32,000 nucleotides of DNA from contig NC_007484.1 of the NCBI RefSeq assembly GCF_000012805.1, positions 180,001-212,000 on the forward strand, written 5' to 3'. A program made the translations under genes and the position numbers. The notes below the pieces were generated by a model, which saw nothing but the letters and a program-made list of their open reading frames with translations, did not search any database and was not told the origin of the DNA. Positions within the stretch are counted from its first letter, which is position 1. Every line of letters starts with the position of its first letter. Below are positions 1 through 32,000 of the stretch, one piece after another. This DNA comes from Nitrosococcus oceani ATCC 19707 (GTDB taxonomy: Bacteria > Pseudomonadota > Gammaproteobacteria > Nitrosococcales > Nitrosococcaceae).

Positions 1-389
1 TGTGTCGTATTCTGTATTATGGCTGGTTTGATCAGCGGTAAAGCGAGGAACACCCACCAGGGGTAGCCACATCTCCCAACCTTTCCTTCGGCTATTTCCC
101 TCGATCACTTTCAAGACACTGACCCACATGGCGACCTATAAAGTACATGAGACCCTATATAGACCAAGGCAAAGAGAAAAACTCTTAGCTTGAATTCCTG
201 ATCTTTGCCGACGGTAGCAGGCAATGTTTCCGGCTATTAAAGGGTCTGTCTGCTGCAGGCAGGGGGCCGTCGTGTGTCCATACACTCCTTGAATGTTATT
301 TTAAATTCTTCTCATTTAATTTATCCTTTCGAAAATAGCTCTTCTCTCTAGATAAATTTAATGGGATCATGGAGAAAGTTTAAGTAAGG

Positions 390-2360
390 GTGCGGATAAT
401 GGGCGCGATAATATTCTCTTTAGGAAAATGGTTGGGTGGGTTGGTTTTCCTCATCAGTCTGCTGGGATACAGCGGGGTAGGAAGTGCCGAGGTGGCGGAA
501 GGTCGGGCGCAGACAGCGTTGCACATGCTGGACTATATTGGGGTGGACTACCCTGAGTTTGTTCAGGGTGGTCAGGCGTTGAATGCGGAAGAGTACCAGG
601 AGCAACTCGAATTTGCCCGTGAAGTCTTAGGAATTGTTGAGCAATTACCCGTAACGCTTCAAAAAGGCGGCATAGAGGAACAAGCCCATCAGCTTCTGGC
701 ATTGATTGAAGAAAAAGGTCCTGGGGACAGAGTCGCTATGGTAGCCGATCAGTTACGCTGGGATATCATTCGAGCTTACCAAATTGAGATTGCGCCCCAA
801 CAAGCGCCTGATTTAAGTGTGGCCGAGGCCCTTTACCAGGCTCAGTGCGCCACCTGCCATGGCGCTGAGGGTTATGGTGATGGTCCAGCCGCTGAAGGAA
901 TGGAACCGGAACCAACTAATTTTCACGAGCAGGCGCGCCAGGAACAACGCAGTATTTACAGCCTTTTTAGCACCATTACCCTGGGGGTGCCGGGCACGGC
1001 CATGCCTAGCTTTAAGCAGCCATTAAGCGAGCACAAGCGTTGGGCGCTGGCCTTTTATGTGAGCACCCTTATCACTACCGCAGAGGAGCAACAAACGGGG
1101 GCTGCCTTATGGCAGCAAGGAATTGGCAAGGAAGCATTTCCTGATTTACAAGCCCTGGCTAGTCAAACTCCCCAGGAGGTTGGCGCACGGTACGGGGAGG
1201 AATCCCGCCAAGTATTGGCTTATTTGCGCAGCGCGCCTGCTCTGCTGGATTCCGAAAAAGCACCGCTGGATTTGAGCTTGGAAGGTCTTGAGAAAAGTCT
1301 CAACGCTTACCGGGAAGGCCATCATGAACGGGCGCAGCAATTGGCGGTGGAGGCGTATTTGGAAGGTTTTGAACTGGTAGAGACGAGCCTTAATACGGTA
1401 GCTCCCAACCTGCGCTCCCACATCGAACAGGAGATGATGGCTTATCGTGCCCTAATCCGGAAAGGCGCGCCGGTTGAATCTCTGGAATCCCAACAAGGGA
1501 AGCTACAAGGTCTATTGAACCAGGCTCGTGAACAGCTCGATGAAGCTGAACTTTCCACCACCGCGATTGCGTTGAGCTCCCTGACCATTATTTTGCGGGA
1601 AGGGCTGGAGGCGGTTCTAATCGTCGGCGCCATTATTTCCTTTTTGATTCGATCCGGGCGGCGTGATGCCCTGATTTATGTGCATTTGGGCTGGATTCCT
1701 GCCTTGGTGCTGGGGGTAGCCACTTGGTTTGCGGCTACTTATCTTATTTCCATTAGCGGGGCGAGCCGCGAGTTAACCGAAGGAATCGCGGCCTTAATAT
1801 CAGCGGCTATATTGCTTTATGTGGGTTTTTGGCTCCATAGCAAAGCCTATGCTAAAGGCTGGCGAGCATTTCTTGCCAAGCAGGTGAGAGGAGCCTTGAA
1901 TAAGCGAACCTTGGGAGCACTGGCTTTGTTATCCTTCCTTGCGGTCTATCGGGAAGTATTCGAGACAGTGTTATTTTATCAGGCTTTGTGGACGCAAGCG
2001 GGTCCCGAAGGGCGTGGAGCAGTGCTTGGTGGTTTTGGTGCCGGGGTGGGAGTGCTCCTGCTAGTGAGCGGGCTAATTTTTTATTATAGCGTTCGCTTGC
2101 CTATTAAGCTTTTCTTCGGAGTTACTTCCGTGATATTGGCGTTACTAGCGGTGATCTTAGCCGGGAAGGGAGTCGGTGCATTGCAGGAAGCGGGCATGAT
2201 TCCGGTGGATGCGGTGGCTTTTCCTAGCATGCCTGCCCTAGGGATTTATCCGAACTGGCAGGTATTGCTTTTGCAAGGGGGAGTGTTGGTGGCCATTATA
2301 GCGGGTTTTGCTTATACGCATTTTGCTTCTCAGCGCACCCCGTCACCGGACAATGCTTAG
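390..2360 (+). CDS. Cytochrome c / FTR1 (EfeU-type) high-affinity iron permease fusion protein
   Basis: 656-aa ORF with an N-terminal hydrophobic signal-like segment. One haem-c motif CATCH (CxxCH), with a downstream GTAMP Met, lies in the soluble N-terminal part. The C-terminal ~270 aa has multiple hydrophobic spans and two RExxE permease motifs (REGLEAV, REVFETV). Confidence 0.8.
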   Translation: MRIMGAIIFSLGKWLGGLVFLISLLGYSGVGSAEVAEGRAQTALHMLDYIGVDYPEFVQGGQALNAEEYQEQLEFAREVLGIVEQLPVTLQKGGIEEQAHQLLALIEEKGPGDRVAMVADQLRWDIIRAYQIEIAPQQAPDLSVAEALYQAQCATCHGAEGYGDGPAAEGMEPEPTNFHEQARQEQRSIYSLFSTITLGVPGTAMPSFKQPLSEHKRWALAFYVSTLITTAEEQQTGAALWQQGIGKEAFPDLQALASQTPQEVGARYGEESRQVLAYLRSAPALLDSEKAPLDLSLEGLEKSLNAYREGHHERAQQLAVEAYLEGFELVETSLNTVAPNLRSHIEQEMMAYRALIRKGAPVESLESQQGKLQGLLNQAREQLDEAELSTTAIALSSLTIILREGLEAVLIVGAIISFLIRSGRRDALIYVHLGWIPALVLGVATWFAATYLISISGASRELTEGIAALISAAILLYVGFWLHSKAYAKGWRAFLAKQVRGALNKRTLGALALLSFLAVYREVFETVLFYQALWTQAGPEGRGAVLGGFGAGVGVLLLVSGLIFYYSVRLPIKLFFGVTSVILALLAVILAGKGVGALQEAGMIPVDAVAFPSMPALGIYPNWQVLLLQGGVLVAIIAGFAYTHFASQRTPSPDNA

Positions 2361-2361
2361 G

Positions 2362-2650
2362 AAGGGATGCTCGGCTTTAGCTTTAAGCGCGTATGCTGGA
2401 TTGCTATTCTACGCCTGCTCTATCGTATCGCCGCCACCCTGGCGCCGGTAGCAATGTTGGATCATGTCCTATGCGCGGCACCGGCCATAGTCTTGGATGA
2501 TGTTGCCCCAGGCGGTGGTCTCCTCGCCGTGGAGTAAATCGGGCAGCATGGTGGCATCAGAGAGAGAGCGGCCGCTGTTGTCGCCACGGCATAAAAAGAG
2601 ACTGAAATGCCAGCCTTCCCAGAAGGCTGGCCAAGTTGTTGCGCGGGATC
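2362..2650 (-). pseudogene. IS5-family (DDE) transposase internal fragment, decayed
   Basis: One minus-strand frame reads ...WEGWHFSLFLCRGDNSGRSLSDATMLPDLLHGEETTAWGN..YG..*..*..LKAKAEHPF. This matches, in order, the IS5 InsH blocks WHFG.K, SGL..S, LLHGEE, .D.GY.G and RA.VEHPF. It has two in-frame TAG stops, no start codon, no N-terminal third and no recognisable inverted repeats. Confidence 0.45.
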
Positions 2651-2973
2651 TATTCCTTATCCAAATTCATGCGTCTCTATCACTGATTAGCAACACTAAA
2701 TAACTTAGGCGATAGGTATGATATTGGTGATTGTTTGCTCCGTTTAAGAGACGGACTGCATCTTATAAGATGCGGGTTGCAAGGCAAAAGAAAAATAAAG
2801 CTGAGGTGCGTATTAGCCAAAATCGATAGGTGCCGCCAGAATCAGTAATTCTTTGATATGAAAGGTAGAAATAGGTATTGGCTAGGAACCAATTGTGTAT
2901 GATAAGGCGCAGCTTAGTCAGCCTATTTCGCGTTATGTTGTCAGGGCAAAATGCCTCGAGATAAAGGTGGATT

Positions 2974-3180
2974 ATGAAACCTAAACTCACGTCTGAGATA
3001 ACATGCCCGGCGTGTGGGCACGGGGAAGTGGAGACAATGCCAGAGGACTCTTGCCAGTATTTTTATGAATGCAAGAACTGCAAAACCCTGCTTAAACCCA
3101 AGCACGGTGATTGCTGTATATTTTGTTCTTATGGCGACACGCCGTGTCCACCCATACAACTAGATCAGTCGTGTTGTTGA
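2974..3180 (+). CDS. GDCCVxC-domain zinc-ribbon metal-binding protein (Cys form)
   Basis: 68 aa with CPACG...CKNC zinc-ribbon pairs, then GDCCIFCSYG and CPPIQ, which is the signature of the small GDCCVxC (seleno)protein family. An AAAGGTGG ribosome-binding site lies 4 nt upstream of the ATG. The ORF ends 4 nt before the merF-like gene. Confidence 0.75.
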   Translation: MKPKLTSEITCPACGHGEVETMPEDSCQYFYECKNCKTLLKPKHGDCCIFCSYGDTPCPPIQLDQSCC

Positions 3181-3184
3181 ATTT

Positions 3185-3400
3185 ATGAAGAACGGAAGCA
3201 GGTTAATAAAGATTGGTGCATTTGGCGGTGTAATTACGGCACTTTGCTGTTTCACTCCGGTTCTCGTTTGGTTGTTTGCGATTCTTGGGGTTTCAGCGTT
3301 GGTGGGTTATTTGGATTACGTGCTTTTGCCATTGCTCGCTGTGTTTCTGGTCTTGTTGTTAACCGGTTTTGTTCAGCCTCAACGTGACAAATCAACATAA
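3185..3400 (+). CDS. merF: MerF-like two-helix mercuric ion transporter, lacking the C-terminal Cys pair
   Basis: 71 aa with two hydrophobic helices. The TALCCFTPVLV...LSALVGYLDYVLLP block closely resembles MerF around its first vicinal Cys pair. The protein ends at QPQRDKST with no second CC pair. Confidence 0.7.
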   Translation: MKNGSRLIKIGAFGGVITALCCFTPVLVWLFAILGVSALVGYLDYVLLPLLAVFLVLLLTGFVQPQRDKST

Positions 3401-3465
3401 CGAGGGGCTGCAGCTGACCGGTTCGCGCTGGCGCTCCAACCGGCAGCCGAGCCCAGGCGTTAGGT
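3395..3465 (+). other. attC-like recombination site 1
   Basis: ACATAAC ... GTTAGGT ends. The arms pair: TAACG.GGGCT with AGCCC.CGTTA, and GCTGACCGGTT with AACCGGCAGC, leaving an unpaired A. The merF-like TAA stop lies inside the inverse core. Confidence 0.6.
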
Positions 3466-3534
3466 GCTTGGCACACCACTGGAAAAGGACGTGGGAGCTG
3501 AAAAAACAAGATTGAATTCTCAGAGGGGAGCCGG

Positions 3535-3948
3535 GTGACTAAAGATAGAAGCGATAATGAAGACAAGCGGACATTGGTAGAGCAGCTTGTTTCGGTTGAA
3601 AGAATCTCTTTCAATGTCACCCAGTCGGTTATCGTTACGACTGAGGACAAAATTCGTCTTTCATTGAGCTCTTATCTGCAAAATGCGAAGAGGCGATCAG
3701 ATTGGATTGCCCCTGCATCCCTTCTGATAGCAATTCTTGCAACACTTGTAACCGCCACATTTAATGATTTCATTCTAAGCGGTGCGACATGGAAAGCGGT
3801 TTTCATTATTGTTGGGTTGGGGGCGGCGATCTGGTTGATACGAGCCCTCCTGTTTTTGCGCGATAAGTCTACGATCGAAGAGTTAATAGAAGAGATAAAG
3901 ACTGGAAATAGAAACGAAGAATCTCAAAGTTCAGGAGGGTCAATTTAA
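3535..3948 (+). CDS. Hypothetical 2-TM membrane protein (137 aa)
   Basis: GTG start 5 nt after GGGGAG. The protein has a ~65-aa charged N-terminal region, two hydrophobic helices (WIAPASLLIAILATLVTATF, WKAVFIIVGLGAAIWLIRALLFL) and an acidic tail. Its stop overlaps the next ATG (TAATG). Confidence 0.6.
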   Translation: MTKDRSDNEDKRTLVEQLVSVERISFNVTQSVIVTTEDKIRLSLSSYLQNAKRRSDWIAPASLLIAILATLVTATFNDFILSGATWKAVFIIVGLGAAIWLIRALLFLRDKSTIEELIEEIKTGNRNEESQSSGGSI

Positions 3949-5312
3949 TGAAACTCCAAGGACGACTCGATGTGCTACAGAAGAAAGCTAAGGCAGCATT
4001 AGCAATTCGACACTACAAAGAGGCAGAATCCCTATTACAAGAGTTATTAGAAACCCAAGTCCAGCACTTTGGTGATGCAGACACGCAGATCGCCACCACA
4101 CTGAACAATCTCGCAGCTCTTTATGAAGCCCAAGGGCGGTATGCTCAGGCCGAGGAGCTTTACCATCGCTCGCTTGCTATCCGCGAACAGTTGCTAGGCC
4201 CGGACCACCCCGAGGTTGCCACCACACTGAACAATCTCGCAGCTCTTTATGAAGCCCAAGGGCGGTATGCTCAGGCCGAGGAGCTTTACCATCGCTCGCT
4301 TGCTATCCGCGAACAGTTGCTAGGCCCGGACCACCCCGAGGTTGCCACCACACTGAACAATCTCGCAGCTCTTTATGAAGCCCAAGGGCGGTATGCTCAG
4401 GCCGAGGAGCTTTACCATCGCTCGCTTGCTATCCGCGAACAGTTGCTAGGCCCGGACCACCCCGAGGTTGCCACCACACTGAACAATCTCGCGGCGCTCT
4501 ATAAGAAACAAGGGAGGTACGCTCAGGCCGAGGAGCTTTACCATCGCTCGCTTGCTATCCGCGAACAGTTGCTAGGCCCGGACCACCCCGAGGTTGCCAC
4601 CACACTGAACAATCTCGCAGCTCTTTATGAAGCCCAAGGGCGGTATGCTCAGGCCGAGGAGCTTTACCATCGCTCGCTTGCTATCCGCGAACAGTTGCTA
4701 GGCCCGGACCACCCCGAGGTTGCCACCACACTGAACAATCTCGCAGCTCTTTATGAAGCCCAAGGGCGGTATGCTCAGGCCGAGGAGCTTTACCATCGCT
4801 CGCTTGCTATCCGCGAACAGTTGCTAGGCCCGGACCACCCCGAGGTTGCCACCACACTGAACAATCTCGCGGCGCTCTATAAGAAACAAGGGAGGTACGC
4901 TCAGGCCGAGGAGCTTTACCATCGCTCGCTTGCTATCCGCGAACAGTTGCTAGGCCCGGACCACCCCGAGGTTGCCACCACACTGAACAATCTCGCAGCT
5001 CTTTATGAAGCCCAAGGGCGGTATGCTCAGGCCGAGGAGCTTTACCATCGCTCGCTTGCTATCCGCGAACAGTTGCTAGGCCCGGACCACCCCGAGGTTG
5101 CAATCATGCTAAATAATCTTGCTGGCTTGTACAGGGCGACGGGATTGGGTGAGAAAGCAGAAAGTTTGTATGACAGAAGCTTGGCGGTAATGGAAAAAAT
5201 ATTCGGGCCAAGACATCCAAATACTGCAATCGTACGAGCCAACCGCGATGCTTATAAACATACGGCACCTAACAAGGCAAATTCAGCCGACGCCAAAAAG
5301 CGGCGCGGCTGA
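3948..5312 (+). CDS. Tetratricopeptide repeat protein (42-residue KLC-type TPR_10/TPR_12 units)
   Basis: 454 aa made of a 48-aa N-terminus, eight near-identical 42-aa units (ATTLNNLAALYEAQGRYAQAEELYHRSLAIREQLLGPDHPEV), one divergent unit and a basic tail. No NTPase or other enzymatic domain is evident. Confidence 0.9.
   Translation: MKLQGRLDVLQKKAKAALAIRHYKEAESLLQELLETQVQHFGDADTQIATTLNNLAALYEAQGRYAQAEELYHRSLAIREQLLGPDHPEVATTLNNLAALYEAQGRYAQAEELYHRSLAIREQLLGPDHPEVATTLNNLAALYEAQGRYAQAEELYHRSLAIREQLLGPDHPEVATTLNNLAALYKKQGRYAQAEELYHRSLAIREQLLGPDHPEVATTLNNLAALYEAQGRYAQAEELYHRSLAIREQLLGPDHPEVATTLNNLAALYEAQGRYAQAEELYHRSLAIREQLLGPDHPEVATTLNNLAALYKKQGRYAQAEELYHRSLAIREQLLGPDHPEVATTLNNLAALYEAQGRYAQAEELYHRSLAIREQLLGPDHPEVAIMLNNLAGLYRATGLGEKAESLYDRSLAVMEKIFGPRHPNTAIVRANRDAYKHTAPNKANSADAKKRRG
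4092..5099 (+). repeat. 8 x 126-bp in-frame tandem repeat with a 378-bp higher-order duplication
   Basis: Unit starts are 4092, 4218, 4344, 4470, 4596, 4722, 4848 and 4974. Six units are identical by eye. Units 4 and 7 share the same 10 substitutions inside a 33-bp patch (EA to KK plus synonymous changes). Segment 4218-4595 equals 4596-4973. Confidence 0.97.
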
Positions 5313-5327
5313 TTTGCGGCGATAGAC
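5267..5327 (+). other. attC-like recombination site 2 (short 61-bp type, core mutated)
   Basis: ACCTAAC ... TCAGCCGACGCC / GGCGCGGCTGA ... GATAGAC. The arms pair with an unpaired A. The architecture resembles, from memory, the ~60-bp aadA-type attC. The core reads GAT instead of GTT. Confidence 0.5.
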
Positions 5328-5374
5328 GGCATCAAGCGAGTCCTGGTCCTAGGGCAGAGTTCTCGAATTGAGCA

Positions 5375-5414
5375 TTGACATACCAAATAAAGTATACATA
5401 CTTTTTATGGTATG
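5375..5414 (+). promoter_or_regulatory. Candidate cassette-internal promoter and operator for the toxin-antitoxin pair
   Basis: TTGACA (5375-5380), a 16-nt spacer, then CATACT (5397-5402). The imperfect inverted repeat CATACCAAATAAAG (5379-5392) / CTTTTTATGGTATG (5401-5414) matches at 12 of 14 positions and overlaps the -35 box and the ATG. Confidence 0.3.
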
Positions 5415-5693
5415 TGGAAAATCCTTGAGCATAGAAGGATCTGGCAACAGCTCGACCGACTCCCTCTCGATATTTTGAAGCGATATGAGAAGTGGAAAGA
5501 TATCGTCCGTCTCTCAGGCCCGAATGGGCTGAGGCAGATTAAGGGATTCAACGACGAAGCGTTACGGGGAGAGTGGCGTGGGCACCGCTCCTCGAGGCTC
5601 AGCCGCCAGTATCGAGTGATATATCGGATTGAGCAGGATAAGGTGGTTGTAGAAGTAGTTAGGGTGACCGCTCACGATTATCGGAGGAAGTGA
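5412..5693 (+). CDS. RelE/ParE-superfamily type II toxin (toxin-first, HigB-like arrangement)
   Basis: 93 aa. The C-terminal block LRGEWRGHRSSRLSRQYRVIYRIEQDKVVVEVVRVTAHDY is typical of RelE/ParE-fold toxins. The gene ends 1 nt before the HTH gene. Confidence 0.75.
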   Translation: MWKILEHRRIWQQLDRLPLDILKRYEKWKDIVRLSGPNGLRQIKGFNDEALRGEWRGHRSSRLSRQYRVIYRIEQDKVVVEVVRVTAHDYRRK

Positions 5694-5694
5694 A

Positions 5695-5955
5695 ATGAGC
5701 GAGTATCGAAAAGCCGGGAAGAGGGTCGATGTATCGATTGGTGAATCCGTCCGCATTCTCCGGGAGTTGCAGGAACTCAGCCAAAATGAGCTGTCGGAGA
5801 TGACTGGGATTCCTCAGTCTACAATCTCGGCGATTGAGCGGGATCGGATTCGCTTGGGCGTGGAAAGGGCCAAAGTACTCGCACGTGCGCTGCGGTGCCA
5901 TCCAGCAGTTTTGGTTTTTCCTGGCTGGGATGTAGAGCACGAGTCGGCCGCCTAA
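5695..5955 (+). CDS. XRE-family helix-turn-helix antitoxin
   Basis: 86 aa. The LSQNELSEMTGIPQSTISAIERDR segment is a Cro/C1-type HTH. It sits directly downstream of the toxin. Confidence 0.8.
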   Translation: MSEYRKAGKRVDVSIGESVRILRELQELSQNELSEMTGIPQSTISAIERDRIRLGVERAKVLARALRCHPAVLVFPGWDVEHESAA

Positions 5956-6022
5956 CAAGGCGCTCCACCGAACGACAATTCCGCTACGCTCTATTGCCGT
6001 TCGGTAAGCTTAGTCGTTAGAT
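5950..6022 (+). other. attC-like recombination site 3
   Basis: GCCTAAC ... GTTAGAT ends. ACCGAACGACAAT pairs with ATTGCCGTTCGGT around the loop TCCGCTACGCTCT. The antitoxin TAA stop lies inside the inverse core. Confidence 0.65.
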
Positions 6023-6327
6023 TCTAAAGGAGAACATGGAGTGAGTCTGGGGGCCGTTTTCGATGATCCGCCGAGACTGATTGCGTCAGTAAGGTATAAA
6101 ACGGAGCAGTCAAGATATTTTTTTGCACTGTTCGGGTTGACAGCGATTGCGATTGGCTTGGTATAGATATCAATTGAGACGAAATGTTAACGATTATTAG
6201 ATTCGAGCGCGATCTCCGGAGAGTGGTTGGCATGAGATACATACCATTTATGCTGTATTTGCTTAGCGGTCCCCTATTTGCAGATACACCAAGCTGGCTT
6301 TGCATAGGGGAGCACACTGCTCAAGTG

Positions 6328-6540
6328 ATGCCAGCATAGGCTTTGAAGAGCTGCGCTCATTGCTGAAGAGCCTGGGCTTTGAAGAACGTATTCGTGGCAG
6401 CCATCATATCTATTCGCCGTGTCGATATAGAAGAGCGCTTGAATCTTCAGCGTGAAGGCGCCAAAGCCAAGCCCTATCAAGTTCATCAAGTACGTGCTGT
6501 TATTCTGAAATATCGGCTAGGAGTCGATGACGATGCATAA
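6328..6540 (+). pseudogene. hicA: hicA-family toxin, frameshifted
   Basis: Frame 0 reads GFEELRSLLKSLGFEERIRGSHHIY. The continuation (I)RRVDIEERLNLQREGAKAKPYQVHQVRAVILKYRLGVDDDA* is in the +1 frame from about 6412. The ATG at 6328 hits TAG after 3 codons, so there is at least one frameshift. The 3' end overlaps the hicB start. Confidence 0.6.
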
Positions 6541-6745
6541 ATACGAAGTGATTATTTATTGGAGTCAAGAAGATAAAACGTTTATAGCTGGGGTGCCGGA
6601 GCTGCCTGGTTGCATGGTACATGGTCCTACCCAAATGGCGGCATTAGAGAGTGTGAATCAAGCAATAGAGTTATGGTTGGATACCGCACGGGAATTTAAT
6701 GATCCCATTCCTGAGCCGAAGGGGCGTCGATTACTGTATGCGTAG
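6527..6745 (+). CDS. hicB: HicB-family antitoxin (UPF0150 / RNase H-like fold)
   Basis: 72 aa. YEVIIYWSQEDKTFIAGVPELPGCMVHGPTQMAALESVNQAIELWL is a typical HicB N-domain. An alternative start is the ATG at 6533. Confidence 0.8.
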   Translation: MTMHKYEVIIYWSQEDKTFIAGVPELPGCMVHGPTQMAALESVNQAIELWLDTAREFNDPIPEPKGRRLLYA

Positions 6746-6747
6746 GG

Positions 6748-6817
6748 CGCTAACCATTTGCTCAAGCGGACTGCTCCCTTCGGTCGCATCCGCTTAGCTC
6801 GGCCATTATAGTTACTA
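6748..6817 (+). other. attC-like recombination site 4 (degenerate, terminal)
   Basis: CGCTAAC ... AAGCGGA / TCCGCTT ... GTTACTA. Both core motifs have one mismatch. The 3' end overlaps the apt stop codon. Confidence 0.4.
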
Positions 6818-7330
6818 GTAGTGGACTAGGGAGTGGACAGTATAATCGGAAAGTCTCTCCCGCCCGTGCAGAAAGTCCAGTTCGATGACGAAGGCGCAAG
6901 CCGCTACCGTGGCCCCCAGGCTTTCTACCAGTTCGCAGCTTGCTTTGGCGGTGCCGCCGGTGGCGAGCAGATCATCCACTAGCAGGACGTTATCTCCAGG
7001 ACCGAGAGAATCGGTATGAGCCTCCAGGCTGGCAGAGCCATATTCCAGCTGATAGGAGATGCTTCGGACTTCATAGGGAAGCTTGCCGGATTTGCGCAAG
7101 GGGATAAAACCTACCCCCAACTCCCAGGCGACCAGCGCGCCAAAGATAAAACCCCGCGCCTCTATCCCACCAACCGCCGTGATATCCTGCTCCAGGAAGG
7201 GATGGAGGAGTTGGTGCACCGCTAGCCGTAAGGTGGCGGGGTCTCCGACTAAGGGGGTGATATCCTTGAAGAGGACGCCCGGCTTGGGAAAATCGGGTAT
7301 ATCGCGGATTTTAGTTTTGAGCCGCTCCAT
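6815..7330 (-). CDS. apt: Adenine phosphoribosyltransferase
   Basis: MERLKTKIRDIPDFPKPGVLFKDITPL matches the Apt N-terminus, and a VLLVDDLLATGGT PRPP-binding loop is present. The 224-aa track ORF is trimmed to Met54. Confidence 0.9.
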   Translation of the reverse strand: MERLKTKIRDIPDFPKPGVLFKDITPLVGDPATLRLAVHQLLHPFLEQDITAVGGIEARGFIFGALVAWELGVGFIPLRKSGKLPYEVRSISYQLEYGSASLEAHTDSLGPGDNVLLVDDLLATGGTAKASCELVESLGATVAACAFVIELDFLHGRERLSDYTVHSLVHY

Positions 7331-7375
7331 CGATGCTTTACCTAAGTACACTAGAATTTGAGGGAGGCACTTTAT

Positions 7376-7660
7376 ATGATTAGGGTTAAACAGACAAATG
7401 AAACGGACCCCCTGGCTTTTATGGTGACCATCACAGAAAGTTCGGGCGAGACGAGCCATCGGGTTACCCTCTCGCAAGGAACCTATCAAAAACTAACTGG
7501 CGGTAAGGTCAGCGCCGTGGACTGCGTTCAGGCCGCCTTTATGTTTTTACTAGAACGGGAACCGAAAGAGGCTATTCTCGGGCAGTTCGATATTACTGTC
7601 ATTTCCCATTATTTTCCGGATTTTGAGCGTGAATTACCTCGTTATCTGGAGCAGCTATAA
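7376..7660 (+). CDS. Hypothetical protein (94 aa)
   Basis: The ORF has a GGAGG about 10 nt upstream of the ATG at 7376. I recognise no motif. Confidence 0.5.
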   Translation: MIRVKQTNETDPLAFMVTITESSGETSHRVTLSQGTYQKLTGGKVSAVDCVQAAFMFLLEREPKEAILGQFDITVISHYFPDFERELPRYLEQL

Positions 7661-7673
7661 GGCAGCTATAAGT

Positions 7674-8318
7674 ATGATGGGTAGCCGCGCACCCTTTATC
7701 TTTAGTTATAGGGTAGGGTTATTGGCTTTAATGCTTGGCGGATGTACATTGTTTGGCGGCGGGGGGGATTCGCCAGGAGGTTATACCCTGGAAGTAGTGC
7801 GGGTGCTAGAGCAGCCCTCGCCCCAGGCCAGGGAACGAATACTAGAGGTGGTTCCCTTTCGGATTAGTCCTCGTTATCGCAGCCGGCTTTGGCTCTACCA
7901 GGAGGCAGGCTCTTGGCATCGGGTGGAGGAGGAACAGGCTTTCCTCATCCCTCCACAAGTTTTGGTGACCGAGCAGGCAAGCACCTATTTCAGACGTTCG
8001 GGGTTATTCGGCGCAGTGGTGGAAGGGGAGAGTCGATTACAAGTAACCCATCTTTTGGAAGGTGCAGTGACTGCGCTGTACGGTGATTTTAGCGATCCCA
8101 TGGCCCCACGGGCAGTGATGGAAATTCAATTCTTTTTAATTGATCCCCGGCTTGATCCTCCTAAGACTCTGCTGAAATCAGGCTTCCGAGTCGAAGCGGA
8201 AATTTTGGCGGCAACCCCCCAAGCACTTATCCAAGGATGGAATAATGGCTTAGAAAGTATATTAGAGAACTTCGAAAACGACTTGCGACGGTTATTCGAT
8301 CATTCCTCACGGGGATAG
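7674..8318 (+). CDS. Lipoprotein, probably ABC-transport auxiliary / PqiC-like (DUF330-type)
   Basis: Signal peptide with lipobox LMLGG-C. The size (~214 aa) and sequence pattern resemble the auxiliary lipoprotein family. The family call is tentative. Confidence 0.55.
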   Translation: MMGSRAPFIFSYRVGLLALMLGGCTLFGGGGDSPGGYTLEVVRVLEQPSPQARERILEVVPFRISPRYRSRLWLYQEAGSWHRVEEEQAFLIPPQVLVTEQASTYFRRSGLFGAVVEGESRLQVTHLLEGAVTALYGDFSDPMAPRAVMEIQFFLIDPRLDPPKTLLKSGFRVEAEILAATPQALIQGWNNGLESILENFENDLRRLFDHSSRG

Positions 8319-8606
8319 TGAAGAATGTTGCGCTGGCGTTAGTGTTTTCGGCACCGCCATGGCGCAATATGGTAAGATTCTCTCCGAAACAGTTTTAAAA
8401 CTGACCGTTAGCGCTGACAGGAAATTGAGGGCGTTTTGCGATGGATAATCGTATAACAATCCTACTTTTTTAGTGGTTGTTACACGCTTCGTTTTATCTT
8501 GGCACAAACCTACTATATATTTAAAACCGCTTTTTAAGAATTAGCGTTTTTCCACCTTATTACCTACCAAAGCGCGATTGAATTCCACGGAGACCGAAAA
8601 CCCATA

Positions 8607-11147
8607 ATGGATGAGATAGCCCAGGAAGTTTTCCCGGTTAATATCGAAGATGAAATGAAGCACTCCTACCTCGATTACGCCATGAGCGTTATTGTGGGTA
8701 GAGCATTGCCTGATGCTCGTGATGGCTTAAAACCCGTGCATCGACGGGTATTATATGCTATGCGGGAATTGGGTAATGATTGGAATAAGCCTTATAAAAA
8801 ATCAGCCCGTGTGGTAGGCGATGTCATCGGGAAATATCATCCCCACGGGGATGCGGCGGTTTATGATGCCATCGTGCGGATGGCCCAGCTTTTTTCCATG
8901 CGCTGCCCTCTAATCGATGGACAGGGAAATTTTGGCTCTATTGACGGTGACTCTCCTGCGGCCATGCGTTATACCGAGGTGCGTATGGCTAAAATTGCCC
9001 ACGAGCTGTTAGCCGATCTCAATAAGGAAACCGTCGATTTTGTTCCTAATTACGACGAGTCCGAGCATGAGCCGGCGGTTCTTCCTACCCGTATACCTAA
9101 TTTATTGGCAAATGGTTCTTCGGGAATCGCTGTGGGTATGGCGACCAATATTCCGCCCCATAACCTCGGTGAGTTATTGAGTGCCTGCATTGCGCTTATC
9201 GATGATCCCGCTTTGAGTATTGCTGGGCTAATGAGCCATATTCCGGGGCCTGATTTTCCCACGGCGGGGATTGTGAACGGTGCCCGTGGTATCCAGGAAG
9301 CTTATTTGACTGGCCGGGGGCGAATCTTCATGCGAGCCCGGACCCATGTAGAAACCGATGAGGGTAGCGGCAAGCAAAGCATCATCGTCACCGAATTGCC
9401 CTATATGGTCAATAAGGCCCGTTTGCTGGAGAAAATCGGCAATTTGGTCAAGGAAAAGAAGATCGTGGGCATTGTAGGGCTGCGGGACGAATCAGACAAG
9501 GATGGCATGCGCATGGTGGTGGAGTTGCGCCGGAGCGAAATGCCGGAAGTGGTGCTGAATCAACTTTATCTTCATACCCAATTACAGAGTGTCTTTGGCA
9601 TTAATATGGTGGCTTTGGTCGATGGCCAGCCCCAGTTGCTTAATCTGAAGTTAGCCCTGGAAGCCTTTTTGCGGCACCGCCAGGAAGTAGTGACCCGGCG
9701 GACCATGTTTGAGTTACGCAAGGCGAGGGAGCGGGCCCATGTGCTGGAAGGGTTGGCCATTGCCTTGGCTAATATCGATTCGATTATTGCTCTTATCAAG
9801 GCGTCTTCAAGCCCGGCCGAGGCCCGGGATGGACTGATAGCGCGTTTCTGGCCGCCGGGCGTTGTGATCGATATGTTGCAGCGGGCAGGCGCCGAATCCT
9901 CCCAGCCAGAGAAATTAGAAACTGCTTATGGGTTGCAACAAGACGGTTATCGTCTATCTCCTGCCCAAGCCCAAGCCATTCTTGAGATGCGCCTCCATCG
10001 TCTAACGGGCCTAGAGCAGAGTAAAATTATTGACGAATATGAGCAGGTGATCATTTTTATTTTGGGGTTACTAGAAATTCTAGCTAATCCGGAACGACTC
10101 ATGGCGGTCATCCGGGAAGAGTTCATGGAGATGCGGGAGCAATATAGTACTCCACGCCGCACTGAGATTCAGGATAATCATGTGGATCTGCGCTTGGAAG
10201 ATCTCATTCAAGAAGAAAATGTGGTGGTGACTCTGTCCCATAGTGGTTATGCTAAATCCCAAACTTTAGATACCTACCGTTCTCAGAAGCGAGGGGGCAA
10301 GGGTAAGTCGGCGACGGCCATGAAAGAAGAGGACTTTATCGACAAGCTCTTTATCGCCAATACCCATGATACCCTGCTATGCTTTTCGAGTCGGGGCAAA
10401 GTGTATTGGAAAAAAGTCTATGAGTTGCCCCAGGGATCACGGGTAGCTCGGGGTAAGCCCTTCGTCAATCTCCTGCCTTTGGAGGAAGGAGAGCGGATTA
10501 ATACGGTATTATCTATCCGTGAATTCGAAAAAGACAAATATATTTTTATGGTAACTGCCTCGGGGGTAGTCAAGAAAACTTCCCTGGCTGATTTTTCCCG
10601 GCCCCGTTCCAGTGGCATTATTGCCCTAGATTTGAGGGAGGGAGATCAATTGGTAGGAGCAGACCTTACCGATGGTGTGCAGGAAATCATGTTGTTTAGC
10701 TCGGGAGGTAAAGTGATCCGCTTTTCGGAGCGGGATGTGCGGCCTGTTGGGCGTACGGCCCGTGGTGTTAAAGGTATGGAATTGCCCTCGGAACATCGAG
10801 TGATTGCCCTTATTATCGCGGCGAGCGGTACCATTTTAACGGCGACCGAATTGGGTTATGGTAAGCGGACAGCCATTGCCGAGTACCGTCTCCAAGGCCG
10901 AGGAGGGAGAGGAATCATCTCTATTCGGACGACCCCGCGGAATGGTGAAGTAGTTGGGGCGGTGCAAGTAGAAAAGGAGGATGAAGTCGTGCTTATTAGT
11001 GATGGGGGCACGCTTATTCGTACTCCAGTGGATAATATTTCTCTTATGGGGCGCAATACGCAAGGCGTCAAACTCATTAACCTCCAGGAAGGGGAGCGGT
11101 TGGTGGGTATTGAGCGCATCGTTGAAGATGGAGAGGCTGGAATATAA
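8607..11147 (+). CDS. gyrA: DNA gyrase subunit A
   Basis: 846 aa with the [21 protein letters not shown], the active-site AAMRYTE Tyr, and C-terminal beta-pinwheel repeats. Confidence 0.98.
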
Positions 11148-11188
11148 CGAGACCAGCGTGCTAGGAATATTAAAGAGGATATAAGACT

Positions 11189-12271
11189 ATGACTCGTGTT
11201 TACAATTTCAGCGCTGGACCGGCTGTGTTGCCAGAAGACGTCATTATCCAGGCCCGCGACGAAATGCTTGATTGGCGTGGCACCGGAATGTCAGTGATGG
11301 AAATGACTCATCGAGGCAAGCAGTTTATGGCCATTGCCGAGCAGGCCGAAGCCGATTTCCGGGAGCTATTGGCTATCCCAGAGAATTACAAAGTTTTGTT
11401 CCTTCAAGGGGGGGCTACCAGCCAGTTCGCGATGGTACCCATGAATTTACTACAGGGCAAGAAACAGGCAGATTATATTTGTACCGGGCATTGGTCTAAA
11501 AAGGCCATTGCCGAAGGGCGCCGGTTTTGCGAGATTAATTTAGCAGCCAGCTCCGAGGATACGGGCTTTCAGCATGTTCCTCCTCATCAGGATTGGAAGC
11601 TAGATCCAGAAGCTGCTTATGTTCACTACACACCTAATGAAACCATTGCCGGAGTAGAATTTCATTGGATTCCTGACTCAGGAGAAGTGCCTCTGGTGGC
11701 CGATATGTCCTCTACTCTTTTATCACGTCCGTTGGATGTCAGTCGCTTTGGAGTCATTTATGCGGGGGCGCAAAAGAATATCGGCTGCGCGGGTCTGACC
11801 GTGGTCATAGTGCGGAATGATTTGATAGGACGGCCCCAGGCCGGGACTCCCGCCATGTTTGATTACCAAATCCATGCTGATCATAACTCCATGTATAACA
11901 CGCCGCCCACGTACGCTTGGTATGTGGCCGGACTGGTCTTTAGCTGGCTAAAGCGGAAGGGGGGACTTACCGCAATAGCAAAGATAAACCAAGCTAAAGC
12001 GAACACCCTTTACAGCTTTATTGACAGTAACGACTTTTACTACAATCCGGTAGAGCGGGCTTTCCGCTCTCGCATGAACGTGCCTTTTATTTTGTCCGAG
12101 CAGCAGCTTGATGAAATTTTTCTGGAGCAGGCAAAAAAAGCGGGGTTGACTAATCTGAAGGGGCACCGTTCAGTGGGAGGAATGCGGGCAAGCATTTACA
12201 ATGCTATGTCCCAGGAAGGGGTTGAGACTCTGGTGGAGTTTATGAAAGAGTTTGAACGTACCCGGGCATGA
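11189..12271 (+). CDS. serC: 3-phosphoserine / phosphohydroxythreonine aminotransferase
   Basis: 360 aa. The N-terminus YNFSAGPAVLP, the GAQKNIG PLP-lysine region and the length are typical of SerC. Confidence 0.95.
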   Translation: MTRVYNFSAGPAVLPEDVIIQARDEMLDWRGTGMSVMEMTHRGKQFMAIAEQAEADFRELLAIPENYKVLFLQGGATSQFAMVPMNLLQGKKQADYICTGHWSKKAIAEGRRFCEINLAASSEDTGFQHVPPHQDWKLDPEAAYVHYTPNETIAGVEFHWIPDSGEVPLVADMSSTLLSRPLDVSRFGVIYAGAQKNIGCAGLTVVIVRNDLIGRPQAGTPAMFDYQIHADHNSMYNTPPTYAWYVAGLVFSWLKRKGGLTAIAKINQAKANTLYSFIDSNDFYYNPVERAFRSRMNVPFILSEQQLDEIFLEQAKKAGLTNLKGHRSVGGMRASIYNAMSQEGVETLVEFMKEFERTRA

Positions 12272-12362
12272 AATTAATGTTTATAAGCTAAGCTCACTAT
12301 CCATTTTTGCTTAAGAAGGATGGGGAAGAGCCGCATTATTGTCTTATTGATTAAACCAGGGG

Positions 12363-13541
12363 GTGACGGATAGCTGCATGTATAAGATACTCACATTAAA
12401 CAATATTTCTATCGTAGGGTTGGATCGCTTGCCTCGGGATAAGTATGAGGTAGCCTCCGAGATTCAGCATCCAGATGCAATTCTCGTGCGATCACATAAT
12501 ATGCATGAGATGGCTATTCCACCCACACTCAAGGCGGTGGGGCGCGCTGGCGCTGGAGTCAACAATATTCCGGTAGCACGCTTGAGCGAAGGGGGGGTGG
12601 CCGTGTTTAACGCTCCCGGTGCCAATGCCAATGCAGTCAAGGAAGCTGTGCTAGCAGGTCTGTTGGTATCTGCCCGTAATATTTGTCAAGCTTGGGAGGC
12701 TGCCCGCACTTTGACTGGCACCGATAAGGAGATTCACCGGGAAGTTGAGGCTCAGAAGAAGCGTTTTGTAGGCGTTGAGCTGCCTGGGCGGACCTTGGGG
12801 GTTGTTGGCCTCGGATCTATTGGCGTTCAGGTGGCTAATGCCGCCTTAGCGCTTGGTATGCGGGTGGTAGGGTATGATCCTCAGATCACGGTACAGCGTG
12901 CCTGGGCCCTCTCTGCACAGGTTGAGCAGGCGACTAACCTGGACCATTTATTGTCCCAGGCTGATTTTTTATCCCTGCATGTTCCATTGCTGGAGGCTAC
13001 CCGAGGTTTGATTAACCGGGAACGGTTAAGAAATATAAAGCCAGAGGCAAGACTTCTCAATTTTGCGCGGGCGGAAATTGTTGACGAGGACGCTGTGGTG
13101 GATGCTATAGAAGAAGGTAAGATCGCGGCTTATATTTGCGACTTTCCTAGCAATCGCTTAAAAGGGCATCCCCAAGTGATTGCCTTGCCCCACCTTGGCG
13201 CATCTACTTATGAGGCGGAAGAAAATTGCGCAGTGATGGTGGTGGAGCAGATTCGCGAGTTTCTGGAAAATGGTAATGTGCAAAACTCGGTGAATTTTCC
13301 AGATGCCGTGCTGCCTCGTACTGACAGCTGGCGGCTTGCGATTGCCAATGCCAATGTCCCTACCATGGTCGCTCAAATTTCTACTCACTTGGCTGAAGCG
13401 GGCTTGAATATTATCGATATGCTGAATAAGTCCCAGAATGATTTAGCTTACACGCTCGTGGATGTGGATCGTCCTATTCCTAAGTATCTAGTGGATGGAA
13501 TCAGCGCTGTTCAGGGAATGTTATCGGTACGGGCCTTGTGA
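12363..13541 (+). CDS. D-3-phosphoglycerate dehydrogenase-like 2-hydroxyacid dehydrogenase with C-terminal ACT-like domain
   Basis: Rossmann motif GVVGLGSIGVQVA, a catalytic region with HLGAST, and a C-terminal ~70-aa ACT-like segment. An alternative start is the ATG at 12378. Confidence 0.8.
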   Translation: MTDSCMYKILTLNNISIVGLDRLPRDKYEVASEIQHPDAILVRSHNMHEMAIPPTLKAVGRAGAGVNNIPVARLSEGGVAVFNAPGANANAVKEAVLAGLLVSARNICQAWEAARTLTGTDKEIHREVEAQKKRFVGVELPGRTLGVVGLGSIGVQVANAALALGMRVVGYDPQITVQRAWALSAQVEQATNLDHLLSQADFLSLHVPLLEATRGLINRERLRNIKPEARLLNFARAEIVDEDAVVDAIEEGKIAAYICDFPSNRLKGHPQVIALPHLGASTYEAEENCAVMVVEQIREFLENGNVQNSVNFPDAVLPRTDSWRLAIANANVPTMVAQISTHLAEAGLNIIDMLNKSQNDLAYTLVDVDRPIPKYLVDGISAVQGMLSVRAL

Positions 13542-13580
13542 TTACGAGGGTATTTTGAGCAGGGCTCATTTTATTTTGTA

Positions 13581-14666
13581 ATGGACGATAGCCACCAATT
13601 ACAGGAAATTCGGGCGCGTATAGACGCTTTGGATGAACAGCTTCAATGTCTCATCAATGAACGCGCCGAGCTTGCCCGCCAAACGGCGCAGATAAAACAA
13701 GCAGCTGGCTTGGGGGAAAATTGTTTTCGCCCGGAGCGGGAAGCTGAAATTTTGCGACGGGTTATCGCACGCAACCAGGGACCACTCAGTGGGCAAGAAA
13801 TGGCCCGCTTATTTCGGGAGATTATGTCGGCCTGTCTGGCCCTTGAAACGCCCCTGGTGATTGCTTATTTAGGTCCAGAGGGAACCTTTACCGAGGCTGC
13901 AGCGCTTAAGCATTTTGGCCATTCAGTGAAAACCCAACCGCTTATGGCCATTGATGAGGTTTTCCGTGAAGTGGAGGCAGGTACAGCCTACTATGGGGTC
14001 GTCCCGGTAGAAAACTCCACCGAAGGAGCCGTGACCCACACCTTAGATCGGTTTTTAGTCTCGCCCTTACAGATTTGTGGTGAAGTGGAGTTGCGCATCC
14101 ACCATCATTTGCTTAGCAGAAACCAAACCATTGCCGAAGTAAACCGGTTATATGCCCATCAGCAAACATTGGCACAATGCCGAGAGTGGTTAGATGCTCA
14201 CCTGGCAGGATGTGAGCGCATTCCAGTAAGCAGCAATGGGGAAGCGGCGCGGCGGGCTGGGGATGAATCCGATTGTGCCGCTATTGCGAGTGACCGGGCC
14301 CGTGAAATTTATGGGCTTCACGCTTTAGCGACCAATATTGAGGATGAGCCTGGCAATACCACCCGTTTCCTTGTAATTGGCTCCCAAGCCGTGGTTGCTA
14401 GCGGGAATGACAAAACGTCGTTGCTAGTCTCAGGTCCGAATCGCTCCGGCTTGCTGTATGATCTGCTGTCTCCCTTGGCAGAGTATGGCATTAGCATGAC
14501 CCGGTTGGAGTCCCGTCCCTCACGGCGCCAACTTTGGGAATATGTGTTTTTTATTGATGTTGAAGGACATATAGACGATTCTAATCTAACTACCGCGCTG
14601 GCTACTCTCAAAGAGCGGGCCTCCTTTCTCAAATTATTAGGCTCTTATCCACGGGCGGTAATATAA
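13581..14666 (+). CDS. pheA: Bifunctional chorismate mutase / prephenate dehydratase (P-protein)
   Basis: N-terminal CM helix (LQEIRARIDALDEQL), a PDT domain (YLGPEGTFTE ... TRF) and a C-terminal ACT domain with ESRP. Confidence 0.95.
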   Translation: MDDSHQLQEIRARIDALDEQLQCLINERAELARQTAQIKQAAGLGENCFRPEREAEILRRVIARNQGPLSGQEMARLFREIMSACLALETPLVIAYLGPEGTFTEAAALKHFGHSVKTQPLMAIDEVFREVEAGTAYYGVVPVENSTEGAVTHTLDRFLVSPLQICGEVELRIHHHLLSRNQTIAEVNRLYAHQQTLAQCREWLDAHLAGCERIPVSSNGEAARRAGDESDCAAIASDRAREIYGLHALATNIEDEPGNTTRFLVIGSQAVVASGNDKTSLLVSGPNRSGLLYDLLSPLAEYGISMTRLESRPSRRQLWEYVFFIDVEGHIDDSNLTTALATLKERASFLKLLGSYPRAVI

Positions 14667-14682
14667 AAAGGTACCATGATAA

Positions 14683-15795
14683 ATGGCTGAAAGCTTATTT
14701 TATCAGCTTGCGGCGGCAGGGGTGCAAGGACTAACCCCCTACCAGCCTGGAAAACCTATTGAGGAATTGGAGCGGGAGTATGGGGTGCGGGGTGCGGTTA
14801 AGCTGGCCTCTAACGAAAATCCTCTAGGCCCCAGTCCCATGGCAATAGATGCGATTTACGGGGTGCTTGGAGAAAGCGGCCGTTATCCTGATGGGAATGG
14901 CTTTGCGCTTAAAACTGCTCTTTCTCAATGCTTAGGCATTCCCGCGAATCAGATTACGCTGGGTAATGGCTCCAGCGATTTGCTGGAGTTTGCGGCTCGG
15001 GTGCTAATTTCGCCTGAACATGAAGTGATTTATTCTCAGTATTGTTTCGCTCTCTATCCTTTACTGATCCAGATTTTGGGAGCTAAGGGCCACGCCGTGC
15101 CGGCGAAGGGTTTTGGCCACGATCTGGAGGCCATGGTTAAAGCGGTGAATAGCCAGACCCGGCTGGTTTATATCGCTAATCCCAATAATCCTACGGGTAC
15201 TTGGTTGCACTCTGATGAGCTAGAAGCTTTTTTGGCCGCTCTGCCAGAGCACGTTTTGGTGGTATTGGATGAGGCTTATTACGAGTATGTGAACGAGGCT
15301 CAATACCCTTATTCTCTGGCCTGGATGAGTCGTTATCCTAATCTGATGATCACTCGCACCTTCTCTAAAATTTATGGCTTGGCCGGTTTACGCATAGGTT
15401 ATGGGGTGTCCCATCCAGATTTAGCGGATTTGATGAATAGAGTTCGCCCTCCCTTTAACGTCAATAGCTTAGCTTTGGCTGCAGCCACGGCTGCTTTGCA
15501 GGATCACGACCATTTACAGCGTAGTCGAAAGGTAAATCAGGCGGGAATGGCGCAGTTAACGATGGCTTTTACTGCCTTGGGCTTGGATTATATTCCTTCG
15601 GTAGCCAACTTTGTGACTGTCGATGTGAAGCAATCGGGTGACAAGGTTTATGAGAATTTGTTGCGGCATGGTGTGATTGTAAGACCAATGACGGGATATG
15701 GGCTACCAAGGCACGTGCGGGTTACCGTGGGAAGGGAGGAAGAAAATGCGCGTTTTATTCAGGTCCTTGAAACTGTTCTCGAGGAATTTAGGTGA
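14683..15795 (+). CDS. hisC: Histidinol-phosphate / aromatic aminotransferase
   Basis: 370 aa class II aminotransferase with LASNENPLGP, NPNNPTG and SKIYGLAGLRIGY (PLP Lys). Confidence 0.9.
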   Translation: MAESLFYQLAAAGVQGLTPYQPGKPIEELEREYGVRGAVKLASNENPLGPSPMAIDAIYGVLGESGRYPDGNGFALKTALSQCLGIPANQITLGNGSSDLLEFAARVLISPEHEVIYSQYCFALYPLLIQILGAKGHAVPAKGFGHDLEAMVKAVNSQTRLVYIANPNNPTGTWLHSDELEAFLAALPEHVLVVLDEAYYEYVNEAQYPYSLAWMSRYPNLMITRTFSKIYGLAGLRIGYGVSHPDLADLMNRVRPPFNVNSLALAAATAALQDHDHLQRSRKVNQAGMAQLTMAFTALGLDYIPSVANFVTVDVKQSGDKVYENLLRHGVIVRPMTGYGLPRHVRVTVGREEENARFIQVLETVLEEFR

Positions 15796-16652
15796 TCCGG
15801 CGTCTCTGCATCCTTGGAGTAGGGTTGATTGGGGGCTCTTTGGCGCTGGCTCTAAAGCAGGCTAAAGGAGTAGGCGAAGTTGTCGGTTATGAAAGAGACC
15901 CCATTGCTAGGGACAAGGCCCTTTCTTTGGGAATCATCGACCGTGCTGAGCTTGATCTTGCGGAAGCGCTTCGGGGAGCTGACGTGGTGGTTTTGGCCGT
16001 GCCGCTTGGAGCTATGGAAGAACTATTGCAGGCAATGGCGCCTAGTTTGAAACCAGGGATGGTGGTGACCGATGTGGGGAGCGTCAAGGGAAGTGTGGTT
16101 GCCTCTGCACGGGCTAAGTTGGGGGAGTACATTGTAGATTTTGTACCGGGCCACCCTATCGCTGGGACAGAAAGAAATGGCCCGGAAGCCGCTTTTGCTG
16201 ATTTATTTTGCCTCCATAAGGTACTTCTTACACCTTTGCCTGAAAGTCGCGCCGTGGCCGTGCGGATGGTAAGAATGATGTGGCATCAGGTGGGAGCTGA
16301 GGTAATAGAAACCAGTATTTCTCATCATGATCGAATGTTGGCGGGAACCAGCCATCTTCCCCATATATTGGCGTATACTTTAATAGATATGCTGGCTAAG
16401 TTAGGGGAAACGCAAGAGGCGTTGCAGTTCGCTGCAGGAGGATTCCGGGATTTCTCTCGTATCGCCTCGAGCGATCCTAGCGTGTGGCGGGACATCTGTC
16501 TTGCTAATAAGGAACCCTTGCTGGCGCTTCTGGAGCGATTCAGGACCGAACTTCACGGTATAGGCGAGGCTATTCATCGCGGTGATGGAGCAAAACTTGC
16601 GGAAATTTTCGCTCGGGCCAAGGCCGTTCGGGATACACATTATAAGCGTTAA
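15792..16652 (+). CDS. tyrA: Prephenate (or arogenate) dehydrogenase
   Basis: GTG start overlaps the hisC stop (GTGA). GVGLIGGSLA Rossmann motif, HPIAGTE catalytic motif, 286 aa. Confidence 0.9.
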   Translation: MIRRLCILGVGLIGGSLALALKQAKGVGEVVGYERDPIARDKALSLGIIDRAELDLAEALRGADVVVLAVPLGAMEELLQAMAPSLKPGMVVTDVGSVKGSVVASARAKLGEYIVDFVPGHPIAGTERNGPEAAFADLFCLHKVLLTPLPESRAVAVRMVRMMWHQVGAEVIETSISHHDRMLAGTSHLPHILAYTLIDMLAKLGETQEALQFAAGGFRDFSRIASSDPSVWRDICLANKEPLLALLERFRTELHGIGEAIHRGDGAKLAEIFARAKAVRDTHYKR

Positions 16653-16684
16653 CTGGAAATAGTGTAGGGGGTAGGGAGAATAGC

Positions 16685-18019
16685 ATGCAGCCTATCGAAG
16701 AAGTATCGCAAGATACGATGGCTTTTGTGGTGGCGCCGGGGGGGGCGCTGAGGGGTCGGTTACGGGTTCCCGGGGATAAGTCTATCTCCCATCGGGCTAT
16801 TATCTTGGGCGCGTTGGCCGAGGGTATTACCCAGATCACTGGGTTTTTGGAGGGAGAAGATACTCTGGCAACGTTGCAGGCCTTTCGGGATCTCGGGGTA
16901 AGCATTGAGGGACCTGAGGGAGGACGGGTAAAAATACATGGTGTAAGTCTACAGGGTTTACGGGCGCCGGAAAAACCCCTTTATTTAGGTAACTCAGGAA
17001 CATCAGTGCGATTACTCGCCGGTCTTTTCGCCGGCCAATCCTTTGATGTCATACTTAGGGGCGATGAGTCTCTCTCTCGCCGTCCCATGCGGCGAGTCTG
17101 TGACCCCTTAGCCCGAATGGGCGCTTTTATCGAGACGACGGCTCAAGGTACTCCCCCCCTACACATTCATGGCGGACAGTCACTGTATGGTATTGAATAT
17201 GCGATGCCGATGGCCAGCGCCCAAGTCAAATCCAGCCTGTTATTGGCGGGACTTTATGCATCGGGACGAACCTGTGTGGTTGAGCCTGCTCCGACAAGGG
17301 ATCACTCTGAGCGTATGCTGGCCGGTTTTGGCTACCCCGTAGAGCGAGAGGGTGCAAAAGTTTGTATCCAAGGGGGGGGAACGTTGCATGGTACTGTGGT
17401 TGAGATCCCTGCAGATATTTCTTCGGCGGCCTTTTTTATGGTGGGAGCCGCGATTGGTAAGGGTTCGGATATTTTATTGGAGCATGTCGGTATCAATCCG
17501 ACCCGGACAGGAATTATTGATATTCTCCGGCGTATGGGAGCAGAAATTGAAATAAGAGAAACAGGTGTAGTTGGCGGCGAACCGGTAGCAGCGATACGGG
17601 TCCGAGCTAGCCGGTTGCATGGGATTAATATTCCTGAAGACCTGGTTCCGTTGGCGATAGATGAATTCCCGGCCCTATTTATAGCCGCGGCTTGTGCCGA
17701 AGGCGAGACGGTATTGGCTGGAGCTGGAGAGCTGAGGGTTAAAGAAAGTGACCGTATCCAGGTGATGGCTGATGGTTTGCAAGCTTTGGGAATTTCTGCT
17801 CAGCCCACGGCGGATGGAATTATTATCCAAGGGGGAGAATTGCAAGGGGGAGAGGTCCATAGTCACGGCGATCACCGATGCGCCATGGCCTTTGCCATGG
17901 CTTCCCTAGTTGCCAAGGGCCCTATTATTATTCGTGATTGCGCCAATGTGGCCACTTCTTTTCCGGGTTTTTTGGAGTTAGCTTGTGGTGCTGGTTTAGC
18001 AATTCGCCATGGAAAATAG
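16685..18019 (+). CDS. aroA: 3-phosphoshikimate 1-carboxyvinyltransferase (EPSP synthase), class II-type motifs
   Basis: 444 aa with GDKSISHR, LGNSGTSVRLL, SAQVKS, RDHSERM, NPTRTG and KESDR. Confidence 0.95.
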   Translation: MQPIEEVSQDTMAFVVAPGGALRGRLRVPGDKSISHRAIILGALAEGITQITGFLEGEDTLATLQAFRDLGVSIEGPEGGRVKIHGVSLQGLRAPEKPLYLGNSGTSVRLLAGLFAGQSFDVILRGDESLSRRPMRRVCDPLARMGAFIETTAQGTPPLHIHGGQSLYGIEYAMPMASAQVKSSLLLAGLYASGRTCVVEPAPTRDHSERMLAGFGYPVEREGAKVCIQGGGTLHGTVVEIPADISSAAFFMVGAAIGKGSDILLEHVGINPTRTGIIDILRRMGAEIEIRETGVVGGEPVAAIRVRASRLHGINIPEDLVPLAIDEFPALFIAAACAEGETVLAGAGELRVKESDRIQVMADGLQALGISAQPTADGIIIQGGELQGGEVHSHGDHRCAMAFAMASLVAKGPIIIRDCANVATSFPGFLELACGAGLAIRHGK

Positions 18020-18045
18020 ATAAATAGATTAGGTATTCAATTTTC

Positions 18046-18738
18046 ATGTCACCTTATAAACTCATAGTTTTCGATTGGGACGGAACTTTAATGGATTCGG
18101 AAGCGCGTATTGTGGCGAGTATGCGTTCTGCGATTCATGATCTTAGCTTCCCTTTTCGGGAAGACGCGCAGCTGCGTAATGTGATTGGCCTGGGCTTGCC
18201 AGAAGCTTTGGCTATGCTTTATCCAGAGGGGGATAAAGTGATGAAAAATGCTTTGGTTGAGCGCTATCGTCATTATTATTTGAGTGCCGATTTAACCCCT
18301 AGCCAGCTCTTTGAGGGAGTTGAGGAATTATTAGGAAAATTGCACGAGCAGGGTTATTTAATGGCTATTGCTACGGGTAAGGGGCGTAGCGGCTTGGATC
18401 GGGTATTACCGGAGGTAGGTGTTGCCCACTATTTTTGCACCAGCCGCTGCGCCGATGAGACGGCCTCGAAGCCTAACCCCCGCATGCTATTGGAGATTAT
18501 GGCGCAAACCCAGGCTAGGCCTGAAGAGACCCTGATGGTTGGCGACACCGAATATGACCTGCTGATGGCCAAATACGCGGGAACCGATGCTTTAGCGGTA
18601 AGCTATGGCGTACATGAAAAAACCCGCCTGCAACAATGTGGCCCTATTGGCTGCGTTGATTCAGTCACAGCTTTAGAGGGTTGGTTGTCAGCAGGACCAG
18701 CTTACGCTGCGCGTAATGCAAGCTGTCGGCACGGCTAA
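18046..18738 (+). CDS. HAD-IA family phosphatase (phosphoglycolate phosphatase-like)
   Basis: HAD motifs are present: motif I FDWDGTLMDS, motif II ATGK, motif III/IV KPNP ... VGDTEYD. Confidence 0.85.
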   Translation: MSPYKLIVFDWDGTLMDSEARIVASMRSAIHDLSFPFREDAQLRNVIGLGLPEALAMLYPEGDKVMKNALVERYRHYYLSADLTPSQLFEGVEELLGKLHEQGYLMAIATGKGRSGLDRVLPEVGVAHYFCTSRCADETASKPNPRMLLEIMAQTQARPEETLMVGDTEYDLLMAKYAGTDALAVSYGVHEKTRLQQCGPIGCVDSVTALEGWLSAGPAYAARNASCRHG

Positions 18739-18812
18739 AGACGGCTGTTGTAATGGCGATCGCCACCCCTTTCTTCCATGGCGTTTCGTTTAATGATAAG
18801 GGGGTAATGGGG

Positions 18813-19496
18813 ATGAGTAAAGAAATCCCCGTGATTACGGTGGATGGGCCTAGTGGTTCAGGGAAAGGCACCTTAGCACAGCAGTTGGCACAGCACTTGG
18901 AATGGCACTACTTAGACAGTGGTGCGATGTATCGGGTATTGGCTCTGGCAGCGGATAAACATGGCATTGCGCCAAATGCTCCTAAGCAGTTAGAAACTTT
19001 GGCCCAGAATCTAGATGTCCGATTTATATCGGGTCTAGAGGGCATGCCAGCACGAGTGTTTCTAGAGGGCTCAGAAGTGAGTGATTCTATCCGTAGAGAA
19101 GAATGTGGTAATGCTGCTTCAAAGATTGCTGCTTTGGCTGAGGTACGGGGGGCCTTGTTGATGCGACAGCGGGCTTTTCGCAAAGCACCAGGATTAGTTA
19201 CTGATGGGCGAGATATGGGAACAGTGGTGTTTCCAGAGGCGGACTTAAAAATTTTTCTTACTGCCAGTCCATATGAGCGGGCGCGAAGGCGTTATAAGCA
19301 GTTGAAGGAAAAAGGCATAGGTGCTAATCTAAAAAATTTAGAGAAAGAAATCGCTGAACGGGATAGGCGCGATTGCGAACGTAATATTGCTCCGCTCAAA
19401 TCGGCTGATGATGCTATAATACTAGATTCTACAAACCTTGCTATTAAGGAAGTATTTCAGCAAGTGTTACCATGGTTGTCAGGAAAAAATACGTAA
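18813..19496 (+). CDS. cmk: (d)CMP kinase
   Basis: P-loop VITVDGPSGSGKGT and LDSGAMYR. The track ORF is trimmed to Met21, which follows AAGGGGG. The ATG at 18807 is also possible. Confidence 0.9.
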   Translation: MSKEIPVITVDGPSGSGKGTLAQQLAQHLEWHYLDSGAMYRVLALAADKHGIAPNAPKQLETLAQNLDVRFISGLEGMPARVFLEGSEVSDSIRREECGNAASKIAALAEVRGALLMRQRAFRKAPGLVTDGRDMGTVVFPEADLKIFLTASPYERARRRYKQLKEKGIGANLKNLEKEIAERDRRDCERNIAPLKSADDAIILDSTNLAIKEVFQQVLPWLSGKNT

Positions 19497-19615
19497 TTTT
19501 AGGGTAGTTCGTGGCATTAAATGCCACGGGCCAAGATTAAACAGTGGCTCCGTAAGTTGTGGAGTATTTAGCTGGTTGGCATGGGTATCCGCTAACCAAG
19601 GGTTTTGGTGAATCA

Positions 19616-21301
19616 ATGGGCGAAAGCTTTGCAGAGTTGTTTGAGGAAAGCCAGGCGGATATGCCGATGGCGCCAGGTTCTATTGTAACGGGCACCGTCA
19701 TGGAAATTCGTTCCGACGTTGTGATTGTCAACGCCGGATTTAAGTCCGAGGGAGTGATCTCTGCGGAACAGTTCCGTGATGAAAAGGGAAATTTGAATAT
19801 CTCTGAGGGTGATTTAGTCGAAGTCGCTCTGGAAGCCATTGAGGATGGTTTTGGCGAGACTCGTCTTTCCCGCCAGAAGGCCAAGGAAGCTCGGGTTTGG
19901 AATGATCTTGAAGGAGCCTTTGAGGCAGGCGAAACCATTACCGGCGTGTTGACTGGCAAGGTCAAAGGCGGTTTTACAGTGGATTTAAATGGGGTTCGTG
20001 CGTTTCTACCGGGCTCATTGGTAGATGCCCGCCCCGTGCGAGACACTGCCTATCTTGAGAGTAAAGAACTTGAATTTAAACTCATCAAGCTGGATCGTCG
20101 GCGCAACAATATAGTGGTTTCACGCCGTGCAGTTATGGAAGCCGAGTACAGTGCAGAGCGAGAGGCGCTCTTATCTAGTTTAGAGGAAGGAAAGACGGTG
20201 AAGGGCGTCGTCAAAAATCTTACTGATTATGGCGCCTTCGTGGACTTGGGAGGGTTAGATGGATTGCTCCACATCACGGATATGTCGTGGAAACGAATCA
20301 AGCATCCTTCCGAAGTAGTGAATATTGGCGATGACATTACCGTTCAGGTGCTCAAATTCGATAGAGAGCGCCAGCGCGTCTCTCTCGGGCTGAAGCAAAT
20401 GGGAGAAGATCCCTGGAAAGATTTGGCGCGGCGTTATCTTGACGGTACTCGCCTCTTTGGTAAGGTAACGAATGTTACCGACTATGGTTGTTTTGTGGAG
20501 ATTGAAGAAGGGGTAGAGGGTTTGGTTCATATGTCAGAGATGGACTGGACCAATAAAAATATCCACCCCTCGAAGATGGTTCAAGTTGGTGAGGAAGTTG
20601 AGGTGATGGTGCTTGATATTGATGAGGAGCGCCGTCGTATTTCCCTAGGAATGAAGCAATGCCTACCTAATCCATGGGAAGAGTTTGCCCATAGATATAA
20701 TAAGGATGATCGCGTAGCTGGCGAGATTAAATCCATTACCGACTTTGGCATTTTTGTCGGCTTAGAGGGGGGCATTGATGGCCTGGTTCATTTATCGGAT
20801 ATTTCCTGGTCGGCTTCGGGCGAAGAGATAATCCGTGATTATAAGAAAGGCGATCAGGTTGAGGCGGTTGTTCTGGCCATTGATCCAGAGCGAGAGCGCA
20901 TTTCTCTAGGAGTCAAGCAACTTGAGGACGATCCTTTCTCCAGCTATATTGCGACCTGCCCTAAAGGCAGCATAGTTAAGGGAATCGTCAAGGTGGTTGA
21001 TACTAGAGGCGCGGTCATTGAGTTGGCTGAGGGTGTGGAAGGACATCTGCGCGCCTCAGAAATTGCTAGAGAGCGTATAGATGATGCCCGTACTTCCCTT
21101 AATGTGGGGGACTCAATAGAGGCCAAGTTCACTGGCATCGATCGTAAGAATCGTGTAATTACCCTCTCCGTTCGTGCTAAAGATGTAGAAGAAGAGGCGG
21201 AAGCTATTAAGGAGTACTCCGGAACGGGTGCGGAAGCTGCTTCGACTACACTGGGCGATATCCTCAAGGAGCAAATGGAAAGGCAAGAGGAAGAAGGCTA
21301 A
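19616..21301 (+). CDS. rpsA: 30S ribosomal protein S1
   Basis: [12 protein letters not shown] aligns with the E. coli S1 N-terminus MTESFAQLFEES. Six S1 domains are present. The track ORF is trimmed to Met20. Confidence 0.97.
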
Positions 21302-21388
21302 AAACAATAGTTTTTTCTACTGAGGCTCAATGGGGGCGTGGCCCCCGAGCTTGTTGTGGTGTGCGGCTTTGGGAGTGCGTTGTTTGTT

Positions 21389-21679
21389 ATGACCAAATCG
21401 GAATTGATAGAAAGGCTTGCCCAGCGTCAGGCGCTGCTGTCTTATCGCGATGTAGAGCTAGCAGTCAAAATGCTGCTAGAGGTGATGAGCCAGGCTTTAG
21501 CACAAGGTGAGCGTATCGAGATACGAGGGTTTGGGAGTTTTTCATTGCATTATCGCCCACCGCGGAGCGGACGCAACCCAAAGACGGGTGATGCCGTGCC
21601 ATTGTCCTCTAAATATGTTCCACACTTCAAGCCTGGTAAAGAGCTGAGAGAACGAGTTGATCGTGGCGAATCTATTTAG
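21389..21679 (+). CDS. ihfB: Integration host factor subunit beta
   Basis: [11 protein letters not shown] ... [22 protein letters not shown]. 96 aa after trimming the spurious N-terminal extension. Confidence 0.95.
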
Positions 21680-21742
21680 GGTTCCTCGGCTGCTTTCTAA
21701 CCCCGCTTTAATTGCTAATCATTTAGTGGGGCGTTCTAGCGA

Positions 21743-22186
21743 ATGAAATTTAGCTTGGATGAGCGTACAGATGTTTATACAGTAAGCGCCTATGGCTCTG
21801 GGTATGTGGAGTTTAGGATACCTGTTTCTTCTGAAAAAGAGCCTGAACGCTTGCAAGGGGAGGGGTTAAAGGAAAATAGAGGTAGGCAAAAAATATGCCG
21901 AAATGTGGTAGTTTCGCCGGGGCGATTGCAGGAGTGGTCTCCTGCTTCCTTTTCTGAGTTAGAGAAGGCTCATTTTCAGGCATTTCTGGAGATGGAACCA
22001 GAGGTGGTAGTAGTTGGTACAGGCGAGCAATCACATTTCCTCTCTCCCCGTTTGATAGAGCCTTTGTTAAGGCACCAGATAGGGGTTGAATTTATGGATA
22101 CCGCAGCTGCTTGCCGAACTTATAATATTCTTGTTGGTGAAGGCCGGCGAGTAGTAGCAGCGCTATTTATAATCAGGCAGCCCTAA
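21743..22186 (+). CDS. Mth938/DUF498-like (NDUFAF3-type) protein with an internal insertion
   Basis: The C-terminal block VVVVGTGEQSHFLSP...GVEFMDTAAACRTYNILVGEGRRVVAALFI is characteristic of the family. An extra ~25-aa charged segment lies near residue 30. Confidence 0.7.
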   Translation: MKFSLDERTDVYTVSAYGSGYVEFRIPVSSEKEPERLQGEGLKENRGRQKICRNVVVSPGRLQEWSPASFSELEKAHFQAFLEMEPEVVVVGTGEQSHFLSPRLIEPLLRHQIGVEFMDTAAACRTYNILVGEGRRVVAALFIIRQP

Positions 22187-22200
22187 CTTTTGCCAGCAGC

Positions 22201-23166
22201 CTATTTAAATAAAATATCAACTGAAATGCCTTCTTTAGTCAGGATGCGGCGCAGCCGTTTGAGGGTTTCAAGCTGGATTTGGCGAACCCGTTCTCGGGTT
22301 ACACCAATGGCTTGGCCTACTTGCTCCAAAGTTTGTGGCTCATAGCCTTGGAGGCCAAAGCGCCGAATGACGACTTCTCGTTGCTTGTCATTGAGTTGGC
22401 TTAGCCATAATTTAAGACGGGATTGCATATCATCGTTTTGTAGCAAAACGGTAGGATCGGGTGCGTCTTCATCAGGCAGAGCATCAAGCAAGGTCTTTTC
22501 TTGATTGTTTCGGTAGCCCGTATCCATGGAAGCAGTATTGTCTTTAAGGCTCCATACACGTTTAATTTCTTCGACGGGCTTATTTAACTGCTGAGCTAGT
22601 TCTTCAAAGCTGGGATCGTGCTCTAATTCTTGCGCTAGTTTATTCGCTACTCGCTGATAGCTCTTGATTTCCTTTACCACGTGAACAGGTAAGCGCACGG
22701 TACGCGTTTGATTCATGAGCGCCCGTTCAATAGTTTGCCGTATCCACCATGTGGCATAAGTGGAAAAGCGAAAACCCATCTCTGGATCAAATTTTTCCAC
22801 AGCATGGATCAAGCCTAAATTCCCTTCCTCGATTAAATCGAGGAGCGCCAGACCTCTATTCATATAGCGCCTTGAAATTTTAACGACAAGTCGCAGATTG
22901 CTTTCAATCATGCGCTTACGCCCAGCAGGATTTCCTTTTTTAGCAAGGCGCGCATGGTAGACTTCCTCTTCCGCTGTCAGTAAAGGAGCACAGCCAATTT
23001 CACTTAGGTAGAGGTGCGTGGCGTCAAATTCATGATCACCCAGAGGCTGGCTTTCCCGCGTATTCTCAGGGTTGATGGATAGATGTTGGGGTTCTTCGTA
23101 TTCCCGTAGCGCCGTTTCGGATTTGCTTATAGACAAAGTCTTTCCTCCCTTACTTAAGAAAACCAT
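22201..23166 (-). CDS. rpoS: RNA polymerase sigma factor RpoS (sigma-38)
   Basis: Near-collinear similarity to E. coli RpoS: [70 protein letters not shown]. An alternative TTG start at 23136 lies 7 nt after GGAGG. Confidence 0.9.
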
Positions 23167-23244
23167 GTATGGCTTCCTAGGTATAGTACCCTCGGCGCTT
23201 AGTGGATTACATAAGGAGAATCCCTTACTGTAGAGAGACCCCTC

Positions 23245-23583
23245 TTATTTCTCTAAGTGTGGGAGCTTATCTTCAACTTCGCCGTTTTTTATGCGATCCC
23301 ATTGGTCCGCATCTGCCGGGGGTTCTTTGCTTTCGGTAATGACCGGCCAGCTTTTTGCTAATTCAGCATTGATTCCCAAATATTTTTGATGTTCTTTAGG
23401 CACATCATCCTCAGAAAAAATGGCTTCAGCTGGACATTCCGGCTCGCATAATGTGCAATCGATACATTCATCTGGATCGATAACTAGAAAATTAGGGCCT
23501 TCATGAAAGCAATCAACGGGGCATACTTCAACACAGTCGGTATATTTGCATTTGATACAGTTTTCAGTTACTACGAACGTCAT
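23245..23583 (-). CDS. fdxA: 7Fe ferredoxin ([3Fe-4S][4Fe-4S], Azotobacter FdI type)
   Basis: [26 protein letters not shown] ... [12 protein letters not shown] cysteine pattern. 112 aa. Confidence 0.92.
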
Positions 23584-23792
23584 AAAAACTCTCTCCTGTC
23601 TAGCGCACGTTTCTCGTGCTTGCGTTCCGAGATTTGCTAAGTTAGCAAAGAATTTATAGGGTTGTTTGCGCTTAGCTATATCATTAACATTTTAATCCCA
23701 ATTTCCGATCCTGACGAGAGTAAAATATTGGACAGCTTATTAGAGAGTTCAGGTATGATGTACCTAGGGTACAGTGTCTAGGGGGAGGAGGC

Positions 23793-24086
23793 ATGCGAAG
23801 AATTTTTTATTTTTTTATTTTTATTGTTGTTTTTGTTCTAGGGCTCACCTTTGCGGGGCGCCACGCCGAGTCTGTCGCAATCGATTACCATTTCGGCCAG
23901 CTACATGTCCCATTATCTTTGCTTCTCGCCCTTATTTTGATGATAGGAACGATACTTGGCATACTTGTCAGCTTAATTACGATCATAAGGTTGAAGCGTG
24001 AAAACAGAAGGTTGCGCAAATCAATTAGGTGGGTTGAAAAAGAGAATGCCAACCTGCGGACGATTTCTCTTAAACATGGGCAATAA
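23793..24086 (+). CDS. lapA: Lipopolysaccharide assembly protein LapA (YciS, DUF1049)
   Basis: 97 aa with two TM helices and a basic C-terminal tail. GGAGGAGG lies upstream, and the gene immediately precedes lapB. Confidence 0.8.
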   Translation: MRRIFYFFIFIVVFVLGLTFAGRHAESVAIDYHFGQLHVPLSLLLALILMIGTILGILVSLITIIRLKRENRRLRKSIRWVEKENANLRTISLKHGQ

Positions 24087-24088
24087 AC

Positions 24089-25252
24089 GTGATCGAATGG
24101 TTATTGTTGCTGTTACCTGTGGCAGCGGCTTCAGGCTGGCTAGCAGGTAAGCGCAGTGCAGAAACCGTAAATGCGGATAGTCACTCCCAACTAAATTCCG
24201 CCTACTTTGCCGGCCTAAATCATTTGTTAAATGAGCAGCCAGATAAGGCTATTGATACCCTGCTTAATGCTTTGAAAGTGGATAGCGACACGGTAGAACC
24301 CTATCTAGCATTAGGTAATCTATTTCGCCGGCGCGGGGAGGTAGACCGGGCGATTCGGGTTCATCAAAATCTTATTGAGAGGCCTTATTTAAGCAGCTCG
24401 CAAAGAGGACAAGCCCTTTTGGAATTGGGTTTGGATTATATGCGCGCGGGAATGTTGGATCGGGCTGAAAGCTCTTTTCTTGAGGTCCTTAAGCGAAGAA
24501 GCCACATAGGTATTACCCTGCGCCAGTTACTTGATCTCTATCAGCAGGAAAAGAATTGGCATCAAGCTATTGCTATGGCTCAAAAGCTGCACGAGGAGAG
24601 TGGCGAAGCGACGGAATCCATGATCGCTCATTTTTATTGTGAACTTGCGGAACAGCATTGGGCCCAGAAAAAAGCTGTGGAAACGACCCGGTTTATCAAG
24701 CAGGCGCTGGCCTCGGATTGGCGCTGTGTTCGAGCAACTCTGCTCCAGTCCAGTTTAGCAATGGAGAAAGGGGATTATAAGAGGGCTATTCGCTGTTTGC
24801 GGCAGGTTGAGAGGCAAGATCCAGACTATTTGCCGGAGATATTAAAGCCGCTCTCGGAATGCTACCAGTACCTGGAGGGCCAAGATAAATTCTTTTTCTG
24901 GCTAACTGAAGCATCAAAGCGCCATCCAGGATGTACTTCATTAGTTTTAGCCAGAGCGGCATACTTACAGCAGCGGGGAGAACAGAAAGAGGCTCGCTAT
25001 TTCCTAATCGAGCAACTTAGAGTGTATCCTTCCGTTGAGGCACTTCAGCAGTTGCTTGCTTTGGGAGTGCCAGAGGATATTGAGGCTGCTTCAGAGCCTT
25101 GGTCTTTAATAGAAGAAGTGGCTAGCCGCCTGTTAAAAGCTAAATTAAATTACGTTTGCGGTTTTTGCGGATTTGGCGGCAAGTATTGCTATTGGCAATG
25201 CCCAGGTTGTAAACGCTGGGGGACCGTTAAGCCCTTGGCTGTAGGTACTTAA
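24089..25252 (+). CDS. lapB: Lipopolysaccharide assembly protein LapB (YciM)
   Basis: The N-terminal TM segment LLLLLPVAAASGWLAGKRS resembles E. coli LapB. TPR repeats follow, then a C-terminal rubredoxin-like CGFCG...CPGC. Confidence 0.9.
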   Translation: MIEWLLLLLPVAAASGWLAGKRSAETVNADSHSQLNSAYFAGLNHLLNEQPDKAIDTLLNALKVDSDTVEPYLALGNLFRRRGEVDRAIRVHQNLIERPYLSSSQRGQALLELGLDYMRAGMLDRAESSFLEVLKRRSHIGITLRQLLDLYQQEKNWHQAIAMAQKLHEESGEATESMIAHFYCELAEQHWAQKKAVETTRFIKQALASDWRCVRATLLQSSLAMEKGDYKRAIRCLRQVERQDPDYLPEILKPLSECYQYLEGQDKFFFWLTEASKRHPGCTSLVLARAAYLQQRGEQKEARYFLIEQLRVYPSVEALQQLLALGVPEDIEAASEPWSLIEEVASRLLKAKLNYVCGFCGFGGKYCYWQCPGCKRWGTVKPLAVGT

Positions 25253-25380
25253 TCTACGCGGTATTAATCTATATGCTATTGATAATGTTAGCTTATCCAG
25301 GGCTAAATAAAATATTTAGGGTTTAATTCAGTGTCCTGACCAAGTTTAGCTTGCCAGAACTCAATGGGAGAGAAAAATTA

Positions 25381-26350
<970 letters not shown>

Positions 26351-26423
26351 CAGTGTTTGGCTTTGATTCTCCGCCGATCTGCACCCAAATGCAGCGTTAT
26401 AGTTAATTAAAATAGGATATTTT

Positions 26424-27233
26424 TTGCAAACGGATATCGCGCCTCTTAAATCACAGCTCATCCGGGCAGCGATGGGAGAGGATAGCTTAGAGTGGCTGTC
26501 GCAATTAGAACTCTACCCGGTATTGGATTCTACTAACCGTTATCTTTTAGCTCGAGTCAAACATGGCGCCAAGAAGGGGACAGTTTGTTTAGCCGAGGCC
26601 CAGTCGGCAGGCAGAGGGCGCCATGGGCGTCTCTGGTTATCGCCTCCCAGTGGTAATATTTATCTCTCATTGCTATGGTGTTTTTCTAAAAATCCGCAAT
26701 TTTTGTCAGGTCTGAGTATAGCGGCTGGTGTGGGTGTATTGCGTGCGTTGCAAGACCAGGGTGTCACTAAAATAGGCTTAAAGTGGCCTAACGACGTGCT
26801 CTGGGATGATCGGAAATTGGGTGGTATTCTAGTAGAGCTGGTGCCCAAGGAGGGAGGCACAGGTGTAGTAGTAGGGGTGGGTATCAATGTAAATATGCCT
26901 ATTCCCTATAGAGAGCAATTAGTTCAGTCTTGTACTGACTTAGCGGAAGCTACCCAAAACCGATCGGTAGATCGTAATTATTTGGCTGGGCGCCTCATCC
27001 ATCATTTTTTGCTGATAATGCATAATTTTGAGCGCTGGGGCTTAAGGGATTGTCTTGATGATTGGCGTAGATGGGACGCTTGTTACCAGCGGGAAGTCTA
27101 TTTATACGAGGGCAGTAGGGTGATCAGCGGCATTGCTTGTGGTATTAATGAGGAGGGAAGCTTGTTATTACAAGAAAAAGGGAGAATATCATGCCACTTC
27201 TGTGGGGAAGTAAGTTTGAGGCGAGTTAAGTGA
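26424..27233 (+). CDS. birA: Biotin--[acetyl-CoA-carboxylase] ligase, no N-terminal HTH (group I BirA)
   Basis: SQSAGRGRHGRLW biotin-binding motif, KWPNDV, GGILVE. 269 aa is too short to include a repressor domain. The TTG start is uncertain, and the ATG at 26472 is an alternative. Confidence 0.85.
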   Translation: MQTDIAPLKSQLIRAAMGEDSLEWLSQLELYPVLDSTNRYLLARVKHGAKKGTVCLAEAQSAGRGRHGRLWLSPPSGNIYLSLLWCFSKNPQFLSGLSIAAGVGVLRALQDQGVTKIGLKWPNDVLWDDRKLGGILVELVPKEGGTGVVVGVGINVNMPIPYREQLVQSCTDLAEATQNRSVDRNYLAGRLIHHFLLIMHNFERWGLRDCLDDWRRWDACYQREVYLYEGSRVISGIACGINEEGSLLLQEKGRISCHFCGEVSLRRVK

Positions 27234-28030
27234 TTCTACTGGTGGATATTGGTAATAGCCGGATTAAGTGGGCCCGGCTAGACGGCGGTAAGCCTGCCGA
27301 TATGGGGGCGGTGACGCGGGGTAAGACGGGCATCAAGCGGGTTCTCTCCAAGGCTTGGAAAGAGTTTGGAGATGTTAACCGGGTTGTCGTTGCCAACGTC
27401 GGTGGTCCAAAAGTTGCCGAACAACTAGAACAGTGGCTGCAAACTCACTGGCAGATAGCGCCCGAATTTTTAACTGCCCGTAGCAATGGGTATGGGATAC
27501 GTAATGCTTATTCGAAACCGGAAACTTTGGGGATAGACCGTTGGCTAGGGCTGGTTGCAGTACGTCAACGTTATCGGGGTGGCGATCGTAAGAAAGCCAT
27601 TTGCATCGTCGATTGTGGCACGGCGATTACCCTTGATGTGCTTGCCGCTGATGGTAAGCATTTAGGGGGGTTAATTATCCCTGGTTTGGCCATGATGCCT
27701 AAATTTCTGGCGGATCATACGGCAGGCATCAACGAAACTACCGAAGCAGTGGAATATTCGCTGCTTGCTAGTACTACGAGCGCGGCAATCAACGCTGGTG
27801 CGTTGTATGGGGCGGTTGCTTTTATCGACCGCGTCAGTCACGATGTAGCTGTTGAAATGAAGGGAGAGCTTAAATTCGTCATTACGGGTGGCGATGCGCC
27901 TCGGATATTGCCATTATTGCGGGATAAATATGAGCATCTTCCTGATCTCGTTTTACGGGGGCTTGCGCGGGTAGCCAAGGATACTTCAAAAGTAAGGCGG
28001 GAAACAGACCTTGATTGCGCAGCTCAGTAA
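27230..28030 (+). CDS. coaX: Type III pantothenate kinase
   Basis: ILLVDIGNSRIKWA, LGIDRW and VDCGTAIT (ASKHA fold motifs). The GTG start overlaps the birA stop (GTGA). Confidence 0.92.
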   Translation: MILLVDIGNSRIKWARLDGGKPADMGAVTRGKTGIKRVLSKAWKEFGDVNRVVVANVGGPKVAEQLEQWLQTHWQIAPEFLTARSNGYGIRNAYSKPETLGIDRWLGLVAVRQRYRGGDRKKAICIVDCGTAITLDVLAADGKHLGGLIIPGLAMMPKFLADHTAGINETTEAVEYSLLASTTSAAINAGALYGAVAFIDRVSHDVAVEMKGELKFVITGGDAPRILPLLRDKYEHLPDLVLRGLARVAKDTSKVRRETDLDCAAQ

Positions 28031-28096
28031 GTTTTCTTAAAATAACGGATTAACTTTTCCTTCCTTTGAGCTAGCAATATCTTTGTAATCATCATT

Positions 28097-28168
28097 GCCG
28101 GGTTAGCACAGTGGTAGTGCAGCGGTTTTGTAAACCGAAGGTCGGGGGTTCAAATCCCTCACCCGGCA
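28097..28168 (+). tRNA. tRNA-Thr (anticodon UGU)
   Basis: Hand-folded cloverleaf. Acceptor stem GCCGGGT/ACCCGGC, D stem GCAC/GTGC, anticodon loop TTTGTAA, T arm GGGGG-TTCAAAT-CCCTC, discriminator A. The 3' CCA is not encoded. Confidence 0.9.
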
Positions 28169-28216
28169 CCGATATTGCTTTGTTTTCAATCTTCACAATA
28201 ATTTTTTCTTCTTGAT

Positions 28217-29287
28217 ATGCGTCTTGTTCGCAACTGGTTTCAGCGTCATTTTGCCGATCCTCAGGTAGTAGGTTTGGCAATTTTGCTCGCCGTCGGTTTC
28301 ATCACCGTGGTGCTTATGGGGCGTATGCTGGCACCCGTGCTTGCTAGTTTGGTGATCGCTTACCTTTTAGAGGGAATTATAGGGTATATGGAGCGGTGGC
28401 ATTGTCCTCGCTGGTTGGCGGTGACCCTGGTATTTATTACCTTCATGGCTGCTCTGTTTTCATTAATATTCGGTTTGTTACCTTTACTCTCACAGCAATT
28501 AACCGAGTTCTTCCAGCAGCTACCCGTTATGATTGCCCGAGGGCAAGAGCTCTTACTGAGCCTGCCTGAATATTATCCGAATTTGTTTTCTGGTGAGCAA
28601 GTCTATGATTTGATGAGCGCGCTTCGTTCCGAGCTTGCCCAATGGGGGCAGAAGGTACTTTCCGTGTCCTTAGCTTCGGTAGTGGGCCTGATAACACTCG
28701 CCGTGTATCTTGTTATCATGCCATTGCTGGTGTTTTTCTTCCTTAAGGACAAGGCCCGGCTCATTGGCTGGCTTGAGCAATATCTCCCGCGGGAGCGAAA
28801 ACTAGCTGCTCAAGTTTGGCATGACGTAGATTTTCAGATCGGAAACTATGTCCGGGGGAAATTCCTTGAGATTCTAATTGTATGTGCAGTGACTGCTATC
28901 ACTTTTACTTTCATGGGGTTGCAGTTCTCAATGCTATTGAGCGTTCTGGTGGGATTGTCAGTTATTATTCCCTATATTGGCGCGGTTGCGGCTACTCTAC
29001 CGGTAGCTTTTGTTGCCTACTTCCAATGGGGATTTAGCATTGATTTCGCTTATTTGCTTGGCGCCTATGGGATTATCCAGGCTTTGGACGGTAATGTCCT
29101 AGTGCCCTTGCTGTTTGCTGAAGTGGTAGATTTGCACCCAGTAGCGATTATTGTGGCTATCTTGGTTTTTGGTGGGTTTTGGGGTTTCTGGGGAATCTTC
29201 TTTGCTATTCCTCTGGCTACTCTCGTACAGGCGGTACTTAAGGCTTGGCCTAGCCTTCCCCCTCCAGAAGAGTCCACTATACTTTAG
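28217..29287 (+). CDS. AI-2E family transporter (PerM/YhhT, UPF0118)
   Basis: 356 aa with about 8 hydrophobic spans. It has the family-typical FFFLKD, GKFLEIL and IPYIG blocks and a C-terminal AIPLA segment. Confidence 0.8.
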   Translation: MRLVRNWFQRHFADPQVVGLAILLAVGFITVVLMGRMLAPVLASLVIAYLLEGIIGYMERWHCPRWLAVTLVFITFMAALFSLIFGLLPLLSQQLTEFFQQLPVMIARGQELLLSLPEYYPNLFSGEQVYDLMSALRSELAQWGQKVLSVSLASVVGLITLAVYLVIMPLLVFFFLKDKARLIGWLEQYLPRERKLAAQVWHDVDFQIGNYVRGKFLEILIVCAVTAITFTFMGLQFSMLLSVLVGLSVIIPYIGAVAATLPVAFVAYFQWGFSIDFAYLLGAYGIIQALDGNVLVPLLFAEVVDLHPVAIIVAILVFGGFWGFWGIFFAIPLATLVQAVLKAWPSLPPPEESTIL

Positions 29288-29602
29288 CTGATAGGTGATT
29301 TTGGCATTTTTAGAAGGGAAGCGCCCTGAGATGTCGACGGACTGTGGGAGTCTTGGATTGCAGGATTACGACTCAGGACTAATACCACCATTAAGCGGAG
29401 ATATCCAACATTTTCATTTTGCCTAATGGATATTACCTGCTTGGAGTTCTCCACCCTTAAAGGGCACCTTAAGCCGTTTACCTAATGGGCGCTTTTAGAC
29501 AAATGGTTATAGCGCAATATTTTTTCGGCTGAGGTCGTGGTTTTCTTTGCGGAAAATTTATGAAATTCAATCAATTGAATAGGACTCCCTGGAGGTATAT
29601 AA

Positions 29603-30415
29603 ATGGCAATGTTCTCTCTGCTGTTGCAGCCTGATGAGCTAGTGCGGCGGTTGGATGAAAAAAATTTGCTGCTCATTGATCTTGGTAGCGAAGAATCCTA
29701 TCTTGCGCGCCATGTACCTGGTGCGGTACACCTTGATTACACTCATATCGTAGCGGCTCGTCCCCCGGTGATGGGGCTTTTGCCTGATGAGCATCGTTTA
29801 AGCCGGGTGCTGTCCCAGCTAGGATTTACGCCGGAGAGCCATGTAGTTGCTTATGACGCTGAGGGGAATGGCCGTGCTTCTCGTCTTCTCTGGACGCTGG
29901 AAGAGTTAGGGCATAAGCATTTTTCGTTGCTTGATGGGGGATTGAAGGCATGGTTAGTTGAAGAGTGCCCGGTAAAGGAAGGGCGGGAGAGCCGGCAGCC
30001 CAGTCACTTTCATGGGCGCTATCAGGGTCATCAAGCGGCTGATAAGGAATATATTTTGGCCCATTTATTAGATCCTAAAGTCGTAATTTTAGACGCCCGT
30101 TCTCCGGCTGAATATCATGGCGAATATGTCCGCGCCCAACGGGGGGGGCATATTCCAGGCGCGGTAAATTTTGAGTGGACTCAGGCCATTGACCAGGAGC
30201 GCAATTTGCGATTTAAACCCATGGATGAACTGCGTTCCAGCTTGGAAGCTTTGGGGATTACTCCCGACAAGGAAGTTATTTGCTATTGCCAGACTCACCA
30301 TCGCTCAGCCCATACTTGTATGGTACTGAAATATTTAGGATATCCCAAAATTAAGGGCTACCCAGGTTCTTGGTCGGAGTGGGGGAACGCTCCGGATACG
30401 CCTATTAAAGTGTAA
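29603..30415 (+). CDS. Tandem-rhodanese sulfurtransferase (thiosulfate/3-mercaptopyruvate type)
   Basis: Two rhodanese domains. The second carries the active-site loop CYCQTHHRS, preceded by GHIPGA and followed by GYPGSWSEW. Confidence 0.8.
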   Translation: MAMFSLLLQPDELVRRLDEKNLLLIDLGSEESYLARHVPGAVHLDYTHIVAARPPVMGLLPDEHRLSRVLSQLGFTPESHVVAYDAEGNGRASRLLWTLEELGHKHFSLLDGGLKAWLVEECPVKEGRESRQPSHFHGRYQGHQAADKEYILAHLLDPKVVILDARSPAEYHGEYVRAQRGGHIPGAVNFEWTQAIDQERNLRFKPMDELRSSLEALGITPDKEVICYCQTHHRSAHTCMVLKYLGYPKIKGYPGSWSEWGNAPDTPIKV

Positions 30416-30422
30416 AAAAACA

Positions 30423-31235
30423 ATGACATCGCTGCCTCATCTGAAAATCGCGAATGATCGCAGCGAATTTATTAATGTGCTGCAGTTAACGGATTCCCAT
30501 TTGCTGGCGGATTCGGAGGCTTTTTTATGGAACGATTTAAATACTCGTAGGTCGTTGGTGGCAGTTCTTAACCATATTCAGCAACAGGGGCTGCTGGGAG
30601 ACCTGATGGTGATCAGTGGCGATATTGCCGAAAAAGCTGAACCGGAAGCGTATTATTGGCTGCTGGAGCGTTGCCAAGAACTAGGGCTGCCGGTCTATTG
30701 TCTTCCCGGAAATCATGACGATCCAGTGCTTATGGATGAGATTCTAAATGGGATGAACGTTAGCACCGAGTCTTTAGTGACACTCAAAAACTGGCAGCTT
30801 ATTTTTCTCAATTCTGTTGTTACTCAGCGAAGCCATGGACATTTAAGCAAAGGACAATTGGGGTTTCTTAACCGTAGTCTAGCCGATAGTCTAGATTTGA
30901 ATACGCTAATTTTCCTTCACCATCCTCCCGTAGCCCTAGGAAGTCCTTGGATGGATGCCATGGGAGTGGATAACGCAGCAGATTTTTTTGCAGTACTGGA
31001 TTTGTACCCCCAGGTGCGGGGTGTTGCCTGGGGCCATGCCCATCAAGAATTTCATACCGAGCGCCAAGGGGTTCAATTATTGGGTAGTCCTTCTACCTGC
31101 GTCCAATTTGTTCCTGGCAGTGAGCATTTTCAACTGGACCAGCGAGGACCGGGTTATCGTTGGTTGATATTATTGCCCGGTGGTCAAATTGAGACTCGGG
31201 TTTATTATGTGGATTGCCCCCCTCCTGCTCGATAG
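30423..31235 (+). CDS. cpdA: 3',5'-cyclic-nucleotide phosphodiesterase CpdA (metallophosphoesterase)
   Basis: Metallophosphoesterase motifs occur in order: LTDSH, SGDI, GNHD, LHHPP, GHAH. Confidence 0.85.
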   Translation: MTSLPHLKIANDRSEFINVLQLTDSHLLADSEAFLWNDLNTRRSLVAVLNHIQQQGLLGDLMVISGDIAEKAEPEAYYWLLERCQELGLPVYCLPGNHDDPVLMDEILNGMNVSTESLVTLKNWQLIFLNSVVTQRSHGHLSKGQLGFLNRSLADSLDLNTLIFLHHPPVALGSPWMDAMGVDNAADFFAVLDLYPQVRGVAWGHAHQEFHTERQGVQLLGSPSTCVQFVPGSEHFQLDQRGPGYRWLILLPGGQIETRVYYVDCPPPAR

Positions 31236-31315
31236 GCGGTGACTGCCGCAGTCTGGGCTTTTCTGGGTTCGGGGGAGCAGAATTCAAAGCAAGTAGAAGA
31301 AGATTTTGCTGAAGG

Positions 31316-31726
31316 ATGTCTAAGCCAACCTTTTTTGTAGTTGCTGTAGCTGTGTTTCTGGTTCACGATAACCGTTTTCTTGCTTTGCGCCGCAGTACTT
31401 CCAAGGCTGTAGCGCCAGGGGCATGGGAGGTGATTTCAGGCAAAGTCGAGCGGGGCGAATTACCCCATGAAACCGCCCGGCGGGAAACCTATGAGGAAAC
31501 AGGGATAACGGTTGCTTTGGATGAGCGGCCTGTCACCACCTATCAGGCTGATTATGGCATGGCTCCTATGATAGTGTTGGTCTACCGTGGAAAAAGGCTA
31601 GCAGGGGAGGCTTCTCTTTCCAGCGAGCATGAGGCCATGGCTTGGGTAACCGAGGATGAATTTGCTCAATTGTGCCTCTATGGGGAACTCGTGGAGGCAG
31701 CCCGGTGGGCCCTTAAGGTGCCCTGA
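31316..31726 (+). CDS. Nudix hydrolase
   Basis: Nudix box GKVERGELPHETARRETYEETGI (GX5EX7REUXEEXGU). Confidence 0.85.
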   Translation: MSKPTFFVVAVAVFLVHDNRFLALRRSTSKAVAPGAWEVISGKVERGELPHETARRETYEETGITVALDERPVTTYQADYGMAPMIVLVYRGKRLAGEASLSSEHEAMAWVTEDEFAQLCLYGELVEAARWALKVP

Positions 31727-32000
31727 TGAAAGTTTAGTGGCGAATTTATCTTTCAAAAAAGAGCGCTGTTTTCCCTTAGAAAGGATTCCGCCGGCAGATC
31801 ACGCAGCTGCCAGCCTTAAGTCTGAACTGTTTCCTCCAACCACGCCCGTATCTGCCCTCCATTCGCTTTATCCATAAACTTTATATGGTTTGGTCTAATC
31901 CCCAGCGGTTCCCTAGCCATATGCTTATTTCCCTGGCAGCGTTTTCACCACCGCTTAAAGATCCTCTCTGAAACTGAAGACTGCATCGCACTAATCCTTG

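Follow-up and report, generated by a model that had tools for sequence, protein, structure and literature searches.

A chromosomal CALIN, a cluster of attC sites that has no integron integrase, very probably occupies positions 2932-6811 of the 32-kb window (the whole stretch of Nitrosococcus oceani DNA that was analysed), where four co-oriented integron gene cassettes are each closed by an attC site. The palindromes at the cassette ends are attC-type sites, the array has no integrase in cis, and its cassette content varies between lineages. It belongs to a known element type and is not unusual for it; the array is now sedentary and decayed in part. Two core genes enclose it: the FTR1 iron permease gene, which lies outside the array and encodes a protein 94% identical to that of N. 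watsonii, and apt, which is convergent with the array and whose product is the same in several N. oceani assemblies and shares 99% identity with that of N. watsonii. A literature search found no papers linking N. oceani to integrons, and the array has not been pointed out in this species before.

The features of the locus are as follows. CM denotes the match to our attC covariance model, whose E-values are rough, as the model is small (13 sequences) and home-built, not the attC_4 model of IntegronFinder.

399..2360, + strand: FTR1/cytochrome c iron permease gene, left flank (Pfam PF00034, PF13442 and PF03239 on an identical gene)
2367..2580, - strand: possible degenerate IS5-family transposase fragment with two in-frame stops
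2932..2938, + strand: GTTATGT core, left junction of the first cassette and start of the variable region
2933..3459, + strand: cassette 1, GDCCVxC-domain protein (2974-3180) and MerF-like membrane protein (3185-3400)
3395..3465, + strand: attC site 1, R'' ACATAAC and R' GTTAGGT, intact (CM 34.5 bits, E 2.5e-6)
3460..5321, + strand: cassette 2, 137-aa membrane protein of unknown function (3535-3948) and 454-aa TPR protein (3948-5312)
5267..5327, + strand: attC site 2, R'' ACCTAAC and R' GATAGAC (CM 25.3 bits, E 4e-4)
5322..6016, + strand: cassette 3, type II toxin-antitoxin pair with RelE/ParE-like toxin (5412-5693) and HTH_3 antitoxin (5695-5955)
5950..6022, + strand: attC site 3, R'' GCCTAAC and R' GTTAGAT, intact (CM 30.9 bits, E 1.8e-5)
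6017..6805, + strand: cassette 4, 300 bp of unknown origin (6023-6326), hicA pseudogene (6327-6540) and hicB (6527-6745)
6748..6811 (most likely end), + strand: attC site 4, R'' CGCTAAC, R' degenerate (CM 22.8 bits, E 1.6e-3)
6815..7330, - strand: apt, adenine phosphoribosyltransferase, right flank (Pfam PF00156)

Four palindromes match an attC covariance model

A preliminary description of the locus, made from the letters alone, had listed four imperfect palindromes with attC-like cores, and all four are present with these coordinates and cores. We built an attC covariance model on 13 bona fide attC sites, all of them foreign and taken from plasmid integrons, and ran it with filters off; MAFFT had misaligned the 3' arms of the full-length aadA1 and cmlA5 attC sites, which were re-aligned with their variable centres N-masked. 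Exactly four significant matches were obtained in the window, at the four palindromes (22.8-34.5 bits), sharing one orientation and all on the minus strand, so that the attC reading proposed earlier holds at precisely these coordinates. The next-best match in the window reached 7.1 bits (E 9) and 602 kb of control loci yielded none, while attC sites outside the training set were recovered at 24.7-46.6 bits. The four matches exceed what chance would give. An Rfam scan at gathering thresholds returned tRNA only, with no match at the palindromes. Simpler core-pair scans were dropped: the strict RYYYAAC/GTTRRRY version, given up for the covariance model, caught only site 1, because real attC sites tolerate mismatches in the outer cores, and a relaxed version gave 124 matches on the + strand alone, too many to be of use.

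The attC-like cores described for all four sites are canonical at sites 1 and 3, which comply fully or with one mismatch; sites 2 and 4 comply partly and are degenerate. Both of the latter lack the conserved GTT and score at the low end of the model matches. At site 2, GAT replaces this triplet in R'. At site 4, the location and R'' are as first described, and the 3' end differs: the model places R' at ATTATAG (6805-6811), with canonical spacing, instead of at the GTTACTA (6811-6817) chosen initially, and on this alignment the site most likely ends at 6811, not 6817. Because the model sets R' there, the site would be clear of the apt stop codon (6815-6817), with which it had been thought to overlap. 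The relation of the sites to the reading frames agrees with the preliminary description throughout: the TAA stops of the MerF-like gene (3398-3400) and the antitoxin gene (5953-5955) lie inside R'' of sites 1 and 3, respectively, the TPR frame ends at 5312 within site 2, and site 4 begins at 6748, 3 nt past the hicB stop.

Sites 1-3 form DNA hairpins that are more stable than those of shuffled sequences (z -2.5 to -4.2). The bottom strand of site 1 folds into a hairpin with two bulges in its 3' arm (z -3.3), and the folds of site 2 and of the site 3 bottom strand have z -3.0 to -4.2 and z -3.65, respectively; that of site 4 is weak (z -1.3 to -1.8). Single-base bulges in the 3' arm occur in the bottom-strand folds of sites 1, 2, and 4, and site 3 has a 13-bp stem. 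Among the six distinct N. oceani sites, aligned by fitting them to the attC model, 90.6% of cells are paired in the attC structure compared with 23-44% when the structure is slid, and seven pairs are changed on both sides.

BLAST comparisons further connect sites 1-3 to attC sites of real integrons. Site 1 matches (E 3e-5) the attC behind a DinB cassette in a Providencia plasmid integron, which adjoins an integron integrase (TIGR02249, 402 bits). Site 2 has matches in 509 plasmid records and resembles attC sites of the qacF/aadB/aadA1 type; two of the listed matches, on inspection, are the attC of a qacF/qacL class 1 cassette. The relatives of site 3 include an attC of plasmid pLNU-11 into which a group II intron has inserted (E 3e-12) and a site on a Geoalkalibacter plasmid (E 1e-9), and the stem changes among them are compensatory. 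For site 4, no BLAST relatives were found among plasmids.

Cassettes and cargo

Cassette 1 matches the NCBIfam models NF041374 (102 bits) and NF033565 (79 bits). Its GDCCVxC protein shares 81-88% amino acid identity with proteins of Marinobacter and Oceanimonas, and its coding DNA is 81-84% identical to their genes. A complete integron of Oceanimonas pelagia has the GDCCVxC gene, without merF, as one of its cassettes, which begins directly behind the GTTAAAC of the preceding attC. Cassette 1 is foreign in origin. The 454-aa protein of cassette 2 is built of 126-bp tandem units that match Pfam TPR_12 and related families, and the number of repeats is different in strain AFC27.

The two remaining cassettes carry toxin-antitoxin genes. 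Cassette 3 matches TIGR02385 (36.9 bits) and Pfam HTH_3, and a promoter scan gave it a candidate promoter of its own (TTGACA-16-CATACT, 5375-5402), which is overlapped by an 18-nt palindrome at 5378-5415 that is a candidate operator. In cassette 4, Pfam recognises HicA_toxin (weakly) and HicB_lk_antitox, and the hicA pseudogene is both 5'-truncated and frameshifted. Together with the GAT of site 2 and the degenerate R' of site 4, this pseudogene is a mark of decay.

No integrase or attI at the locus

A CALIN is defined as two or more attC sites, each less than 4 kb from its neighbour, with no integron integrase gene adjacent (Cury et al. 2016, PMC4889954). Consecutive sites of the N. oceani array are separated by 1.8, 0.6, and 0.7 kb, which is within this spacing. 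Six-frame translations of the window (32 kb) and of three extended loci were searched with an HMM built from three IntI proteins; no IntI-like piece was found at E<1, and the positive controls scored 1e-187. Thus, the earlier statement that intI is missing holds and extends to intI pseudogenes in the same regions. The array falls under the CALIN definition because no integron integrase or remnant of one is detectable from ~6.5 kb to its left to 25 kb to its right. A complete integron, with intI, attI, and Pc next to the first cassette, is not present at the locus.

At the left junction, there is no recognisable attI, again as first described, but only the GTTATGT core, a candidate R box for a site of attI or attG type; its counterpart in the other N. 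oceani lineage reads GTTAGGT. A promoter scan found no promoter-like site upstream of cassette 1. The IS5 remnant that had been described to the left of the array is in part sustained: nine of the ten listed tblastn matches of the fragment lie within IS5-family transposase genes, and the remaining one has no annotation (E 0.01-0.4, 32-36% identity, 45 records matched), but a six-frame Pfam search of 2340-2975 gave neither a transposase nor an integrase domain. These matches point weakly to a possible IS5 origin. The fragment occurs in both N. oceani lineages and is absent from N. watsonii; blastn of 2361-2975 against plasmids returned nothing.

Cassette content differs between lineages and species

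The FTR1-apt interval holds different genes in an N. oceani strain of a divergent lineage and in N. watsonii, in accordance with the cassette-level variation that the preliminary description had expected among relatives. The window and the divergent N. oceani locus have positions 1-2928 and 5289-9000 in common and differ between them, with homology stopping at 2928, 3 nt ahead of the GTTATGT core. The units specific to the divergent lineage end in attC sites of their own (31.6 and 30.6 bits). N. oceani is almost clonal, four of five compared strains sharing 99.98-99.99% ANI, and the lineages with differing cassettes are 98.3-98.6% identical overall.

In N. watsonii, homology to the window ends at 2370 and returns at 6327, so that only the hicAB end is common. 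There, hicA is intact (86 aa) and site 4 is conserved as a terminal attC of 23.1 bits, the only site that the model recognises apart from a weak one at 10 bits. The variable region there runs in the direction of FTR1 and begins 10 bp past the stop of that gene. Across the N. oceani lineages and N. watsonii, cassette content differs at the FTR1-proximal side, and the distal hicAB cassette is common to all. In N. wardiae, FTR1 adjoins a siderophore cluster and not apt. A search of a genome contig collection with FTR1 gave a best match of 53% identity and none from Nitrosococcus.

The breakpoints between the N. oceani strains do not coincide with clean integrase crossovers. The left junction departs 3 nt upstream of the G, where a clean G|TT crossover predicts otherwise, and the right breakpoint is in the loop of site 2, not in R'. 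Therefore, at least some of the strain differences are not integrase events, and they include a fusion of two attC sites without integrase.

Proposed history and alternative explanations

How the cassettes were captured, how active each site is now and how the genes are expressed are inferences, the first of them drawn from established integron biology. An integron integrase would have captured each cassette in circular form, recombining the folded attC bottom strand (the minus strand of the window) at the G|TT of R' with a partner site at the FTR1-proximal end. New cassettes would, with such a partner, enter on the left and old ones remain on the right. Sites 1 and 3, which keep canonical cores, could still serve an integrase supplied in trans, and cassette 1, or cassettes 2 and 3 as a block, might then be excised. 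The GAT of site 2 and the degenerate R' of site 4 probably make both sites inactive and would thereby leave the toxin-antitoxin cassettes fixed. As there is no Pc in cis, expression is likely to come only from the promoter of the RelE/HTH pair or from FTR1 read-through.

A reading that dispenses with integrons altogether takes the palindromes for terminators, REP-type repeats, or chance hairpins, and the interval for a variable island swapped by homologous recombination. Every site does come after an ORF group, as a terminator would, and the entire block might have been exchanged by way of its homologous flanks, FTR1 to the left and hicB/apt to the right; yet no site has a T-run, and a scan of 2300-7000 for intrinsic terminators gave a single candidate, on the minus strand at 2599-2616, away from all four palindromes. 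Chance hairpins might be suspected at site 4, whose fold is no better than that of many shuffles, but the RYYYAAC/GTTRRRY cores, their spacing and the bulges fit attC, the model matches are specific, and three sites have BLAST relatives inside real integrons. As to REP-type repeats, the four sites are unlike in sequence, no additional copies of the palindromes occur in the window or controls, and no further model matches were found in the window, the 20-kb homologous loci, or the 602 kb of controls, a check that within the N. oceani genome covered 32 kb plus flanks. Over the sequence covered, the palindromes are not a dispersed REP family. This reading is largely refuted, and we regard it as highly improbable.

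Two other explanations accept the attC sites and differ from ours over the integrase. The array may never have had its own: an integrase encoded elsewhere, or present only for a time, could have inserted cassettes downstream of FTR1 at attG, a secondary genomic target with the consensus 5'-GWT-3', in which case the GAT in R' of site 2 and upstream of the N. watsonii hicAB would be attC x attG scars and not point mutations. Cassette insertion at GWT sites has been reported and proposed as the origin of small CALINs (Loot et al. preprint, 10.1101/2022.09.11.507474). Such an origin would suit the lack of a detectable intI pseudogene in the window and extended loci and of recognisable attI-like features upstream of the array, the start of the N. 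watsonii variable region so close behind the co-oriented FTR1, and the existence of two independent G|AT junctions. However, the IS5-like fragment in N. oceani occupies the very place expected for intI and attI, which fits their loss by IS-mediated deletion, four to five stacked cassettes with proximal-variable/distal-conserved polarity are what an attI-driven array produces, and GAT is possibly a simple T-to-A mutation in a decaying site; on balance, we consider it unlikely, though worth keeping in view, that the array never had an integrase. Alternatively, the genome might encode an integron integrase elsewhere, in a split or second integron, that still services the cassettes. About half of all CALINs sit in replicons encoding IntI (Cury et al. 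2016, PMC4889954), both N. oceani lineages have kept their proximal attC sites intact, and cassettes differ between lineages that are 98.3-98.6% identical. Set against this are the lack of IntI in the 32-kb window and extended loci, a five-strain N. oceani comparison paper that mentions phage-type integrases and not an integron, and the contribution of a non-integrase attC fusion to the strain difference, and we think such a resident integrase rather unlikely.

One further account, which we put forward as doubtful speculation, has the array assembled, and its FTR1-proximal end still remodelled, without a resident integrase, through attC x attG recombination at G|WT by a transient one. Its scars would be the G|AT junctions immediately upstream of the toxin-antitoxin cassettes in N. 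oceani and N. watsonii, and these cassettes, with their crippled sites, would have been fixed anchors, holding the array in place here since before the species split.

Under the preferred reading of a partly decayed, sedentary CALIN, the locus is of interest in several respects. N. oceani is a globally distributed marine ammonia oxidiser, and the array is among the few loci where its lineages differ in genes; integron cassettes of the kind found in Marinobacter/Oceanimonas-type marine bacteria reach a chemolithoautotroph. The sites form a small natural series of attC decay, from intact through GTT-to-GAT and degenerate terminal to fused hybrid, and proximal-variable, distal-fixed polarity is seen without an integrase in cis. 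Integron biology gains an example here, not a new principle.

Comparison with known systems

Cassettes inserted at attG, as in SALINs and small CALINs (Loot et al., 10.1101/2022.09.11.507474), likewise sit apart from an integron platform, in the orientation of the host gene that they follow, and the junction triplets GTT and GAT of the N. oceani array fit GWT. Unlike them, the N. oceani cassettes are stacked with polarity and have a possible IS fragment on the expected integrase side. With class 1 mobile integrons, compared through the attC sites of qacF, aadA1, aadB, and cmlA5, the array shares features of individual sites: site 2 has the AGCCGACGCC...GCGGCGCGGCT arms and the unpaired A of the aadA1/qacF attC, and site 1 has GCTGCAGC(C/T)GACC and CAGGCGTTAGG in common with the cmlA5 attC. 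It differs from these integrons in carrying no resistance genes, intI1, or 5'-/3'-conserved segments and in its chromosomal location in an environmental nitrifier.

The sedentary chromosomal integrons of marine gammaproteobacteria, such as the arrays of Oceanimonas pelagia and Marinobacter, are similar in the kinds of cassettes they hold, including the GDCCVxC cassette at 84% DNA identity, in having toxin-antitoxin cassettes with their own promoter, and in a chromosomal, vertically inherited location, here common to N. oceani and N. watsonii. GC skew on the + strand is positive, an indication that the leading-strand template carries the attC bottom strands, as in those integrons. In contrast to them, the N. 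oceani array is without intI, attI, and Pc, comprises only four cassettes, and has heterogeneous attC sites that do not form one homogeneous family.

The closest agreement is with CALINs (Cury et al. 2016, PMC4889954), from which the array differs in nothing essential; particular to N. oceani are the loss of the conserved GTT in two of the four sites and a fused, non-folding hybrid attC in one strain. Like CALINs, the array is small, has cargo of mostly unknown function, is adjoined by a possible IS fragment, lacks a nearby intI or recognisable intI pseudogene, and consists of four co-oriented attC sites spaced by less than 4 kb, each 3' of its cassette ORFs.

Four attC sites between FTR1 and apt

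The four imperfect palindromes that the preliminary description reported between FTR1 (cytochrome c/FTR1 iron permease gene) and apt (adenine phosphoribosyltransferase gene) are all present in the sequence, with the cores it gave, and the ORF list bears out their placement relative to the stop codons of the genes they follow.

Features of the array (R''...R', inverse core...core; bits and E-values from the attC covariance model R1, run on the window with filters off, whose four matches are all on the minus strand)
399-2360, FTR1, left flank; the array lies downstream of it
Cassette 1: GDCCVxC-domain protein and MerF-type transporter (NF041374, NF033565)
3395-3465, site 1: ACATAAC...GTTAGGT, stop TAA of the upstream ORF (3398-3400) within R''; 34.5 bits, E 2.5e-6
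Cassette 2: 137-aa membrane protein of unknown function and TPR protein
5267-5327, site 2: ACCTAAC...GATAGAC, TPR ORF end (5312) within the site; 25.3 bits, E 4e-4
Cassette 3: RelE/ParE-like toxin and HTH antitoxin, with a promoter-like site upstream that overlaps an 18-nt palindrome
5950-6022, site 3: GCCTAAC...GTTAGAT, stop TAA (5953-5955) within R''; 30.9 bits, E 1.8e-5
Cassette 4: 300 bp of unknown origin, followed by hicA (truncated, with a frameshift) and hicB
6748-6811, site 4, starting 3 nt past the hicB stop; 22.8 bits, E 1.6e-3
6815-7330, apt, right flank, convergent with the array

An Rfam gathering scan of the window returned a tRNA alone. We built R1 from 13 foreign attC sites (aadA1, aadA5, aacA4, VIM-4, cmlA5, OXA-1, arr-3, dfrA1, dfrA46, ere, two hypothetical cassettes and a GNAT cassette), taken from annotated integrons: class 1 arrays reached via IntI1, and an array of eight cassettes on a Providencia plasmid (integrase 402 bits on TIGR02249). 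Bottom strands were aligned with their centres masked, and the pairing of the R and L boxes, with two bulges, was imposed. The model matched all four proposed sites; the next-best match in the window scored 7.1 bits (E 9). In 602 kb of unrelated proteobacterial loci, R1 gave zero matches at E ≤ 10 with default filters, and real attC sites outside the training set scored 24.7-46.6 bits.

BLAST of each site against 72,556 plasmids lends independent support to the attC identity of these sequences; no training attC had been picked up by BLAST with a window site. Site 2 matched 509 plasmid records, and the two examined fall on the attC of the qacF/qacL cassette, nearly identical to the aadB and aadA1 attC sites; the AGCCGACGCC...GCGGCGCGGCT arms and the unpaired A are common to these and site 2. 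Site 1 resembles the attC after the DinB cassette of the Providencia integron (E 3e-5). Site 3 is related to an attC of plasmid pLNU-11 with a group II intron inserted (E 3e-12) and to a site on a Geoalkalibacter plasmid (E 1e-9), and the stems of site 3 and these relatives differ by compensatory A-T to G-C changes. Site 4 had no relative among these plasmids. Group II introns lie within attC sites of both pLNU-11 (L056 4156-6000) and pGZAF1_VIM (aadB attC, L054 ~7100-7324), the intron end TAATCGGGTAGCC beginning directly past the CTAA of the inverse core.

As folded single strands of DNA, sites 1-3 exceed their dinucleotide shuffles in stability (z -2.5 to -4.2), whereas site 4 does so only marginally (z -1.3 to -1.8). 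Single-base bulges occur on the 3' arm of the bottom strand (the window minus strand) in sites 1, 2 and 4, the same arm that carries the extrahelical bases of attC sites. When the six distinct N. oceani sites were aligned, 90.6% of cells paired in the attC structure, compared with 23-44% for slid partners, and seven pairs had changes on both sides; these figures are biased towards the attC structure, as the alignment was fitted to the covariance model.

Cargo and foreign origin of cassette 1

The GDCCVxC protein has its nearest relatives (81-88% identity) in Marinobacter, Oceanimonas, Zobellella and Halomonas, and the coding sequence of cassette 1 shares 81-84% DNA identity with genes of Marinobacter and Oceanimonas. 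Oceanimonas pelagia has the GDCCVxC gene without merF; it begins 22 nt past the GTTAAAC of the preceding attC, in an array that adjoins an integron integrase (402 bits on TIGR02249). In Marinobacter, the GDCCVxC-MerF pair lies within long co-oriented arrays of small genes, and shares ACATAAC with cassette 1 but is followed by a different attC. Because its relatives reside in the Oceanimonas integron array and in these long Marinobacter arrays, cassette 1 is, on sequence comparison, a horizontally acquired integron cassette. The complete O. pelagia chromosomal integron (L064 3078-12158) adjoins the his operon; an Mrr-like nuclease and a Hachiman-like pair, HamA plus a helicase, are among the genes it carries as cassettes.

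The TPR gene of cassette 2 (3948-5312) consists of near-identical 126-bp (42-aa) tandem units, and several draft assemblies break inside the repeat.

Cassette content differs between lineages and species

The apt protein of the window is identical in several N. oceani assemblies, and strain AFC27 carries the same array, with three 126-bp units fewer in its TPR gene (L002 12019-13005; 328 aa versus 454 aa). As the preliminary description had proposed, we compared the FTR1-apt interval of related genomes; both GCA_000740735.1 (L001) and N. watsonii C-113 (L050) carry different genes there. Flank identity between L001 and the window is 98.5-99.4%, a level that by ANI fits the divergent AFC132 lineage, to which we infer that L001 belongs. 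The shared segments are window 1-2928 and 5289-9000; ~4.1 kb of other genes, arranged in units (three unknowns; a DUF433/PIN pair plus DUF5677; AbiJ), replaces cassettes 1 and 2. Two of these units end in attC sites that R1 scores at 31.6 and 30.6 bits. The left break falls 3 nt ahead of the core, and the three bases just upstream of the core G differ (CGC|GTTATGT at window 2921-2940 versus TAT|GTTAGGT at L001 ~16195-16215), which a clean integrase crossover does not predict.

N. watsonii shares the two ends only: FTR1 as far as window 2370, and hicA-hicB-site 4-apt beginning at 6327. Five different genes lie between the shared ends; R1 recognises the terminal site alone, another scoring a weak 10 bits. 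In the more distant N. wardiae, FTR1 adjoins a siderophore cluster. The cassettes at the FTR1 end vary, and the one at the apt end is old and conserved, the polarity that an array growing at one end would be expected to show. The DNA next to apt is itself variable in this lineage: in a metagenomic relative (JGI 3300056388 contig; apt 88% identical), a type I restriction-modification system flanks apt instead of cassettes.

Decay of sites and genes

In site 2, GAT replaces the conserved GTT of R' in both N. oceani lineages. For site 4, the preliminary description had assigned R' to GTTACTA (6811-6817), a motif not conserved in N. watsonii that would require a spacer of 13 nt; R1 instead places R' at ATTATAG (6805-6811), where the spacing is the canonical 7 nt. 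The L001 equivalent of site 2 (L001 11995-12065) is a hybrid: its 5' half resembles a different attC, of the GNAT type, and meets the 3' half of site 2 in a shared 15-nt GACGCCAAAAAGCGG. Folding is lost in the hybrid (z +0.6 and -1.2), and R1 did not match it. Two attC sites have fused here by a route other than integrase action, which looks like a microhomology deletion between them.

The hicA gene, intact in N. watsonii (86 aa), is a pseudogene in N. oceani: the ~300 bp after site 3 (window 6023-6540 region) replace its first ~16 codons, and a 1-nt insertion lies near 6411.

Absence of a nearby integrase and origin of the array

The preliminary description noted no intI, and this holds for the window and for the 20-kb loci of N. 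watsonii and two further N. oceani strains, which extend ~6.5 kb left of the array. In six-frame translations of all four, an HMM built from three integron integrases found nothing at E<1, with two positive controls at 1e-187. The four attC sites are spaced by less than 4 kb and no intI lies nearby, so the element is a CALIN by the published definition (attC sites <4 kb apart, no intI; Cury et al, 2016; PMC4889954).

GC skew of the plus strand is positive in every 4-kb bin of window 1-32000 and nearly all genes lie on this strand, which is thus probably the leading strand; the attC bottom strands would then lie on the leading-strand template. Sedentary chromosomal integrons have their attC bottom strands on this template.

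Following established integron biology, capture would have involved integrase-mediated recombination of the folded attC bottom strand at G|TT with the FTR1-end site. Sites 1 and 3 retain canonical cores, so cassette 1, or cassettes 2 and 3 as one block, could be excised by an integrase acting in trans. Sites 2 and 4 are probably inactive, which would leave the toxin-antitoxin cassettes fixed.

Of two possible routes, we consider it more likely that the array arose through loss of intI and attI than by insertion of cassettes at a secondary genomic site. Loss agrees with the polarity of the array and with an IS5-like fragment to its left. The IS5 remnant proposed there is plausible, as one frame of the 570-bp spacer gave tblastn matches of which, among those listed, all annotated ones are IS5-family transposases, but these are weak (E 0.01-0.4) and no frame has a Pfam match. 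A preprint (10.1101/2022.09.11.507474) reports that integrases mediate insertion at sites whose consensus is GWT, and suggests that small CALINs arose in this way. This less likely route fits with the lack of a detected intI pseudogene in the window and 20-kb loci, and with the G|AT junctions at R' directly upstream of toxin-antitoxin cassettes in N. oceani (5321-5327, RelE/HTH) and, independently, N. watsonii (L050 ~11089-11095, hicAB). These GAT cores could be either disabling mutations or G|WT scars of genomic-site insertion.

Relation to known CALINs

Our literature search found no paper linking N. oceani to integrons, and a five-strain N. oceani comparison does not mention the array. CALINs are common, with 2,961 in 21,105 complete genomes, and the N. 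oceani array is typical of them in size and cargo. It is a further example of a known element type, of modest significance.

Follow-up and report, generated by a model that had tools for sequence, protein, structure and literature searches.

A pair of translationally coupled genes in the 32-kb window (the whole stretch of DNA that was analysed) was found to constitute one horizontally mobile integron cassette. The first gene encodes a 137-aa protein with two predicted transmembrane (TM) helices, here termed the 2TM protein, and the second a 454-aa stand-alone TPR protein. Sequence comparison places the 2TM protein in a large family that had not been annotated before and has no counterpart in Pfam, NCBIfam or PADLOC. 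It is tentatively proposed, at somewhat less than an even chance, that the pair is a conflict (anti-phage) module consisting of a sensor or adaptor and a membrane effector, with a logic analogous to that of RexAB and Sucellos.

A two-gene integron cassette

Both genes were read as open reading frames on the forward strand, the 2TM gene at positions 3535–3948 with a GTG start and the gene for the TPR protein, which is of the KLC type, at 3948–5312 with an ATG start and a stop codon at 5310–5312. The TAA stop of the former (3946–3948) and the ATG of the latter (3948–3950) have one base in common, and through this TAATG overlap the TPR gene is translationally coupled to the 2TM gene; both frames and the overlap had been called in the original prediction for this DNA and were recovered at the same positions. 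A Shine–Dalgarno-like GAGGGGA (3523–3529, forward strand) can be read from the sequence 5 nt before the GTG start, which is itself supported by the alignment of the N-termini of 13 homologues, and a similar AGGAGGG stands 8 nt before the ATG of the TPR gene.

The cassette occupies positions 3460–5321, starting at the TT at position 3460. On its 5′ side is a canonical attC site (attC site 1, 3395–3465, forward strand), which forms the 3′ end of the preceding GDCCVxC and MerF cassette. The R″ box of this site (ACATAAC, 3395–3401) overlaps the merF stop codon and its R′ box is GTTAGGT (3459–3465); the bottom strand folds into a textbook attC hairpin in which the R boxes pair and some bases bulge out (−21.4 kcal/mol, z −3.3), and the site is the strongest attC-like match in the whole window. 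On the 3′ side, attC site 2 (5267–5327, forward strand) spans the stop codon of the TPR gene and possesses an R″ box (ACCTAAC, 5267–5273) and a hairpin stem (z −3.8) with two bulged bases. It is degenerate here because the R′ position reads GATAGAC (5321–5327), with GAT in place of the GTT of the expected GTTRRRY. The next intact attC site is found at 5950–6022, past an adjacent RelE/HTH toxin–antitoxin pair.

The boundaries of the cassette were corroborated by a second copy in an unrelated gammaproteobacterial MAG (L018), in which an integron integrase lies ~2 kb upstream of the pair (TIGR02249, 397.5 bits against a cut-off of 265). Upstream of the pair, the GGCGTTAGGTGCTT junction is identical in the window and in L018; homology between the two sets in at this junction and stops at the attC core past the TPR stop codon. 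The orthologous attC site in L018 retains the GTT (z −5.9), and its 50-nt core is ~98% identical to that of attC site 2. GTTAGGT also precedes the pair in L004 and L019, and in L004 an attC hairpin is present upstream of the pair. Because its boundaries are identical at the integrase-linked copy in L018, the pair is regarded as one two-gene cassette. The single cassette originally proposed between attC sites 1 and 2 matches the block in L018, but the second of these sites has decayed here.

No integron integrase or remnant of one was found in the 32-kb window, including the 600-bp gap at 2360–2974, when the integrase of L018 was used as a tblastn query (no match better than E 0.14). There was likewise no complete integron, that is, no intI and attI adjacent to the array within the window, nor was a Pc promoter found there; as far as the window shows, the array is CALIN-like. 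The literature searched contained nothing useful on integrons in Nitrosococcus. Between attC site 1 and the start codon of the 2TM gene no σ70 consensus promoter could be found, and the pair has no operator palindrome upstream. Given the missing consensus promoter, the lack of an integrase or Pc in the window and the decayed downstream attC, the cassette may be silent or fossilised at this locus. That it is a decaying passenger, with intact frames but with expression and mobility lost here, would be compatible with any ancestral function discussed below and would account for the change of GTT to GAT at attC site 2, but it is considered highly improbable: at least 16 contigs, drawn from several assemblies and sequencing runs, encode an identical 2TM protein, both frames are intact, strong Shine–Dalgarno sequences have been kept, and read-through from the upstream cassette may occur.

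Neighbouring cassettes in the array are toxin–antitoxin pairs, one RelE-like with an HTH partner (5412–5955) and one HicA/HicB-like. Toxin–antitoxin cassettes stabilise chromosomal integron arrays (PMC11023631), and these neighbours lend some weight to the idea that the pair too is an addiction module, with the 2TM protein as a toxin that the TPR protein neutralises, and the two together helping to retain the cassette array; tight translational coupling would also suit a need for fixed stoichiometry. Against this, the RelE/HTH cassette has its own promoter and an operator palindrome (5375–5415), unlike the pair, and no DNA-binding domain, as in an antitoxin, was found in either the 2TM or the TPR protein with Pfam and NCBIfam. 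With neither an upstream promoter or operator nor a DNA-binding domain detected, the pair does not fit the type II toxin–antitoxin class. A 454-aa antitoxin with a variable number of repeats would also be atypical, and other members of the 2TM family have quite different partners or are fused into single polypeptides, so that an addiction role appears decidedly unlikely.

The 2TM protein and its partners

Hydropathy analysis of the 137-aa protein placed TM1 at residues ~57–76 and TM2 at ~87–108, separated by a 10-residue loop, with K/R residues bordering both segments on their outer sides. The N-domain is charged (10 K/R and 9 D/E) and the C-terminal tail has a net charge of −3, which bears out the charged N-domain, two TM helices and acidic tail first described for this protein. 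A conserved LNVxQxVIVTTEDK motif is located at residues ~26–39 of the N-domain, and the C-terminal part consists of an amphipathic acidic helix (IEELIEEIK) followed by the tail. Residues T36, D38, P60, F76, W86 and W100 are invariant. The protein is predicted to reside in the inner membrane with its N-domain and both termini in the cytoplasm.

Searches of Pfam, NCBIfam, PADLOC and the PDB returned no family match for the 2TM protein, so that it falls within no characterised family in these resources, housekeeping families included; membership of a characterised housekeeping family had been named in the original prediction as an outcome that would refute it. The one real family match was to phrog_32870 (E 3e-13), for which no function is annotated there. 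Similarities to MFS_1, 2TM-domain and holin-like proteins turned up in profile, PDB-sequence and Foldseek searches and were dismissed as chance TM similarity. A relationship to SLATT effectors, which had been suggested at the outset, found no backing: the SLATT_1–6 and DUF4231 profiles were sought by hmmscan with the query (E ≤ 0.01) and with 68 family members (E ≤ 1), and no SLATT family was among the 25 most-matched Pfam families listed, nor was there a significant fold match. PycTM and other known 2TM-effector families were equally absent from the 25 most-matched families listed for these 68 members (E ≤ 1), and PADLOC-DB v2 gave 0 matches at E ≤ 1 for the 2TM protein and seven other members.

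An alignment of 102 sequences was used to build an AF2 model of the monomer, which was of low confidence (pLDDT 62.8). It depicts a long N-terminal helix continuing into TM1, followed by TM2 and a C-terminal helix, and is not usable for fold inference; no significant structural match to it was returned by Foldseek. Because the monomer is of low confidence and without a fold match, pore formation is without structural support. The 2TM protein probably needs oligomerisation or its partner for folding. The predicted N-in/C-in topology and the charged C-terminal tail are similar to those of class II (2-TM) holins, but weak matches to Phage_holin_3_6 were obtained for only 4 of the 68 members (E ≥ 0.024); the conserved 55-aa N-domain is atypical for such holins, and no endolysin gene was seen beside a 2TM gene at any locus examined.

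The 2TM family comprises 1483 clusters at 50% identity (E ≤ 1e-3), with 13 close clusters, and its distribution is patchy, crossing both phyla and domains (Bacteria, Archaea and phages). Related loci were sought with a narrow alignment of the family (A1). Wherever the DNA downstream of a close homologue could be read, a TPR gene with 3 to 9 repeat units begins within the end of the 2TM gene (L001/L002 and L019, from cable bacteria/Desulfobulbaceae, together with L004/L005, L008 and L018), and an overlapping TPR gene recurs in more distant members (L020, L022, L025/L026 from Rhodovulum, L035, L037, L040/L043 and L062). The co-occurrence on which the original prediction depended is present in the close subfamily, in which the pairing is conserved; in the family at large, TPR proteins are only one type of partner. 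Some members (L027–L029, L033, L036, L038, L055, L061 and L066) have instead an upstream, translationally coupled zinc-ribbon partner of ~90 aa, and others (L023, L024, L041, L056, L059, L060 and L076) an upstream, translationally coupled DUF6864 partner, which also matches phrog_32866. Further types include a WD40 and TPR hybrid (L046) and C-terminal fusions.

PADLOC gave no match for either the zinc-ribbon or the DUF6864 partners, and no mention of DUF6864 was found in the literature searched. The entries for phrog_32870, phrog_32866 and DUF6864 carry no functional annotation and do not describe the TPR-partnered branch or its cassette context. No catalytic domain was found in the separately encoded partners, so that the active component shared by all would be the membrane protein. 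Since the TPR protein can be replaced by other partners, interest shifts from this pair to the 2TM family as a whole. The occurrence of one conserved membrane core with four or more unrelated types of putative sensor amounts to a natural domain-swap experiment, and if the module is defensive the family would be convenient for studying the gating of a membrane effector by non-enzymatic sensors. Even if it should not be defensive, a large orphan family of membrane proteins is hereby defined, with a conserved motif and obligate partners.

The order of a small 2TM gene directly upstream of a TPR gene is shared with lapA–lapB (yciS–yciM) of Enterobacteria, and zinc-binding modules, which recur among the partners of the 2TM family, are likewise found in that system: LapB has a rubredoxin-type zinc site in addition to its TPRs. 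This comparison originated from a JGI label, ‘YciS’, on one homologue and from the gene order. Homology of the 2TM protein to LapA (YciS, DUF1049) was rejected, as hhalign of a family alignment (A3) against E. coli LapA gave a probability of 7.5%. The two also differ in topology: LapA lacks the N-domain and begins with a TM helix, after which come a periplasmic loop, a second TM helix and a C-terminal coiled coil. The resemblance of the TPR protein to LapB (21% identity by BLASTP) is generic TPR similarity. The layout nevertheless invites the explanation that the 2TM protein is a membrane-tethered adaptor or scaffold without a role in defence, which would anchor or regulate a soluble TPR, WD40 or zinc-ribbon module at the inner membrane, possibly for regulated proteolysis or for envelope or stress functions. 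It would fit the two commonest partner types, TPR and zinc-ribbon, being the module types that LapB unites, the want of an enzymatic domain in any partner, and a sizeable 2TM subfamily (138 aa, with a zinc-ribbon partner) that occupies a conserved housekeeping neighbourhood between recR and recO in several contigs. LapAB, however, is a core system linked to an essential pathway, whereas the 2TM–TPR pair is cassette-borne and patchy, and carriage on integrons and prophages is more in keeping with an accessory or conflict function than with housekeeping. On this evidence an adaptor or scaffold is thought unlikely.

The TPR protein and turnover of its repeats

The 454-aa protein contains nine TPR units at an exact spacing of 42 residues and is matched by the Pfam families TPR_12 (6e-183) and TPR_10 (1e-147); among proteins of solved structure, kinesin light chains 1 and 2 are its best relatives (KLC1, E 1e-64). 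After an N-terminal capping region of ~45 aa come eight 42-aa units that are nearly identical and a ninth, divergent one that caps the C-terminus, and the only sequence outside the repeats is made up of these ~45 N-terminal and a further ~35 C-terminal residues. Neither an NB-ARC/NACHT NTPase nor a CHAT protease nor any other domain was detected with Pfam and NCBIfam, in which the listed matches are to repeats or repeat-like families, in agreement with the initial account of a KLC-type array without an enzymatic domain. In PADLOC the protein matched only the generic ‘TPR’ model and PDC-S39, both via its repeats and by generic similarity.

KLC-type TPR arrays serve as ligand-binding sensor domains in prokaryotic immunity. 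The same TPR_10/TPR_12 repeats are found in STAND NTPases (Avs, NB-ARC/NACHT) and TPR-CHAT proteins, from which the present system differs in that the presumed effector is encoded separately and in that the units are nearly identical to each other. At the DNA level the internal units form a tandem repeat at 4092–5101 (forward strand) with a unit of 126 bp, for which Tandem Repeats Finder reported 8.0 copies and 95% matches and in which the units follow the pattern E-E-E-K-E-E-K-E. DNA identity among units is 96% within one protein and 40–71% between orthologues; the units evolve in concert, with fast repeat turnover. A second assembly of the same species has a TPR gene without one E-E-K block (378 bp), its product having 328 aa as against 454. 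The near identity of the units argues against a finely differentiated ligand-binding surface. Unequal recombination among them would change the repeat number, and such changes would probably retune or resize the binding surface of the protein.

Genomic settings and candidate function

The proximity to defence islands and attC sites that the original prediction had put forward as a check was examined at a few dozen loci picked by availability, a sample that is not a statistical enrichment test, and members of the family were often found near restriction–modification, toxin–antitoxin, prophage or integron genes. The pair is in an integron setting in the window and in L018. Type I restriction–modification genes adjoin L074 and also L076, the latter together with Mrr and PemK, and type III genes with DUF3800 adjoin L077. 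Genes for HepT/MNT and PIN toxin–antitoxin systems are near L001 and L027, AbiEii is near L058, ParE near L053, and a Zeta toxin and an integrase near L041. An anti-phage role is suggested by this guilt by association.

A prophage setting was noted for L023 (equivalent to the IMG/VR contig L031) and for L025, the Rhodovulum pair L025/L026 lying in a prophage-like region. Integron cassettes can encode membrane-located proteins such as Deva, which interferes with genome injection (10.1101/2024.07.02.601719). In a comparable mode of action, in the manner of prophage Sie proteins or Deva, the partner would organise the 2TM protein so as to arrest the phage at genome entry or at a step of infection in the membrane, sparing the cell. 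This would be consistent with a small, predicted inner-membrane protein and with the occurrence of the family among prophage accessory genes and in PHROGs. The strict coupling to cytoplasmic partners and the predicted cytoplasmic termini point rather to sensing in the cytoplasm than to a periplasmic block. The Sie-type proteins known so far, moreover, mostly act alone, and exclusion of this kind is accordingly rated as quite unlikely.

The preferred reading, a sensor or adaptor coupled to a membrane effector, would assign to the soluble TPR protein the part of a subunit that confers specificity or senses infection, by binding a protein or peptide that comes from the phage or is induced during infection, and to the 2TM protein that of an effector acting at the membrane; this presupposes a physical interaction of the two proteins. 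The effector may oligomerise into a pore or channel, whereupon the membrane potential would collapse (abortive infection), or it may block phage entry. Compact defence systems have been documented on integron cassettes (10.1101/2024.07.02.601719; 10.1101/2024.07.02.601686), and approximately one-third of the defence cassettes in mobile integrons have TM helices (10.1101/2024.07.02.601719). Sucellos (SclA/SclB), from the chromosomal integron of Vibrio cholerae, is a validated two-gene cassette with a pore-forming membrane subunit, in which both genes are required (10.1101/2024.07.02.601686). Sucellos and RexAB of phage lambda are, like the 2TM–TPR pair, two-gene modules on mobile elements (an integron cassette or a prophage), and both combine a soluble, non-enzymatic subunit with a small membrane subunit proposed as a killing pore or channel, a role that for the 2TM protein is a predicted one. 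There is no detectable sequence or fold relationship to either, and the pair differs in that its membrane protein has 2 TM helices and a conserved N-domain, its soluble subunit is a TPR solenoid, and the membrane gene comes first. RexB has 4 TM helices.

If the pair is a defence system, the 2TM protein would represent a new and unusually small effector family in prokaryotic immunity, and the idea of integrons as defence biobanks, so far based on Vibrio and on clinical class 1 integrons, would come to include environmental nitrifiers as well as relatives of sulfate reducers. A broader proposal, which is regarded as doubtful, is that the family (at least ~1500 clusters) constitutes widespread, unnamed plug-in membrane effectors with interchangeable non-enzymatic sensors, a new minimal two-component class of anti-phage system; in its TPR branch, changes of repeat number through unequal recombination would tune specificity rapidly.

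A partial resemblance was also apparent to the 2TM effectors, SLATT-type and others, that occur in CBASS, Pycsar and retron systems (Cap14/Cap15 and PycTM). These similarly consist of a small TM hairpin and a soluble helical region, work with a sensor or signal generator that is a separate protein, and reside in conflict islands. In contrast to those systems, no nucleotide-signal generator accompanies the 2TM proteins, the partner being a repeat, zinc-ribbon or DUF6864 protein.

A two-gene integron cassette

The 2TM gene (3535–3948, forward strand, GTG start, 137 aa) and the TPR gene (3948–5312, forward strand, ATG start, 454 aa) were read exactly as the original prediction described them, joined by a TAATG overlap in which one base is common to the 2TM stop codon and the TPR start codon. 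The GTG start matches the N-termini of 13 homologues and is preceded by a Shine-Dalgarno-like GAGGGGA (3523–3529); a second such motif, AGGAGGG, lies 8 nt 5' of the TPR ATG.

The predicted flanking attC sites were only partly borne out. The bottom strand of site 1 (3395–3465, ACATAAC to GTTAGGT) forms a canonical attC hairpin (z −3.3) in which the R boxes pair and some bases bulge out. Two sites stand out in a strict attC scan across the window, this one (−0.56 kcal/mol per nt) and 5950–6022 (−0.45 kcal/mol per nt), the remainder scoring −0.29 kcal/mol per nt or weaker. Site 2 (5267–5327), which overlaps the TPR stop, retains an R'' box (ACCTAAC) and folds as a hairpin (z −3.8) from which two bases bulge, yet it is decayed here, with GAT where the GTT recombination core belongs. 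The decisive evidence is comparative. In a gammaproteobacterial MAG (L018), an orthologous pair (137 aa and 454 aa) and an integron integrase (TIGR02249, 397.5 bits; cut-off 265) lie about 2 kb apart, and homology of this locus to the window starts at GGCGTTAGGTGCTT and stops at the attC core past the TPR stop. The 50-nt attC core 3' of this stop is ~98% identical between the two, with GTT kept in L018. Because homology to this integrase-linked copy is bounded by attC cores, the pair is a single cassette (3460–5321), in agreement with the prediction. In locus L004, an attC hairpin ending in GTTAGGT lies ~70 nt 5' of the 2TM start; L019 has GTTAGGT at the same distance, and no attC hairpin was found upstream of its 2TM gene.

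Neither an integron integrase nor a remnant of one was found in the 32-kb window and, with site 2 decayed, the array is therefore CALIN-like. The intact attC sites (3395–3465 and 5950–6022) now flank four genes, namely the pair and a RelE-like/HTH toxin-antitoxin module. A search upstream of the pair in this genome found no consensus promoter, and this, together with the decayed attC, counts against a role in defence. That the pair is a silent fossil in this genome, a reading compatible with the others, is judged highly improbable.

An unnamed membrane protein family and its TPR partner

The 2TM protein has hydrophobic segments at residues ~57–76 and 87–108, separated by a 10-residue loop and bearing K/R on their outer flanks; its N-domain is charged and its C-tail has a net charge of −3. 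By the positive-inside rule, both termini are predicted to be cytoplasmic. With sequences clustered at 50% identity, an exhaustive HMMER search returned 1483 representatives at E≤1e-3, and 586 under the stricter limit of E≤1e-10. Family members share the N-domain signature LNVxQxVIVTTEDKxxLxL, a W-x-x-P motif opening TM1, a Trp at the loop/TM2 boundary and another within TM2, and a C-terminal IEDLIxELK helix; T36, D38, P60, F76, W86 and W100 are invariant across 102 sequences. As predicted, the protein and its relatives fall outside curated families: NCBIfam, PADLOC and PDB sequence searches gave no match, Pfam gave chance TM matches only, and the sole real match is phrog_32870 (function unknown). 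The family is large and unnamed. The suggested SLATT-like effector fold was not supported, as no SLATT profile was among the families listed in the Pfam scan, and an AlphaFold2 monomer model was of low confidence (pLDDT 62.8), with no structural neighbours. LapA, suspected from one JGI label and a lapA-lapB gene order, was ruled out (hhalign probability 7.5%).

The 454-aa partner is built purely as a TPR array, with nine units at exact 42-residue spacing (Pfam TPR_12, 6e-183; TPR_10, 1e-147), no other domain in Pfam or NCBIfam, and kinesin light chains as its nearest solved relatives (E 1e-64). A 126-bp tandem DNA repeat (4092–5101, 95% matches) accounts for eight of the units. Units inside one protein share 83–96% DNA identity (window, L018, L001, L025), whereas units compared between orthologues are 40–71% identical; the repeats evolve in concert. 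Such near-identity of the units weighs against a defensive function. In the window, the allele runs E-E-E-K-E-E-K-E plus cap; in another assembly of the host species (L010, 3414–4400, 328 aa) it runs E-E-E-K-E plus cap, short by exactly one E-E-K block (three units, 378 bp). This difference could reflect real copy-number or allelic variation or a collapsed assembly; several short-read contigs of the species end within the repeat.

A word-indexed search with the 2TM protein identified 13 close clusters in Candidatus Electrothrix, Electronema and metagenomes. Wherever the DNA 3' of a close 2TM homologue was readable, a TPR gene starts before the 2TM gene has ended, and the products of these TPR genes have both their N-terminal region and a divergent C-terminal cap unit (AIxLNNLAGLY...NTAIVRANR) in common. 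Unit number varies from three (L004, L008, L019) through six (L001, L010) to nine (window, L018). A TPR gene also follows more distant 2TM members of 44–50% identity (L020, L022, L032, L035, L037, L039, L040/L043, L050, L054, L062, and L025/L026 in a prophage-like region of Rhodovulum sulfidophilum), so that the pair does recur elsewhere. The TPR partner in L040 (598–2022) and L043 (5351–6775) has 474 aa, including an extra ~120-aa, glycine-rich C-terminal region past the repeats that is possibly membrane-associated. In L062, a 791-aa EF-G-like paralogue in which all EF-G domains are present (2330–4705) lies directly 5' of the pair and an HNH_5 endonuclease gene downstream.

Interchangeable partners, genomic context and proposed function

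A downstream TPR partner is present in ~20 of ~45 distinct 2TM-family loci, and four other arrangements were seen. The first is an upstream, start-overlapping zinc-ribbon gene (~90 aa, CPRCG...GYFNQ...CNxCG; L021, L027–L029, L033, L036, L038, L042, L055, L061, L066, L074/L075), and the second an upstream DUF6864 gene (PF21732, also matching phrog_32866; L023, L024, L041, L056, L059, L060, L076). The third, downstream of the 2TM homologue in L046 (5517–6575), combines WD40 blades with TPR_12 units, which shows that the partner slot takes different repeat scaffolds. The fourth comprises single-chain fusions of 2TM to a DnaJ-like_C11_C domain, a 3-keto-disaccharide-hydrolase-like domain or unknown domains. 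Since no separately encoded partner has a catalytic domain, the 2TM protein is the common denominator and the sole plausible active component. In L033, a Trypsin_2-type serine protease gene (1467–2297, 3.7e-9) lies ~100 nt 3' of the zinc-ribbon and 2TM pair; some variants may thereby include a third component.

Mobile or conflict genes surround most of the 2TM-family loci surveyed. Besides the integrons of the window and L018, these include prophage regions, adjoining terminase genes in L023 (also IMG/VR contig L031) and past HNH/terminase genes beside GmrSD_C and UvrD fragments in L025; restriction-modification genes of type I (L074; L076, with Mrr_cat and PemK) and type III (L077, with DUF3800 and TnsA); transposases and a resolvase (L004, L005, L008); a Zeta toxin with a P4-type integrase (L041); DUF6088/AbiEii (L058); and ParE (L053). 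HepT/MNT and PIN toxin-antitoxin genes adjoin the family in L001 and, with a weak PycTM match, in L027; that the pair is itself a toxin-antitoxin-like stabiliser appears quite improbable. This sample of surveyed loci is suggestive and does not amount to a statistical test. The exception is a 138-aa 2TM subfamily which, with a 95-aa zinc-ribbon partner, is inserted between recR and recO at one position in several metagenomic contigs (L029, L075), a conserved, housekeeping-like placement that contrasts with the mobile contexts of other branches. This subfamily argues against defence, as does the absence of a PADLOC match; a non-defence, membrane-tethered adaptor is considered unlikely.

Best supported, at a little under even chances, is the proposal that the pair is a minimal conflict module with RexAB logic. 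The cytoplasmic TPR solenoid would bind an infection-specific ligand and then free or assemble the 2TM protein, which would act at the membrane by depolarisation (abortive infection) or entry block; exclusion without cell death, as a reading of its own, is rather improbable. Experiments have shown defence systems to be stored in integron cassettes; among the systems from mobile integrons, about one in three has TM helices (10.1101/2024.07.02.601719). Sucellos, a validated integron counterpart of RexAB, has its two genes, neither of them dispensable, in a single cassette, and its membrane subunit is predicted to form a pore (10.1101/2024.07.02.601686). Modules that pair a sensor with a membrane effector on mobile elements are of a known kind; the protein families and partner-swapping architecture seen here are undescribed in the literature and databases searched. 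Of the original interpretation as a two-gene defence system, the cassette status, co-occurrence and orphan status are shown and the SLATT idea found no support; the defence role is a well-motivated inference.

Neighbouring cassettes in the window

The preceding cassette (2974–3400), which ends in attC site 1, encodes a 68-aa GDCCVxC-domain protein (NF041374, 1.4e-29) and a 71-aa MerF mercury transporter (NF033565, 1.7e-22), and is a mercury-related two-gene integron cassette. Between it and the gene for a 656-aa protein in which an FTR1/EfeU-type iron permease is fused to a cytochrome c domain (390–2360) lie ~600 bp without a convincing gene (2361–2973), in which tblastn found no integrase remnant. 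The toxin-first module 3' of the pair consists of a RelE/StbE-like toxin (5412–5693) and an HTH_3 antitoxin (5695–5955), has its own sigma-70-like promoter (TTGACA-16-CATACT, 5375–5402) within an 18-nt inverted repeat (5378–5415), and closes with the intact attC at 5950–6022. Beyond it, a HicA-like reading frame split over two frames (6300–6455 and 6379–6540) suggests a frameshifted toxin, and is followed by a 72-aa HicB/UPF0150-like ORF (6527–6745) and a weak attC-like hairpin (6748–6818, z −2.1). This stretch (6300–6818) is probably the last, decaying cassette ahead of a housekeeping phosphoribosyltransferase gene and gyrA.
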